Below, piece by piece: positions 1 through 64,000 of a stretch of DNA of 64,000 nucleotides (position 1 is its first letter; each line of letters starts with the position of its first letter). This stretch comes from Opitutaceae bacterium. Its GTDB lineage: Bacteria; Verrucomicrobiota; Verrucomicrobiia; Opitutales; Opitutaceae. The notes below the pieces were generated by a model. It had not been told where the DNA came from, did no database searches, and saw nothing but the letters and a program-made list of their open reading frames with translations. The DNA is taken from contig JAIXWY010000015.1 in NCBI GenBank assembly GCA_027490995.1, positions 59,066-123,065 of the forward strand, written 5' to 3'. The translations under genes and the position numbers were made by a program.

Positions 1-638
1 CAGGCCCACCAGACGCCGTCGCGTTTTTCCGCCCACGTCAGCGAGCCCAGACGGATGCCGAGGCTGGTGGACGCGACGGGGGCCAGCGTCGCGGTGTCGT
101 ACTCCTCGATCGAACTGGCCATGGGCAACTGCGGAAAATTCGAGTGGGCGAGGATGAGGCGCCCATCGACCGCGTGACCGCCGTTGAGGTGGATGATCGG
201 ACCGCCGCGGAGGCCGATCCACTCGGCGACCCGCTCGCCGGTGGACTTGCGGTGCTTCGTCACGACGAAGTTACCGATCCCGTAGAAGTGGTCGGCATCG
301 ACTGCGACGCCTTGGTTCGCGCCGCGGACCGGCCAGCGGCCCAGTTCGGTGGCCCGCAGTCCGCTGCGGTGGAGCGTCGGCTCCGGCGCGCTTGGCAGCG
401 AGCGAAGCCACGCGCGGTTCTCGGCGATGTGCGCCGCGAGCGCCGCATCGCGCTCGACCGCCGTTGCCGCGGCCGGGGCAGTCTCCGGCGCCGCTGTCGG
501 CGCCGCCGCACCCGCCGGCCCGGCGGCGAGCACGGCGAGGACCGCGGTGAGCATGGACCGGGCGGCCTGGCGGTGGACGACTGGGTGATGGGCGAGCAGG
601 CGGTGAAGGCAACGCATCGGCGAGGAAGGACGGCGCAT
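1..638 (-). CDS. hypothetical secreted protein (partial; C-terminal part lies beyond the left edge)
   Basis: Own translation of the minus strand from ATG at 638 (alternative ATG at 554) gives MRRPSSPMRCLHRLLAHHPVVHRQAARSMLTAVLAVLAAGPAGAAAP... This is followed by non-repetitive protein-like sequence (...DADHFYGIGNFVVTKHRKSTGERVAEWIGLRGGPIIHLNGGHAVDG...NFPQLPMASSIEEYDTATLAP...) with no stop down to position 1. It is missing from the ORF track only because it is open-ended. The A/L-rich stretch looks like a signal peptide. It lies 88 nt downstream of the TonB-dependent receptor on the same strand. Family not recognised. Confidence 0.5.
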   Translation of the reverse strand, partial: MRRPSSPMRCLHRLLAHHPVVHRQAARSMLTAVLAVLAAGPAGAAAPTAAPETAPAAATAVERDAALAAHIAENRAWLRSLPSAPEPTLHRSGLRATELGRWPVRGANQGVAVDADHFYGIGNFVVTKHRKSTGERVAEWIGLRGGPIIHLNGGHAVDGRLILAHSNFPQLPMASSIEEYDTATLAPVASTSLGIRLGSLTWAEKRDGVWWA

Positions 639-726
639 GAACGGCGTGCGAGTGGAGGACGGTGGCTGGCGGACAAGGGGCGGACGACGAACGGGGGGAG
701 GAACCGTCGCCGTCCGCGCGAGGAGA

Positions 727-3700
727 TCAGAACCGGCGGGTCAATTCGAAGGACCACGTCCGGCCCGGCAGCAGGTTCTGGAAGACGCCGGGATCGTAGC
801 TGAAGCCCTCAGACGTATTCAGCGGCGGCTCCTTGTCGGTCAGGTTGACCACGCCGAGCGACACCTTGGAATTCCGCAGGAAGACCGGTGCCTCGGCGCC
901 GAAGCTGTAGCCAACGGTCAGGTTGAAGGTGACGACAGGATCGATCACCCGGCGGTACACGGTTTGGCTCCCGGTGAAGAACGGTGTGATGTAGCTGGGT
1001 CGTCCGAGGGACTCATAGATCGCGGCGGTGGTGGTGGCTCCGGAGTCGTGGGTTTCGCCCACGTAGTACGCGCCGGCCAAGGCGGACCATGCGCTGCGGC
1101 GCCAGGCGACGGTGGTCGTGCCGCGCCAGCGCGCGGCACCACCGGCGTAGAGGCCGTTGCTCAGGACGGGGGGCAGGTTTGCCGGGGCAAGGGTGGACTC
1201 GGACTTGGAGAGGCGGGACCACTCGGTGTTCAGGACCACGTTGCCGAAGGAGGTTCGCGGTACGACGTAGCGAAGACCCAGATCGACGCCCGCGTGCTCG
1301 CTGGTGGAGATGTTCACGAAGGGTCGGTTGAGCGAGAAGATGCGACCGGCGGCGGCGCGAAGGGCGTCGGGCGTGGCGGCATTGGCGGTGTTGTACGTCG
1401 CGAAGATCGCCGCGTCTTCCGGCGTCAGCGCGTAGCGTACGACATCCGGGTCGCCCTTGTAGGCGGGCGTGCCGCTGCCGAGGTCGATCGTGGAGATGGC
1501 CTTTCCAGCGGCGAGCTGCGAGCGCGTGTACGCGATGAGCAGGGCGGTGTCGCTGTCGCGGATCTGGGCGACGCTGCGCTGGCCGAGCAGATTTTCGCGG
1601 CTGATCTGCCACCAGTCGGCGGTGACGCTCAGGCCCTTGACCGCCGGGACGTCGATGACGGTCCCGTAGGTGAAGCCCTCGGATTCCTGCGCCTTGAGGT
1701 TCGGATTGCCGCCGAAGTAAGTGCGTTGCACATACGGGCCTTCCCGCGTCACGGTGTTGCGGTAGTTGTCGGGGTCGCCGGCGCCGGCGGAGATCGACCA
1801 CCGCGGGCTGGTGAACAGGGCGGCGAGGCTCGGGGCCATGAAGCCCTCGTTGTAGGAACCGCGGAGCATGACGGCGGGGACGGGGCGCCAGTTGAGACCG
1901 ACCTTCGGCTTGGTGGTGTCGCCGAAGTCGCTGTAGCGCTCGTAGCGGCCGGAAGCGGTGAGCTCGACGGAGTGCAGCAGCGGCAGGGACTGGTTCGGGG
2001 CGAGGAGCGGCACCACCAACTCGGCGTACACGCTGGAGATGCGGCGTTGGCCGATGACGTCGGGGCGCGGCGGATGGAGGAGGAAGTCGTTGTTCAGCGG
2101 ATCGAGACCGGAGCCGGCGGGGTTTTCGCCGCTGAACGGAGGACGCAGATCATCGAGTGTCTCGCGGCGGTACTCGGCGCCGGCGGCGGTGCGGATCGGA
2201 CCGGCCCAGGCATCGAGCAGCGTACCAGCAGTGCGGACATCGCCGCTTGTGATGGAGCTGGTGGCGTTGCGCACGTAGACCTCTGAGAACGCGTCCACGA
2301 CGGCCTGCGGATTCGTGTACGGACGATCGGCGACCACGGCATTGTCCTGCACCTTGAAGGTGTAGCCGAACGGATTGTAGGCGTTGGCGTCCGTGCGTTG
2401 GAGAACCTGCTGGAGGCGACTTTCGCGCACATCCGGGAAGGCCTCATCCGAGCCCTTCACGCGATTGTAGAAGGCCGAGCTCTCCCACGACCACGAGCCC
2501 CCGAGGCGTCCCTTGAGTCCGGCGGCGAGGCGGATGACATCGGCGCGCGTGTCGACGGACTCGGCGGCGAGACCGGCGAGGGTCATGGCGGTGAAGCTGA
2601 CGGTCCGGGGGGCGCCGGTGAGGCGCGGGGAGCCGTCGGTGTGGGGGGCGCCGGTGGCGGAGTAGAAGCGGGAGCCGTAGGGATTGTACGGATTATCGAT
2701 GGCCATGACCATGAGTTGGTCGGAGGTCGGAGCGTTCAGCGCGAGTGGTTGGCGCCGCATCGTCGACAAGGCGGTGTAGTACGACACGTCGGCGAAGGCG
2801 GTGATCCGCTCGTTGACATCGAACTCGCCGGAGACGAACGCATTGCTGCGGCGCGTGCGCGGGGCGGCCATGCCGAACTGGTTCAGGTCGAGGAAGAACT
2901 CCGGATTGGCGGTGCGTGTTGGGGCGACGGACGTCAGAGCGGGTGTGCCGTTGACTGGCCGGAAGTAATTGGCGGCGGTGCCGGTGCCGATGCGGAAGGT
3001 CGGCCAGTAGCCGCGGGCCGAGCGCGCGTCGAAGGGCCCGCCGGCAACGTTGAACGGCGGCTCAGCGCGCGACGAGCTGTCGGCGAAGCGGCTGAAATCG
3101 CGTTCGGTGAGGAAGATGGCATCGCGGTACAGCGCCTCGATCGTGCCGAAGATCCGTCCGCGACCGCCCTCGAGGCTGGTCCCGAACGTGAAGGAGCCCT
3201 GCAGGCTCTCGCCGCCGCCGTGTTCCGGCGCGCCGATCCGCATGGAGGCCTCGCTGCCGTCGAACTGGCGACGCAGGACGTAATTGATCACGCCGCCGAC
3301 GGCATCGGAGCCGTAGATGGACGACGCGCCGTCGCGCAGCACCTCGATGCGCTCGATGCCGCGCGTCGGCAGCTGATTCACATTCACCGCCTGCGAGAGG
3401 CCGGCGGTCATGGGATTCACGGCCATGCGGCGGCCATTCACGAGGATGAGCGTGGCGGTGGCGCCCATGTTCCGCAGATTGATGTTGGCGTTGTCGCCGC
3501 GCGCGCCGGAGGAGCCGAGGCGCGTTTCGTTTTCCGGCAGGTTCACCACCGAAGGAAGTGAAGTTAGCAGGTCCGCCGGCAGCACGGCGCCGCGGGCGGT
3601 GATGGCGTCTTGGTCGACGATCGAGACCGGCACGACCTTCTCAAGGTCGAGGCGCTCGATGTTGGAGCCCGTGACGACGAAACGCTGGAGCGAGATGGCC

Positions 3701-3879
3701 TCGTCTTTCGCCGCCGCCGCACTTGCGGCGGTGGTCGACGGATTCGTACGTTGCGCGGGAGCCACTTGCGCCACCGCTGACAGCAGCGGGGCGGCGAGCA
3801 AGGCGAGGGCGAGGGAGCCGGGGCCGACGAGGCGGCGAGGCAGGTCTGGAGTGCGCGGAGGCGCGGAACGGTAGGTCAT
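727..3879 (-). CDS. TonB-dependent receptor (outer-membrane transporter)
   Basis: ORF 727..3948. Plug-domain motifs are present: VVTGSNIERLDLEKV, LLTSLPSVVNL, NINLRNMGATATLILVNGRRM, IERIEVLRDGASSIYGSDAVGGVINYV. A long beta-barrel region ends in ...WSFELTRRF (aromatic C-terminus). Start trimmed to the ATG at 3879 (MTYRSAPP...LALALLAAPLLSAVAQ, signal peptide). Confidence 0.9.
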   Translation of the reverse strand: MTYRSAPPRTPDLPRRLVGPGSLALALLAAPLLSAVAQVAPAQRTNPSTTAASAAAAKDEAISLQRFVVTGSNIERLDLEKVVPVSIVDQDAITARGAVLPADLLTSLPSVVNLPENETRLGSSGARGDNANINLRNMGATATLILVNGRRMAVNPMTAGLSQAVNVNQLPTRGIERIEVLRDGASSIYGSDAVGGVINYVLRRQFDGSEASMRIGAPEHGGGESLQGSFTFGTSLEGGRGRIFGTIEALYRDAIFLTERDFSRFADSSSRAEPPFNVAGGPFDARSARGYWPTFRIGTGTAANYFRPVNGTPALTSVAPTRTANPEFFLDLNQFGMAAPRTRRSNAFVSGEFDVNERITAFADVSYYTALSTMRRQPLALNAPTSDQLMVMAIDNPYNPYGSRFYSATGAPHTDGSPRLTGAPRTVSFTAMTLAGLAAESVDTRADVIRLAAGLKGRLGGSWSWESSAFYNRVKGSDEAFPDVRESRLQQVLQRTDANAYNPFGYTFKVQDNAVVADRPYTNPQAVVDAFSEVYVRNATSSITSGDVRTAGTLLDAWAGPIRTAAGAEYRRETLDDLRPPFSGENPAGSGLDPLNNDFLLHPPRPDVIGQRRISSVYAELVVPLLAPNQSLPLLHSVELTASGRYERYSDFGDTTKPKVGLNWRPVPAVMLRGSYNEGFMAPSLAALFTSPRWSISAGAGDPDNYRNTVTREGPYVQRTYFGGNPNLKAQESEGFTYGTVIDVPAVKGLSVTADWWQISRENLLGQRSVAQIRDSDTALLIAYTRSQLAAGKAISTIDLGSGTPAYKGDPDVVRYALTPEDAAIFATYNTANAATPDALRAAAGRIFSLNRPFVNISTSEHAGVDLGLRYVVPRTSFGNVVLNTEWSRLSKSESTLAPANLPPVLSNGLYAGGAARWRGTTTVAWRRSAWSALAGAYYVGETHDSGATTTAAIYESLGRPSYITPFFTGSQTVYRRVIDPVVTFNLTVGYSFGAEAPVFLRNSKVSLGVVNLTDKEPPLNTSEGFSYDPGVFQNLLPGRTWSFELTRRF

Positions 3880-4052
3880 CGGAATGAGGCCGAGGACCTT
3901 GCCTGCGTGATGTGACGTGCCTGGGGCGGGCGCGTCACGGTGCCGCAACAGCTGCGGCGAAATGTGCCGTTACGGCGTCAGCGTGCGGGGGCGAGCAGGC
4001 GCGCGACCCAGCGACGCCGGACTTTTTGGCCGCGTCGGGTGCAGTGGGGGCG

Positions 4053-5612
4053 TCAGCGCGCCGGAGCGAGCGTCAGCAGCGCATCGGGGCCGAGGGGCCA
4101 GCCGAGGGCGATCCAGAGGATGAGTAGGGTGAGCCAGACGACGAGGAACGCCGCGGAGTACGGGAGCATCGTGGCGATCATGGTGCCGATGCCCGCGGCG
4201 GGCATGTGGCGTTGCGCGTAGCTGAGCGCGAGTGGGAACATGCCCATCAAGGGCGTGATGATGTTGGTGACGCTGTCGCCGACGCGGAACGCCGCCTGGG
4301 TGAGTTCCGGGCTGTAGCCCAGCAGCATGAACATCGGCACGAAGATTGGCGCGAGCAGGGTCCACTTGGCGGAGGCGCTGGCGATCAGCAGGTTCACCGT
4401 ACCGGTGAAGAGAACGAGGGCGATCATCAGGAGGATGGGCTGATCCTGCAGGCCGAGGCCGCGGATCGCTCCGGCGCCTTGGACGGCGATGATGGTGCCG
4501 AGGTTGGTCCAGTTGAAGAACGCAATGAACTGCGAGGCGAAGAATGCCATCACGAGGTACGAAGCCATCGTCGCCATCGCAGAGTTCATGCCCTTCGCGA
4601 CATCGTGATCGCTGCGCACGGTGCCGGCGGCCACGCCGTAGGCGAGGCCCGCGACGAACCCGGAGAGGAAGATGAAGGCGGTAAGGCCGCGGATGAAGAA
4701 ACTCTGAAAGAAGTCAGCGGGATTGCTCGGATCACGCAGGAAACCCTGCCCGGCTCCGCCCACCGGCAGGCAGCCCCAGACCGTGATCGCCGCGAGCGCA
4801 AGCGAGGCCACCGTCGCCGCGATCAATCCGCGCCGTTCCGCCGCGCTCAATGGCGTAAGGGGCTCCCGCGGGCTTGAGCCCTCATAGCGACCCAGGCGCG
4901 GCTCGACGATACGGTCCGAGACCCACCAACCCACGCCGGTGACGAGGAACGTCGAGGCGGCCATGAAGTAGTAGTTGGCAAAGGCCGTCACGCGGATACC
5001 GGGCTGAATGATCTGCGCGGCCACCTCGCTGATGCCGGAAAGCAGCACGTCAATGGTGCCGAGCAGGAGGTTGGCGGAGAATCCGCCGCTGACGCCGGCG
5101 AAGGCCGCCGCGAGGCCGGCCAGCGGGTGGCGACCCACCGCGTGGAAAACCCCGGCCGCGAGCGGCAGCAGAAGCACGTAGCCGACGTCGCCGCCGACAT
5201 TCGACATCACGCCGGCAAACACGACCATCGGCGTGAGTAGGCGCGCCGGCGAGGACAGGACGATCAGGCGCAACGCGGCGCCGATGAGCCCGGTGTATTC
5301 GGCGACCGCGATGCCGAGGAGGCAGACGATCACGGTGCCGAGCGGGGGGAAGTTGATGAAATTTCCGATCACCCCCACCAAGATGCGGTGCAGGCCGTCG
5401 ATGGAAAAGAGGTTCACCACGGCAACCGTCTTGCCTGTCGTGGGATGCGTCGCCGAAACGCCGGCCTCGGCCAACGGCCAAGAGAGGAGGACAACCGCAG
5501 TGGCGAGCAGCGCGAAGAGCGTGGCGGGGTTGGGAAGGCGGTTGCCGACGCGCTCCACCGCGTCGAGCACGCGCTGCAGGCGCGTGGAGGAAGAACTTGG
5601 GGTCGGGGCCAT
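4053..5612 (-). CDS. AbgT family transporter (p-aminobenzoyl-glutamate / antimetabolite transporter family)
   Basis: ORF 4053..5645. Polytopic membrane protein whose N-terminus (...RLQRVLDAVERVGNRLPNPATLFALLATAVVLLSW...) and overall length (~520 aa) are typical of AbgT/MtrF/YdaH. Start trimmed to the ATG at 5612 (MAPTPSSS). Confidence 0.8.
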   Translation of the reverse strand: MAPTPSSSSTRLQRVLDAVERVGNRLPNPATLFALLATAVVLLSWPLAEAGVSATHPTTGKTVAVVNLFSIDGLHRILVGVIGNFINFPPLGTVIVCLLGIAVAEYTGLIGAALRLIVLSSPARLLTPMVVFAGVMSNVGGDVGYVLLLPLAAGVFHAVGRHPLAGLAAAFAGVSGGFSANLLLGTIDVLLSGISEVAAQIIQPGIRVTAFANYYFMAASTFLVTGVGWWVSDRIVEPRLGRYEGSSPREPLTPLSAAERRGLIAATVASLALAAITVWGCLPVGGAGQGFLRDPSNPADFFQSFFIRGLTAFIFLSGFVAGLAYGVAAGTVRSDHDVAKGMNSAMATMASYLVMAFFASQFIAFFNWTNLGTIIAVQGAGAIRGLGLQDQPILLMIALVLFTGTVNLLIASASAKWTLLAPIFVPMFMLLGYSPELTQAAFRVGDSVTNIITPLMGMFPLALSYAQRHMPAAGIGTMIATMLPYSAAFLVVWLTLLILWIALGWPLGPDALLTLAPAR

Positions 5613-5833
5613 GACCCAGCGAATGAGCACCCGTCCGGGACGCAAGCCTCCGGCGCGGCGCGGGTGCAGTACGGTGCGGCGGGCGGGGGAGGTTAAGGGT
5701 GATCAGCCCGTGAGCGAAACCGGCGCCGGGTGGCGCGGACCGGAATCGAACCGCCTCACGCGGCTCCGTTTGTCTTGCCGTGCGGGATCGGGTGCGGTGC
5801 ATTTTCGTCCCCCGTCATCCCCCTTTTCCCCGT

Positions 5834-8599
5834 ATGACTGCTCCGCTCCGCTCCTTCGTCCGTTCACTCCTCCGTCCGTCGCGTCGCCTCGCGCCCCTCT
5901 GGGTCGCGGCGGGTTGCCTCGGTGCCGGAACGCTGTTGGCCCAGCCCGCCCCGGCAACCAAGCCGACCGCGGCCGCCCCGGCGGAAAAGGATCCGGAGAT
6001 CGTGACGACCGACCTATTCACGCTCCCAGAGGGTCTGGAAATCACCGTGTGGGCGCACACCCCGTTGGTCCGCAATCCGACCAACATCGACTTCGACCAG
6101 CATGGCCGCCTGTGGGTCGCCGAGGGCGTCAATTACCGCAGCCACGCCCAGCGCCAGCCAGCAGGTGACCAAATCCTCATCCTCGAAGACACCGACGGCG
6201 ATGGCCGGGCGGATCGCTCCGAGCGCTTCGTCCAGGAACCCGGCTTCATCGCCCCGCTGGGGGTCGCGGTCCTCGGCGACAAGATCGTCGTCTCCCAGAC
6301 GCCCGACCTGCTGGTCTTCACCGATGTCGATGGCGACCGCCGGTTCGATCCGGCCAAGGATCGTCGCGAGGTGCTCCTGACCGGCTTCAACGGCAAGAAT
6401 CATGACCACAGCTTGCACTCGGTCACCGCCGGTCCCGATGGCCTGTGGTACTGGAACGCGGGTAACAACGGCGCGCTCTTCACCGATCGCTCCGGCAAGA
6501 CGTTCCGCGTCGGCAGCCCCTACGACCCGAGGGGCAAGGAGCCGCTGTTCAACCCGACCCTGATCGCCGGGCAGCGCAGCGACGACGGCCGCGTCTGGAT
6601 CGGCGGTTTTATGGCCCGCATGAACCCGGACGGCACGAACGTCACGATCATCGGCCACAACTTCCGCAATAGCTACGAGCAGACGATCACCTCCTTCGGG
6701 GATGTGTTCCACTCCGATAACGACGACCCGCCCGCGTGCCGCGTCAGCTTCGTGCTTGAGTACGGCAACGCCGGCTTTGCCTCGCTCGATGGCCAGCGTT
6801 CTTGGCAGGCCGACCGCCGTCCGGGTCAGGACATTCCCACGGCCCAGTGGCGGCAGGAGGATCCGGGTTCGATGCCGTCCGGCGACGTCTACGGCGGCGG
6901 TTCGCCGACCGGCGTGGCGTTCTACGAGAACGGCGCGCTCGATCCCAAGTGGAACGGCCTGCTGCTCGCCTGCGAGGCCGGAAAGAACGTGATCTTCGGT
7001 TACTTCCCTAAGCCCGAGGGCGCCGGATTCCGCCTCGACCGGATGGATTTTCTGACCTCGAACCCGATGAAGCAGTTCGCGGGTTCGGATTTCGTGCAGG
7101 GGAAGGTCAACCGCGAGCTCCGCACCTGGTTCCGCCCCTCGGATGTCACGGTGGGCCCGGATGGTGCGATCTACGTCGCCGACTGGTTCGATCCCCGCGT
7201 CGGCGGCCACGCCGACCTCGACAAGGCGACCAGTGGCACGATCTACCGGATCGCGCCAAAGGGCTTCCGTCCGAAGATACCCACGTTCGACCTCGCGACC
7301 ACCGCCGGCCAGATCGAGGCCCTGCGCAGCCCCGCGGTCAATGTCCGCAACCTCGGCTTCACGCGTCTCAAGGCGCAGGGCGAGGCGGCGGTGCCGGCGG
7401 TGGCGGCACTGCTCTCTGACTCCAATCGCTTCATCGCCGCGCGCGCGGTCTGGCTGCTCGCGCAGATGGGCCCGGCCGGCGTCGCCCGCGTGCGCCCGCT
7501 GCTGAACTCCAAGGACGACGCCCAGCGGCTGCTCGCTTTCCGCGCCCTGCGCCGCGCTGGCATCGACCTTCTTGAAAACGCCCGCCGTCTCGCGACCGAC
7601 CCGTCCCTCGCCGTGCGGCGGGAAGTGGCGGTGGTGCTGCGCGACATCCCGGCGGCCGACAGCGTGCCGCTGCTCGTGCAGTTGGCGCGCCAGTACGACG
7701 GCCAGGACCGCACCTACCTCGAAGCCTGGGGCATCGGCTGCGAAGGCAAGGCCAGCGCGGTGTACGCCGCGCTCGTTGCCGACCAGCCCGCTGACCCGAC
7801 GGCGTGGAGCGTCGCGTTCGCCCGTCTCGCCTGGCGCCTCCACCTGCCGGAGTCGGCCGCTGCGTTCCGCGCCCGGGCGCTGGCCTCGTCGCTTTCCCCG
7901 GAGCTGCGCAAGGAGGCGATGACGGCTCTCGCCTTCACTTCGTCCACCGAAGCGGTGGCGGCGATGGTGGAACTGGCAACAAGTAAGGAATTTCCGGATG
8001 CCGAAACCGCGAACTGGTGGCTGCGCAACCGTATGGGCAATCTCTGGGACCCCTTCGACGTCGGCGGCGCGATGGAGGCCCGCGGCCTGCCGAACCCGGA
8101 AAAAGCGACGCTCACGTCGTCGATCATCCCGGAACCTCCCGCCACGGCCACGCCCGGACTCAGCGTGCCTGAGGTGCTCGCGCTGTCCGGCGACGCCGCG
8201 CGCGGTAAGGATACGGTCGCGGCCTGTTACCTTTGTCACAAGATCGGCCGCGTGGGAAATGACTTCGGGCCGAACCTAACCGTGTTTGGCCGCCAGCAGC
8301 CGCGTGAGGTGATTGCCCAAGCGATTCTTTATCCCTCGGCCGACATCTCGCATGGCTTCGATGGCAGCCGGATCGAGACCCACGATGGCGTGGTGATCGA
8401 CGGGATGATTCTCTCCCAGCGCAGCCCGATCATCGTGCGCATGATGGGTGGAACGACGCAGCAGATCTGGCGCAAGCGGATCAAGTCGATCACACGCCAT
8501 GAGCGTTCGCTGATGTTCACGCCGCAGCAACTCGGCCTGACCCCGCAGTCGGTTGCCGACATCATCGCCTTCATGCAGTCGGACCTGATCGAGCGCTGA
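5834..8599 (+). CDS. PVC-type heme-binding protein: membrane-bound dehydrogenase-like beta-propeller + HEAT repeats + C-terminal cytochrome c domain
   Basis: ORF 5780..8599. Signal peptide after the ATG at 5834 (MTAPLRSFVRSLL...LGAGTLLAQPAPA). N-terminal region resembles glucose/sorbosone dehydrogenase (LPEGLEITVWA...NIDFDQHGRLWVAEG). Central region has HEAT-like repeats (AVNVRNLGFTRLKAQGEAAVPAVAALL...). CxxCH heme motif CYLCH at 8225..8239. Confidence 0.8.
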   Translation: MTAPLRSFVRSLLRPSRRLAPLWVAAGCLGAGTLLAQPAPATKPTAAAPAEKDPEIVTTDLFTLPEGLEITVWAHTPLVRNPTNIDFDQHGRLWVAEGVNYRSHAQRQPAGDQILILEDTDGDGRADRSERFVQEPGFIAPLGVAVLGDKIVVSQTPDLLVFTDVDGDRRFDPAKDRREVLLTGFNGKNHDHSLHSVTAGPDGLWYWNAGNNGALFTDRSGKTFRVGSPYDPRGKEPLFNPTLIAGQRSDDGRVWIGGFMARMNPDGTNVTIIGHNFRNSYEQTITSFGDVFHSDNDDPPACRVSFVLEYGNAGFASLDGQRSWQADRRPGQDIPTAQWRQEDPGSMPSGDVYGGGSPTGVAFYENGALDPKWNGLLLACEAGKNVIFGYFPKPEGAGFRLDRMDFLTSNPMKQFAGSDFVQGKVNRELRTWFRPSDVTVGPDGAIYVADWFDPRVGGHADLDKATSGTIYRIAPKGFRPKIPTFDLATTAGQIEALRSPAVNVRNLGFTRLKAQGEAAVPAVAALLSDSNRFIAARAVWLLAQMGPAGVARVRPLLNSKDDAQRLLAFRALRRAGIDLLENARRLATDPSLAVRREVAVVLRDIPAADSVPLLVQLARQYDGQDRTYLEAWGIGCEGKASAVYAALVADQPADPTAWSVAFARLAWRLHLPESAAAFRARALASSLSPELRKEAMTALAFTSSTEAVAAMVELATSKEFPDAETANWWLRNRMGNLWDPFDVGGAMEARGLPNPEKATLTSSIIPEPPATATPGLSVPEVLALSGDAARGKDTVAACYLCHKIGRVGNDFGPNLTVFGRQQPREVIAQAILYPSADISHGFDGSRIETHDGVVIDGMILSQRSPIIVRMMGGTTQQIWRKRIKSITRHERSLMFTPQQLGLTPQSVADIIAFMQSDLIER

Positions 8600-8797
8600 G
8601 CGGGGCGAGCGTTTCGAGAAAAACGCAGCGCTCAGCACCTCCGCCCGGCGCACGCCGGGCGGAGGAGACCGCATCTCGGGACGCGCCGGCGGCTCTCGCG
8701 GAGTCGCTCGGCGCCGGTCCCGGAGCCCTCTGGGTGCTCGGGCGGCTGCGGCTGATCCGCCGCAAGCCTGCTCCCGGCTGAGGGTCGTCGCCGCCGT

Positions 8798-10066
8798 TCA
8801 GGGCGTGTAGTAGGAGCCCATCGCGGCGACGATCGCGGCGCGGGCGGCCGCGGGGTCAATCACGCCGTTGTGGCGCCAGAGGATCTTGCCTCCCGGGGCG
8901 ACTAAGATCGTGTGCGGCACCGGACCGGGCCACTCGGGGTCGAGCACCGCGGCAAGGCGATCCTGCGAGCCTTCCGTGGTGAGGTAGTGGTTCGTGCGCC
9001 GGCCTTCGCGTTCAACGGACTTCTGGCGCCGCGTGCTGAGACCGGCGCCCTGCTTCTGGAGGAAGGCCTGCGCTCGCGCGAGATCCTTGGGGTCGTCGAG
9101 GCTGACGCTGATGAAGTCGAACTCGCGCATGTCGTACTGGCGCGCGATTTCGACGAGGTCGGGGAATTCTTCGACGCACGGGGCGCACCACGTCGCCCAG
9201 ACGTTGATGAGGCGGTGCTTGCTGGTCGGGTTGGCGCGGAGCGCGGCGAGTCCGTCGGCGTCGATCTTCTCCACGGTCACGGGCGTCCTATCCCACGCCG
9301 CGGCCGCGGCGACGTGACCGGCGCGCTTCTCACGCCACTTGGTCGAGCAGCCGTGCGGCTTGGTGCGCTCCACCGGCACCGGGCGACCGTCGAGGAGGGC
9401 TAGGATGGCATTGCGGGCGTCGGGATGGCGGATGGTCGACTCGTCGACAAAGCGGGAGTCGTCGAAGCGGCCGGCATAGCGCAGGCGCCGTTCTTTATCG
9501 AAGATGAAGACGTGTGGCGTCGCGAGGCAGCCATAGGCGCGCGCAACTTGCTGGGTTTCGCCGTCGTACAGGTACGGGAAATCCCAGCCGTTCTTCGCCG
9601 CATAGGGCTTCATGTCCTCGAAGGAGTCGTTGAACTCACCGTAACCGAGTTCGTCGATGCTGAGCCCCTCTGGATGGTTGGGGTTGATCGCCACCAGCGC
9701 GAAGCTGCGGGAACGGAGTTCGTTGCGCAGGGCCTGGAGGCGGCGCTCGATCGCGTGGGAGGTCGGACAATGGTTGGAGGTAAACAGCACCATGAGCACG
9801 TCCGGCCCGGCGAAGTCGCTGAGTTTCCACGTGCGGCCATCGATCCCCGGCAGCGCAAAGTCCGGAGCAGCGTCGCCGATTTGCAGCGTGCGCAGCGAGG
9901 GCGGGTGACCCGACGCATCGAGCTTCTCCAGTGCCGGCGAGGAGGCCGATGCGCTGGCGGTGGCGGCTCCGAGAGGAGTAGAGACGGCGCCGACGGTCAG
10001 GGCGAGAGAGGCGAGGACGGCCGCGCGGCGGAGGAGGGTGAGTCGGATCAAGGGCATGGGAAGCAT
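8798..10066 (-). CDS. secreted two-domain thioredoxin-fold (redoxin/TlpA-like) protein
   Basis: ORF 8798..10393, trimmed to the ATG at 10066 (MLPMPLIRLTLLRRAAVLASLALTVGA, signal peptide). The N-terminal AhpC/TSA-like domain carries CPTS (VLFTSNHCPTSH; codons 9758..9769). The C-terminal domain carries the canonical WCAPC (NVWATWCAPCVEEFPDL). Confidence 0.8.
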   Translation of the reverse strand: MLPMPLIRLTLLRRAAVLASLALTVGAVSTPLGAATASASASSPALEKLDASGHPPSLRTLQIGDAAPDFALPGIDGRTWKLSDFAGPDVLMVLFTSNHCPTSHAIERRLQALRNELRSRSFALVAINPNHPEGLSIDELGYGEFNDSFEDMKPYAAKNGWDFPYLYDGETQQVARAYGCLATPHVFIFDKERRLRYAGRFDDSRFVDESTIRHPDARNAILALLDGRPVPVERTKPHGCSTKWREKRAGHVAAAAAWDRTPVTVEKIDADGLAALRANPTSKHRLINVWATWCAPCVEEFPDLVEIARQYDMREFDFISVSLDDPKDLARAQAFLQKQGAGLSTRRQKSVEREGRRTNHYLTTEGSQDRLAAVLDPEWPGPVPHTILVAPGGKILWRHNGVIDPAAARAAIVAAMGSYYTP

Positions 10067-10431
10067 GAGGGGAGTTCGGAAGGTGGGGCGGACGGGAGGA
10101 ACGAGGTTAGGGAGCTGACGCCTAGGCGCTGGGTTGATGGTCGAGGGAGCGTGAGGTGGGTCGAAACGGGGCGGAGCGGGAGAGTTGCAGGGTGCGTGTG
10201 GCGGCTGGACTCGTCGGCGTGGTAGGAGCCGGTGCCGTGCGCGCGCGCCGGGGTGGGGGGCAGTCCTGCGGTGGGCAGCGTGGCAGGTCGAAAAGGGGTC
10301 TGCGCGGACCGTACCGCGACTTACCTCGGAGGCAAGTGGATCGCGGTGGTTCGGATCCCGGCTGGCGGCGGGGCTGTGGCTACGGTTGCGCAACGAGTTG
10401 CGTAAGTCGATTTATGCGTATCTCATTGGAA

Positions 10432-11784
10432 ATGAACATCAGACGCCTGTCTTCCCCCGCGGCCCTCGTTTTGGTACTGGCTCTGGCGGTCTCCGCGGTC
10501 GCGCAGACTCGGCCCATCGCCTTCCAGGGTGGTCGAATCCTTCCCGTGGAGGGTGCCCCGATCGAGCGGGGTGTTCTGATTGTGCAGGAGGGTAAGATTT
10601 TGGCCGTGGGTCCGATGGGTTCGACGCCGATTCCCGCCGAAGCGGAGGTACGCGATGTATCCGGAAAGGTGCTCATGCCTGGATTGGTGGATTCGCATAG
10701 CCACATCGGTGGTGGCAGCGGAGTGGGAGCGGATGGCTCTTCGCCGATCCAGCCGGAAGTCCGCGCACTCGATGGCATCGACGTCACGTCGTCGTCCATC
10801 GCCAAGGCCCGCGCGGGCGGCATCACCACGGTGAATGTCATGCCGGGCTCCGGTCACCTGATCAGCGGCCAAACGCTCTATCTTAAGCTGCGTCCGGCGC
10901 GGACGATCGACGACCTGCTGATTCGCCTGCCGGACGGCTCGCCCGCCGGTGGGTTGAAGATGGCCAATGGCACCAATTCCCGCGGCGGTCCGCCGTTCCC
11001 CGGGACTCGGGGCAAGTCCGCTTCGCTGGTGCGGGAGCGCTACGTCGCCGCGCAGGAGTATCAGGAGAAAGTGGCTCGGGCGAAGGATGATCCGGAAAAG
11101 CGCCCGGCCCGTGACCTCGCCCTTGAGCAGCTCGGGGAGGTGCTCGCTGGCCGCCGAATCGTCCAGCACCACAGTCACCGGCAGGACGACATCATGACCG
11201 TACTCCGGCTGTCACAGGAGTTCGGGTTCAAGGTCGTCCTCCACCACGTCAGCGAGGGCTGGAAGGTCGCCGACGAAATCGCGGCGGCCAACGTCGCTTG
11301 CTCGATCATCTACGTGGATAGCCCGGGGGGGAAGCTGGAGACCCGCGACATGGATATCCGCATTGGAGCGATCCTCGAGAAGGCGGGGGTGCGGGTGGGT
11401 TTCCACACCGATGACCCGATCAACGACTCGCGACTTTTCCTGCGCTCGGCTGGTCTGGCGGTCCGAGGCGGAATGTCCCGCGACGGCGCGCTGGCCGGTC
11501 TCACGCTGGCCAACGCAGAAATCCTCGGCCTGCAGGATCGAGTGGGCTCCCTTAAGCCGGGCAAGGATGCGGATTTCGTGGTGCTCTCGGGTGATCCGCT
11601 CAGCGTCTACACTCAGGTCGAGCAGACGTGGATCGAGGGCACGCTCGCATTCGATCGCAGCCGCCCGGCCGACCACCTCTGGGCCGTCGGCGGCCCCGGT
11701 GCCGGCGATCCGCTGCGCCCGCATTACTGTTGCTTCGGCAACGCGTGGGGCGTCATCGCCGCGGCCAACGCGGCCGCACAATGA
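10432..11784 (+). CDS. secreted amidohydrolase (imidazolonepropionase-related, COG1228-like), metal ligands intact
   Basis: ORF 10156..11784, trimmed to the ATG at 10432 (MNIRRLSSPAALVLVLALAVSAVAQ); another ATG lies at 10414. HxH motif PGLVDSHSHIGG (H-S-H codons 10696..10704). Later segments VQHHSH, VLHHVSEG, GFHTDDP and GSLKPGKDADFVVL are typical of the amidohydrolase superfamily. Confidence 0.85.
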   Translation: MNIRRLSSPAALVLVLALAVSAVAQTRPIAFQGGRILPVEGAPIERGVLIVQEGKILAVGPMGSTPIPAEAEVRDVSGKVLMPGLVDSHSHIGGGSGVGADGSSPIQPEVRALDGIDVTSSSIAKARAGGITTVNVMPGSGHLISGQTLYLKLRPARTIDDLLIRLPDGSPAGGLKMANGTNSRGGPPFPGTRGKSASLVRERYVAAQEYQEKVARAKDDPEKRPARDLALEQLGEVLAGRRIVQHHSHRQDDIMTVLRLSQEFGFKVVLHHVSEGWKVADEIAAANVACSIIYVDSPGGKLETRDMDIRIGAILEKAGVRVGFHTDDPINDSRLFLRSAGLAVRGGMSRDGALAGLTLANAEILGLQDRVGSLKPGKDADFVVLSGDPLSVYTQVEQTWIEGTLAFDRSRPADHLWAVGGPGAGDPLRPHYCCFGNAWGVIAAANAAAQ

Positions 11785-13151
11785 GCCGGCCTCTCCTCGT
11801 CTCCACCCCCTGCGAACCTCGTCCGCCCCCGACTCCGATGAAGATTTCTTCTTTCCTTCGCCTCCTTGCCCGCAATCCCCTTGCCCGACCCGCGACCCGC
11901 TTTGCTGTGCCGCCGTGGGCGTCCGCCTTGCTGATGCTGGTCGTTGCCGCGCCCGCTGCGGCGGCCGCTTCGCCGGCGCCGGCCACCGCGTTGGCCTCGC
12001 CGCCCGTTGCCATCCGCGGTGACATGGTGTATCCGGTGAGTGGAGCACCCATCAAGGATGGACTCGTCCTGATCCGGGAAGGTCGCATTGCCTATGTTGG
12101 GCCGGCCGCCGGGCAGACTTACGGTGCGGATGTCCGCGAACTCTGCGCCGCCGTGGTGGTGCCGGGTTTGGTCGACGCCCGGGCGACCGTCGGCGTGTCC
12201 GGCATGCTCAATCAACCGCATGACCAGGAGCAGGTGGAGCGCTCGGCGCCGCTGCAGCCCGAGCTGCGGGCGGTCGACGCGTACAATGCCCGCGACGAAC
12301 TCGTGGCGTACCTCCGGGCGCGGGGGGTGACGACGGTGCACACCGGCCACGGTCCGGGTGTGCCGATTTCGGGTCAGACCTTGGTGGTGAAGACGAAGGG
12401 CCGCACGGCCGAGGCGGATGTGCTGCGTCCGGCGGCGATGATCGCCGCCACGCTGGGAGCGGATGCGACGACCGCGGATCGCGGCAAGTCGCCGGGCACT
12501 CCGGCGAAGGCGGTCGCGCTGCTCCGCGCGGAATTGATCAAGGCGAAGGAGTATGCGGACAAGCGCGCGAAGGCGCCAGAGGACAAGCGCCCGCCGCGCG
12601 ACCTCCGCCTGGAGGCGCTGGGTCGCGCGCTCGATGGCTCGCAGCCGTTGCTGATTTCGGTGGACCGGGCCCGCGACATCCTCGCGGCGCTGCGCGTGGC
12701 GCGGGAGTTCGATCTGAAGATCGTCCTCGAGGGCTGCGCGGAGGCCCCGCTGGTGTTGGACGAGATCAAGGCCAGCGGCTTCCCCGTGGTGCTGCATCCC
12801 ACGATGGAGCGCAGCTTCGGCACGCGCGAAAATCTGAGCATGGAGACGGCGTCTGTGCTCCGCCGCGCGGGCATCCCGTTCGCGATTCAGAGCGGCTTCG
12901 AGGACTATGTGCCTAAGACCCGCCTCGTGCTTTACGAGGCGGCGGTGGCCGCGGGGCAGGGCCTCGATCGTGACGCGGCGCTGGCAGCGATCACGCTCGA
13001 CGCAGCGCGGATCGTCGGCGTGGCCGATCGGGTCGGCTCTCTCGATGTCGGCAAGGATGGCGATGTCGCGCTCTACGATGGCGACCCCTTCGAGTACGTT
13101 ACCCGCTGTGTGGGGGTGGTGATCGACGGCGTGATTTATCCGGGCGAGTAG
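11781..13151 (+). CDS. amidohydrolase-family paralog with degenerate metal-binding motifs
   Basis: ORF 11628..13151. The ATG at 11781 overlaps the upstream stop (ATGA); an alternative ATG lies at 11838 (MKISSFLRLL...). It aligns with the upstream paralog (PGLVD..., ISGQTLVVKTKG, GSLDVGKDGDVALY), but HxH is replaced by ARAT (12177..12188). Confidence 0.8.
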   Translation: MSRPLLVSTPCEPRPPPTPMKISSFLRLLARNPLARPATRFAVPPWASALLMLVVAAPAAAAASPAPATALASPPVAIRGDMVYPVSGAPIKDGLVLIREGRIAYVGPAAGQTYGADVRELCAAVVVPGLVDARATVGVSGMLNQPHDQEQVERSAPLQPELRAVDAYNARDELVAYLRARGVTTVHTGHGPGVPISGQTLVVKTKGRTAEADVLRPAAMIAATLGADATTADRGKSPGTPAKAVALLRAELIKAKEYADKRAKAPEDKRPPRDLRLEALGRALDGSQPLLISVDRARDILAALRVAREFDLKIVLEGCAEAPLVLDEIKASGFPVVLHPTMERSFGTRENLSMETASVLRRAGIPFAIQSGFEDYVPKTRLVLYEAAVAAGQGLDRDAALAAITLDAARIVGVADRVGSLDVGKDGDVALYDGDPFEYVTRCVGVVIDGVIYPGE

Positions 13152-13283
13152 GGCTTGGGTACGGTCCGCTCGGGGCCGTGCGGGTGACGGAATGGTCTTC
13201 CCGGATGAGTCGGCGTGGTCGGATTGAGTGGGTGTGGAAAACGCGTTGCCGGCGGGGCGGTGGGCTGGAACGATGCGGGGTCA

Positions 13284-14207
13284 ATGACTGCCGCCGCCTC
13301 CGCCCGCCCACGGTCCGACTGGACGTCCGCGCCGGTCCTCTGTTTCGGGGAAATCCTCTGGGATCTTCTCCCGCACGGGGCCTTCCCCGGGGGGGCGCCG
13401 TTTAATGTCGCGTCACACCTCCAGCGCCTCGGGATCCCGGCGGTGCCGGTCTCCGCCGTCGGCCGCGACGCGTGGGGTGAACGGATGCTTGCCGTGATGG
13501 CCGAGCGCGGGGTGACCGATGCCGGCGTGGCGCGTCTCGACGACGCGCCGACGGGCACGGTGACGGCTGAACTCACGCCGCGCGGCGATGCGCGGTACAC
13601 GATCGTCGAGAGCGTCGCCTGGGATCGCATCCCGGTGTCGGACGAGGTGGCCGCGCCGGCGGCGGCCGCGCGGGCGCTGGTCTTTGGCTCGCTGGCGCTG
13701 CGCAGCTCGGCGAACCGGCAGGCGCTCGGGCAGCTTCTGGAGGCGGTGCCGACGTATGCGTGGCGGGTGTTTGATGTGAACCTCCGCGCGCCCTTCGATG
13801 ACCTTGCGGTGGTGCGGGAGTACGCCCGCCATGCGCACCTCTTGAAGCTGAACGCTGAGGAGGCGGCCCGCTTGGCGGGTGAGCCGGGCCGCGACGCCGG
13901 GGCCGAGGAGGCGCACGCGCGCCACCTCGCGGCGGAGACCGGGGTCGGCTTTGTGTGCGTCACCTCGGGAGCGCGCGGTGCCGGACTGCTGCGGAACGGA
14001 CGTTGGATCTGGGAGCCGGGCCGGACCGTCGCGGTGGTCGACACCGTTGGGGCCGGGGATGCGTTTCTCGCGCAGCTTCTTGCTGGCCTGCTGGCGGGAG
14101 GGCGGAGCGAGGCGAGGCTCGTCGCCGAGGCGTGTCGCCGCGGGGAGTGGGTCGCAAGCCGCGCCGGGGCCTGCCCGGATGGTTCTGGACCGGAACCCGA
14201 AGCCTAG
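13284..14207 (+). CDS. PfkB-family carbohydrate kinase (fructokinase-like)
   Basis: ORF 13215..14207, ATG at 13284. N-terminal CFGEILWDLLP...GGAPFNVASHL and the PfkB signature DTVGAGDAFLAQLLAG. Confidence 0.85.
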   Translation: MTAAASARPRSDWTSAPVLCFGEILWDLLPHGAFPGGAPFNVASHLQRLGIPAVPVSAVGRDAWGERMLAVMAERGVTDAGVARLDDAPTGTVTAELTPRGDARYTIVESVAWDRIPVSDEVAAPAAAARALVFGSLALRSSANRQALGQLLEAVPTYAWRVFDVNLRAPFDDLAVVREYARHAHLLKLNAEEAARLAGEPGRDAGAEEAHARHLAAETGVGFVCVTSGARGAGLLRNGRWIWEPGRTVAVVDTVGAGDAFLAQLLAGLLAGGRSEARLVAEACRRGEWVASRAGACPDGSGPEPEA

Positions 14208-14265
14208 CCGATCTGGCGGCGCTTTCGCCGGTTAAGTGGGCGGCACGCGGGACGCGTTGGCGTAG

Positions 14266-14790
14266 CTATTCAACGGATACGAGAGTAACCTCGAACACGA
14301 GTCCCGACCCGGGCGGAATGCCGCCGGCGGCGCGGTTTCCGTAGCCCAGCGAAGGCGGGATGAGGAGCTCGATCCGGCCGCCCGGGCCGATGAGTTGCAG
14401 TCCCGCGCCGAGCCCGGGAAGCAGGGCGTTGAGACGGAACGTGGAGGGCGTGGTGACAGAGTCGAAGACCCGCCCATCGCGGAGGCGACCCGTATACGTG
14501 AGGCGGACGGTGGACTGCGGGCCGGGGCGAGCTCCGTCGCCTGGAGTGACGATGCGGTGGCCGAGGCCGCTGGACCGGAATGTGAAACCCGGCTGGTCAG
14601 CGATTTCGCCGAACCAGTCGCGCCGCCGTGCCTGCAGGGACGCTTCCGCCGCCGCCGCTTCCGCCGCGGCCTGCGCGGTGGCGCGACGAAGCTCGGCGGG
14701 GCGTTGCACGCCGAACCACCAGCCGACCCCGCTGAGCACAGCGAGAGCCAAACCGATGGCGGCGATGGACGTGGCGGAGGACTGGGCCAT
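14266..14790 (-). CDS. FKBP-type peptidyl-prolyl cis-trans isomerase, membrane-anchored or secreted
   Basis: 174-aa ORF with an N-terminal hydrophobic segment. FKBP core: VRLTYTGRLRDGRVFDS ... LIPPSLGYGNRAAGGIPPGSGLVFEVTLVSV. Confidence 0.9.
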   Translation of the reverse strand: MAQSSATSIAAIGLALAVLSGVGWWFGVQRPAELRRATAQAAAEAAAAEASLQARRRDWFGEIADQPGFTFRSSGLGHRIVTPGDGARPGPQSTVRLTYTGRLRDGRVFDSVTTPSTFRLNALLPGLGAGLQLIGPGGRIELLIPPSLGYGNRAAGGIPPGSGLVFEVTLVSVE

Positions 14791-14857
14791 GGATAAGGAG
14801 AAGTGAGCGGGCCTTCGTGCCGGGGGCAGGTGAAGGCGGAGCGGGGTGTATGCCGTA

Positions 14858-14869
14858 GGCCAGATTGGC
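14858..14869 (+). repeat. copy 1 of direct 12-mer GGCCAGATTGGC (each copy preceded by GCGGGG 10-11 nt upstream)
   Basis: Read directly from the sequence. An identical 12-mer recurs at 15047..15058 inside the same 415-bp non-coding gap. Confidence 0.6.
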
Positions 14870-15046
14870 GCGGTGGAAACGAGACCACGCTAGGTGCAGG
14901 CGTGGACCGATTCAAGATCCTCGAATGTCCCACCCGTGTGCCGCGTGGTTCGATGTCACGATCCAGAGCGGAGGCGCTGCCACAGCCGCTTGGGCTGGGC
15001 GCAGGGTGGAGTGAGAAAGGTCGTCGAAGTGCGGGGCAGTCGCGAT

Positions 15047-15058
15047 GGCCAGATTGGC
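15047..15058 (+). repeat. copy 2 of direct 12-mer GGCCAGATTGGC
   Basis: Read directly from the sequence. It lies 189 nt from copy 1, and GCGGGG lies 10 nt upstream, as in copy 1. Confidence 0.6.
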
Positions 15059-15205
15059 CGTGTTGCGTCGCCCCCATTCGGCCTCTTTTGCCGGGTTTCT
15101 GCGCTGGTACAGCAGCTATGTCCGAGGCAGTGAGGAGTTTGCCCGGTGTGGCTGGACGCAACCCTTGTATTGCCCCTGCGGAGATGTGCCGTATGAAAGG
15201 GTGAG

Positions 15206-16183
15206 ATGTGGTTACTCGGCATTGATGGTGGCGGAACGCAGACGCGCGCGTTGATTGCGGGCGCGGACGGTCGTGTGCTCGGAGTGGGGCGCGCGGGGAG
15301 CTCAAATTACCACAGCGTCGGGCTGGAAGCCGCGGTGGCAGCGGTCGCGGAGGCCGTCGCGGCAGCCCGGGCGGCGGCGCATGTGCACGGACCGGCGAAG
15401 GCGGCCTTCCTCGGACTCGCCGGGGTACGCTCGGCGGCGGACCATCAGGCGTTTCGCGAGCCTCTCGCGGCGCTGGGATTGGCGGCTGCAGCGGAGACTT
15501 TGGGACTGGATCACGATTTGCGGATCGCGCTCGCGGGTGGGTGTGCGGAGGGCCCGGGCATTGTGATCATCGCTGGCACCGGTGCGGCGGCGTATGGCCG
15601 CGATCCCGCCGGCGCCACCAGCATCGTTGGCGGTTGGGGATGGTTGCTGGATGACCAGGGCAGCGGCGTCTGGCTCGCCCTCCGCGCCTTGCGCGCGATC
15701 ATGGAGGCGACGGATGGGCGTGGGCCTAGGACCCGGCTTGAGCCGGCGATGTTCGCGGAGCTGAACGTCACGTCCGCGCGCGCCGCGATGCAATGGACCA
15801 TGCGTCCGGACACCGCGCGGTCGCAATTGGCGAGCCTTGCGCCGGTGGTCTTAGCGACGGCCGAGGACGGCGATCGCGTGGCCGAGGAAATCGTCGCGGA
15901 AGGCGCGCGGCAACTCGGTCGTCTCGCCCGAGCCCTCGGGGAATCTCTGGAGTGGCCGACGGCCGCCGCAATTCCGGTGGTACCGGCCGGCGGACTCCTC
16001 GAGCGCCGTTCCTACCGCGAGGCACTCCGGGCGGAGTTGGCGGCGGCGGATGCGAGGTTCTCCCTGCTTGAGGCACCGGCGCCGGCCGTGGCCGGAGCGG
16101 TCTTCCTCGCCGCGGAGTTGGCCGGGGCGCCCTTCAGTGCGGAGGCGCGCCGACGGCTGGCGATGGAACTGGCGACTCGTTGA
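15206..16183 (+). CDS. BadF/BadG/BcrA/BcrD-type ATPase (N-acetylglucosamine kinase-like)
   Basis: 325-aa ORF. N-terminal phosphate-1 motif LLGIDGGGTQTRALIAGADGRVLG, followed by IIAGTGAAAYG and GWGWLLDDQGSG, typical of the eukaryotic-type GlcNAc kinase/BadF family. Confidence 0.8.
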   Translation: MWLLGIDGGGTQTRALIAGADGRVLGVGRAGSSNYHSVGLEAAVAAVAEAVAAARAAAHVHGPAKAAFLGLAGVRSAADHQAFREPLAALGLAAAAETLGLDHDLRIALAGGCAEGPGIVIIAGTGAAAYGRDPAGATSIVGGWGWLLDDQGSGVWLALRALRAIMEATDGRGPRTRLEPAMFAELNVTSARAAMQWTMRPDTARSQLASLAPVVLATAEDGDRVAEEIVAEGARQLGRLARALGESLEWPTAAAIPVVPAGGLLERRSYREALRAELAAADARFSLLEAPAPAVAGAVFLAAELAGAPFSAEARRRLAMELATR

Positions 16184-17312
16184 TCGCCGCGGTCAGATCG
16201 GCGATAAAGCCGTCCACCACGGCGTCCCACGAAAGCAGCTCGGCTCGGGCCCGGGCCGCGGTGCTCAAGGCGTGCCGCAGCGTCCCACTCCGGGCGATGC
16301 GCTCCGCTTGCGCGATGAACGCAGCCTCGTCGCCCGGCGGGCACGTCAGCCCCTGCTGTCCATCCACGATGAATTCGCGGGCGGCGGCGTAGTCGAACGC
16401 GCCCACGGCGAGGCCGCTGGCCATGGCCTCGGTGACTACGTTACCGAACGTCTCGGTGTGGCTCGCGTGCAGGTAGACGTCCCCGGACGCATAGTGGCGG
16501 GCCAAGTTCACCCCCGTGTAGAAACCCGTGAACACCGCGTCCGGCCGCATCCGCTGGTAGGTCGACAACAGCGGACCATCGCCGACGAGCACGAGGAGCG
16601 CGCGCGGTTGGACCGCCTTGATGGCGTCGAAGGCGCGGAAGAGCAGGGCGTAGTTCTTTTCGGCGGCGATCCGTCCGACGTGGACGACGACCAGATCGTC
16701 GGGCTTTGCTCCCCAGGCCGCGCGCAGTTCCGGATCGCGGCGGGTGGGGGAGAACAACGACGTGTCGACCCCGCGGGACAGCAGGCGGAGATTCTCGTAG
16801 CCCTCGGCGTGAAGCGCGTGCTGCAGGTGGCGGGTGGGCACGAATGTGCGCCGCGTGCGGTTGTGCACCCGGCGCAGCCACGACGCGATCACCGGCTGCA
16901 GCCAGCCCACGCGATAGTCGCGGGTGTACTGGTCGAAGTGCGTGTGGAAACTCGACGTCACCGGCAGCCCCAGTTCGAGGGCGGCGCCGATGGCGGACGC
17001 GCCTAGCGGCCCCTCCGTGGCGACGTGCACCAAGTCCGGCCGCTTTTCGCGCCAGAGCCGCCGCAACCTCCCCCCGGCGGGGAGGCCGATCCGCAGCTGC
17101 GGGTAGCCTGGCATCGGGATGCCTGGCAGACGGATCTGCTCCCCGGCGAGGCGTCGGGTCACGGAGAACCGAGGCGACTCATGCCGTTGGCGCGGGCGGA
17201 TGACGGTGACCCGATGGCCCCGGTGGGAAAGCCCGTCCACCAGCCGCCCCAGTGTCATGGCGACCCCATTGATTTCCGGAGCGTAGGTTTCGGTGACGAG
17301 GGCGAGGTGCAA
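16134..17312 (-). CDS. glycosyltransferase family 4 (GT-B, GT1 superfamily)
   Basis: ORF 16134..17465. Contains LALVTETYAPEINGVAMTLGRLVDGL, and a C-terminal ETFGNVVTEAMASGLAV motif (E-x7-E). The track start (GTG at 17465) lies only 8 nt from the carB ATG, and its first 51 residues look non-coding. I prefer the TTG at 17312 (M-HLALVTETY). The start is uncertain. Confidence 0.8.
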   Translation of the reverse strand: MHLALVTETYAPEINGVAMTLGRLVDGLSHRGHRVTVIRPRQRHESPRFSVTRRLAGEQIRLPGIPMPGYPQLRIGLPAGGRLRRLWREKRPDLVHVATEGPLGASAIGAALELGLPVTSSFHTHFDQYTRDYRVGWLQPVIASWLRRVHNRTRRTFVPTRHLQHALHAEGYENLRLLSRGVDTSLFSPTRRDPELRAAWGAKPDDLVVVHVGRIAAEKNYALLFRAFDAIKAVQPRALLVLVGDGPLLSTYQRMRPDAVFTGFYTGVNLARHYASGDVYLHASHTETFGNVVTEAMASGLAVGAFDYAAAREFIVDGQQGLTCPPGDEAAFIAQAERIARSGTLRHALSTAARARAELLSWDAVVDGFIADLTAAINESPVPSPAVGAPPH

Positions 17313-17473
17313 GGAGTTTGCCCGCAGGCAGGGGCAATCGTGGTGACGCTGGGTGAAGGACGGATGGCGGCGGGGTAACGATCCGGCGAAAAGCGGATGC
17401 GGAAGCACGTGGAACTGCGACTTCCCGCTTGCCGCTGGCGGGAGGGGAGCCAACCCTCCGGACACTCACGTCC

Positions 17474-20737
<3,264 letters not shown>

Positions 20738-20744
20738 GCCGGTC

Positions 20745-21620
20745 ATGGCTCAAGGGACTGCTACGCCTGCCGCATTGCCGACGCTCGTCGCGCTGCTCCA
20801 CGGCCCGGATCAACCGGGCTTGGTGGCGCGCGTCGCCGGTTGGATCTTCGAGCGCGGGGGCAATATCCTGCACGCCGACCAGCATCGCGACACGGAAGCG
20901 GGGATCTTCTTCCAGCGCGTCGAGTGGGAACCGGCGAATGGAGACGCGTCGGCGGACACCACCGCCTTCAATGAGTTCGGCCGCAGCCTCGGCATGCATG
21001 TGCGCGTCGCGTCGTCCGTTCACCGCACGCGGGTCGCGTTGTTCGTCTCCAAGGCGGATCACTGTTTCCACGACCTTTGCCTGCGTTGGCGCGCGGGAGA
21101 CCTCCCCGGCGAGGTCGTTCTTGTGGTCGGCAATCATCCCGATCTTGCGCCGATGGCACAGGGGTATGGGGTGCCGTTCGTCCACGTGCCCGTGACGGCG
21201 GACACCAAGGCGGCAGCAGAGGCGCGGCAGTTGGCGCTCCTGCGCGAACATCGCGTCGAACTCGTCGTCCTTGCCCGTTACATGCAGGTGCTGTCGAACG
21301 ACTTTCTGGAGCGTTTCGCCGGTCCGGTGATCAATATCCACCACTCCTTCCTCCCGGCCTTTGCGGGTGGGCGGCCTTACCACCAGGCGTACTCGCGGGG
21401 GGTGAAGCTGATCGGCGCCACCGGGCACTACGCGACCCGGGATCTGGATGAAGGCCCTATCATTCAACAGGATGTGAGGCGAGTGACCCATCGGCACAGC
21501 GTGGAGGATCTGGTGCGGATGGGGCGGGACATGGAGAAGACCGTCCTCGCTCAGGCGGTGCGTTGGCACTTGGAGAACCGGGTGCTGGTGTACGGCAACA
21601 AGACGGTGGTCTTCGATTGA
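20745..21620 (+). CDS. purU: formyltetrahydrofolate deformylase
   Basis: N-terminal ACT-like domain (LLHGPDQPGLVARVAGWIFERGGNILHADQH). Formyltransferase core: ARYMQVLSNDFLERFAGPVINIHHSFLPAFAGGRPYHQAYSRGVKLIGATGHYATRDLDEGPIIQQDV. Starts 7 nt after the carB stop. Confidence 0.93.
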   Translation: MAQGTATPAALPTLVALLHGPDQPGLVARVAGWIFERGGNILHADQHRDTEAGIFFQRVEWEPANGDASADTTAFNEFGRSLGMHVRVASSVHRTRVALFVSKADHCFHDLCLRWRAGDLPGEVVLVVGNHPDLAPMAQGYGVPFVHVPVTADTKAAAEARQLALLREHRVELVVLARYMQVLSNDFLERFAGPVINIHHSFLPAFAGGRPYHQAYSRGVKLIGATGHYATRDLDEGPIIQQDVRRVTHRHSVEDLVRMGRDMEKTVLAQAVRWHLENRVLVYGNKTVVFD

Positions 21621-21737
21621 GCGGGGAGGTGGGGTGGCTACCCGGCCGCCGGGGTTAGGAGGCGGGCAGGGGCTGCAACTCCCGTCTTTACGCCTTCCGG
21701 TCGCTGTGTCTTTGTGGGGGGCTATTCTGCGTTGACC

Positions 21738-22472
21738 ATGTCGATCTCACCCATTCCCCCGAGCCCCGCGTCGCGCGCGGAAGACCCGCAAGCTGCCGCG
21801 TCGGCGGAACCTATTCCGGTGGCAGGGCCGAGCTTCGAGGATCAGCTACGCGCCTTTTGGGAGGCACAGCGCTCCCGCATCGTCACCCTCGTGGCGGTCG
21901 TCACGCTCGTCATTCTTGGCAAGGGCGCGTGGGAAATGTACCAGGCTCGGCAGGAGGCCGGGATCGCGGCGGACTTCGCCAAGGCGAAGACCAGCGAGCA
22001 GTTGCAGCGCTTCGCCGTTGAACACCCGGGTAACGCTCTCGCCGGCGTGGCGCATCTGCGTCTGGCGGATGAGGCCTACGAGGCAGGCAAGTTCACCGAT
22101 GCGGCGGCGAGCTACGGCAAGGCCGTCGCCGCCCTCAAGGAAGGTCCGCTCTCAAGCCGGGCCCGGATCGGCCAAGGCATCACCCAGGTCCTCGGAGGGG
22201 ACCGCGCCGGTGGTACGGCTACGTTGAAAGCGTTGGCGGACGACCTTACGGCGGCGGTGTCCGTCCGAGCGGAGGCCGGTTACCACGTGGCCTCCCTCGC
22301 AGCCGAGGCCGGTGATGCCGCGGCTCTGCAGTCCTCTCTCGAACAATTGACCCGCGTCGCACCGCAGAGCCTCTGGGCCCAGCGGGCCTCGCTGCTCCGG
22401 CCGATTTCGACGCCGACCGCGACCCCGGCTGCGCCCGCGCCGGCCGTTAGCTTCCCCACCAAAGGGAAGTAA
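21738..22472 (+). CDS. hypothetical membrane-anchored TPR-like protein (YfgM-like architecture)
   Basis: ORF 21714..22472, ATG at 21738. One TM segment (IVTLVAVVTLVILGKGAW) followed by an Ala-rich helical region (...AGVAHLRLADEAYEAGKFTDAAASYGKAVAAL...). Assignment is by architecture only. Confidence 0.6.
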   Translation: MSISPIPPSPASRAEDPQAAASAEPIPVAGPSFEDQLRAFWEAQRSRIVTLVAVVTLVILGKGAWEMYQARQEAGIAADFAKAKTSEQLQRFAVEHPGNALAGVAHLRLADEAYEAGKFTDAAASYGKAVAALKEGPLSSRARIGQGITQVLGGDRAGGTATLKALADDLTAAVSVRAEAGYHVASLAAEAGDAAALQSSLEQLTRVAPQSLWAQRASLLRPISTPTATPAAPAPAVSFPTKGK

Positions 22473-22505
22473 ACCGGCGGTCAGCCCTTCTGGGCTGGAT
22501 CGGCT

Positions 22506-22581
22506 GGTCGGGGCGATAGGATTCGAACCTACGACCTCCTGGTCCCAAACCAGGCGCTCTACCAGGCTAAGCTACACCCCG
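22506..22581 (-). tRNA. tRNA-Pro (anticodon TGG)
   Basis: The reverse complement reads CGGGGTGTAGCTTAGCCTGGTAGAGCGCCTGGTTTGGGACCAGGAGGTCGTAGGTTCGAATCCTATCGCCCCGACCA. Acceptor stem CGGGGTG/CGCCCCG. Anticodon stem CCTGG/CCAGG with loop TTTGGGA (anticodon TGG). T-arm GTAGGTTCGAATCCTAT. CCA is encoded. Confidence 0.92.
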
Positions 22582-22735
22582 CAACCGGCCCTGAATCTTG
22601 TCGGACGGCGGGAGGTGTCAACGCATTCCCCGCAGACACGCCGGCGCCAGGCGACGTTTGTGAAAACTTCGTTCCAGTCTCTGCTTGCGTCAGTTAGGAG
22701 CGTTCCGTAAATCCAACATTACTCGCTTATTTCTC

Positions 22736-23260
22736 ATGGACACGATTTCTCGGGAAAACACCAGCTACCTTCCGGTTGCCGGCGTCATTGTTGGAGTCCT
22801 CGCGCTGGTTTTGGCCGGCGTGGCTCTCGCCAAGGTCTCCTCCACTTCCAAGACGGTCACGGCTCACACCGAGCAGCTGACCCGAATGGACACGCTTGAA
22901 AGCGAGGTTCGCACGGCGGCGACTGCTTCGGACAAGGCCAGCTCGGCGGTGTCCGCGCTGCAGCGTTCGACGCAGGACGCGTTCAATGCCGTGAGTCTGG
23001 AGCTCGGCAACGTGAAGGGCGAGATCACCAAGCTGCAGGAGTCCGCCAAGGCTCCGCGCGCTGCCGCCAAGGGCGCAGCCCCGGCGGGTGGTGGTGCTGC
23101 TGTCGCGGGTGCCGGTGAGTATGTCATCAAGGCCGGCGACACGGGCGCCAAGATCGCGCGCGCGAACAATGTTTCCCTGCCCGACCTCATCGCCGTCAAT
23201 CCCGGCGTGAATTGGTCGAAGCTGAAGGTCGGCGACAAGGTCAAGCTGCCGAAGCGCTGA
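22736..23260 (+). CDS. LysM peptidoglycan-binding domain protein with N-terminal TM anchor and coiled-coil
   Basis: ORF 22685..23260 (TTG), ATG at 22736. TM segment LPVAGVIVGVLALVLAGVALA. C-terminal LysM domain YVIKAGDTGAKIARANNVSLPDLIAVNPGVNWSKLKVGDKVKLP. Confidence 0.8.
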   Translation: MDTISRENTSYLPVAGVIVGVLALVLAGVALAKVSSTSKTVTAHTEQLTRMDTLESEVRTAATASDKASSAVSALQRSTQDAFNAVSLELGNVKGEITKLQESAKAPRAAAKGAAPAGGGAAVAGAGEYVIKAGDTGAKIARANNVSLPDLIAVNPGVNWSKLKVGDKVKLPKR

Positions 23261-23282
23261 TCCGAAAAACGGTTTTTCCTCC

Positions 23283-23317
23283 GCCCCTTCGGCCCGCCGC
23301 TGAAGGGGCTTTTTATT
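23283..23317 (+). terminator. rho-independent terminator after the LysM gene
   Basis: GCCCCTTC (23283-23290) pairs with GAAGGGGC (23302-23309), followed by TTTTTATT. It sits 23 nt after the stop at 23258-23260. Confidence 0.65.
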
Positions 23318-23354
23318 GCCCGCCCGCGCCGGCGCCACCTCGTACCGACTCGCC

Positions 23355-23960
23355 TTGAATCCAAATTTCCATGACAGCCAAGCCGGTGCGCCGGCACCGG
23401 CGCACTGGCGTCGCGGGCCGGAGCGCCGGCTCGCCGCCACGCGCGTCTTCGACGTACACGGCGTGCAGTTCACGCATCCCGGGCGAGGCACGGAGCGCGA
23501 GTTCATCGTCGTGCACGTGCGCGACTGGGTGAACATCGTCGCGCTCACTCCCGAGGGTGACGTGGTGTTGGTGCGGCAGTTTCGATTTGGGATCGAGACG
23601 CTCTCGCTCGAAGTGCCGGGCGGGGTGATTGAGGCGGGTGAGGATCCCGTGGCGGCCGGCCTGCGCGAACTGCGCGAAGAGACCGGCTACGTGGGCGAGC
23701 GCGGCCGACTCATCGCGTCGATCCATCCCAATCCCGCCATCCAAGACAACCGCTGCCACATGGTGCTCGTCGAGAACGTGCGCCGGGTCGCGCCGACGGA
23801 GTGGGACGCGGACGAGGAGATCGAGGTGGTGACACTGCCGCTCGCGGAGGCACTGGCCCGCACCCGCGACGGCGGCATCACGCACGCGCTCGCGCTGAAC
23901 GCGCTGCACCTCGCGGCGCCGCTTTGGCGAGGCCGGGAAGGCGGCGCGGCGACCGCGTGA
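23355..23960 (+). CDS. NUDIX hydrolase (ADP-ribose pyrophosphatase-like)
   Basis: ORF 23316..23960. Nudix box GGVIEAGEDPVAAGLRELREETGY. The track start (TTG at 23316) sits in the terminator T-tail, so I prefer the in-frame TTG at 23355. There is no in-frame ATG upstream of the domain, so the start is uncertain. Confidence 0.8.
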   Translation: MNPNFHDSQAGAPAPAHWRRGPERRLAATRVFDVHGVQFTHPGRGTEREFIVVHVRDWVNIVALTPEGDVVLVRQFRFGIETLSLEVPGGVIEAGEDPVAAGLRELREETGYVGERGRLIASIHPNPAIQDNRCHMVLVENVRRVAPTEWDADEEIEVVTLPLAEALARTRDGGITHALALNALHLAAPLWRGREGGAATA

Positions 23961-24029
23961 CGATTTTGCTGTGACTCGGGCGCCGTTTGACACGCGCGGC
24001 GGCCGGGGCCACGGTGGTAGCTGTTGACC

Positions 24030-25292
24030 ATGTCCGCCCACGCTCCTGTCTTTGCCAACGCCCCGACTGCCCTCGGTGAGTCGACGGCGGGCCGTGTCCC
24101 GGTCGCGCTGGAGCAGGAGATCCGGCGCATCTATGAGCGCAGCCCACTTTACGGGGAGCGCTTCCCGCTGCATGCGGAGCCGCTGCGCTGGTCTTGCTAC
24201 GCCGAGCTCCCCGCGCTCTCGAAGAAAGAGATTGTCCAGCGCGGGCATCAGGCCTTCTTCCGGGATTACCGCGACATTGAGCGCGGTCTGGCGGAGAAGC
24301 GTTTCGAGTACGAGTCGACGGGTGGGACGACGCAGTCGCCGATGACGGTGATCATGGAAGACGGTTGGTGGAACGCGCAGACCGCGCGGGCCTACCTCGC
24401 GTCGCCGATCCTGCGGCAATTCGTTGGGCGCCCGTACCGCAAGTGTGTCCTCGCTCCCGTGGGTTGCTCCAGCAACCTCTGCCCGTACGAGGATCACCCC
24501 TTTCCGCACCGGTACTTTGACGGGACGGTTTATCTGAATCTGTCGAGTGATCCCTTCGTATTTCCCGAGAGCGAGTGGGATCGCATCGTGACGGAGTTGC
24601 AGGCGGTGAAGCCGGAAGTGCTGGAAGGCGAGCCGGTGTACCTCTCGCTGCTGGCCCGCGCCGCGCAGCGTCGGGGCGTCGCGGTGCCGAGCATTCGGGC
24701 GGTGATCCTCACCTACGGCAAGGCCAGCCGGCAGCATGCCCAACGCATCGCGGAAGTCTTTCCGGCGCCGCAAGTCGATCTCTACGGCTCTACCGAGGCA
24801 GGCTACCTGTTCGTCGGTGAGGCGTTTCGCGATGACTCGCGGGTGATCGACGCCAATGCCTTTGTCGAGCTCGTGCCCTACCGGGATTTGGCGGACGTCT
24901 TCCAGATCTTCGTGACCACGCGTGATCGCGAGGCGATGCCGTTGCTGCGGTACCAGACCGGGGACATTGTTCGTCGTTTTTCCACGGGTTACCGCCTGCT
25001 TGGCCGCGAGGGTGGACTGCACTTCCGGGCGGATGGCTCGCTGGTTTCGCCCTCAGAAGTCGACGCGGCGCTGCCGGAGGGCTTCCGGTGCTGGCATTAT
25101 TCCTTGGTTCAGACCTCGGACCACCGCTGGGACTTCCATTATGTGGCCGACGAAGGTGCGGACCATCCGGCGGTGGAGGCGGCGCTGGCGCAGTTGCTCG
25201 GAGACGGCGCGCGGGTGGTGGCGTTCCGCCGTCGCTTCATTGCTCCCGCCGCCAGCGGGAAGTTTTCCCTCCTCCGGCCCCTCGTCCGTTGA
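24030..25292 (+). CDS. adenylate-forming enzyme of the phenylacetate-CoA ligase / coenzyme F390 synthetase-like (CapK-like) family
   Basis: ORF 24024..25292, ATG at 24030. Contains YESTGGTTQSPMTV (P-loop-like A3 motif, 24315..24341), DLYGSTEAGYLFVG and RYQTGDIV, typical of the small PaaK/F390-synthetase-type adenylating enzymes. Confidence 0.7.
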   Translation: MSAHAPVFANAPTALGESTAGRVPVALEQEIRRIYERSPLYGERFPLHAEPLRWSCYAELPALSKKEIVQRGHQAFFRDYRDIERGLAEKRFEYESTGGTTQSPMTVIMEDGWWNAQTARAYLASPILRQFVGRPYRKCVLAPVGCSSNLCPYEDHPFPHRYFDGTVYLNLSSDPFVFPESEWDRIVTELQAVKPEVLEGEPVYLSLLARAAQRRGVAVPSIRAVILTYGKASRQHAQRIAEVFPAPQVDLYGSTEAGYLFVGEAFRDDSRVIDANAFVELVPYRDLADVFQIFVTTRDREAMPLLRYQTGDIVRRFSTGYRLLGREGGLHFRADGSLVSPSEVDAALPEGFRCWHYSLVQTSDHRWDFHYVADEGADHPAVEAALAQLLGDGARVVAFRRRFIAPAASGKFSLLRPLVR

Positions 25293-25485
25293 GGCGGGCC
25301 GTGGCCGACGACGGCCGACAGCGGCCTTCTCTTTGCGTTTAGCGGACCTAATAGCCGTGCCGTGAGGCTGAAGCGATGGGCACTGCCCTTTACACTTTTG
25401 CTTCGCCGTTTGTAACGTCCCTTCCATCGTCCTCTCGACGGCCTCCGCGCCCCCTCGGAGGATCTCCCCCCTGAACCACCTTACG

Positions 25486-26283
25486 ATGAGCCTCTCCGGC
25501 AACCTCTTTCGCACGTCCGTCGGCCGCAAATTCCTCATGGCGGTCACCGGCTTCATTCTCATCGGCTTTGTCACCGGACACCTCGTGGGCAACCTCCAGG
25601 TGTTCGGCCATCCGGACCAGCTCAACGGCTACGCGCACTTCCTGCAGTCTCTGGGAGGAGCGCTCTGGGCGGTGCGCCTTGTGCTGCTGGCTGCGGTGGT
25701 GATTCACGTGTGGGCGGCGGTGACGCTGACCCTGGACAGCCGCAAGGCGCGCGGTGCGGAGGGCTACGGCGTGCGGCGCTGGATCCGCGCGAGCCTCGCC
25801 TCGCGCTACATGCGGCTCTCGGGCCTCGTGGTGCTGGCCTTCATCGTTTACCACCTCGCGCACTTCACGCTCGGGACGGTGCAGACGGATAATTACAAGG
25901 GGCAACTCGCGCCCTACGCGATGGCCGCGGATTTCCACCTGTTGGGCTTCCCGGTGGTGGCGAAGGGTGAGGCGGTCGCGGATGTCTACAGCATGGTGTT
26001 CCTCGGCTTCGCGAATCCGTGGGTCTCGCTCTTCTACCTGGTCGCGATCAGCCTCCTCACCGTGCACTTGTTGCACGGGTTCGAGTCGATGTTCCAGACG
26101 ATCGGCTGGAAGAGCACGACCTGGGCTGGCTGGCTGCGCGGCGTGGCGGTCGCCTTTTGCCTCGCCTACCTCGCGGGCAACGTCGCGATTCCCGGATTGA
26201 TCCTCTCCGGCGTGGCCAAGCCCGCCGCCGGCACGACCGCCGCCGAGCGCCTCGCGGCACCGGCGAGCACGGATTCGCGCTGA
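25486..26283 (+). CDS. sdhC: succinate dehydrogenase / fumarate reductase cytochrome b subunit (b558 family)
   Basis: [41 protein letters not shown]..., five hydrophobic helices with conserved His residues. It lies first in an operon with the flavoprotein and Fe-S subunits. Confidence 0.85.
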
Positions 26284-26345
26284 GCCCGTCCCGCCCCGAA
26301 ACCTTTCTCTCCCTCTCAACCTCACCCGCGCGCGCCGCGTTCCCC

Positions 26346-28268
<1,923 letters not shown>

Positions 28269-28319
28269 GCGCCGCCGTCCGCCCGCCGCCCCGCACAACC
28301 CGCCCCCACTCCTTTTCCC

Positions 28320-29132
<813 letters not shown>

Positions 29133-29135
29133 GCA

Positions 29136-29621
29136 TCAGGGCACGCCTGCCGCGGGCAGAAGGCCCGTCAGATCAATGGCCCCTTCGCTCTTGGTCTTGA
29201 TCTCCATTCGCTCCTCGCCCGCCGTCACGAACAGCGTGCTCTCAATGCGGTAGGCGGCCTGCTGCCGCTGGGCGACGTTGCGCAGGACGTTGAGCAGCGC
29301 GCCGTTCTTCACCATCACGGTCACGTCCTGCGTCCCCGTGGAGAGTGGCGCGAGGCCCACCGGACGATCGCTGACCGCCTGGCCGACGTAAGTGCCGTTG
29401 AGGTAGAACTTGTGCCGGGATCCGCCGAAGCCGACCGGGACCACGTTTTCGTTGGTGTACCGGAGGCCAAGGACGACCTGCGTCTCCAGGAGTTCAGCTT
29501 GGGCGGAACGGATCGTGACCACGCTCACCGCAATGCCGCCGAGCTTGCCCCCAGATCTGCAACCCCCGAGGAGCAGCGCGATCGCGACCAGCGGAAACAA
29601 AAGGAATGCTTTGCGGTTCAT
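29136..29621 (-). CDS. LEA14/LEA_2 (WHy, NDR1/HIN1-like) domain lipoprotein
   Basis: ORF 29136..29705, trimmed to the ATG at 29621. Lipobox MNRKAFLLFPLVAIALLLGGC. Beta-rich domain: VVLGLRYTNENVVPVGFGGSRHKFYLNGTYVGQAVSD...TQDVTVMV. Confidence 0.65.
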   Translation of the reverse strand: MNRKAFLLFPLVAIALLLGGCRSGGKLGGIAVSVVTIRSAQAELLETQVVLGLRYTNENVVPVGFGGSRHKFYLNGTYVGQAVSDRPVGLAPLSTGTQDVTVMVKNGALLNVLRNVAQRQQAAYRIESTLFVTAGEERMEIKTKSEGAIDLTGLLPAAGVP

Positions 29622-29769
29622 GCTTCGGTGGATGGCGGGACCGCGGGCCGATCGCAAGACTCCGCCCATTCGGAGTGTGCAGAAAGGCTCCTGCTTTGGG
29701 GCCAACGCCCACCGTGAGCCGCTATCGCACTACGATGGCATCACTAGGCCGATGGTCGGCCGACTTGGG

Positions 29770-30042
29770 TCAGAAAAGCGACAAGGCGCGTGCGCTCTCG
29801 AGTCCGACCCAGGCGACGCCACCGCCGACGGAGGCGGCGACGACAAAGCGGACGAGGCGCTGGCGGCGCAGGCGGGCTTCATGCCGGTCGGAGGCGATGC
29901 CGCGGCCGAGTCCCTGCTGCGCCATGAAGCTGACAAACTGCGCGTTTCGCAGCGCGGTGCGGCGTTCCAGGCGGGCGTTATCCACCTTCCCCAAAGGATG
30001 GAGAGGACGATGGAAGATCGACTGGAGAATCCGCTGCAGCAC
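29770..30042 (-). CDS. possible small protein (51-90 aa) with C-terminal hydrophobic segment
   Basis: The 90-codon ORF (GTG at 30042; internal ATG at 29925) has G/C at most third codon positions. This periodicity is out of phase with the lysA frame. C-terminal LVRFVVAASVGGGVAWVGL. No family recognised. Confidence 0.35.
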   Translation of the reverse strand: MLQRILQSIFHRPLHPLGKVDNARLERRTALRNAQFVSFMAQQGLGRGIASDRHEARLRRQRLVRFVVAASVGGGVAWVGLESARALSLF

Positions 30043-30135
30043 GGGTTGGAGAAGCTAAGTTTTGATTCGTTTTTTCAAGGGGAAACGCGCACTTTTTACG
30101 CCCTTCAGCCATTTTGTTCGCGAACTGCTTTTTTC

Positions 30136-31440
30136 ATGCACCACTTCCGCTACACGGGTAACGATCTGCACTGCGAATCCGTCAATCTCGCCGAGGTCGC
30201 GCGGCTCTACGGCACGCCGACCTACGTCTATAGCGCGGCGACGATGACCGACAATTACACGCGTTTGGCGAAGAGCCTGACCGGTCTCGATCTCCAGATC
30301 TGCTATGCGATGAAGGCGAACTCGGCGCTGGCGATCCTGCGTCACTTCGCGAACCTCGGCGCGGCCTTTGACCTCGTGAGCGGCGGCGAACTGCGCCGGG
30401 TGCTCGCCGCCGGAGCGAACGTGAAGCGCAGTGTCTTCGCGGGCGTCGGCAAGACGAGCGAGGAGATCGAGCTCGCGCTGCAGAACGGTATTTTTGCGTT
30501 CCACGTCGAGAGCGAGCCCGAGATGGCCCGCATCAATCACGTCGCCGGTCGCTTGGGCGTGAAGGCCCCGATCGCCATCCGCATCAATCCGGATGTCGAC
30601 GCGCACACACATGCCAAGATCACGACGGGCAAGTCGGACAACAAGTTCGGCATCCCGCTGAAGGTCGCCGGCGCCGCCTACGAGGCGGCCGCCAAGTACC
30701 CGAACCTGCGGATCAAGGGCGTGCAGATGCACATCGGTTCCCAGCTCACCGATGTCGCACCGTTCGTCGAGGCGGTGAAGAAGGTCACGCCGTTCGTCGC
30801 CGAGTTGAAGGCCAAGCACGGAATCGACTACTTCTCGATCGGTGGTGGCATCGGCATCATCTACCGCGACGCGTTGGCGAGCGGTTCCGCCGAGTGGTGG
30901 GACGCCCAGCCGGCCGGCCAGCGTCCGCTCACGCCCGAGGCCTACGGCGCCGCCCTGGTACCGCTCCTCCAGCCGCTCGGCCTGAAGATCCTGCTCGAGC
31001 CGGGCCGCTTCCTCGTCGGCAACGCCGGCGTCCTCCTCTCCCGGGTCGAATTCGTGAAGCGCGGTTCCGCGAAGAATTTCGTCATCATCGACGCCGCGAT
31101 GAACGACCTGGTGCGGCCCGCGATGTACGACGCCTTCCACGAGATTGTCCCGCTCCACCGCGACACGTCGCGCCCGGCAATGGTGTCCGACATCGTGGGC
31201 CCGGTTTGCGAGAGCGGAGACTGCTTCGCCAAGGAGCGCTCGCTCCAGCAGGTCGGCGAGGGCGAGTACGTGGCTTTGCTCAGCGCCGGCGCCTACGGCT
31301 ACACGATGGCCAGCCGCTACAACACGCGCGGCATGGCCGCCGAGGTGCTCGTCAAGGGCAGCGCGTTCGAACTCGTGCACGAGCGCGAGTCGTTCGAGAC
31401 GATGATCGCGGGCGAACGCGTCCCGGCGTTCCTCAAGTAG
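30136..31440 (+). CDS. lysA: diaminopimelate decarboxylase
   Basis: ORF 29410..31440, trimmed to the ATG at 30136 (MHHFRYTGNDLHCESVNLAEVARLYGTPTYVYS). PLP-lysine motif ICYAMKANSALAIL. Also contains GGGIGIIY, EPGRFLVGNAG and CESGD. Confidence 0.93.
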   Translation: MHHFRYTGNDLHCESVNLAEVARLYGTPTYVYSAATMTDNYTRLAKSLTGLDLQICYAMKANSALAILRHFANLGAAFDLVSGGELRRVLAAGANVKRSVFAGVGKTSEEIELALQNGIFAFHVESEPEMARINHVAGRLGVKAPIAIRINPDVDAHTHAKITTGKSDNKFGIPLKVAGAAYEAAAKYPNLRIKGVQMHIGSQLTDVAPFVEAVKKVTPFVAELKAKHGIDYFSIGGGIGIIYRDALASGSAEWWDAQPAGQRPLTPEAYGAALVPLLQPLGLKILLEPGRFLVGNAGVLLSRVEFVKRGSAKNFVIIDAAMNDLVRPAMYDAFHEIVPLHRDTSRPAMVSDIVGPVCESGDCFAKERSLQQVGEGEYVALLSAGAYGYTMASRYNTRGMAAEVLVKGSAFELVHERESFETMIAGERVPAFLK

Positions 31441-31451
31441 CCGAAGTGGTC

Positions 31452-31478
31452 CGGTCCACCGCCTCGCGCGGTGGATCG
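31452..31478 (+). terminator. GC-rich hairpin just after lysA (no U-tract)
   Basis: CGGTCCACCGC / GCGGTGGATCG forms about 12 bp with a 5-nt loop, 12 nt after the lysA stop. Its right arm can alternatively pair with CGATCCACC (31494-31502). Confidence 0.35.
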
Positions 31479-31797
31479 TCGCCCCGTTCCCGTCGATCCA
31501 CCGGCCCTGCCTAGGGGTGGTGGATGCTACCCGCCGTTGCGGAGCGGCACCCCCGTTCCCGGTTGTCTGGCGGCTGGTTCCGTCTTCGCTGACGGCGCAG
31601 GGTCGCGGCGTGCCGCCCGTCGCCTCCGTTTTCCTGCTGCGTGACCGCGCCCGCCCGAGTTGGCGGGGCGGCGCTGCGGACCCGCGCGCGAACGCGGACA
31701 CGCCGGTCCGTCGGACCGGCTCGCTCTTTCGTGTCTCCCCGCTGCGCGGGCAATCCCGTCCGCGGGCGAAAATCCGGGAGTCGCGAAGCATAACACC

Positions 31798-31995
31798 ATG
31801 AACTCAGTGACACGGTTGACCCTCGATGAAGCGGCGCTTGCTCAATGCCAGGGCGGCTTCCTGCCGGCCCTGCCCCCGATCCTGCCCTTTCGCTTGGACG
31901 ATGTACCCGGGCTGTGCGAGCCGCTGCGGCAGTTGATGCGCCCGACTACGCTGGCAGACTTTCTGCGACAGCTCGGCCTGTCGGCGGAGCAATAG
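31798..31995 (+). CDS. candidate double-glycine-leader peptide precursor (bacteriocin/pheromone-like), 65 aa
   Basis: ATG at 31798 inside track ORF 31660..31995. Sequence: MNSVTRLTLDEAALAQCQGG|FLPALPPILPFRLDDVPGLCEPLRQLMRPTTLADFLRQLGLSAEQ. GG codons at 31852..31857. About 3/4 of third positions are G/C. It ends 50 nt before the C39-ABC exporter gene on the same strand. Confidence 0.55.
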   Translation: MNSVTRLTLDEAALAQCQGGFLPALPPILPFRLDDVPGLCEPLRQLMRPTTLADFLRQLGLSAEQ

Positions 31996-32045
31996 TCCCA
32001 TGTCGTGGAGCGCGGGCGAGTCTGGACGTGGGGAGTGGCGCGACG

Positions 32046-34220
32046 ATGCGGCAGCGTGATCAGACGGATTGTGGGCCGACTTGCCTCGCCTACCTCTGCC
32101 GGCGGTTTGGCCGCCCGGAGTCAGTCGCCCGCCTGCGCCAGTGGGCGGGAACGGACCGCGGGGGCACCAGTGCGCTCGGGCTGATCCAAGCGGCGCGCCG
32201 GATGGGCGTCCGCTTGGAGGGCGTGAAGGGAACGGCTGGGGAGATCGACGGCTTGCCGGTTCCCTTCATCGCCCACGTCCTACTCCCGACCGGCCACCCG
32301 CACTTCGTGGTGGTGGAGAAGATCGGCGTCCGGTGGCTGGGCGTGATGGATCCAGCGGTCGGGGTGGTGGCGCGCTGGCCGCGGGAGCGATTTGCGGCGG
32401 CGGCCTCCGGTGTTTTCCTGCTGGCCGCCGTCGCGCCGGAGAGCGGGGAGTCAGCGACCGCGGGTCAGCCGTGTGCCAGTGCCGTTGCCGCGGGCCAACC
32501 GCAAGCATGGCGGGGCGCTTGGTGGCGCGGCCCCTGGGCTCGTCTGGCAGGCCTGCTCTGGCCGCACCGTTCGCTGGTCCTGCGGGCGGTCGTCGCGGCC
32601 GTTGTCGCGACGGTGCTGAGCCTCGCGTTTTCGCTCTACGTCGAGCGGGTCGTCGATGCGGTTGTGCCGCGGCAGGATGTCCACCTGCTCACGGTTCTCG
32701 GGGTCGCGATGCTTCTGATTGTGGCCGTGAGGCAGGCGCTCGGGTGGATCCAAGGTTGGTGGGTGCTGCGGCTCGGTCAGCGACTCGATGCCGCGCTCAT
32801 CCTCGGCTATCACCGGCATCTGCTGGCGTTGCCGGCGACGTTTCATGAGGGCATGCGGGTCGGCGACCTCCTGGCGCGTGTGGGCGACGCGATCAAGGTT
32901 CGGACGTTCCTAAGCACGACGCTGGTGGGCATGGCGCTGCATCCGCTGCTGCTGGTGGGAGCGCTGGTGGCGCTGTTTGTGCTCCACTCGACGCTCGGGC
33001 AGATCGCGGCCGTGTTGCTTGCGGTGCAGGCGGCGCTGGCGCCGGTGGTGAGTCGGGTGAGTCGGGAGCGGCAGCGTGAGTTGCTGCAGCGAGGATCGGA
33101 GTGGCAGGCGCACCTTGCGGAGTCGCTCGCGCACCACGGCACGGTTCGCGCCCTGCGCTGGGAGGCGCGGGAGGAGCAGCGAGCCGAGCAGCAACTCGGG
33201 CGCCTGCTCGGCGCCAGTCGCAGCGTGGTCGTCGCGGGCCTCTGGACCGCGGTCTTCGGGCAGGGCACCGCGCAGGTTTACACCGTGGCGACCCTGTGGG
33301 TGGGCGCGTCGCTGGTGCTGCAGGATCAGTTGACGCTGGGTCAGCTGATGAGTGCGTACGCGCTCTCGGGCTACGTGGCGGGTCCGGCGGCGGCGTTGCT
33401 GGGCCTGAGCGGTAGCGTGCAGGAGGCCGTGGCGGCGACAGAGCGGCTCTTCGAGGTGATGGACCTGGAGCGCGAGGGGCGGACGGGGCGGCTGCGGTTG
33501 GAAGACGGAAGCGGCGGCGCGGTGCGGTTGGAGGACGTGAGTCTGCAGCCGGCGGGACGGCTTCCGATCCTGCGGGATCTCACGCTGGAGATTGTGCCGG
33601 GCCGATGGACCGCCCTCGCGGGCGCGTCGGGTAGCGGCAAGAGCTCGGTGCTGGCGCTCGTGCAAGGGGCGGTTCGGCCCAGCTCCGGCCGCGTCCTGCT
33701 CGACGGGAGGGAGCTGGAGCTTTTTGAAAGTGGGGCGCTGCGCGATACCCTCTCCGTGTTGCCGCAGCGCGTGGAACTCTTTTCCGGCACGGTGCTCGAC
33801 AATCTTACCGGAGACGCGACATCCCCGGACCTTCCGCGGCTCATCGAGGCGTGTCGCGATGCGGGGGTGCTTGAGTGGATCGAGTCGCAGCCGCAGGGCT
33901 TCGGCACCGTCCTGATGGAGGGTGGGGCCGCGCTCTCGGGTGGGCAGCGGCAGCGACTCGCGCTAGCGCGCGCGCTTTATCGGCCGTGCCGGTTACTCGT
34001 ACTCGATGAGCCCACCTCGGCGTTGGATGCGGACGCCGAGCAACGGATCGTCGCGGCCCTGCGGCGCCGCGTGGATGCTGGCGTCACGCTGCTCGTCGCG
34101 TCGCACGCCCCGGCACTGCTCGCCGCGGCGGACACGGTGCTGCATCTGGAAGGAGGTCGTGGCGTACGGGAGGATCGCCGAGCCCGCGCTCCGCTGGCCA
34201 TGGCTCCGTCCTCGGTGTGA
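32046..34220 (+). CDS. peptidase C39 domain-containing ABC transporter (bacteriocin/peptide cleavage-export type)
   Basis: ORF 31845..34220, trimmed to the ATG at 32046 (an in-frame GTG at 32028 is also possible). N-terminus MRQRDQTDCGPTCLAYLCRRFG...HPHFVVVEK...VMDPA (Q/C/H/D of papain-like C39). Six-TM ABC membrane domain. Walker A GASGSGKSSV, signature LSGGQRQRLALARAL, Walker B LLVLDEPTSALD, H-loop LLVASHAP. Confidence 0.88.
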   Translation: MRQRDQTDCGPTCLAYLCRRFGRPESVARLRQWAGTDRGGTSALGLIQAARRMGVRLEGVKGTAGEIDGLPVPFIAHVLLPTGHPHFVVVEKIGVRWLGVMDPAVGVVARWPRERFAAAASGVFLLAAVAPESGESATAGQPCASAVAAGQPQAWRGAWWRGPWARLAGLLWPHRSLVLRAVVAAVVATVLSLAFSLYVERVVDAVVPRQDVHLLTVLGVAMLLIVAVRQALGWIQGWWVLRLGQRLDAALILGYHRHLLALPATFHEGMRVGDLLARVGDAIKVRTFLSTTLVGMALHPLLLVGALVALFVLHSTLGQIAAVLLAVQAALAPVVSRVSRERQRELLQRGSEWQAHLAESLAHHGTVRALRWEAREEQRAEQQLGRLLGASRSVVVAGLWTAVFGQGTAQVYTVATLWVGASLVLQDQLTLGQLMSAYALSGYVAGPAAALLGLSGSVQEAVAATERLFEVMDLEREGRTGRLRLEDGSGGAVRLEDVSLQPAGRLPILRDLTLEIVPGRWTALAGASGSGKSSVLALVQGAVRPSSGRVLLDGRELELFESGALRDTLSVLPQRVELFSGTVLDNLTGDATSPDLPRLIEACRDAGVLEWIESQPQGFGTVLMEGGAALSGGQRQRLALARALYRPCRLLVLDEPTSALDADAEQRIVAALRRRVDAGVTLLVASHAPALLAAADTVLHLEGGRGVREDRRARAPLAMAPSSV

Positions 34221-34406
34221 CGGATTGCTGGAGCGGCTTGCCGGTGGTCGCGGGCGTGGTGCGACCCGCGGCTGGTCGCGTGGGACGACACCTGTCGAGC
34301 AACTGGTTGCTCGCGGGTGCTTTGAGAGGGATAGGCCCGCGCCCGCGCGTGGTGAGGTGGGCGAGCTGTCCGGTGGGGGCCGGCTCGCGACCTCGTTTAT
34401 TCTGGC

Positions 34407-37400
34407 TTAATCGAGCGGCTGGCGGCCGAGGGTGCCGACGAGAGCGGCGCGGTAGGCGGGAGAAGCCATGCGGGCGAGCTCGCGCTGGGCGTGGATGAGC
34501 CGGCCTCGGATGCCGAGCCGCGCGGCGATGTCGGCGTAGTGCGGTTGGTCGAGGAAGAGTTCGAGTGATTGAACGTGGCGCGTCCAGCGCCGTTGGTCTT
34601 CCGCCTGTTGGGTGTCGAGGCGAGCGGCGTACCACGCGCTTTCCAGCAGGTGGTCACGGGTGAACCGTTGGCGAACGGCGGGCGAGGCCAAGTCCTCGCC
34701 TGCCACCGTCTTGCCGTGAGCCATGATCTCGAGCAAGGCGCGCAGCGGCGGACACGCGAGGGCGGCGCTGCCGTCGTTGAAGTAGCTCTCCGCCACGCGC
34801 TGATGGGTGGCGACGATGTTGTCCATACCGTCGGCGAAGATTTCGGCATCCTGCAGCTCCGGCCGCAGCATCTCCTCGGTGAAGACGGCGTGCGGATGCG
34901 CGAAGACGCGACCGAAGTACGTGCGGACAAACCCGCTGGTGATCCGGTAGCCGAGCCGGCTGGCTGGCACGGTGCGGCCGGCCACGACGAAGTCGCGGCA
35001 CGGCTCAAGGCTTCCTTCTTCAATCAGGTGTCGCGCACTGCGCTCGAGTGAGCTCATGCGGGCGAAGACCTCGGGGACGAGCAGGCTGACGTCGTGGTCG
35101 ACCCGCACCTTCGGACCCACGTAGCCCGCGGCGGAGAGAAAAACGTCGTGGCCGGTCAGAATCAGCGAGACGAGGGCCGCGTTCAGATCGATGATCGGCG
35201 GAAGCGCGTTGAAGGGCAATTTGGTCAGCGCGCCTTCGGAGCCCGCGCCCGTGGTCGACGGGGACTTTCCGGTCATCGAGCTGATGAATTCCATGAACAG
35301 CTCGGGCAGCTCCAAGTGGTGGATCGGGTTGAACACGCACAGCGGCCGCACACCGGGTTCGGGCGGGTTGTTACGCCGTCCGGGGATGACGAGGTGCACC
35401 GGCGTGATCGGCGCGGGGCCGCCGGCGGGCAGCTTCCGCCGCAGGCTCTGGCTCAGATGGGCCAGCGCGGTGCGGTGCGGATTCGCGAGGTCGGGACGGA
35501 GTTGCAGGTAGCGCGGGTTCTTCGATGGCTTCCCGTCCACCAGCCGCGGATGAGCGGAGGAGACGAAGTAGTCCGGCCGCGCTCCGTCCGCGGCGGCAGC
35601 CCGGATCACTTGCTGCATCGGCGGGGTGAAGGCGGAGAAACCAATCGCATCCTCCATCAGCGCCCGCGCGTCATTCGCGGTTAATGGGGCGTAGTTCGAC
35701 AGAAAGTTGCCCGGGCTCGCGATGTCGGCCTCCGCTTGGTTGTCGTAGCCGCGATGGATCGCGTCGTCAGGGCGCTGGAAAAGCCGCGTCTCGCAGTTCT
35801 GGACGAACTTCACCGCAGTGCCGGGCGGCAGCGGTGGTTGCGAGGGAGGCAGGAGGGATTGGGCGACCTGGTGGGCCGGGACTACGATCGAGGCGGTGAT
35901 GTCGTCCTCGAGCTGGACCTTTTCCGCGGGGTGGAAGTCGTGGCGCAGCCCGAAGACGCGCCAGGAACCGTCGCTGGAGAAGCCGACGCGCAGCGTATTG
36001 ACCACGACCTTGCGGCCTCCGTGGCGGAGTTCGTTGGCGGGGCGGCCGTTGATCTGGTCGACGGAAAAATGCCGCCGCCACTGGTCGCCCCACTCCGGCC
36101 GGTGGAAACGCTTGATCACGAACACCAGCTCCTTGATGTGGGGAGGGATCGAGCGCAGCCACTCGTTGTAGGCGTCGGTGTAGTCGGCCGCCGAAGGCGT
36201 GAGCAGCTTGATGACGCTGCCGAAAGAGCGAGCGGGGCTGAGGATGGGTCGGCGGTCCGGTTCGCCGCGCAGGCAGCGGAAACGATCGGCGTAGTCGCGG
36301 GCGAGGATCGCGGCGACCGCATCCATGTCCTTGTCGAAGTCGGCGACGAACACGCTGCCGGACATGATGGCGTCGGTGATGGCCTTGGAGATCTCGGATT
36401 TCCCGCCGCCGGAAACCGTGCAGGGCTTGTGGCAGACGAGGCCCTCGGCGAGGGTGCCGACGAGGCGCCAGCGAGACGGATCGGTCTCGTCGGCCTCGAG
36501 GTTGACGCGATAGCCGCCGGGGCGCATGTAGGTTTTTCCGGCGAGCAGGCGAATCCCTTGCGTGGTGCCATCGGGCTGGATCCAAGACACACGCTGGTCC
36601 TTTAGGCTGAAGTGGGCCTGCTCCGGGATCAGGATAACATCGGTGAGTACCTGATCGAGGGCGTGTCCCTCCGGCTGCAGCTGGAAGCGCCCTGGATAGC
36701 GTGCGATGACATCGGCGATGTTGTAGTGGTCGGGGTCGCCGTAGGCCTCGAAGTCGAGACCGAGATCGTAGGACGGAAAGACGAGTGCCCCGCCGGCGTG
36801 TTCCTCCTCGGCGAGCCCGTGGAGGTTGGCGGCGTAACTCACCTGGGTCTTCACCTCCTTCTTGCAGTACCCGAAGTAGTTGTCGGCGATGAGTGTCACC
36901 ATGACCCCGCGGGTGTCGCGCGCGCAGACCTTGAAGGCGGAGCCCCCGTTGTAGAGCTCGTCCTCGCTCTTCCAGCACATCCCGTCGCGACGCTGGCGCG
37001 GGGTGGCGAGATTCCAGTGGGGCAGGCCGAGCGCATGCTTTGGCACGCGGGTGAGGTGTGGGGCGAGGATGACGCAACCGCTGTGGCCGCTCCAGCCGTC
37101 GACATCGAGAGCGGCGTCGTTTTCGGGGAGCAGCGGATCGCCGGCGTTGCCAAAGATTTCCTCGACGAAGTCGAGGTTGGCGACGAGCGAGCCCGGCACG
37201 AAGAAACGGATCTCCATGCGCTTCTCGGGGATGACCCCGGGTACGGCAGGCACCACGAGTGGACGGAGCAGCAGGGAAACGAAGCCCTCGGCGGGCTGCG
37301 GATTGCGCGCGGTGAACGGCAGGCGGGAGAGGTCGCGCGGAGGATCCAAGGCGATCGCGAGCAGCCGCGAGAAGGCCACCTTCGGCACGGCGAGCTTATC

Positions 37401-37844
37401 GTCTGGCACCGGCAGGCCGCCCTCGGCCACGTGGAACACCCCTTGCGTGGTTCTCCGGTCCGTCAACGGATTGTGCAGCACGCCGTTGTGAATGCGGTAG
37501 CTCTTGAGCAGCGGCGATTCGTGGACATCGGCGTCGGGCGGCAGGGAGAGTTCGCGGGCGAGACCGGGTTGATCGAGGACGAACGTCCGGGCAGGGAGTC
37601 GCGGGGCGGGGCCGCTGTCGCTGAGGTACTGGTTGAGGAAGTGCTGGATGCGGGCGTCGGCGGGGCAGAGGCGGTCGGCCAGCTGACGGGTGATTTCGCG
37701 GTGGCGGGCGAAGATCGGAGCGGTCAGCTGGCTCCACGGCCGGCTCTCGGCGTCGTCGAGCGTCGAATGACCGAGGAGTGCGAGGCGCAGATTGATTGCC
37801 TGCTGCAGGCGCTGGCGGGTGGCGTGATCCGTGGGTTGGCTCAT
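34407..37844 (-). CDS. large conserved cytosolic protein (1145 aa) with HPrK/PEPCK-like P-loop; possibly PPi-dependent PEP carboxykinase family
   Basis: Uninterrupted 1145-codon ORF with non-repetitive, globular-looking sequence. Motif CTVSGGGKSEISKAI (SGGGKSE codons 36393..36413) resembles the SGxGKSE P-loop of HPr kinase/PEPCK-fold enzymes. The size matches the ~130 kDa PPi-PEPCK class. The functional call comes from memory of that family, not from an alignment. Confidence 0.85.
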   Translation of the reverse strand: MSQPTDHATRQRLQQAINLRLALLGHSTLDDAESRPWSQLTAPIFARHREITRQLADRLCPADARIQHFLNQYLSDSGPAPRLPARTFVLDQPGLARELSLPPDADVHESPLLKSYRIHNGVLHNPLTDRRTTQGVFHVAEGGLPVPDDKLAVPKVAFSRLLAIALDPPRDLSRLPFTARNPQPAEGFVSLLLRPLVVPAVPGVIPEKRMEIRFFVPGSLVANLDFVEEIFGNAGDPLLPENDAALDVDGWSGHSGCVILAPHLTRVPKHALGLPHWNLATPRQRRDGMCWKSEDELYNGGSAFKVCARDTRGVMVTLIADNYFGYCKKEVKTQVSYAANLHGLAEEEHAGGALVFPSYDLGLDFEAYGDPDHYNIADVIARYPGRFQLQPEGHALDQVLTDVILIPEQAHFSLKDQRVSWIQPDGTTQGIRLLAGKTYMRPGGYRVNLEADETDPSRWRLVGTLAEGLVCHKPCTVSGGGKSEISKAITDAIMSGSVFVADFDKDMDAVAAILARDYADRFRCLRGEPDRRPILSPARSFGSVIKLLTPSAADYTDAYNEWLRSIPPHIKELVFVIKRFHRPEWGDQWRRHFSVDQINGRPANELRHGGRKVVVNTLRVGFSSDGSWRVFGLRHDFHPAEKVQLEDDITASIVVPAHQVAQSLLPPSQPPLPPGTAVKFVQNCETRLFQRPDDAIHRGYDNQAEADIASPGNFLSNYAPLTANDARALMEDAIGFSAFTPPMQQVIRAAAADGARPDYFVSSAHPRLVDGKPSKNPRYLQLRPDLANPHRTALAHLSQSLRRKLPAGGPAPITPVHLVIPGRRNNPPEPGVRPLCVFNPIHHLELPELFMEFISSMTGKSPSTTGAGSEGALTKLPFNALPPIIDLNAALVSLILTGHDVFLSAAGYVGPKVRVDHDVSLLVPEVFARMSSLERSARHLIEEGSLEPCRDFVVAGRTVPASRLGYRITSGFVRTYFGRVFAHPHAVFTEEMLRPELQDAEIFADGMDNIVATHQRVAESYFNDGSAALACPPLRALLEIMAHGKTVAGEDLASPAVRQRFTRDHLLESAWYAARLDTQQAEDQRRWTRHVQSLELFLDQPHYADIAARLGIRGRLIHAQRELARMASPAYRAALVGTLGRQPLD

Positions 37845-37893
37845 GCGGGAAGGTGGTGGCGGGCGGGAAAAAGGAGCGAGAGGGGGAGAGCAA

Positions 37894-38343
37894 TCAGGCG
37901 GGGGCGCGGAGGAAGCGGCGCAGCCAGACGAGCAGCAAGGCGAGCCGTGCGGTCCAACCGGCCGTGCGGATCCAGTTGCTGTCGACCAAGTGATGGATCA
38001 CGGCCGCGTCGGCGCCGCGCTGGACAAGGTGCTGGTGAAGCGGTACCTGGACGAACGCGGTGGAGGCCCAGAGCAGGCCCACCAAGGCAGCGCCTCCCCA
38101 CGCCAGAGGCTCCTGCCGGTGCAGGGCGAGCGTCGCGACGGCGAGTCCCAACTCGGCCAGCATGGCGGGGGCGACGATCCAAGTGATGCGGCTCATCTCG
38201 GCAGCGTGATAGAGGGGAAACTCCGTGGGGCCGACCGAGGCGAACAAGGGATAGAGCACCCCCTGTACGACCCAGATGAGCCCGCACAAAAAGGCGCAAA
38301 GCACGACTTGCGCCAGAATGAGGGGACCGGTCGCGCGACGCAT
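37894..38343 (-). CDS. small integral membrane protein (4 TM; DUF1772/anthrone-oxygenase-like?)
   Basis: ORF 37894..38496, trimmed to the ATG at 38343 (MRRATGPLILAQVVLCAFLCGLIWVVQGVLYPLF...). Four hydrophobic helices. It lies directly upstream of the 1145-aa gene on the same strand (49-nt gap). Confidence 0.6.
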   Translation of the reverse strand: MRRATGPLILAQVVLCAFLCGLIWVVQGVLYPLFASVGPTEFPLYHAAEMSRITWIVAPAMLAELGLAVATLALHRQEPLAWGGAALVGLLWASTAFVQVPLHQHLVQRGADAAVIHHLVDSNWIRTAGWTARLALLLVWLRRFLRAPA

Positions 38344-38498
38344 AGGTCGACTAGCAAACCCTTTTGCCGGGCCGGTGCAACCGCCCGCCGACCGCAGTGG
38401 GGGATTTCCGCGGCTCTTGCCTTCCGGGCAAGTCATGATGCGATGGATGCACCGTGTCGCCTGCCGAACACCCTGGATCTCCTGACTCCCCTGCACCG

Positions 38499-39113
38499 AT
38501 GCCCTTGGGCGCGGAACTGCGTTATCGGGCGAAGCATTTGCCTGAGAGTGCGATGACGCTGGGGGAGTTGATGGACACGCTCGGAGCGCGGGTGTCGGCG
38601 CTGCTGATGCTGGTGTGCGCGCTGCCGTTTTGCGCGCCGATCACGATTCCCGGCCTCTCAACCCCATTTGGGATCGTCATCGCCGTCCTAGCCGCGCGCT
38701 ATGCGGCCGGGCTCCCGCCCTGGCTCCCGCGCCGCCTGCGTGCGGTGGCCTTGCCGCCCCGGATTGTTGGGCGCGTCCTCGAAGGGGGTGGGCGGGTGGT
38801 GGAGTGGTTTGAGCGTCGCCTGCGGCCCCGCTGGCACTGGGTGGCCGATGCCCCGTGGAAACTGCGGCTGCACGCCATCGTGATCCTGTTCGCCGCCCTC
38901 CTCCTCATGCTGCCCCTGCCTCCCTTTCCGCCTTTCACCAATACCCTTCCGGCGTTGACGGTGGTGCTGCTGACCATGAGTAGCCTGGAGCGTGACGGTG
39001 CGGCGATCCTCGTCGGCCACACCCTGTTTGTCGGAACCTTGGGCTACTTTGCCTTCTGGGGAGCGATCGTGTGGGAGACCCTGCGCCGGTTGGTGCCGGC
39101 CTTGGTGGGCTAG
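38499..39113 (+). CDS. ExoD (exopolysaccharide synthesis) family membrane protein
   Basis: ORF 38454..39113 (GTG); ATG at 38499, with another at 38553. Sequence LGELMDTLGARVSALLMLVCALPFCAPITIPGLSTPFGIVIAVLA...LPPFPPFTNTLPALTVVLLTMSSLERDG is typical of the ExoD family. Confidence 0.72.
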   Translation: MPLGAELRYRAKHLPESAMTLGELMDTLGARVSALLMLVCALPFCAPITIPGLSTPFGIVIAVLAARYAAGLPPWLPRRLRAVALPPRIVGRVLEGGGRVVEWFERRLRPRWHWVADAPWKLRLHAIVILFAALLLMLPLPPFPPFTNTLPALTVVLLTMSSLERDGAAILVGHTLFVGTLGYFAFWGAIVWETLRRLVPALVG

Positions 39114-39168
39114 TACCGCAGCGGCTCCCGGGTTGCGCCTGAGCCCCGTCCCGGGCAGAGTGCTCGGA

Positions 39169-39990
39169 ATGCCGCCTTCGCCCGTCACCCCTGGACTTCG
39201 TCCGATCACGCTGACCCGCTGGGACTCAGCGCGGGGCGCGGTGGGGGATGAGGATGTGACGGCGGTCGAGGAACCCCTTGAGTTACGCATTGGCGGCCGG
39301 AGCTTGGCCGTGCTCATGCGTACGCCCGGGCAGGATCGGGATCTGGCGCTGGGGTTTCTGATCACGGAAGGTATTCTCGCTGGAGCCGACGCGGTGCTCG
39401 ACCTCGTGTACTGTGCCGACGGCGAGGCGGGGAAGGGGAACGTCCTAGATGCGGTGCTGGCGCCGGGCGTGACGGTGGAGTGGGACCGCCTGCAGCGGCA
39501 CAGCTTCGCTTCCTCCAGTTGCGGCCTCTGTGGAAAGGCCAGCATCGAGGCCGTGCGGACACGGTGCGCGCCGCTGCGGGCTGGCCTGCAGCCGGACCCT
39601 GGCGTCTTGGTGCAACTGCCGCAGCGCCTGCGCGCCGCCCAGGCCTCCTTTGCGGCCACGGGGGCGGTGCACGCGAGCGGCCTGTTTTCCGCGGCCGGCG
39701 AACTGGAGGTACTGCGCGAGGACGTAGGACGACATAACGCCCTCGACAAAGTTGTCGGCTGGGCCGCCGCCGCCGGTCGATTGCCCCTGGATGACCGCAT
39801 CCTGCTCGTGAGCGGCCGCGTCTCGTTCGAACTCATGCAGAAAGCCTTGGCGGCCGGCATCCCCTGCGTGGCCGGCATCTCCGCCCCCACCAGTCTGGCC
39901 GTCGACTTCGCGCGGGAGGCGGGGCAGACGCTGGTCGGGTTCCTCCGCGGTGACCGCATGAACGTTTATGCGGGCACTCTCGGCTGCTGA
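39169..39990 (+). CDS. fdhD: formate dehydrogenase accessory sulfurtransferase FdhD
   Basis: ORF 38992..39990, trimmed to the ATG at 39169. Contains EEPLELRIGG, RTPGQDRDLALGFLITEGI, SSCGLCGKASIE, EDVGRHNALDKVVG and VSGRVSFELMQKALAAGIP. Confidence 0.9.
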   Translation: MPPSPVTPGLRPITLTRWDSARGAVGDEDVTAVEEPLELRIGGRSLAVLMRTPGQDRDLALGFLITEGILAGADAVLDLVYCADGEAGKGNVLDAVLAPGVTVEWDRLQRHSFASSSCGLCGKASIEAVRTRCAPLRAGLQPDPGVLVQLPQRLRAAQASFAATGAVHASGLFSAAGELEVLREDVGRHNALDKVVGWAAAAGRLPLDDRILLVSGRVSFELMQKALAAGIPCVAGISAPTSLAVDFAREAGQTLVGFLRGDRMNVYAGTLGC

Positions 39991-40037
39991 GCGGGTCTGA
40001 GATTGTCCGCGTCACGTTTTTGACTCCCTTTGTTCCC

Positions 40038-40886
40038 ATGCGCTTTCCTCTGATTTCCTGCGGCTTGGCGATGTTTCTCAGTGTGGCGACCTGGCTTTCA
40101 GCCGCGCCAGAAGGCGATCCCGCGGAACGACTGCAGGCCCTGGTGGCGCGCCAGCGCGAACTGCTTGCCGCCGCTGAACGCAAGACCTCGCAGAACGAAC
40201 TGGAGGACCTGCGGCAGCCCCTGCAGGAACTGTGTTACGCGTACGAGGACTACCTGCGCGCCTTTCCCGATCAGGCCGCGGGCTATGCCAGTTACGCATT
40301 GTTGCTAGACCATCCGGTCATCGATGAACGGCGCCGGTCCACCGCGCTTTTCCTGCGGGCGAACCAGCTGAATCCCGAGATGGCGTTGGTCAAGAACCAG
40401 CTCGGCAATCACCTTGCTGAGGACGGCAAACCCCTCGAGGCCGTGAACTACTACCTGGCCGCGATCCGACTCGAACCCAAGGAATCACTCTACCACTACC
40501 AACTCGGCACGCTTTTGGCGGAGGCGCGGGACGACTTTCTGAAGAGCGGCGAGTGGGCTCGCGAAAAACTCGATGCCGCGCTGATCAGCGCCTTCCGCGA
40601 AGCGATGAACCTTGCCCCGGATAACTGGCGCTACGCCTATCGCTTCGGCTTGGCCTTCTACGATGTCGACCAGCCCGACTGGACCGAGGCGCTGCGCTTC
40701 TGGCAGGATTTCGAGTCCCGCGTGAAACCCGGCATCGAGCAGCAAACCTGCCGCATTCACCAAGCCCGCATCCATCTCGCCCGCGGCGAACGGGATCGCG
40801 CCCGCGCCACCCTCGAGACCGTGACGGAGTCCGTCCTCGACCGCCAGAAAGCCAAGCTCATCGCAGAACTCGAGGCTGCCAAGTGA
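40038..40886 (+). CDS. secreted tetratricopeptide-repeat protein
   Basis: ORF 40020..40886, ATG at 40038 (MRFPLISCGLAMFLSVATWLSAAP, signal peptide). TPR-like repeats: ALVKNQLGNHLAEDGKPLEAVNYYLAAIRLEPKESLYHYQLGTLL... Confidence 0.75.
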   Translation: MRFPLISCGLAMFLSVATWLSAAPEGDPAERLQALVARQRELLAAAERKTSQNELEDLRQPLQELCYAYEDYLRAFPDQAAGYASYALLLDHPVIDERRRSTALFLRANQLNPEMALVKNQLGNHLAEDGKPLEAVNYYLAAIRLEPKESLYHYQLGTLLAEARDDFLKSGEWAREKLDAALISAFREAMNLAPDNWRYAYRFGLAFYDVDQPDWTEALRFWQDFESRVKPGIEQQTCRIHQARIHLARGERDRARATLETVTESVLDRQKAKLIAELEAAK

Positions 40887-40952
40887 CTTAAGCACGAGCG
40901 GGGCGACGGATTACGCTGGCGATGTATTACTTCTCGCTCATATAGTTCTGCG

Positions 40953-41318
40953 ATGGCGACGAGTTGTAAGACGGGAAGTCGGGTGGCGGTGCGCCCCCTC
41001 AGCGAGGAGGCGCTGGAGATGGTGGCGCGTCGGTTTGCGCTCTTGGGCGAGCCCATGCGACTCCGGCTGCTGCATGCGTTGTTCGACGGCGAGAAGTCCG
41101 TGACGGCTTTGGTGAAGGCGAGCGGCGGGACGCAGGCGAACGTCTCGCGTCACCTGCAGGCGTTGGCCGAGGCCGGGCTGCTGGGGCGTCGCAAGCAGGG
41201 GCTGCAGGTATTTTATTCGATCGCGGATCCGACCCTATTCCAACTTTGCGAGTTGGTGTGTGGGAGCCTCGAGGAGAAGCTGGCGCGGGACTCGAAGGCG
41301 TTCGCCCGCACTGGCTGA
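40953..41318 (+). CDS. ArsR/SmtB-family transcriptional regulator
   Basis: FALLGEPMRLRLLHALFDGEKSVTALVKASGGTQANVSRHLQALAEAGLLGRRKQGLQVFYSI is a winged-HTH of the ArsR family. The alpha3 CVC metal site is not present. Confidence 0.85.
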   Translation: MATSCKTGSRVAVRPLSEEALEMVARRFALLGEPMRLRLLHALFDGEKSVTALVKASGGTQANVSRHLQALAEAGLLGRRKQGLQVFYSIADPTLFQLCELVCGSLEEKLARDSKAFARTG

Positions 41319-41425
41319 GTCAGGCTCCTAGCGCGGCGGATGTTCGACCGGCCTCGGCGAAATCTGCTCGCCCCCCGCGCGGCCCTCCGTCCCAATCCGC
41401 TCCCTTCGGACTTTCCTTTTCCGCG

Positions 41426-42049
41426 ATGCAAAAGACCGCGATCAAACGCACCGTCGACATGCAGGTCATGGCCGACTGGGTCGAACCCGGCGCACGCATC
41501 CTGGACCTCGGATGCGGGCGCGGCGTGCTGCTGGAATTCCTCGCGCAGACCAAGGGCGCGAACGTCGTCGGGGTGGATATGGACGTCGACAAGATTGCCA
41601 GCTGCGTCCGCCGCGGGGTCACCGCGTATCAGGGTGACATGATGGGCTTCATGAAGGCGTTTCCGGACGGGCACTTCGACCGGGTGATCTGCTCGCGCAC
41701 GCTGGAGGAAATCGCGGAGCCGGCGGGCGTGATCGCCGAGGCGCTGCGGGTGGGCCGGGCGCTGACGGTCGGCTTCGTCAATTTCGGTTACTGGAAGAAC
41801 CGCGTCGACATGGCGTGGGGCGGCCGCAAGCCGCGCAACGCGGTGTACACGACCACCTGGCAGACCAGCCGTCCGGCGAATCCTCTCACGGTCGCTGACT
41901 TTGAGGACTTCTGCGCGCAGGCGGGCATCCGCATTGCGCGGCGCGTGCATCTGCGCGGTGACTGGCAGAGCCCGTGCACCTTCGCCCCGAACTTCTTCGC
42001 GGGCTACGCGCTCTACGACCTCGTGCGCTCGGATGCCGAGGCGGCGTGA
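41426..42049 (+). CDS. metW: methionine biosynthesis protein MetW
   Basis: ORF 41246..42049, trimmed to the ATG at 41426. ILDLGCGRGVLLEFL...VVGVDMD...GVTAYQGDM...FDRVICSRTLEEI...VGFVNFGYWKNRVDMAWGGRKPRN...W...PANPLTVADFEDFC matches the MetW pattern as I remember it. Confidence 0.85.
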   Translation: MQKTAIKRTVDMQVMADWVEPGARILDLGCGRGVLLEFLAQTKGANVVGVDMDVDKIASCVRRGVTAYQGDMMGFMKAFPDGHFDRVICSRTLEEIAEPAGVIAEALRVGRALTVGFVNFGYWKNRVDMAWGGRKPRNAVYTTTWQTSRPANPLTVADFEDFCAQAGIRIARRVHLRGDWQSPCTFAPNFFAGYALYDLVRSDAEAA

Positions 42050-43548
42050 TCGGCGGCCACGCCGGCCATCAGGCGCATCAGGGACGCCTCGCTGGCGTCG
42101 GCCCGCGGGACCTCGCCGACGAGGCGACCCGCGCGCATGACCAAGATCCGGCGGCACAGGCCGAGGAGCTCGGGGAGCTCGGACGAGACGACGAGGATCG
42201 CCTTGCCCTCGCGGGCGAGCTCGTCGAGCAGCGGGTAGATCTCCGCCTTGGCGCCGACGTCGACCCCGCGCGTGGGCTCGTCGATGAGCAGGATGTCGCA
42301 CGACCGCGCGAGCCACTTGGCGAGGGCAATCTTCTGTTGGTTTCCTCCGCTGAGTCCGGCGACGAGACTCTCGATGCTCGGGGCCTTCACGCGGAGCTGC
42401 TCCGAGAAACGCCGGGCCCGCGTCCGCTCCGCGGCGCGGCGTACCCAGCCGAAGCGGCTCAATGACGGCAACGCGGCCAGCGATACATTTTCTCGGCAGG
42501 TGAGCCCGAGCACCAGACCCTGGCGCTTGCGGTCCTCCGGCAGCAAACCCAGCCCTGCGGCGAGCGCGGCCTCGACCGAACGGAGCCGCAGCGGCTGGCC
42601 GCGGACGAAAACTTGGCCCTCGGCGCGCGGATCGAGCCCGAAGATCGCCTGCAGCGTCTCGCTACGGCCGGCGCCGACCAGCCCGGCGAGCCCGACCACC
42701 TCGCCTGCGCGCAGGCTCAGATTGACCCCGGAGAAGCGCCCCGGGGAGCTCAAGTGCTCAACCCGCAGCACCTCGGCGCCGAGGGGCTGCGTCAGGTGGG
42801 CGGGCGTTTCGACGCGCAGCTCGCGGCCGATCATGCGCGTGACCACCTCACTGGGTGTGGTCTGCCGAATCGGTCCGGTCCAGACATGACGTCCATCGCG
42901 CAGCACGGTCAGCGTGTCGCAGAGGGCGAACAACTCCTCCAGCCGGTGGGAGACGTAGACCAGCGTGATCCCGCGGGCGGTGAGGCTGCGAACGAGGCGG
43001 AAGAGCTCGCGGGTCTCGCCGGCGGAGAGGGAGCTGGAAGGCTCGTCCATCACGATGACGCGCGCACCGGTGCCGATGGCGGCGGCGATCTGCACGAGTT
43101 GCTCCTGAGCTGTGGAGAGACTCCCGATCAGGCGGGCCGGATCCAGGTCGGCGCCGATCTCGGCGAGCAGCGCCCGCGCGCGGCGGTGCAGGGCGGTGCG
43201 GTCGACCCAGCCCCCGCGGCGCGTGGGTAGATCGCCGAGGCAAAGATTTTCGGCGACGCTGAGATTCGGGCAGAAGGCGAGTTCCTGATGGACCATCGCG
43301 ATCCCGAGCGCGCGCGCCTCGAGTGGCGAGGCTGGCGCGATGGGTCGGCCCTCCAGCAGGAGCGTCCCAGCGTCGGCGGACACGATTCCCGCGAGGATCT
43401 TGCCCAGCGTGCTCTTGCCGGCGCCGTTCTCTCCAATTAGCGCGTGGCAGGAGCCCGGGGCGACGGAGAAGCTGACGCCATCGAGCGCCTGCACGCCTGG
43501 GAAGCGCTTGGCGATGCCGCGGAACTCGATCTGCGGAGTCGGAGACAT
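42013..43548 (-). CDS. sugar ABC transporter ATP-binding protein (tandem ATPase, ribose/xylose type)
   Basis: Two ABC cassettes. The first: GENGAGKSTLGKILAG, LSTAQEQLVQIAAA, VIVMDEPSSSL. The second: GLVGAGRSE, LSGGNQQKIALAKWL, ILLIDEPTRGVD. Its 3' end overlaps metW by 37 nt (convergent). Confidence 0.9.
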   Translation of the reverse strand: MSPTPQIEFRGIAKRFPGVQALDGVSFSVAPGSCHALIGENGAGKSTLGKILAGIVSADAGTLLLEGRPIAPASPLEARALGIAMVHQELAFCPNLSVAENLCLGDLPTRRGGWVDRTALHRRARALLAEIGADLDPARLIGSLSTAQEQLVQIAAAIGTGARVIVMDEPSSSLSAGETRELFRLVRSLTARGITLVYVSHRLEELFALCDTLTVLRDGRHVWTGPIRQTTPSEVVTRMIGRELRVETPAHLTQPLGAEVLRVEHLSSPGRFSGVNLSLRAGEVVGLAGLVGAGRSETLQAIFGLDPRAEGQVFVRGQPLRLRSVEAALAAGLGLLPEDRKRQGLVLGLTCRENVSLAALPSLSRFGWVRRAAERTRARRFSEQLRVKAPSIESLVAGLSGGNQQKIALAKWLARSCDILLIDEPTRGVDVGAKAEIYPLLDELAREGKAILVVSSELPELLGLCRRILVMRAGRLVGEVPRADASEASLMRLMAGVAADHAASASERTRS

Positions 43549-43582
43549 GCGGAGCCGCGGCGGCCGCGGGACGGTGGCGGGA

Positions 43583-44533
43583 TTACTTCCTCAGCCAGAC
43601 GTCCCAGTTCTTGGCGAATGCGTCGACGTTCTCGCGCGTCACGGGGATCAGTGCGCTGACCTCCTTCTGCGCGGGCGGATTCTTCTTCAGGATGATCTTG
43701 TCGACGATCATCTCGACCGAGCGCTTGCCCCACTCGTAGCACTGCTGAGCGAGCAGCACCGGCACGTGGCCGCTGCGGATGTAGGCGAGTTGTGGCGGCA
43801 GTGCATCGACGGAGACGCACTTCACGGAGCCCGGCGTCCACTTCAGGGCGTTGTCGGTGAACAGCGGCCAACCGCCGATCATCGCCCAGCCGGTGATGTC
43901 GGGATTGGCCTGCATGACCTGCTCGACCTTCGCGGCGGCGTCCTGCGGCGTTTCCTTGTGGTAGTACACGCCCCGGATGGAGATGCCGGGGTACTTCGCG
44001 GCGGCCTCGCGGACGCCTTGGGTGCGCTTCTGGAGGTTCGGGGCGTTCTGATTGCCGGCGAGGATGGCGATCGTGCCCTTGCCGCCCATCAGCTTCGCGA
44101 GCTCGTCCATCAACTGGCGGCCGCACTCGATGTCGTCGATGCCGTAGGTGACGAAGCGCTTGCTCATCGGGGCGTCGGAATCGAAGGTCGCGACATGGAC
44201 GCCGTTGGTCACCGCGGCATCGATGGCGTCGGTGAGCTTGTTGGCGTCGGAGCAACTCACCGCGATACCCTCGGCACCGGCGAGCACCAGTTGCTCGATC
44301 GCCTCGGCCTGCTTCTGGGCGTCCTCCTCATTCGGGGTGCGCCAGTCGATGCGGATGTTGACCCCGTGCTTTTCGCTGAGGGCCTTGGCGGCGTCCTCGG
44401 CGCCCACTCGGGCGGCTTGGAAGACGGGATTACCTTGGGACTTGGCGACCAAGCCGATGGTGATGGTGCGCGGGGCGGCACTCAGGGTGACCGCGGCGGC
44501 GACGGTGAGGAGGAGCGAGATCAGGGTACGCAT
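43583..44533 (-). CDS. sugar ABC transporter periplasmic substrate-binding protein (RbsB/LacI-type fold)
   Basis: Signal peptide MRTLISLLLTVAAAVTLSAAP, then TIGLVAKSQGNPVFQAARVGAEDAAKAL...AEGIAVSCSD...VATFDSD... Confidence 0.88.
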   Translation of the reverse strand: MRTLISLLLTVAAAVTLSAAPRTITIGLVAKSQGNPVFQAARVGAEDAAKALSEKHGVNIRIDWRTPNEEDAQKQAEAIEQLVLAGAEGIAVSCSDANKLTDAIDAAVTNGVHVATFDSDAPMSKRFVTYGIDDIECGRQLMDELAKLMGGKGTIAILAGNQNAPNLQKRTQGVREAAAKYPGISIRGVYYHKETPQDAAAKVEQVMQANPDITGWAMIGGWPLFTDNALKWTPGSVKCVSVDALPPQLAYIRSGHVPVLLAQQCYEWGKRSVEMIVDKIILKKNPPAQKEVSALIPVTRENVDAFAKNWDVWLRK

Positions 44534-44660
44534 GCGAAGCAGGGATGAGCGGGGTTTCGACCGAAGCGGCGAGGTCCGGTCGGTGGAGTCACGAGTAGGA
44601 GGGTGAGGGGGACGAAAGGCAATCGCGCGGCGGGTGCAGGATCCGGTGACGGAGGGCCAA

Positions 44661-45779
44661 TCAGCTCTCGGAAGCCTTCTGCAACCGCCGGCGGGCGAGC
44701 CAGGAATTGACGTTGTCGAGCACCACGGCGGCGATGACGACCGAGCCGATGATGATCTGGCTGTAATTCTGATCGATGCCGAGGATCACGATGCCGCTAT
44801 TGATCATCTGGATAATCAGAGCCCCGAGCACGACCCCGAGGGCGGAGCCCCGCCCGCCGGAGAGGCTCGCACCGCCGACGACGGCGGCGGCGATCACGCT
44901 CAGTTCGTAGCCCTGGCCATCGCCTGACGTCGCGCCACCGTAGTAGCCGAGCGACAGCAGGGCGGCGATGCCGGCGGCGAGGCCGGACATCAGGTACACA
45001 CCGAGCTTCACGCGCTCGATGCGGATGCCACTGAACCGCGAGGCAAGCTCATTGCCGCCGATCGCGTAGACCCGACGCCCGGCGGCGAGCCGCGACAGCA
45101 CGATCCATCCCACCGCGGTCACCGCAATCATCACGAGGAGCGGCATCACGCTCAGTCCTTGGCCGACCTCAATCCGAATGAAATCACGGAACGACTGCGG
45201 AAAACCGCCGACCGACTGCCCCTGGGTGGCGACGAAGGCGACCCCTCGGAAGACTGCCATCGTGCCGAGTGTGACGATGAAAGGGTGGACCCGGAGGGCG
45301 ACGATGAGGCCCCCGTTGGTGAGCCCGCACACGAGTGCCGTCCCGAGACAGACCGCGGCTCCCGCCAGGCTCCCCGCGAGTCCGATGTCGCCGGCCGGCC
45401 CGCCGGGGCCGAAGTGATTCAGCACGAGGGCGCCGGCGACCGACGCGAGGGCGTAGATTGAGCCGACGGAAAGATCGATGCCTCCGGAGATGATGACGAA
45501 CGCCATACCGACGGCCATGATCGCGATGAAGCTCGTGTCCTTCGCGAGTTGCGCGAGGTTCTGCGCGTTGAGAAACTTGTTCCGCTCCACGAACGCCGGC
45601 GTGCGCTCACCGTTGGCGTCGGTGATGAACACCCGCTCGCGGGTCCCATCCGGCCCCTGCTGGAAGAGCGGCGCGCGGACTGAGCCGCTGAAGGCGGTGA
45701 GGAAGGCGCCCAGCACGAGAATGACAACGAGGAGACCACTTTCCTGGAAGCGCAGCAGACCGCGAAGCGACAAGCTCAT
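44661..45779 (-). CDS. sugar ABC transporter permease (RbsC/AraH family)
   Basis: Polytopic 372-aa protein. GGIDLSVGSIYALASV and GGASLSGGRGSALGVVLGALII are typical of the family. Confidence 0.88.
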   Translation of the reverse strand: MSLSLRGLLRFQESGLLVVILVLGAFLTAFSGSVRAPLFQQGPDGTRERVFITDANGERTPAFVERNKFLNAQNLAQLAKDTSFIAIMAVGMAFVIISGGIDLSVGSIYALASVAGALVLNHFGPGGPAGDIGLAGSLAGAAVCLGTALVCGLTNGGLIVALRVHPFIVTLGTMAVFRGVAFVATQGQSVGGFPQSFRDFIRIEVGQGLSVMPLLVMIAVTAVGWIVLSRLAAGRRVYAIGGNELASRFSGIRIERVKLGVYLMSGLAAGIAALLSLGYYGGATSGDGQGYELSVIAAAVVGGASLSGGRGSALGVVLGALIIQMINSGIVILGIDQNYSQIIIGSVVIAAVVLDNVNSWLARRRLQKASES

Positions 45780-45875
45780 GGGGCGTGGGGCGTTGGGGTG
45801 GGACGGAAAGTCGGCGCGGGTGGGGAGCGCGGAGCGACGGGGCGTGGCAGAGGTGCCTGCGCGGCGGTGGACCGC

Positions 45876-47093
45876 TCAGCGCAGGAAGCCCCGGACCAGA
45901 TCGTAGAGTTGGGGGGATTCGAGCAGGAAGGAATCGTGGCCGAGATCGGTATTCAGCTCGGCGTAGCTCGACCGCTTGCCGGCGCGCAGCAGCGCGAGGG
46001 CGATGTCGCGGTTCTGTTCCGGCGGGAAGAGCCAGTCGCTGGTGAACCCGACGATGAGCGACTCGGCCTGCACCGGGGCGAAGGCCTGCTCGAGCGAACC
46101 CTCGCCGGCTAGGTCGAACGAATCGATCGCCCGCGTAATGTAGAGGTAGCTGTTCGCGTCGAAACGATTGATGAAACTCTGGCCCTGATGGCGCAGGTAG
46201 CGCTCGATCTCAAATTCGAAGCTCGCGAAGCCCGGCGCGGTACCTGCGCCCTCGACGGCGCTCGCCCCGGTGGCGTCGCTTGCGGCGGGTTCCGCCGTCG
46301 CGTTCGCGGCGGGCGTCGTGACCGCGCGACGACGCCGGCCGAATTTACGGTCGAGGCCCGCGTCGCTGAGGTAGGTGATGTGTGCCATCATGCGCGCGAT
46401 CGCGAGGCCGACGCGCGGACCGCCTTGGCGCGGATAGTCGCCGCCGTTCCAGCCTGGGTCTTGGAGGATGGCCTGCCGCCCGACCTCGTTGAAGGCGATC
46501 CCCTGAGCGCTCTCGCGGGCGGTCGTGGCCATCGCGACCACGCGCCGGACGAAGCCCGGGTACTCGATCGCCCACTGGAGTGCCTGCATTCCGCCCATCG
46601 AGCCGCCGATGACCGCGTGCAGGGCCGTGACCCCGAGGGACTGCAGCCACCGGTACTGCGACCGCACCATGTCGCGGATCGTCACCCCGGGAAACGCGAT
46701 CCCATAGGCGCGGCCGGTGGCCGGGTTGATCGAAGCCGGGCCGCTGGAACCTTGGCAGCCCCCGATCACGTTGGCGCAAAGGACGAAGTAGCGGTGCGTG
46801 TCGACCGGCTTGCCCGGCCCGATGAGATTGTTCCACCAGCCAGGCTTGCGGTCGCTCAGGCTGTGGATCCCTGCGCAGTGGTGGTCGCCACTCAGCGCGT
46901 GGCAGATCAGGATGGCGTTGTCGCGCGCCGCATTGAGCCGGCCGTACGTCTCGTAGCGCAGCGTGTAGCCCGGCAGCACCTGGCCCGAATCGCAGACGAA
47001 CGGCTCCTTGCTGACAAAGTCGCTGGGGGCCACCAAGCCAACCTCGCCCGGCTCCGAGACGGGGGAGAGTGGGAGATCGTCGGCGTCGTTCAT
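45876..47093 (-). CDS. metX: homoserine O-acetyltransferase
   Basis: ORF 45876..47213, trimmed to the ATG at 47093 (MNDADDLPL...). LRYETYGRLNAARDNAILICHALSGDHH...WWNNLIGPGKPVDT..., nucleophile elbow GGSMGGMQALQWA, and C-terminal GHDSFLLE. Confidence 0.92.
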   Translation of the reverse strand: MNDADDLPLSPVSEPGEVGLVAPSDFVSKEPFVCDSGQVLPGYTLRYETYGRLNAARDNAILICHALSGDHHCAGIHSLSDRKPGWWNNLIGPGKPVDTHRYFVLCANVIGGCQGSSGPASINPATGRAYGIAFPGVTIRDMVRSQYRWLQSLGVTALHAVIGGSMGGMQALQWAIEYPGFVRRVVAMATTARESAQGIAFNEVGRQAILQDPGWNGGDYPRQGGPRVGLAIARMMAHITYLSDAGLDRKFGRRRRAVTTPAANATAEPAASDATGASAVEGAGTAPGFASFEFEIERYLRHQGQSFINRFDANSYLYITRAIDSFDLAGEGSLEQAFAPVQAESLIVGFTSDWLFPPEQNRDIALALLRAGKRSSYAELNTDLGHDSFLLESPQLYDLVRGFLR

Positions 47094-47136
47094 GGCGGCG
47101 GCTGGGCCCGGCAACCAAGCAGGAATCAGCTCAGTT

Positions 47137-47177
47137 GAAAAGCGGGGATCGCGATAACCTGCCGCCGACTCCCCGCT
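47137..47177 (-). terminator. terminator-like hairpin in the metX 5' leader (candidate attenuator)
   Basis: The minus strand reads AGCGGGGA-(21 nt)-TCCCCGCT followed by TTTC. Arms lie at 47170-47177 and 47141-47148. The hairpin ends 43 nt upstream of the metX ATG. Confidence 0.3.
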
Positions 47178-47204
47178 GCGGATCACCCGCATCGAAACAG
47201 GCGA

Positions 47205-47268
47205 AATGCCCATTAGGGATACTTATTTGCAATGCAGATAAATAGCTATAGATAGGTTTATGGGCATT
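47205..47268. promoter_or_regulatory. AT-rich divergent promoter/operator region between metX and the hexulose-phosphate synthase-like gene
   Basis: The inverted repeat AATGCCCAT (47205-47213) / ATGGGCATT (47260-47268) brackets a 46-bp AT-rich core. That core contains the near-palindrome TTATTTGC-AAT-GCAGATAA (47223-47241). It is one of the two most AT-rich spots seen in the window. Confidence 0.3.
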
Positions 47269-47335
47269 GCCGTGATCCCGGATATTTTTCGATTCGCTAT
47301 GGGTTCGGGCGGGGTTTTGCTTGGACCCTCTCTTT

Positions 47336-48055
47336 ATGCGTCCCCTCGTGCAGATTTCGCTCGATCTGACTGACCTCAAGGAGGCTCTCGCGACCGCCGC
47401 GTTGGCGCGCCGCGCGGGGGTCGATTGGTTGGAGGCAGGAACGCCGTTGTTGCTGGCGGAAGGGTTGCATGGGGTCCGGGCGCTGCGCCGGGAGTTCCCG
47501 GGGGTCCCGATCATTGCCGATCTGAAAACGATGGACGGGGGCTACCTTGAGGCCGAGATGATGGCCAAGGCCGGCGCCACCCATGTGGTCGTGATGGCCC
47601 GGGCGCATCCCGAGACGATCAAGTGCGTGGTCAAGGCGGGCCGCGACTACGGGGTCAAGGTCATGGGCGACAACCTCGGCTGCGAGGACATGGTCGCGGG
47701 TGCGCGGCACCTGGAGGATCTGGGCTGCGACATGGTCATTCACCACATTGGCTACGACGAACGTCGCGGAATCGCGGCGAGTGGTCGGCGCATGCCGAGC
47801 CCGCTGGACCAGCTCCGCGAGGTGGTGGCGGCGGTGAATGTTCCGGTGCAGGCGGTGGGTGGATTGACGCTGGAGCAGGCGGTGCGCACGCCCGAGTATG
47901 GTGCGCCCCTGGTCGTCATCGGCGCGCCGCTCGCGGTGGATGCGGATGCCTTCCGCACGGCGGATGGAAACCTCGAGGGAACGCTGCGCATCATCTGCGA
48001 CCGCGTCCACGCGTACGGAGATGTGCCGGTGGGCGGCGCCAAAGTTTCGTCATGA
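47336..48055 (+). CDS. orotidine 5'-phosphate decarboxylase-fold enzyme: 3-hexulose-6-phosphate synthase / 3-keto-L-gulonate-6-phosphate decarboxylase family
   Basis: ORF 47321..48055, ATG at 47336. VQISLDL...WLEAGTPLLLAEGLHGVRALRREFPGVPIIADLKTMDGGYLEAEMMAKAGA...VIHHIGYDE...VQAVGGL. Confidence 0.8.
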   Translation: MRPLVQISLDLTDLKEALATAALARRAGVDWLEAGTPLLLAEGLHGVRALRREFPGVPIIADLKTMDGGYLEAEMMAKAGATHVVVMARAHPETIKCVVKAGRDYGVKVMGDNLGCEDMVAGARHLEDLGCDMVIHHIGYDERRGIAASGRRMPSPLDQLREVVAAVNVPVQAVGGLTLEQAVRTPEYGAPLVVIGAPLAVDADAFRTADGNLEGTLRIICDRVHAYGDVPVGGAKVSS

Positions 48056-49086
48056 AGAAGACCAGTCCTGGGGTGGTGAATTTCTCGTCCACGCCGCACA
48101 GCGTCGAGCTGCGCGACGTCGCTCGCCCGGAGCCGGGCGCGGACGACGTGCTTCTCGCGGTGGAGGCGGTCGGGGTGTGCGGCAGCGATCTGCACCAGTG
48201 GACGGCGCAGCACAGCTGGACGGTGAATTACCCCGTGGTGCTTGGCCATGAATTCGGTGGCCGCATCGCGGCGGTCGGAGCGAGCGTCCAAGGTTTCAAG
48301 GAAGGCGATCGCGTGGTCAGTGAGACGGCTGCGGTGATTGACGCCAACAGCCCGCTGTCGCGGCGGGGACTCTACAATCTGGATCCGACGCGTAAGGGCT
48401 TCGGGTACGGTGTGAATGGGGCGATGACCCGCTACGTGCGCGTGCCGGCGCGGTGCCTGCACCGCGTGCCGGAGAATGTGCCGCTGCTGCATGCGGCGCT
48501 GACCGAGCCCTGCTGTGTTGCGTACAACGCGGTCATCCAGCAGGCGCGCATCCAGCCGGGCGACCGGGTGATCGTGCTGGGTCCCGGCCCGATCGGCATC
48601 CTGTGCGCGGCGATGGCGCGCCTGGCGGGAGCGCAGGTGGCGCTGGTGGGACTGGAGCGCGACAAGGTCCGCCTTGAGGTGGGCAAGCAGTACGGCTGCG
48701 ATGTGATCATTGGCGATGCCACGGAGTGGGCGCGGTCGCGCGACGGTCTGGGCGCGGATGGCGTGATCGATGCGGCGGGCGTTTCGGCGTCGCTCAAGGC
48801 AGCGCTCGATCTCGTGCGCCCGGCCGGCTGGATCAGCAAGGTGGGTTGGGGTCCGCAGCCGCTGGGCTTCTCCCTCGATCCGCTCGTCGCGAAGGCGGTG
48901 ACGCTGCAGGGCAGTTTCAGCCACAACTGGCCGATCTGGGAGCGCGTGCTCGCGCTCATGAGCTCGGGCCAGCTGGATGTGCGGCCGATCATCGGCGGTA
49001 CGTGGCCGCTGACGGGCTGGCACGAGGCGTTCGAACGCATGCACCACGGCGAGATTGTGAAGGCCGTGCTCACGCCGACCGACTAA
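48052..49086 (+). CDS. zinc-dependent alcohol/polyol dehydrogenase (MDR family)
   Basis: ORF 47623..49086, trimmed to the ATG at 48052, which overlaps the upstream stop (ATGA). Contains GVCGSDLH, GHEFGG and VLGPGPIGILCA (Rossmann). Confidence 0.88.
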   Translation: MKKTSPGVVNFSSTPHSVELRDVARPEPGADDVLLAVEAVGVCGSDLHQWTAQHSWTVNYPVVLGHEFGGRIAAVGASVQGFKEGDRVVSETAAVIDANSPLSRRGLYNLDPTRKGFGYGVNGAMTRYVRVPARCLHRVPENVPLLHAALTEPCCVAYNAVIQQARIQPGDRVIVLGPGPIGILCAAMARLAGAQVALVGLERDKVRLEVGKQYGCDVIIGDATEWARSRDGLGADGVIDAAGVSASLKAALDLVRPAGWISKVGWGPQPLGFSLDPLVAKAVTLQGSFSHNWPIWERVLALMSSGQLDVRPIIGGTWPLTGWHEAFERMHHGEIVKAVLTPTD

Positions 49087-49175
49087 GCCTCCGCGGCCGG
49101 AAACGGCCCGCGCGGCGTCGCGCCGCGGCGGAGCCCGCTTCGGCCTTCTCCTTTTCGCTTCCTCTCCTCCCTCCC

Positions 49176-49949
49176 ATGCGTCTCGAAAACAAGGTCATCC
49201 TCGTCACCGGCGGCACCTCCGGCATTGGTCGAGCGATCGTGGAACGGTGCGTGGCGGAAGGCGCCCGCGTGGTGATCAACGGCATCGATCGCCCGGCGGG
49301 CGAGGCGCTGGTGCGTACGCTTGGGGCGGACCGCGCAGTGCTGTCGATCGCTGACCTCGGTGAAGCGACGGCTCCGGCGCGGGTGGTGGCGGAGACCCTG
49401 GCGGCGTTCGGCCGGGTGGATGGGATCGTGAACAACGCTGCCTTCATCGGGCGGAGCACGATCGACAACACGAGTGCGGACGTGTTCGACCGCATGATGG
49501 CGGTTAATCTGCGTGCCCCGATGCTGCTCATCCAAGCGGCGATCGGATCCCTGCGGGCGCACCGCGGCTCGGTGCTGAACATCGGCTCCATCAACGCCTA
49601 TTGCGGCGAGGCCACGCTGTTGGATTACAGCCTGTCGAAGGGCGGCCTGATGACGCTCTCCCGCAATCTCGCGAACGCGCTGGCGAACGACGGCGTGCGC
49701 GTGAATCACCTCAACATCGGCTGGGTGCTCACCGACCGCGAGTACCATCACCAGATCGAACTCGGGCAGCCGAAGGACTGGCACGAGCACATTCCGAAGG
49801 CCTACGCGCCCTCGGGCCGGATCCTGCGCCCGGAGGAGGTCGCCACCGCCGCCGTCTACTGGCTCGGCGACGAATCGCGCCCCGTCAGCGGCTCCGTCCT
49901 TGAGCTGGAGCAGTACCCGATCATCGGGCGCAATCCCGTGAAGTCCTGA
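49176..49949 (+). CDS. SDR-family oxidoreductase
   Basis: ORF 48726..49949, trimmed to the ATG at 49176. Contains VTGGTSGIGRAI, NNAA, and the catalytic DYSLSKGG (YxxxK). Confidence 0.9.
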   Translation: MRLENKVILVTGGTSGIGRAIVERCVAEGARVVINGIDRPAGEALVRTLGADRAVLSIADLGEATAPARVVAETLAAFGRVDGIVNNAAFIGRSTIDNTSADVFDRMMAVNLRAPMLLIQAAIGSLRAHRGSVLNIGSINAYCGEATLLDYSLSKGGLMTLSRNLANALANDGVRVNHLNIGWVLTDREYHHQIELGQPKDWHEHIPKAYAPSGRILRPEEVATAAVYWLGDESRPVSGSVLELEQYPIIGRNPVKS

Positions 49950-49987
49950 ACGACGTCCCGCCACGCTTTTTCGTCTCTTCCCCGACC

Positions 49988-50875
49988 ATGCCTCGCCTCG
50001 CCGCTTTTCCCAAGGCCTTCATCCGCGATCTGTGCACCCCGCAGGGGATGACCCTACAGGCCTGGGTCGACCTCGCGGCACCGCTGCGCCTCGATGGATT
50101 GGAATTCTACAGCGGTTTCTGGGAGCTGGCCGACCGCAGCCGTTGGGCCGGCCTCCGGCGCAGCGTGGAGAGCGCCGGAATGACGATCCCGATGCTCTGC
50201 TGCTCGCCCGATTTTAGCCTGCCCGAGGGCGAGGCCCGGCAGCGCGAGATCGCGCGCGAGCAGGACTGGATCCGCATGGCCGCCGAACTCGGCGCGCGCT
50301 ACTGCCGCGTCCTCTCCGGCCAGCGCCGCCCCGAACTCACCCGCCAGCAGGGACTCGACCTCGTCGTCGGCTGCATCGAGGCCTGTCTTCCGGTGGCGGA
50401 GTCGTGCGGCGTCACGCTCATCCTCGAGAATCACTACAAGGACGACTTCTGGAGCTATCCGGAGTTCGCGCAGAAGATGGATGTCTTCTGCGAACTTGTC
50501 GACCGCCTGCACCATCCGTATTTCGGGGTCAACTACGACCCCAGCAACGCCTTCCTGGCCGGCGATGATCCGCTGGAACTGCTGCGGCGCGTGAAGCACC
50601 GGGTCGTGACGATGCACGCGAGCGACCGTACGTTGATTTCCGGCACCTTGGAGGATTTGCGGCGCGAGGAAGGCGGTGTCGAAGGCTACGTGAAGCGCCT
50701 CCGCCATGGCACGATCGGGCGCGGCCTGAACGACTACGACGCCATCTTCCGCGAGCTCCGCTCGGTGGGTTTTGATAGCTGGATCAGCATCGAGGACGGC
50801 GTGGAAGGCATGGACCAGCTGGTGGAAAGCGCCCGCTTCCTCCGCGAGAAAATTGCCCAGCACTGGCGGGCCTGA
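49988..50875 (+). CDS. sugar phosphate isomerase/epimerase (xylose isomerase-like TIM barrel, AP endonuclease 2 family)
   Basis: 295-aa ORF. LDGLEFYSGF..., VTLILENHYKDDFW..., VNYDPSNA..., ISIEDG... is the typical TIM-barrel pattern of UlaE/SgbU/IolE-like enzymes. Confidence 0.82.
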   Translation: MPRLAAFPKAFIRDLCTPQGMTLQAWVDLAAPLRLDGLEFYSGFWELADRSRWAGLRRSVESAGMTIPMLCCSPDFSLPEGEARQREIAREQDWIRMAAELGARYCRVLSGQRRPELTRQQGLDLVVGCIEACLPVAESCGVTLILENHYKDDFWSYPEFAQKMDVFCELVDRLHHPYFGVNYDPSNAFLAGDDPLELLRRVKHRVVTMHASDRTLISGTLEDLRREEGGVEGYVKRLRHGTIGRGLNDYDAIFRELRSVGFDSWISIEDGVEGMDQLVESARFLREKIAQHWRA

Positions 50876-50956
50876 CGCCCCTCGCGCCTCCCGCGACGCC
50901 TCCGTTGCTCCGGTTCGACCGGGTCGGCGAGGTAAGCCGGAGGCGCCCATCACACC

Positions 50957-52282
50957 ATGAATCTATTCGCTGAGCTCCTGATCCTGTTCCTCCTGCTGGT
51001 GCTGAACGGCATCTTTGCCATGGCGGAAATCGCCGTGGTGTCGTCGCGCAAGGCGCGGCTGAAGAAGCTGGCCGACGAAGGATCGACCCGGGCGAGCGTG
51101 GCCTTGGCGCTGGCTAACAGTCCGGACCGGTTTCTCTCGACGGTGCAGATCGGGATCACCTTGGTCGGCGTCTTGGCGGGCGCCTTCGGTGGCGCCACGC
51201 TGTCGGACGAGTTCGAACCGGTGATCGCGGCGATCCCGTCGCTGGCCCCGTACGCAGGCATCCTCTCGATGGCGCTGGTCGTCGGCGTCATCACTTATCT
51301 CTCGCTGGTCATCGGCGAACTCGTCCCGAAGCGCATCGCGCTGTCCAACCCGGAGCGTCGTGCGATGCTCGTGGCGGGAGCGATGACGAGCCTCTCGCGG
51401 CTCGCGGCGCCGTTTGTCTGGTTACTCACAGTCTCTTCCGACCTCGTGCTCAAGGTCTTTGGTCTGGCCAAGGAGGTCGACGCGCCGCCCTCCGAGGAGG
51501 AGGTGACGCACATGATCGAGCAGGGCACGACGGCCGGCGTCTTCCACAAGGCCGAGCGCGCGATGGTCGAGGGCGTCCTCCGGCTCGACGAACGCTCCGT
51601 CACCGAGATCATGACGCGGCGGACGAAGATCGTCTGGCTCAACGTTTCCGACGTCGACGAATCCAACTGGCGCAAGATCGTCGCCAGCGGCCATTCCCAG
51701 TTTCCCGTCTACGAGGGCACCCGCGATCACGTGCTCGGCATGGTGTCCGTGAAGTCGCTTTGGGCCAACGCCGCCGCTGGCGTGCCGAACAGCATTCGCA
51801 ATCACCTCATGCCGCCGCTGTTCGTGCCCACCACGATCAACGTCGTGCAGCTCCTCGAACTCTTCCAGAAGTCCGGCAAGCACATCGCCCTCGTCACCGA
51901 TGAATTCGGCAGCGTGCAGGGACTCGTGACTTTGATCGACGTCATGGAGGCCATTGTCGGCGACCTGCCGGAGCCCGGTGACCGCCGCTCCCCCGACGCG
52001 CAGCAGCGCGACGATGGTTCGTGGCTGGTCGACGGCAGCATGGCGATCGACGATTTCCGGCGGCGCTTCGGCTTCCCCGCCTTGCCTGGACAGGAGGATG
52101 GCGACTTCGAGACGGTCGGTGGCTTCGTGGTGGATCGGCTCGGCCGCATCCCCAATGCAGGGGAACACTTTACGTGGAATGGGCGGCGCTTTGAGGTGGT
52201 CGACATGGACCGCCACCGGGTGGACAAGATCCTTCTCGGCGCCCCTCCGGCGCCTCCGTCCGTAGGGTCAGGGGCAGATTGA
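50957..52282 (+). CDS. hemolysin-family / CNNM-type protein (DUF21 + CBS pair + CorC_HlyC)
   Basis: N-terminal LLILFLLLVLNGIFAMAEIAVVSSRKARLKKLADEG, then FLSTVQIGITLVG. CBS region: VTEIMTRRTKIVWL...FPVY. C-terminal GEHFTWNGRRFEVVDMDRHRVDKILL. Confidence 0.88.
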   Translation: MNLFAELLILFLLLVLNGIFAMAEIAVVSSRKARLKKLADEGSTRASVALALANSPDRFLSTVQIGITLVGVLAGAFGGATLSDEFEPVIAAIPSLAPYAGILSMALVVGVITYLSLVIGELVPKRIALSNPERRAMLVAGAMTSLSRLAAPFVWLLTVSSDLVLKVFGLAKEVDAPPSEEEVTHMIEQGTTAGVFHKAERAMVEGVLRLDERSVTEIMTRRTKIVWLNVSDVDESNWRKIVASGHSQFPVYEGTRDHVLGMVSVKSLWANAAAGVPNSIRNHLMPPLFVPTTINVVQLLELFQKSGKHIALVTDEFGSVQGLVTLIDVMEAIVGDLPEPGDRRSPDAQQRDDGSWLVDGSMAIDDFRRRFGFPALPGQEDGDFETVGGFVVDRLGRIPNAGEHFTWNGRRFEVVDMDRHRVDKILLGAPPAPPSVGSGAD

Positions 52283-52315
52283 GCGGACCACTCCGGTCTC
52301 TCCGGGCAAAAAAGT

Positions 52316-52356
52316 GGCGGGCCGTGTACCCCTACACGGCCCGCCTTTGCTTTCTT
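52316..52356. terminator. strong hairpin terminator (A-run / stem / T-rich tail, potentially bidirectional)
   Basis: AAAAAA precedes GGCGGGCCGTGT (52316-52327), which pairs with ACACGGCCCGCC (52334-52345), followed by TTTGCTTTCTT. It sits 34 nt after the stop of the hemolysin-family gene. Confidence 0.6.
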
Positions 52357-52594
52357 AGTTACCCCAAAACTCCCGCTAGGCGGGAGAAGTGTTCTTACAG
52401 GGAAGACAGAACTCTGCTTGGAAGGTTCCGTCAATCTTCACCGAACGAATTTCCGACCTATTAGCGGCAGCATCGCCCCCTGTAAGCGAGGGACACAGTC
52501 GTTCTCGGTGGCCTGAACGTTATTAAGTACCTGATAAAAAACTACTTGTGAATTGATTCGACCTCATTGCCCAGACTTTGCACGGTTCAGGGCC

Positions 52595-53953
52595 GTGAAC
52601 CCCTTCGAAGCCCCCTTCACGGTTACCCGTCGTCGTTTTCTCCAGCGTTGCGCGGCCGCTGCCGCTGCCACTGGTCTTCCGATGTGGTTCATAGAAAGGC
52701 AGTTGAGTGCCAATGAGGCGGCGACTGCGAAGGTCGCGGCGAATGATCGGCCCGGCGTGGCGTTGGTGGGATGCGGGGGAATGGGAACCGTGGATGCGCG
52801 GAATGCGGCGAATTACGGTGACGTGGTGGCGGTCTGCGATGTCGACGCAGATCAGGCGGCGGCGGCGGCGGCGAAGCTGACGGTGGAGGGAAAAGCGCCG
52901 CCGCAGGTTTACCGGGATTTCCGCCGGATGCTGGAGCGTTCCGATGTGCAGATCGTGCTGAACGGAACGCCGGATCACTGGCACACGCTGGTCAATCTCG
53001 GGGCGGTCCGGGCTGGCAAGGACGTGTACTCGGAGAAGCCGCTCACGTTGACGATTGATGAGGGCCGCCGTCTGGTGGCGGAGACCCGCAAGCACGGTCG
53101 CGTGCTGCAGACCGGCACACAGCAGCGGAGTTCGCAGCGTTTCCGTATGGCGTGCGAATTGGTCCGCAACGGTCGCATCGGTCGGCTGCAGGACGTGAAG
53201 GTCTGGCTGCCGGCGGGATTGCGGGAGGGTCCGTTTGCGACGGCGGCGACTCCGGCCGCGCTGGACTGGGATTTCTGGCAGGGACAGGCACCGCGGGTCG
53301 ACTACGTGCCGGAACGTACGCACGTGAAATTCCGTTTCTGGTACGATTACTCCGGCGGCACCACGACCGATTGGGGCGCGCATCATATCGATATCGCCTC
53401 GTGGGCGATCGGCGAAACCACGCCCGTGCGGATCGAGTCGACCCGCCTCTCCGAACCGATTCCGGGAGGTTTCACCGCGGTGAGCGATTACGAGGTGCGT
53501 CTCTTTTACCGGAGTGGGGTGCGGTTGACGGTGGCGACGACCCGTGATGACGACATCTTCGGGCGGGTCGCGAATCCCCAGGGTCAGCGCAACGGCCTTC
53601 GTTTCGAAGGCACGAACGGCTGGATCTGGGTGAATCGAAGCGAGCTCCGGGCGAGCGATCCGGAGTTGCTGCGTACGCCGCTGGCGGCGGACGCGCTGCG
53701 ATTCGAAGTCAGCATCGACCACATGCAGAACTTCATGGAATGCGTCCGCTCGCGGCGCGCACCGATTTGCGATGTGGAGGTGGGCCATCGTTCGGCGACG
53801 GTCTGTCATCTTGGGACGATCGCTTTGCGCACCGGGCGCGCGCTGACCTGGGACCCGGAGACGGAGCGCTTTACCGGCGACCATGCGGCCGAGGGCAATG
53901 CGCACGTGGCCCGGGAAATGCGCGCACCTTACGACTATAGCTTTGTGGCCTGA
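52595..53953 (+). CDS. Gfo/Idh/MocA-family oxidoreductase with twin-arginine signal
   Basis: ORF 52553..53953 (TTG); I prefer the GVG-context GTG at 52595. Tat motif TRRRFLQRCAAAAAATGLP. Rossmann segment GVALVGCGGMGTVDARN. Also contains EKPLTLTIDEG. The start is uncertain. Confidence 0.85.
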   Translation: MNPFEAPFTVTRRRFLQRCAAAAAATGLPMWFIERQLSANEAATAKVAANDRPGVALVGCGGMGTVDARNAANYGDVVAVCDVDADQAAAAAAKLTVEGKAPPQVYRDFRRMLERSDVQIVLNGTPDHWHTLVNLGAVRAGKDVYSEKPLTLTIDEGRRLVAETRKHGRVLQTGTQQRSSQRFRMACELVRNGRIGRLQDVKVWLPAGLREGPFATAATPAALDWDFWQGQAPRVDYVPERTHVKFRFWYDYSGGTTTDWGAHHIDIASWAIGETTPVRIESTRLSEPIPGGFTAVSDYEVRLFYRSGVRLTVATTRDDDIFGRVANPQGQRNGLRFEGTNGWIWVNRSELRASDPELLRTPLAADALRFEVSIDHMQNFMECVRSRRAPICDVEVGHRSATVCHLGTIALRTGRALTWDPETERFTGDHAAEGNAHVAREMRAPYDYSFVA

Positions 53954-53997
53954 GGGATGGCAGTGACGCCGTCCCTTGCGGCCCGGGCGATCGAATC

Positions 53998-55671
53998 ATG
54001 ACGAATCGAAGGCAGCTCGGCAGTCAAAACAGGTTCGCTCGGGCGCTGCGGCGCGGAGTGGTGACACTCGCGTGCGTCGTGGGCGTGACGGGCATGGGTG
54101 CGCAGCCGACGGCGGGTACCGGAGTGGTGCCGCGTGCGTCTGATCACGCGGGGTCTGCTGGTTCTGGGACGGGAGGGAGTGCCGAGGTGCGCGGAGCCAG
54201 CGGCGCTGTCCCGACCGCGGGGCGGGTCGCCCCGGCCCCGATCACGGCTGCCGCGCTCCGCGCAGAGTTGGAAACGATGCTGGCAGCACCGCGCTTTGCG
54301 GGAGCCCAGTGGGCCGTGAGCGTGGTGTCGCTGCAGACCGGTGAGGTGCTCTTTAGCCACGGCGCGGAGCGGCGGATGAGTCCCGCATCCAACGCCAAGC
54401 TCTTTACCGCGGCGCTCGCGCTGGATCGGCTAGGTGGGGCGAGCCGCCTGGAGACGCGCGTACTCGCGACCCAGCCCGTGGATGGAGCCGGCGTGTTGCG
54501 GGGTGACCTCGTGATCGCCGGTCGAGGTGACCCGGGCTGGAATCCGCGGCGATCGGGTCAGCCGTGGGAGGAGATCTTTACGCCGATCGTGGAGGTGCTG
54601 CGGCGCGCGGGCGTGCGGCGGATCACGGGCGACGTGGTCGCCGACGGAACGTACCTGCGCGTGCCGCCCTTTGGGGCAAGTTGGACCGCGGACGACCTCA
54701 TGGAGGACTACGGCGCGGAGGTGTCGGGCATCGTCCTCGACGAGAACTACGTCGAATTCGAGGTCGCGCCCGGTGCGGCAGCCGGCGCGGCGGCGAGCGC
54801 GGTGTGGCGGCGGCTGGGGCATGGACTGACGCTGGACAACCGGGTCGTTACCGGTCCCGCGGACAGTGAGCCCGCGCTGCGGGTGATGCGTTTTCCTGGC
54901 GAGGCGACGGTGCGGGTGCTGGGCACGATTCCGGTGGCGGCGAAGCCCCGGGTGCTGGAGGCCACGGTGCCGCGGCCGGCCGATTGGTATGCGGCGGAGT
55001 TGGTGGCCGCGCTGCGCGGCGCCGGAATTGCGGTCGACGGTCGGTCGCGCGGCGTGCGCTGGCCGGAGGCGCCCGAGGCCCCGCGGGCCTCGGTGACCCT
55101 CGGCGCTGTGGCGTCGGCGCCGGTGCGGGAGATGGTGCGGGTGATGATGAAGGATTCGAACAACCTGCGGGCCAACCTCCTCTTCGATCTCGCGGGGGAG
55201 CTGACGCGGCTGCCGGTTACCTTTGCGTGGCGCACCTCGGAGGAACTCGGTGCGGCGGACCTGCAGGCCTTTCTACGCGAGCAGGGGATCCCCGCGGCGG
55301 AGGCGATTCTGGAGGAAGGTTCGGGACTCTCGCGTAACAGTTTGGTCAGCCCGGCGGTGATCGTCGCGTTGCTCCAACGCATGGCGGAGCACCGTGAAGC
55401 GGCGGCGTGGCTGGACGCTCTCCCGGTGGCCGGAGTGGACGGCTCGTTGCGCACGCGTTTCCGTGGTGGCCCGGCGGAGGGAAAGGTGTGGGCGAAGACG
55501 GGCACGCTGCGGTGGGCCCATTCGCTCTCCGGTTATGTCGAAACGGTCGGCGGGGCTCGACTGGCGTTCGCGGTGATGCTGAACCGCCATCGGGTGGAGC
55601 TAGGTGGTCCCGAGGCCCGGGCGGAGTTGGATGCGCTGGTGGAGCGGCTCGTGGCCTACGGCGGCCGCTGA
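53998..55671 (+). CDS. dacB: D-alanyl-D-alanine carboxypeptidase/endopeptidase (PBP4, peptidase S13)
   Basis: SxxK motif PASNAKLFTAALAL, SxN motif KDSNNL, and KTG motif WAKTGTL. Length and N-terminal signal region fit PBP4. Confidence 0.85.
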   Translation: MTNRRQLGSQNRFARALRRGVVTLACVVGVTGMGAQPTAGTGVVPRASDHAGSAGSGTGGSAEVRGASGAVPTAGRVAPAPITAAALRAELETMLAAPRFAGAQWAVSVVSLQTGEVLFSHGAERRMSPASNAKLFTAALALDRLGGASRLETRVLATQPVDGAGVLRGDLVIAGRGDPGWNPRRSGQPWEEIFTPIVEVLRRAGVRRITGDVVADGTYLRVPPFGASWTADDLMEDYGAEVSGIVLDENYVEFEVAPGAAAGAAASAVWRRLGHGLTLDNRVVTGPADSEPALRVMRFPGEATVRVLGTIPVAAKPRVLEATVPRPADWYAAELVAALRGAGIAVDGRSRGVRWPEAPEAPRASVTLGAVASAPVREMVRVMMKDSNNLRANLLFDLAGELTRLPVTFAWRTSEELGAADLQAFLREQGIPAAEAILEEGSGLSRNSLVSPAVIVALLQRMAEHREAAAWLDALPVAGVDGSLRTRFRGGPAEGKVWAKTGTLRWAHSLSGYVETVGGARLAFAVMLNRHRVELGGPEARAELDALVERLVAYGGR

Positions 55672-55748
55672 GCGCGGCGGCCGACGGGGCTGGACCTGCG
55701 CGATTCAGGGATTGCGGCGGGGAATGCCCCCGGCTCGGCTAGCGGCGC

Positions 55749-56924
55749 ATGAGCGGATCCGAACGACTCACTTCCCTGGATGCGTTTCGCGGGGCGACCG
55801 TGGCGGCGATGTTGCTCGTCAACAATCCAGGCTCCTGGTCCCACGTTTATCCTCCGCTGCGGCACGCGCCCTGGCATGGCTGGACCTTCACCGACCTCAT
55901 CTTTCCCTGCTTCCTCTGGATCGTGGGGTTGTCGATGGCGCTGTCCTTTGCGCGGCGTACTGGCGTGGGCGGCGGTGTCCCGGCCGCCGATCGGTGCGAG
56001 GCGATGCCTCAGGGCCGTGGATTGGCGCGGCACATCTTCACCCGCTCGGCGATCCTGTTTGGGCTGGGTCTGTTCCTTGCGGCTTTTCCTTTCGGGCTGC
56101 TGGGTGATTCCTTCGCGCTCGCGACCCTGCGCATTCCGGGCGTCCTGCAGCGCATCGCGCTCTGCTTTCTGATCGCGAGCCCGTTCGTCCTGTATTGCCG
56201 CTGGCGCGGCCAAGTGCTGGCGGCGCTGGGACTCCTCGTGGGGTATGCGGCGCTGCTGCTGGCGGTCCCGGTGCCCGGGCATGGACCTGGCGTGCTGGAG
56301 CCGATCGGGAACCTGCCGGGCTGGCTCGATGCGTGGCTGTTGGCCGGGCATACGTGGTCGGGCGCTCCGGCGCCGGGCTTTGATCCGGAGGGCATTCTCT
56401 CCACGCTCCCGGCGGTCGCTTCGACGCTCCTCGGTGCGGCGATGGCCCCGCTGCTCACCCTGCCGGTCGGTCCGGCGCGACGTGCCGGAGCGCTGGTCCT
56501 CACGGGAGTGGGGCTCGTGGCGTTGGGACTGATGATCGGGAAGTGGATGCCGGTGAACAAGAACCTCTGGACCCCTTCCTTCACGTTGCTCATGGCGGGG
56601 TGGTCGGCGTTGTTCTACGGCGTGTTCTACGGAGTGATCGAGGCCGCCGGCTGGCGGCGGTGGGCGATCCCCTTCACCCTCTATGGGCGCAACGCGATCG
56701 CGGTGTACGTCTTTGCGGGGCTCATGGCGCGGTTGCTGTATCTGATTTCGTGGACCGGGGCAGAGGGCGAAAAGATGACCCCGAAGCAATGGGTGGCGGA
56801 CGGGGTTTCGAGCCTGCTGGGCTCGGGTCCGCTGGCGTCGCTGGTCTTCGCCGTGGGCTTTGTCGGCGTGAGTTTTCTCTTTGCGTGGGTGCTCTGGCGG
56901 CGCCGGTGGTTGATCAAAGTCTAG
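55749..56924 (+). CDS. polytopic acyltransferase-like membrane protein (heparan-alpha-glucosaminide N-acetyltransferase-like, DUF1624/DUF5009 type)
   Basis: RLTSLDAFRGATVAAMLLVNNPGSWSHVYPPLRHAPWHGWTFTDLIFPCFLWIVG... plus about 10 further TM helices. Assignment is from the N-terminal motif pattern. Confidence 0.7.
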   Translation: MSGSERLTSLDAFRGATVAAMLLVNNPGSWSHVYPPLRHAPWHGWTFTDLIFPCFLWIVGLSMALSFARRTGVGGGVPAADRCEAMPQGRGLARHIFTRSAILFGLGLFLAAFPFGLLGDSFALATLRIPGVLQRIALCFLIASPFVLYCRWRGQVLAALGLLVGYAALLLAVPVPGHGPGVLEPIGNLPGWLDAWLLAGHTWSGAPAPGFDPEGILSTLPAVASTLLGAAMAPLLTLPVGPARRAGALVLTGVGLVALGLMIGKWMPVNKNLWTPSFTLLMAGWSALFYGVFYGVIEAAGWRRWAIPFTLYGRNAIAVYVFAGLMARLLYLISWTGAEGEKMTPKQWVADGVSSLLGSGPLASLVFAVGFVGVSFLFAWVLWRRRWLIKV

Positions 56925-57060
56925 GCCGCGGCGAGCGCGGTGCGGAGAGACTGCGGTGAGCTGCCGCGAAAGCCGGGCTCGCCAGTCGGCGGTCGGGAGG
57001 CCACGCTTGCGGTTCGGCGAGAGGGAGGAATCGTTTTCCTGATCCCGAGTGATCTGACCC

Positions 57061-58296
57061 ATGTCTGCTCCGTCGATTCCCGATTCCATTCTCCGGCTTC
57101 CCGCGCGCACCGCGGAGCTCGGCGCGTTGCTGGCGCGCTGGTGCGCGATCAATTCCGGCTCCGGTCACGGCGCTGGCCTAGAGCGGATGCGCCTGGCGCT
57201 GGCCGAGGCCTTCGCGCACGCGTTCCCGGCGGCGGAGATTCAGACCCTGGCGTCGGATGCGCCGGGACGAAACCCCGAGGGAGTGAAGTCGCTCCGCATC
57301 CGCCTCCGCCCCGAGGCACCGCGGCAGGTCCTGCTTTCTGGACATTACGACACGGTATTCGAGGCGGATGACCCTTTCCAGTCTTGCCGCTGGACCGACC
57401 CGGAGACCCTGAATGCTCCGGGAGCGGCGGACATGAAGGGCGGAATCCTCACGATCCTTGCGGCGCTGGAGGCGTTCGAGGCGGCGCCGGGTGCGGCGGG
57501 TTTGGGATGGGAGGTGCTGTTGACACCAGACGAAGAGACCGGATCGCACGGCACGCGGGCTCTCTTTCTCGAGGCCCGGCAGCGGTACGACTTTGGATTC
57601 GTGTTCGAACCGGCGCGACCGAACGGCGATCTCGTGCATTCGCGCAAAGGCACGGGGGTTTTCGTGGCGGTCTGCCACGGACGTGCGGCGCATGCGGCGA
57701 AGATTCCCAACGATGGCCGCAACGCGATCCTCGCGCTCGCCGAGTTCCTGCTCGCGGCGAGCCGCATCCCCGCCGAATTACCCGGCGTGATGGTGAACGT
57801 CGGCAACATCCGCGGCGGCTCCGCGGCGAGTAACGTGGTGCCGCACCTCGCCCAGGCCGAGATCGATGTCCGAGTCACACGGCTGTCCGACCGTGAGCCC
57901 CTTCTGGCGCGACTGCAGGCCCTGGTGGACGGCGTGAATGCGCGCGACGGGTTTCGCATGGAGTTGAAGGGCGGAATGAACCGTCCGCCGAAGGAGTGCA
58001 CAGCGGCGGAGGAGCACGTCTTCGCCGCGTGGCAGGCTGCGGCCGCGGACCTCGGGCAACCCGCGTTCACGTGGGTGCACACGGGTGGGGCATCGGATGG
58101 TAACTTCCTCTCCGCCGGCGGCCTCCCGAACCTCGACGGAGTCGGGCCGATCGGCGATCAACTGCACAGCGACCGCGAATTCTGCCGCATGCCCACTGTG
58201 GCGTCGCGCGCCCAGTTGGCGGCGCTGGTGCTCCACCGGATCGCCCACGGCCTCGTGCCGATCCCCCGCCACGCGCGGTCGTCGGCGACGGGCTGA
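57061..58296 (+). CDS. M20-family metallopeptidase (glutamate carboxypeptidase / CPG2-like)
   Basis: LLSGHYDTVF, PGAADMKGGI and LLTPDEETGSHG are the Zn-ligand and catalytic motifs of the M20/M25/M40 clan. Confidence 0.85.
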   Translation: MSAPSIPDSILRLPARTAELGALLARWCAINSGSGHGAGLERMRLALAEAFAHAFPAAEIQTLASDAPGRNPEGVKSLRIRLRPEAPRQVLLSGHYDTVFEADDPFQSCRWTDPETLNAPGAADMKGGILTILAALEAFEAAPGAAGLGWEVLLTPDEETGSHGTRALFLEARQRYDFGFVFEPARPNGDLVHSRKGTGVFVAVCHGRAAHAAKIPNDGRNAILALAEFLLAASRIPAELPGVMVNVGNIRGGSAASNVVPHLAQAEIDVRVTRLSDREPLLARLQALVDGVNARDGFRMELKGGMNRPPKECTAAEEHVFAAWQAAAADLGQPAFTWVHTGGASDGNFLSAGGLPNLDGVGPIGDQLHSDREFCRMPTVASRAQLAALVLHRIAHGLVPIPRHARSSATG

Positions 58297-58315
58297 CGCG
58301 ATCGTCGAGGGGCGG

Positions 58316-59431
58316 TCAGCCCGGGGGGAACCACGCTCCGAGCACGGCGGCCCGGCGGGCCCCGGTCACCGCGGGGAGACTCCCCGTCCGTCCCTCGACG
58401 TGGCGGTGGGCGAGCCACGCGAAGGCCATGGCCTCGATCCAGGCTCCGGGTACGCCCATCGCGTCGGTGGGGTTGATGGAGGACGCGGGGAGCGCGGTGC
58501 GCAGCGCCGCGACAAGGCGGGGATTCCGCGCGCCGCCACCGCAGAGCAGGACTTCGGGCGTCCGCAGGGCGGGCAAGGCGCGGACGGAATCCGCGATCGT
58601 CGTCGCGGTCAGCGCCACTAGCGTTGCCTGGACATCCGCATCGCTTGATCCCTGGCTCCGTCGGCGCAGACGAGGCTCCAGCCACGCGGTGGAGAAGTAC
58701 TCCGGTCCGGTGCTCTTCGGGGCCGGGAGGGCGAAAAACGGATCGTCGCGCAATGCCTCGAGCAGCAACGGATCGACGCGCCCGCAGGCGGCGAGGGCGC
58801 CGTCGCGGTCCATCGGCTCGCCCAGCACCCGCTGGCTCCAGCGGTCGAGCAGCGTGTTGCCGGGTCCGGTATCGAAGCCGAGCACGGGTGCAGCGGGATC
58901 GCCGGGGAGGGACGTGAGGTTGGCGATCCCGCCGATATTCACGACCACGCGATCCTGGCCCGGAACGCGGAAGATGCCTTCGTGGAAGGCTGGCACGAGC
59001 GGCGCCCCCTGACCGCCGAGGGCAACGTCCTTCCGGCGTACATCCGCGACCACCGGGATGCCGGTCTCGACGGCGATGACGTTCGGGTCACCGATCTGCA
59101 GCGTGAAGGGCGTGGCGAAGCTGGGACGGTGCCGGATGGTTTGTCCATGGCTGCCGATGGCGCGGATGGCGCTCGCCGGGAGGCCGGCCTTTGCGAGGAG
59201 TTCGTGGACGGTCCGGGCGATGAGGTGGGCGAGCCTGACATCGGCAACGCCGAGCCGATCGATCTCGTGATCGCCGGGGGTGGCTAGCCCGAGCAGTTGC
59301 TGCCGAAGCTCGGCGGGCAGGGGATGGCTGTGAGTGGCCACGAGGGTCGGCGCCGGTGAGAAGCGCACCACGGCCGCATCGACGGCGTCCATGCTGGTCC
59401 CCGACAGCGTGCCGATGAAAAGGTCGCTCAT
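58316..59431 (-). CDS. anmK: anhydro-N-acetylmuramic acid kinase
   Basis: ORF 58316..60283, trimmed to the ATG at 59431. MSDLFIGTLSGTSMDAVDAAVV..., IGSHGQTIRHRP, NIGGIANL, FDTGPGNTLLD. Confidence 0.9.
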   Translation of the reverse strand: MSDLFIGTLSGTSMDAVDAAVVRFSPAPTLVATHSHPLPAELRQQLLGLATPGDHEIDRLGVADVRLAHLIARTVHELLAKAGLPASAIRAIGSHGQTIRHRPSFATPFTLQIGDPNVIAVETGIPVVADVRRKDVALGGQGAPLVPAFHEGIFRVPGQDRVVVNIGGIANLTSLPGDPAAPVLGFDTGPGNTLLDRWSQRVLGEPMDRDGALAACGRVDPLLLEALRDDPFFALPAPKSTGPEYFSTAWLEPRLRRRSQGSSDADVQATLVALTATTIADSVRALPALRTPEVLLCGGGARNPRLVAALRTALPASSINPTDAMGVPGAWIEAMAFAWLAHRHVEGRTGSLPAVTGARRAAVLGAWFPPG

Positions 59432-59506
59432 CGGTGCAAACGAACCGGAGACCGAGGAAATCGGCTCGCCTCCGTTGCCAGCTCGCGGCGCAATCGGATC
59501 AGGTTC

Positions 59507-60394
59507 ATGCTCTCCACGGAAACACCCAGCAGTCAGCACGTCGACTTGGATCTGTACCGGACCGATGCCCTCGTGGCGGCCCTGATCGAGGACCAAGCGC
59601 GGGCGGCGGCGGCGGTATCGGCCGCAGCGGTCTCTCTCGCTCGGGTCGTGGATGCCGCGGCTCCGCGACTCGCGGCGGGTGGCCGGCTCATCTACGTCGG
59701 GGCGGGAACGTCGGGGCGACTGGGCGTGCTGGACAGCGTGGAGCTGCTTCCGACCTTTTCGTGGCCGACGGATCGAGCGATCGCAGTGATGGCGGGCGGC
59801 CTCTCGGCGGTCTTCACCGCGGTGGAGGGGGCCGAGGACGATCTGGCTCAGGGGGCGGCTGATCTGCGTGCGCAGAACCCCGGGATAAATGACGTGGTGC
59901 TCCTGCTGGCCGCGTCCGGTCAGACTCCCTATGTGCTGGGTGCGCTCGACGCCGCGAAGGCGGCGGGGTCGTTGACGGTGGGGGTGGCGAACAACCCGCA
60001 CTCCCCGCTGGCGGCGCAGGCGGAGATCGGGGTCACGCTCGATACCGGTAGCGAAGTGATTTCCGGGAGTACCCGCTTGAAGGCGGGCACGTCGCAGAAG
60101 ATCGCGCTCAACGTGCTCTCCAGTGCGATTATGGTGCGCCTGCACAAAGTGTACGGCAACCTCATGGTCGACGTCATGCCGACGAATGTGAAGCTGCGCC
60201 GACGTGCTCTGGCGCTGGTGCAGCGGGCCACCGCGGCGGACGAGGCGGCGGCGGGGGCGGCGCTCGCGGCGTGTGGCGGGCACGTGAAGACCGCCATTGT
60301 GATGCTGCGCGGCGGCTGCGCGGCCGATGAGGCCCGCCGGCGGCTGGTGGCGGTGAACGGAAGCGTGCGGGCAGCGATTGCGCAGCGCCCATGA
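59507..60394 (+). CDS. murQ: N-acetylmuramic acid 6-phosphate etherase
   Basis: LSTETPS...LDLY..., SIS domain GGRLIYVGAGTSGRLGVLD, GSTRLKAGTSQKIALN, VMPTNVKL. Divergent from anmK with a 75-bp gap. Confidence 0.92.
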   Translation: MLSTETPSSQHVDLDLYRTDALVAALIEDQARAAAAVSAAAVSLARVVDAAAPRLAAGGRLIYVGAGTSGRLGVLDSVELLPTFSWPTDRAIAVMAGGLSAVFTAVEGAEDDLAQGAADLRAQNPGINDVVLLLAASGQTPYVLGALDAAKAAGSLTVGVANNPHSPLAAQAEIGVTLDTGSEVISGSTRLKAGTSQKIALNVLSSAIMVRLHKVYGNLMVDVMPTNVKLRRRALALVQRATAADEAAAGAALAACGGHVKTAIVMLRGGCAADEARRRLVAVNGSVRAAIAQRP

Positions 60395-62010
60395 GCGCGC
60401 GTCGATTCAATCGCCTGCACGGCCGGGGCTCCGGCGAGTTACATGGCTCTCCCGGCGCGAGCCGCCTGGCGGGCGGTGGCCTCCTGGTCGTGGCGTTGGT
60501 CCTGTGGTTCCTGAGTTTCGCGCCGCCGCCGGCGCGGGCGGACGCGCTGGTTCCCTTTGACGCGCCGCCGCCGGCGCCGCGGGAGTTCCGGGCCGCGTGG
60601 ATCGCGTCGGTGGCGAACATCGATTGGCCGAGTCGTCCGGGGCTCTCGGTGGGTGAACTGCGCGCGGAAATGAAGACCCTGCTCGACACGGCGGTCGAGG
60701 TCGGACTGAACGCCGTGATCCTCCAGGTGCGGCCGGCGGCCGATGCGCTCTATCACTCGCCCTTCGAGCCTTGGTCGGAGTACCTGACCGGTCAGCAAGG
60801 CAAGGCGCCCGGATGGTTCTACGATCCTTTGAATGACTGGGTGGCGGAGGCGCACGCGCGTGGGCTTGAGTTGCACGCGTGGATCAATCCCTACCGGGCG
60901 CGCCATCCCTCGGCGAAGGGGCCGCTGGCGCCGGGTCACCTGGCAAATCAGCGGCCCGATGTGGTGCGGCGTTACGGAGAGTTCCTGTGGATGGATCCGG
61001 CGGAACCCGCGGCGCAGCGGCGCACCCTGGACGTCGCCGCGGACCTCGTGGCCCGGTACGACCTCGATGGCCTGCATATCGACGACTACTTTTACCCCTA
61101 TCCGATCGATGCTCCGGCGGGTTCGGCGGTGGCGGGCAAACTGGATTTCCCGGACGAAGCGGCGTGGCAGCGGTATCGCCAGAGTGGCGGTTCGCTCTCA
61201 CGGGCGGATTGGCGGCGCAGCAACGTCGACAAGCTGGTGCGCGACCTGTACGCGACCGTGCGTCGCGTGAAGCCGTCGGTGCGCTTTGGCATCAGTCCCT
61301 TCGGCATCGGCCGCCCCGACCTGCGCCCGCCCGGCGTGGAAGGGTTCAGCCAGTACGACCAGCTGTATGCGGACGTGGAGCTGTGGCTGGAGCAGGGCTG
61401 GATGGATTATTGTGCGCCCCAATTGTATTGGCCGAGCGACCGCAAGGCGCAGCCCTTCGGCGTGCTGCTTGATTATTGGATCGGCCGTAATCCGAAGGGT
61501 CGACACATGTGGCCGGGTTTGTTCACCAGCTCGGTGGCGGAGACCCCGAAAGGCTGGGCGGCGGAAGAGATCGTGCGCCAGGTGGCGCAGACGCGTGAAC
61601 GGCCGGCGGCGACGGGGCACATTCACTTCAGCATGATCGCGCTCCAGCAGGATCGTCGTGGCGTGGCGGGAAGGCTGCGCACGGAAATGTACGCCCAGCC
61701 CGCGCTGGCGCCGGCCACCCCGTGGCTGAGCACGCAGGTGCCGGAGCCGCCGCAGATTGTCGGGCGCAACCTAGTGGGTCCGGCGGCGGAGCGCTCGTTG
61801 CTCCTCGCGCCTGGACTCGGTGCCGAGGTGGCGCGCTACGCCGTCTGGCGCAGAGAAGCGGGCCAGTGGCGGTTCGCGGTCCAGCCGGCGAAGAACCGGG
61901 TCGTCTCGCTCGCCCCACAAGGCGCCTTCGGTCGCGTCGAGGCGGTGGTGGTGAGCGCAGTGGACCGACTTGGCAACGAGAGCCCTCGCGTCACGGTGGT
62001 ACTGCCTTAA
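60391..62010 (+). CDS. glycoside hydrolase-like family 10 protein (YddW/YngK, UPF0748 type), secreted or anchored
   Basis: The ATG at 60391 overlaps the murQ stop (ATGA). EFRAAWIASVANIDWPS..., LNAVILQVRPAADALYHSPFEPWSEYLTG, ELHAWINPYRA, LDGLHIDDYFYP. Confidence 0.8.
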   Translation: MSARRFNRLHGRGSGELHGSPGASRLAGGGLLVVALVLWFLSFAPPPARADALVPFDAPPPAPREFRAAWIASVANIDWPSRPGLSVGELRAEMKTLLDTAVEVGLNAVILQVRPAADALYHSPFEPWSEYLTGQQGKAPGWFYDPLNDWVAEAHARGLELHAWINPYRARHPSAKGPLAPGHLANQRPDVVRRYGEFLWMDPAEPAAQRRTLDVAADLVARYDLDGLHIDDYFYPYPIDAPAGSAVAGKLDFPDEAAWQRYRQSGGSLSRADWRRSNVDKLVRDLYATVRRVKPSVRFGISPFGIGRPDLRPPGVEGFSQYDQLYADVELWLEQGWMDYCAPQLYWPSDRKAQPFGVLLDYWIGRNPKGRHMWPGLFTSSVAETPKGWAAEEIVRQVAQTRERPAATGHIHFSMIALQQDRRGVAGRLRTEMYAQPALAPATPWLSTQVPEPPQIVGRNLVGPAAERSLLLAPGLGAEVARYAVWRREAGQWRFAVQPAKNRVVSLAPQGAFGRVEAVVVSAVDRLGNESPRVTVVLP

Positions 62011-62044
62011 GCCCCGGCGCTCCCGGCGCCCTCCCGATTTCACG

Positions 62045-63373
62045 ATGAATCCAGCCTCTCACTCCGGCGCGAACCCCGGCCCCTCTCCCTCCTCCGCGCG
62101 GGGTGCGGCGTCGCCGTGGTGGTGGATCCCGACCCTCTATTTCGGCCAGGGAATTCCGTACGTCGTCGTCATGACCCTCTCGGTCGTGATGTACAAGAAC
62201 CTGAAACTCTCGAACACGGAGATCGCGCTCTACACGAGCTGGCTGTACCTGCCGTGGGTCATCAAGCCTCTGTGGGCGCCGCTCGTGGACCTGCTCGGCA
62301 CGAAGCGCGGATGGATTGTGGCGATGCAGTTCCTGGTCGGCGCCGCCTTTGCGCTGGTGGCGTTGACCTTGCCCGCGGCCGACTTCTTCCGTTGGTCGCT
62401 GGCCGTCTTTTGGCTGATGGCGTTTAGCTCGGCCACGCATGACATTGCCGCGGACGGGTTCTATCTCCTCGCGATGCAGCGGCATCAGCAGGCAGCGTTC
62501 GTCGGCGTGCGGAGCACGTTCTACCGCCTCGCGATGATCGCGGGGCAGGGGGGGCTGGTCTTTCTGGCCGGACGTCTGCAGACCGTGCTCGGAGACGTCG
62601 CGCGGGCGTGGTCGTGGGTGTTCATCGGACTGGCGATGGGTTTCGTGGTGCTGGCGGCCCTGCATGCCTTCGTGCTGCCGCGGCCGGAAGCGGACCGACG
62701 GGCGCCGGCCGCGGCGCGCCACTTGGTCCGCGACTTCCTCGCCGTCTTCGCGGCTTTCTTCCGCAAGCCCGAACTCGGCGCCATTCTCGCGTTCTTGCTC
62801 CTCTATCGTCTGGGCGAGGCGCAGTTGCTCAAGCTCGTCACCCCATTCCTGCTCGATGCGCGAGACCGGGGCGGGCTGGGCCTCTCAACGGAGGCGGTGG
62901 GCATCGTCTATGGGACCATCGGGGTCATCGCGCTCACGCTCGGCGGCCTGCTCGGTGGCTGGATGATCTCGCGGCATGGTCTACGCCGCATGCTCTGGCC
63001 GATGCTGCTCGCGACGCACGTCCCGAACTTGGTCTTCGTCGCGCTCGCCACCCTCCAGCCTGACAGCTTGGTGATCGTGGCGGCGGGGTTGGCGACCGAG
63101 CAGTTTGGCTACGGCTTTGGGTTCACCGCCTACATGGTTTACATGATGCGCGTCGCGGAGGGGCAGCACCAGACCGCTCACTACGCGCTGTGCACCGGCT
63201 TCATGGCCCTGGGGATGATGCTCCCCGGAATGGCCGCCGGATGGATCGAGGACCAGATCGGCTACCGGGCCTTCTTCATCTGGGTCTGCCTCGCGACGCT
63301 TCCGTCCTTCGTGGCCGCGGCGCGACTCAAGATCGAGCCGGGCTACGGACGGAAGACCGAGCCGGCCGCGTGA
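62045..63373 (+). CDS. ampG: AmpG-family muropeptide MFS transporter
   Basis: ORF 61970..63373, trimmed to the ATG at 62045. LYFGQGIPYVVVMTLSVVMYKNLKLSNTEIALYTSWLYLPWVIKPLWAPLVD... and about 12-14 TM helices. Confidence 0.85.
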   Translation: MNPASHSGANPGPSPSSARGAASPWWWIPTLYFGQGIPYVVVMTLSVVMYKNLKLSNTEIALYTSWLYLPWVIKPLWAPLVDLLGTKRGWIVAMQFLVGAAFALVALTLPAADFFRWSLAVFWLMAFSSATHDIAADGFYLLAMQRHQQAAFVGVRSTFYRLAMIAGQGGLVFLAGRLQTVLGDVARAWSWVFIGLAMGFVVLAALHAFVLPRPEADRRAPAAARHLVRDFLAVFAAFFRKPELGAILAFLLLYRLGEAQLLKLVTPFLLDARDRGGLGLSTEAVGIVYGTIGVIALTLGGLLGGWMISRHGLRRMLWPMLLATHVPNLVFVALATLQPDSLVIVAAGLATEQFGYGFGFTAYMVYMMRVAEGQHQTAHYALCTGFMALGMMLPGMAAGWIEDQIGYRAFFIWVCLATLPSFVAAARLKIEPGYGRKTEPAA

Positions 63374-63376
63374 TCC

Positions 63377-64000
63377 TCAACGTTTTTCGAGGAGCTGACG
63401 GGCGCCGTTGATCACGCGGTCCCACTGCAGTGCCGGCCCCGGGTCCACCTTGTTGGCCTGGATGTGGAAGTGGCCGAGGACGCCTTGGTAGTTGCGCAGC
63501 ACGTCGTCGGGCAGCTTGCGGGTGACCAGTGCGCCGTTCGCGTCGCGCGGATAGTCACACGTGATCTTGGGGAAGACGGCGCAGAGCGCGGCGGTGAGCT
63601 TGACCAGCGCTTCGTACTGCTCCGGCGTAAGGTCGTACTGCGTGAGTGAGTCGCCCTGAATTTCGCCGGTGATGGCGTCCGGCCGATCGGGTCGGCCGAC
63701 GAAGCCCGGAGTGCGGACCGCGGGGTCGCCGAGCCCCGGTGGAATGGTCAGGACCGTGCCCTTCGCGTCGCGGCCGTACCAGCGGGCGAAGGGGTGTTTC
63801 TCGGTGGCGCGGTAGGCACCCATGTTCGCGATCTCGATGCCGATGGAGCGATCGTTGGAGGTCGTCGCGTGCCACGCCCGCTCCTTCAGGTCGAGCGTCT
63901 GGTAGATCGTCCCATCGACATCCAACATGAAATGCACGCTGAGTCCGCGCTGGTCGTGCAGCACGTCGAAGCAGGCCTTGCTGATGCCGCAGACGTCGTA
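63377..64000 (-). CDS. N-acetylmuramoyl-L-alanine amidase (Amidase_2 / AmpD-like), partial; N-terminus lies beyond the right edge
   Basis: The frame stays open to position 64000 (...YDVCGISKACFDVLHDQRGLSVHFMLDVDGTIYQTLDLKERAWHATTSNDRSIGIEIANMG...). HF..D.DG.I.Q...AWHA...N..SIGIE is the Amidase_2 Zn-site pattern. Confidence 0.8.
   Translation of the reverse strand, partial: YDVCGISKACFDVLHDQRGLSVHFMLDVDGTIYQTLDLKERAWHATTSNDRSIGIEIANMGAYRATEKHPFARWYGRDAKGTVLTIPPGLGDPAVRTPGFVGRPDRPDAITGEIQGDSLTQYDLTPEQYEALVKLTAALCAVFPKITCDYPRDANGALVTRKLPDDVLRNYQGVLGHFHIQANKVDPGPALQWDRVINGARQLLEKR

Follow-up and report, generated by a model that had tools for sequence, protein, structure and literature searches.

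Work on Firmicutes and Enterobacterales has given a good understanding of peptides with a double-glycine (GG) leader and of the peptidase-containing ABC transporters (PCATs) that export them. A PCAT unites a C39 peptidase, a six-helix ABC-exporter transmembrane domain and a nucleotide-binding domain in a single polypeptide. In the RaxX/RaxB/RaxA system of Xanthomonas, a diderm host, a signalling GG peptide is exported by a PCAT, and RaxX, which is non-bactericidal, proline-rich and made as a precursor of about 60 aa, illustrates that such cargos need not be bacteriocins. A GG leader takes up some 15–30 N-terminal residues and has Gly-Gly (or GA/GS) as its last two, and the leader domain of NHLP and Nif11 peptides has about 70–80 aa. 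GG leaders carry hydrophobic residues at three or four of positions −4, −7, −12 and −15, followed by the GG itself, and are recognized by C39 peptidase domains (PMC7018657). Class II microcin systems comprise five components and need a membrane-fusion protein (MFP) as well as TolC (PMC9746304). RiPP precursors are common among GG-leader peptides (PMC10885120). The type of system considered here, a GG peptide together with a PCAT, is well known (PMC7018657; PMC9746304); the peptide family is undescribed and its traits are partly atypical. Full-text literature searches returned no description of GG peptides from Opitutaceae or Verrucomicrobia.

Within the window, the whole 64-kb stretch of Opitutaceae DNA that was analyzed (67.5% GC), an earlier note had singled out a 65-codon open reading frame and proposed that it encodes the cargo of an adjacent C39 exporter. 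The frame runs from ATG 31798 to TAG 31993–31995 and its product is exactly as that note wrote it. Roughly three quarters of its third codon positions are indeed G or C (GC at codon positions 1/2/3 of 0.712/0.455/0.773), the same real-gene pattern that is seen in the exporter (0.78/0.52/0.83). The description of the frame as unannotated did not hold, since the identical 65-aa product is already public on 25 contigs as "hypothetical protein". Compared with the related locus L001, the frame shows 14 synonymous and 11 non-synonymous codon changes, and the nucleotide differences fall 8/7/18 on codon positions 1/2/3, an excess at the third position. Along the whole 65 codons, dN/dS (Nei-Gojobori) is 0.18–0.35 in the frame itself and 0.85–3.9 in the other two sense frames, and it is 0.28 against the more distant L073 at 77% identity. 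The wobble-sharing antisense frame also gives low values (0.29–0.31), as its geometry leads one to expect; it contains a stop in the window, and its GC is lower at codon position 1 than at position 2, as in non-coding DNA. ORF 31798–31995 is a real gene under purifying selection. No paralog of the peptide was detected in the 64-kb window by tblastn. A 65-aa antisense ORF at 31804–32001 was considered as a gene and ruled out (dN/dS ~0.9–1.0).

The spacing to the exporter gene is also as reported: both lie on the same strand, and 50 nt separate the end of the small ORF from ATG 32046, or 32 nt from an in-frame GTG at 32028. This GTG is absent from close relatives, reading GTA or GAA in L001, L005 and L007, so ATG 32046 is the exporter start, and the N-terminal sequence MRQRDQTDCG is kept in most orthologs. 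An N-terminal extension of the exporter to 31845, which appears in the mechanical ORF list and would overlap the small ORF, was rejected: its GC by codon position is non-coding (0.81/0.75/0.51), and in the L010 and L012 orthologs a stop closes the frame, which opens only at MRQRDQTDCG. Residues 2–707 of the exporter align to residues 17–702 of PCAT1 from Clostridium thermocellum (4ry2; E 5.5e-87), and ComA matches over residues 3–713. The catalytic set Gln3, Cys9 (32070–32072), His86 and Asp102 aligns to the PCAT1 motifs, and the Q-x5-C (RQRDQTDCG), HFVV and MDP motifs are kept in 12 of the 12 orthologs and relatives examined. The presence of these motifs indicates that the exporter is a true PCAT and not an HlyB-type transporter with an inactive C39-like domain. 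Walker A (GASGSGKS), the signature LSGGQ and Walker B (LLVLDE) are all intact, and judged by these motifs the protease and ATPase machinery looks active. The exporter evolves under dN/dS 0.15–0.24 (0.24 against L073, at 77% identity), and its C39 part under 0.08–0.10. The best NCBIfam match, to the NHLP exporter TIGR03796, falls far short of its cut-off (336 against 853 bits), and the match to bacteriocin_ABC also stays below its own (334 against 524 bits). The features of the locus are collected in Table 1.

Table 1. Coordinates of the peptide–exporter pair and of the adjoining upstream features in the window.
Feature	Position	Strand	Evidence
Terminator-like hairpin and T-run after lysA	31605..31632	+	Pattern scan
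Nearly invariant non-coding block before the start codon	31710..31797	+	Near-identity in 8 loci
GG precursor peptide gene, 65 aa	31798..31995 (stop codon included)	+	ORF, coding-type GC, 16 related loci, dN/dS
Predicted leader MNSVTRLTLDEAALAQCQGG, 20 aa	31798..31857	+	Invariant Leu −7 and Gly-Gly; published GG-leader rule
Predicted mature core FLPALPPILPFRLDDVPGLCEPLRQLMRPTTLADFLRQLGLSAEQ, 45 aa	31858..31992	+	Pro +3 invariant; Phe +1 and Pro49 nearly so
Peptidase-containing ABC transporter (PCAT), 724 aa	32046..34220	+	Pfam C39, ABC_membrane and ABC_tran; alignments
C39 peptidase domain, residues 2–128	32049..32429	+	Pfam PF03412 (Peptidase_C39), E 2.5e-23
Transmembrane domain, residues 181–446	32586..33383	+	PF00664, E 7e-42
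ATP-binding cassette, residues 509–658	33570..34019	+	PF00005, E 3.5e-26

The pairing of peptide and exporter extends well beyond the window. A word-indexed search of 5.8 billion proteins with the peptide returned four homologs of 83–100% identity, and on their contigs lysA, the small ORF and the C39-ABC gene follow one another in this order wherever the contig reaches. Scanning one genome per species with the exporter placed the window in Opitutaceae (Verrucomicrobiota) and gave three metagenome-assembled genomes (MAGs) at 85% identity and three further Opitutaceae or Verrucomicrobia MAGs at 51–52%, and a protein search with the exporter gave a graded identity series from 100% down to 34%. 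Peptide homologs were found in 16 related loci, and on each contig that extends far enough they stand immediately upstream of the exporter gene. Inspection of the region 5′ of orthologous C39-ABC genes for a small GG ORF, a check that the earlier note had proposed, found one at every ortholog examined (exporter identity 51–88%).

These loci fall into three contexts. Window-clade loci (the window, L001–L009 and L073) have the order lysA–peptide–PCAT, with exporters 73–88% and peptides 77–100% identical to those of the window. Loci L074–L076 (exporter 56–58%) share the chromosomal position of the window, and a HlyD-type gene lies between lysA (or panB) and the peptide, giving lysA–(panB)–HlyD–peptide–PCAT; in L074 there is a 4-nt overlap between the HlyD stop and the start of the peptide gene. 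In L010–L012 (exporter 51–52%) the pair lies in another neighbourhood, which reads Vut_1–HlyD–peptide–PCAT–ATP-grasp in L010, and the order HlyD-type–peptide–PCAT recurs in L011 and L012. Peptides of the latter two groups are 58–60 aa long and only 22–31% identical to the window peptide. Written as predicted leader and first core residues, the peptides are MNSVHALILDEATLARCQGG/FLPTLP in L073 (exporter 73% identical), MKTQVMNVSEMLVECRGG/IEPLSQ in L074 (58%), MKTIQPASSDLLVATVGG/FAPLNV in L075 (57%), MKTQLLLDSASLVHVQGG/FAPLNL in L076 (56%), MTMTSLRALDLAEIRGG/FAPLSE in L011 (52%), MKTATFPELAAVHGG/FEPLTS in L012 (52%) and MKVASLSELAAVRGG/FAPLTG in L010 (51%). A profile-HMM search run exhaustively over 1.84 billion representative proteins brought up no more than two clusters of true relatives, and it missed the L074–L076 and L011 types, which were found by synteny only, so the family is wider than the search shows. 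Long repetitive proteins in the same search were regarded as compositional matches. Neither Pfam nor NCBIfam (the latter at E<=1) contains a real match to the peptide, the Pfam search giving only a sub-threshold chance match to Adeno_PX (E 0.0098), which agrees with the earlier note's failure to recognize a named family.

The double-glycine leader that had been read in the sequence is present as described, with GG at codons 19–20 (31852–31857), Cys −4, Leu −7, Leu −12 and Asp/Glu at −11/−10. If Cys is counted, the leader follows the hydrophobic-position rule at three of four positions, failing at Arg −15; position −8 is Ala, where Glu is usual, and −15 is non-hydrophobic (R/T/A). A pattern scan of the window (GG at 14–30; hydrophobic −4, −7 and −12; acidic at −11 to −8; ORFs of 35–120 aa) covered 1,470 ORF/start combinations in six frames, and this loose pattern was matched by the small ORF and by two in-frame fragments of long genes; among the 412 ATG-started small ORFs of the window, only ORF 31798–31995 fits. 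In an alignment of ten family sequences, Met1, Leu −7, Gly-Gly (10 of 10) and Pro +3 are invariant, Phe +1 occurs in all distant peptides but one, and a C-terminal proline (Pro49) is nearly invariant within a shared C-terminal segment, P-x-[TS]-[LM]-x-[DE] ... G. The leader is 15–20 aa long, with C/V/I/T at −4 and L/A/N at −12. The conserved positions are those given in the literature for recognition by C39 domains (PMC7018657), and cleavage is predicted after Gly20. The window core has 45 aa, 7 Pro, a single Cys and a net charge of −1, all as previously noted. Its contrast with the cationic, Gly-rich class II bacteriocins, also drawn in that note, is true for the whole family, whose cores have 41–46 residues, 4–9 Pro and a net charge of −1 to −7, are Gly-poor and lack a conserved Cys, Ser/Thr or Tyr pattern. 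An AlphaFold2 model of the peptide from a 7-sequence alignment was uninformative (pLDDT 49).

Set against the GG peptides of described PCATs (ComC/ComA, the BlpAB cargos, the PCAT1 cargo and CvaC/CvaB), the family has the same Gly-Gly leader with hydrophobic −4 and −7, and several members also have the hydrophobic −12 of known leaders. Its gene likewise adjoins a PCAT with catalytic Cys/His/Asp, and in two of three clades the operon holds a HlyD-type MFP gene. The L010-type leader, with Glu −8, Leu −7 and Val −4 before the GG, is classical and closely resembles the 15-residue colicin V leader, MRTLTLNELDSVSGG. The window peptide differs from known cargos in its non-hydrophobic −15, and the family in an extra motif just past the predicted cleavage site, in which Pro +3 is invariant and Phe +1 nearly so. 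The Enterobacterales class II microcins (MccV, L, N, PDI, S, H47, M and E492) are likewise unmodified ribosomal peptides with a GG signal in a diderm host, with the PCAT and, ancestrally, the MFP in the operon (PMC9746304). Unlike them, the window pair belongs to the phylum Verrucomicrobiota, has no adjacent immunity gene, is part of the core genome rather than accessory and has lost its MFP gene in the window clade, and the cores of 41–46 aa are anionic, Pro-rich and Gly-poor. With NHLP/Nif11-leader peptides and their C39 exporters (TIGR03796) the family has the predicted cleavage at GG in common; its leader has only 15–20 aa, and the peptide has no TIGR03793 or TIGR03798 match. The likeness to RaxX is one of type alone, and no sequence similarity is claimed: the window core lacks Tyr and no sulfotransferase gene lies nearby, one being found beside the PCAT only at the distant L079 locus.

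The surroundings of the pair are those of a core-genome gene. Upstream lie the housekeeping genes carB, purU, sdhA, sdhB and lysA, and downstream of the exporter lies a convergent 1145-aa gene whose orthologs carry a PPi-PEPCK domain; the locus is single-copy and holds a fixed position between lysA and PPi-PEPCK, not on an accessory island. A HlyD-type MFP gene stands directly upstream of the peptide in L010–L012 and L074–L076, that is, in two of three clades. Four HlyD proteins from orthologous loci, used as queries, found no homolog in the 64-kb window at E<=0.1, and tblastn and blastn found no significant match to a HlyD remnant in the 357-nt non-coding spacer between lysA and the peptide. 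Judging from this distribution, the window clade has lost the HlyD-type membrane-fusion gene next to the pair. Both remaining genes are under purifying selection across dS 0.4–0.7 within the clade, and this continued selection implies that the two-gene unit is still functional. Its MFP may be encoded elsewhere, or its cargo may be released into the periplasm; the persistence of the pair after this loss makes one ask by what means a PCAT operates in a diderm cell that lacks its cognate MFP.

In none of the three contexts does the pair have an immunity-type or regulator gene as its neighbour. Sensor genes are likewise absent from the vicinity, and no small membrane-protein ORF beside the pair is conserved. 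Downstream ORFs examined as immunity candidates (34217–34498 in the window; 2780–3112 in L002) are not conserved, window and L002 being wholly different. The ATP-grasp/Alpha-E neighbour of L010 and L011 was likewise rejected as a modifying enzyme of the system, being absent from the other clades. More distant PCATs (L077–L079, 36–48% identity) lie in classical, bacteriocin-type loci. Alongside two or three GG peptides and an MFP, these carry a LuxR- or AraC-type regulator and a gene of immunity type, either Rce1-like (CPBP) or multi-TM. In L078, two of the peptides read GG/FAPL and GG/LAPL.

The conserved pairing, the GG motif, the selection in frame and the catalytic Cys/His/Asp of the exporter support the cognate-cargo proposal of the earlier note, and the product of the small ORF is very probably a true cargo, with a GG leader, of the PCAT next to it. 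Several features speak against this assignment: residue −15 lacks hydrophobic character, Ala takes the place of the usual Glu at −8, a Shine-Dalgarno-like GGGAG lies 17 nt from the ATG, and no HlyD-type gene stands beside the pair or elsewhere in the window, though class II microcin systems need one. Spurious ORFs are abundant in high-GC genomes, and 110 ORFs with a length of 40 aa or more overlap positions 26–40 kb, including the antisense ORF mentioned above; a chance open frame at 31798–31995 that is no gene is nevertheless effectively refuted already, given that frame and length are kept in every ortholog, that substitution is synonymous-biased and that the start and functional residues are conserved. 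The location of the ORF, in the same orientation as the exporter gene, 50 nt ahead of it and behind a strongly conserved, structured non-coding block, could also suit an upstream regulatory ORF, or a cytoplasmic small protein, that controls the exporter and is not itself exported, and the MFP for full two-membrane export is missing in the window clade. Such a role is quite improbable, since regulatory uORFs seldom conserve amino acids to the extent implied by a dN/dS of 0.18–0.35 over the whole 65 codons; moreover, the conserved residues are those of the C39 cleavage site (Leu −7 and GG) in peptides otherwise 22–31% identical, and the L074 peptide gene, overlapping the HlyD stop, is an ordinary operon member.

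Two further readings are sub-cases of a GG-leader cargo. In one, functional in nature, the peptide is a strict class II microcin or bacteriocin, an antibacterial toxin exported by PCAT, MFP and TolC, with its immunity gene elsewhere. A precursor with a PCAT, joined by a HlyD-type MFP in L010–L012 and L074–L076, is the class II microcin architecture (PMC9746304). Immunity-type genes do occur in the loci of the more distant PCAT relatives, and between L075 and L076 divergence of the peptide far outpaces that of the exporter (41% against 77% identity; dN/dS 0.58 against 0.14), which would fit a toxin arms race. Within the window clade, however, peptide and exporter are conserved to an equal degree (77% each, against L073) and the MFP gene is missing. 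The pair, present once, keeps to one core-genome site flanked by lysA and PPi-PEPCK and does not belong to an accessory island, and none of the three contexts offers an immunity-like small membrane protein, the downstream ORFs not being conserved. The cores are anionic and Pro-rich, which those of characterized class IIa microcins are not known to be. A strict microcin is possible but doubtful. In the other, the core of a RiPP precursor would be modified by enzymes encoded elsewhere before cleavage at the GG and export. Besides the frequency of such precursors among GG-leader peptides (PMC10885120), a circularly permuted ATP-grasp/Alpha-E protein gene lies convergently downstream in L010 and L011, and a transglutaminase-like gene upstream in L011. 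Such enzymes are absent at the window, L073 and L074–L076, which have PPi-PEPCK or other genes downstream of the exporter; the core shows no conserved Cys, Ser/Thr or Tyr pattern, the leader matches neither NHLP nor Nif11, and the exporter reaches 336 of the 853 bits set for the NHLP exporter. Modification of this kind appears improbable.

For a dedicated cargo of the PCAT, the reading that we prefer, we hypothesize the following course of events. The two genes would be co-transcribed from the conserved region upstream of 31798, and the 20-residue leader would bind to the C39 domain by means of Leu −7, Cys −4 and Leu −12, placing the Gly-Gly in the active-site entrance. Cys9, His86 and Asp102 would then cut after Gly20, and the ABC core, using ATP, would move the 45-residue, Pro-rich and slightly acidic core across the inner membrane. 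Co-transcription, the cleavage site and export are here inferred. We lean towards a mature peptide that acts as a lineage-specific extracellular or periplasmic effector, either a signal or an antagonist of narrow spectrum. Several traits suggest something other than classical bacteriocin warfare: the core is acidic and Pro-rich, an immunity gene is lacking, the locus sits in the core genome, and the pair has outlasted its MFP gene. The more specific proposal makes the family no bacteriocin at all but an exopeptide of the Opitutaceae core genome, passed on vertically, rich in acidic residues and proline, with a conserved FxPL N-terminus, a signalling or physiological role and, in the window clade, export that does without a dedicated MFP; it is tentative and rather unlikely as it stands. 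It would have the window-clade peptide released into the periplasm or exported through another, borrowed MFP/TolC, and, if true, would make the pair a PCAT system cut to two genes in a diderm and selected long after loss of the MFP gene. The locus offers a clean, minimal and conserved cargo–exporter pair with a defined predicted cleavage site; its practical value is modest, consisting in better annotation of a "hypothetical protein" and in a candidate secreted peptide for freshwater Opitutaceae.

The non-coding DNA upstream of the pair is itself strongly conserved. Eight loci, L073 among them, are almost identical over the roughly 75 nt that precede the ATG, against a synonymous dS of 0.4–0.7 in the flanking genes, and folding prediction gives the block stable hairpins (−41.7 kcal/mol, z −2.8). 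It is probably a promoter or 5′-UTR element of the peptide–exporter operon, and it probably replaced co-transcription with HlyD. An Rfam scan of 31300–32150 gave only a chance DnaX match (E 0.25), and a sigma-70 promoter scan gave no match. Farther upstream, the block GCAGGGTCGCGGCGTGCCGC around the hairpin that follows lysA is invariant in the alignment of this region (A5). At the start codon itself, the GGGAG mentioned above is the nearest Shine-Dalgarno-like element and is too distant for a classic Shine-Dalgarno sequence, and an A/C-rich start context, AACACC-ATG, is common to the window ORF and L010.

The spacer between the housekeeping gene lysA and the gene for the double-glycine (GG) leader peptide carries two blocks whose conservation, in an eight-locus comparison, is well above the level of synonymous sites, with indels of 20, 5 and 2 nt falling in the variable middle between them. 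Block 1 contains a hairpin (GATCCACCGC-CTCGC-GCGGTGGATC) in which a double change from A:T to G:C is seen in L001 and L008, two loci of the window clade, and the proximal block has a predicted fold of -41.7 kcal/mol (z -2.8). A search of the spacer against Rfam gave no match. Possible roles for the conserved sequence are as a promoter/operator, as part of the 5'-UTR or as a small RNA.

In sister clades, an HlyD-type membrane-fusion gene lies between lysA/panB and the peptide gene. Comparison of the window spacer with L074, L075 and L076 shows that this gene is cleanly missing in the window clade, with no remnant, and purifying selection on the peptide and its C39 peptidase exporter (PCAT) persists there without it. 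In L010 and L011, a gene for a circularly permuted ATP-grasp and Alpha-E fusion protein is convergent to the PCAT gene. ATP-grasp, Alpha-E and transglutaminase-like genes form a known conserved neighbourhood; conservation of this trio with the peptide is missing in other clades.

Several public gene calls (JGI) give the exporter as 672 aa, starting about 52 residues late, which leaves the C39 domain without its catalytic Cys9, and other callers place the peptide start at an upstream TTG or GTG, yielding 77 or 111 aa. Such start-site errors could conceal both features from automated mining. An antisense ORF (65 aa, ATG start) opposite the peptide gene was rejected as a gene; its dN/dS of about 0.9-1.0 marks it as a by-product of GC-rich coding DNA.

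Coordinates of features at the window locus and related loci
Feature	Locus	Position	Strand
lysA-peptide spacer (357 nt, about 75% GC)	window	31441-31797	
Spacer block 1	window	31441-~31630	
Spacer block 2 (proximal)	window	~75 nt before peptide ATG	
Exporter	window	32046-34220	+
Antisense ORF	window	31804-32001	-
LEA_2-domain gene, between sdhB and lysA	window	29136-29705	-
~90-aa gene, between sdhB and lysA	window	29770-30042	-
Long ORF	window	29410-31440	+
1145-aa protein	window	34407-37844	-
HlyD-type gene	L074	6326-7696	
HlyD-type gene	L075	6469-7749	
HlyD-type gene	L076	6393-7676	
ATP-grasp + Alpha-E fusion	L010	8128-10671	-
ATP-grasp + Alpha-E fusion	L011	8091-11363	-
Transglutaminase-like gene, upstream	L011	2118-3044	+
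Distant-PCAT stretch	L077	4977-5902	
Distant-PCAT stretch	L078	4908-5533	
Distant-PCAT stretch	L079	4637-5810	

Synteny of the LEA_2-domain and ~90-aa genes is kept across L001, L073, L075 and L076. Because the long ORF overlaps these minus-strand genes and lysA orthologs are 434 aa, lysA itself must begin downstream of 29410. The 1145-aa protein had no match in a Pfam scan; its orthologs in L073-L075 (1144-1145 aa) have a precomputed match to PF26300 (PEPCK_PPi_lobe_2), a model that may be missing from the Pfam copy scanned. The protein is thus probably a PPi-dependent PEP carboxykinase.

At the more distant loci L077-L079, whose PCATs are 36-48% identical, GG-leader peptides occur in tandem, two or three per locus; the three in L078 were missed as genes by the source pipeline. 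Genes at these loci include a LuxR- or AraC-type regulator, a membrane-fusion protein gene (L077 and L078), an Rce1-like/CPBP protein gene (L077) and a hydrophobic-looking 237-aa ORF (L079). A sulfotransferase gene directly follows the PCAT gene in L079.
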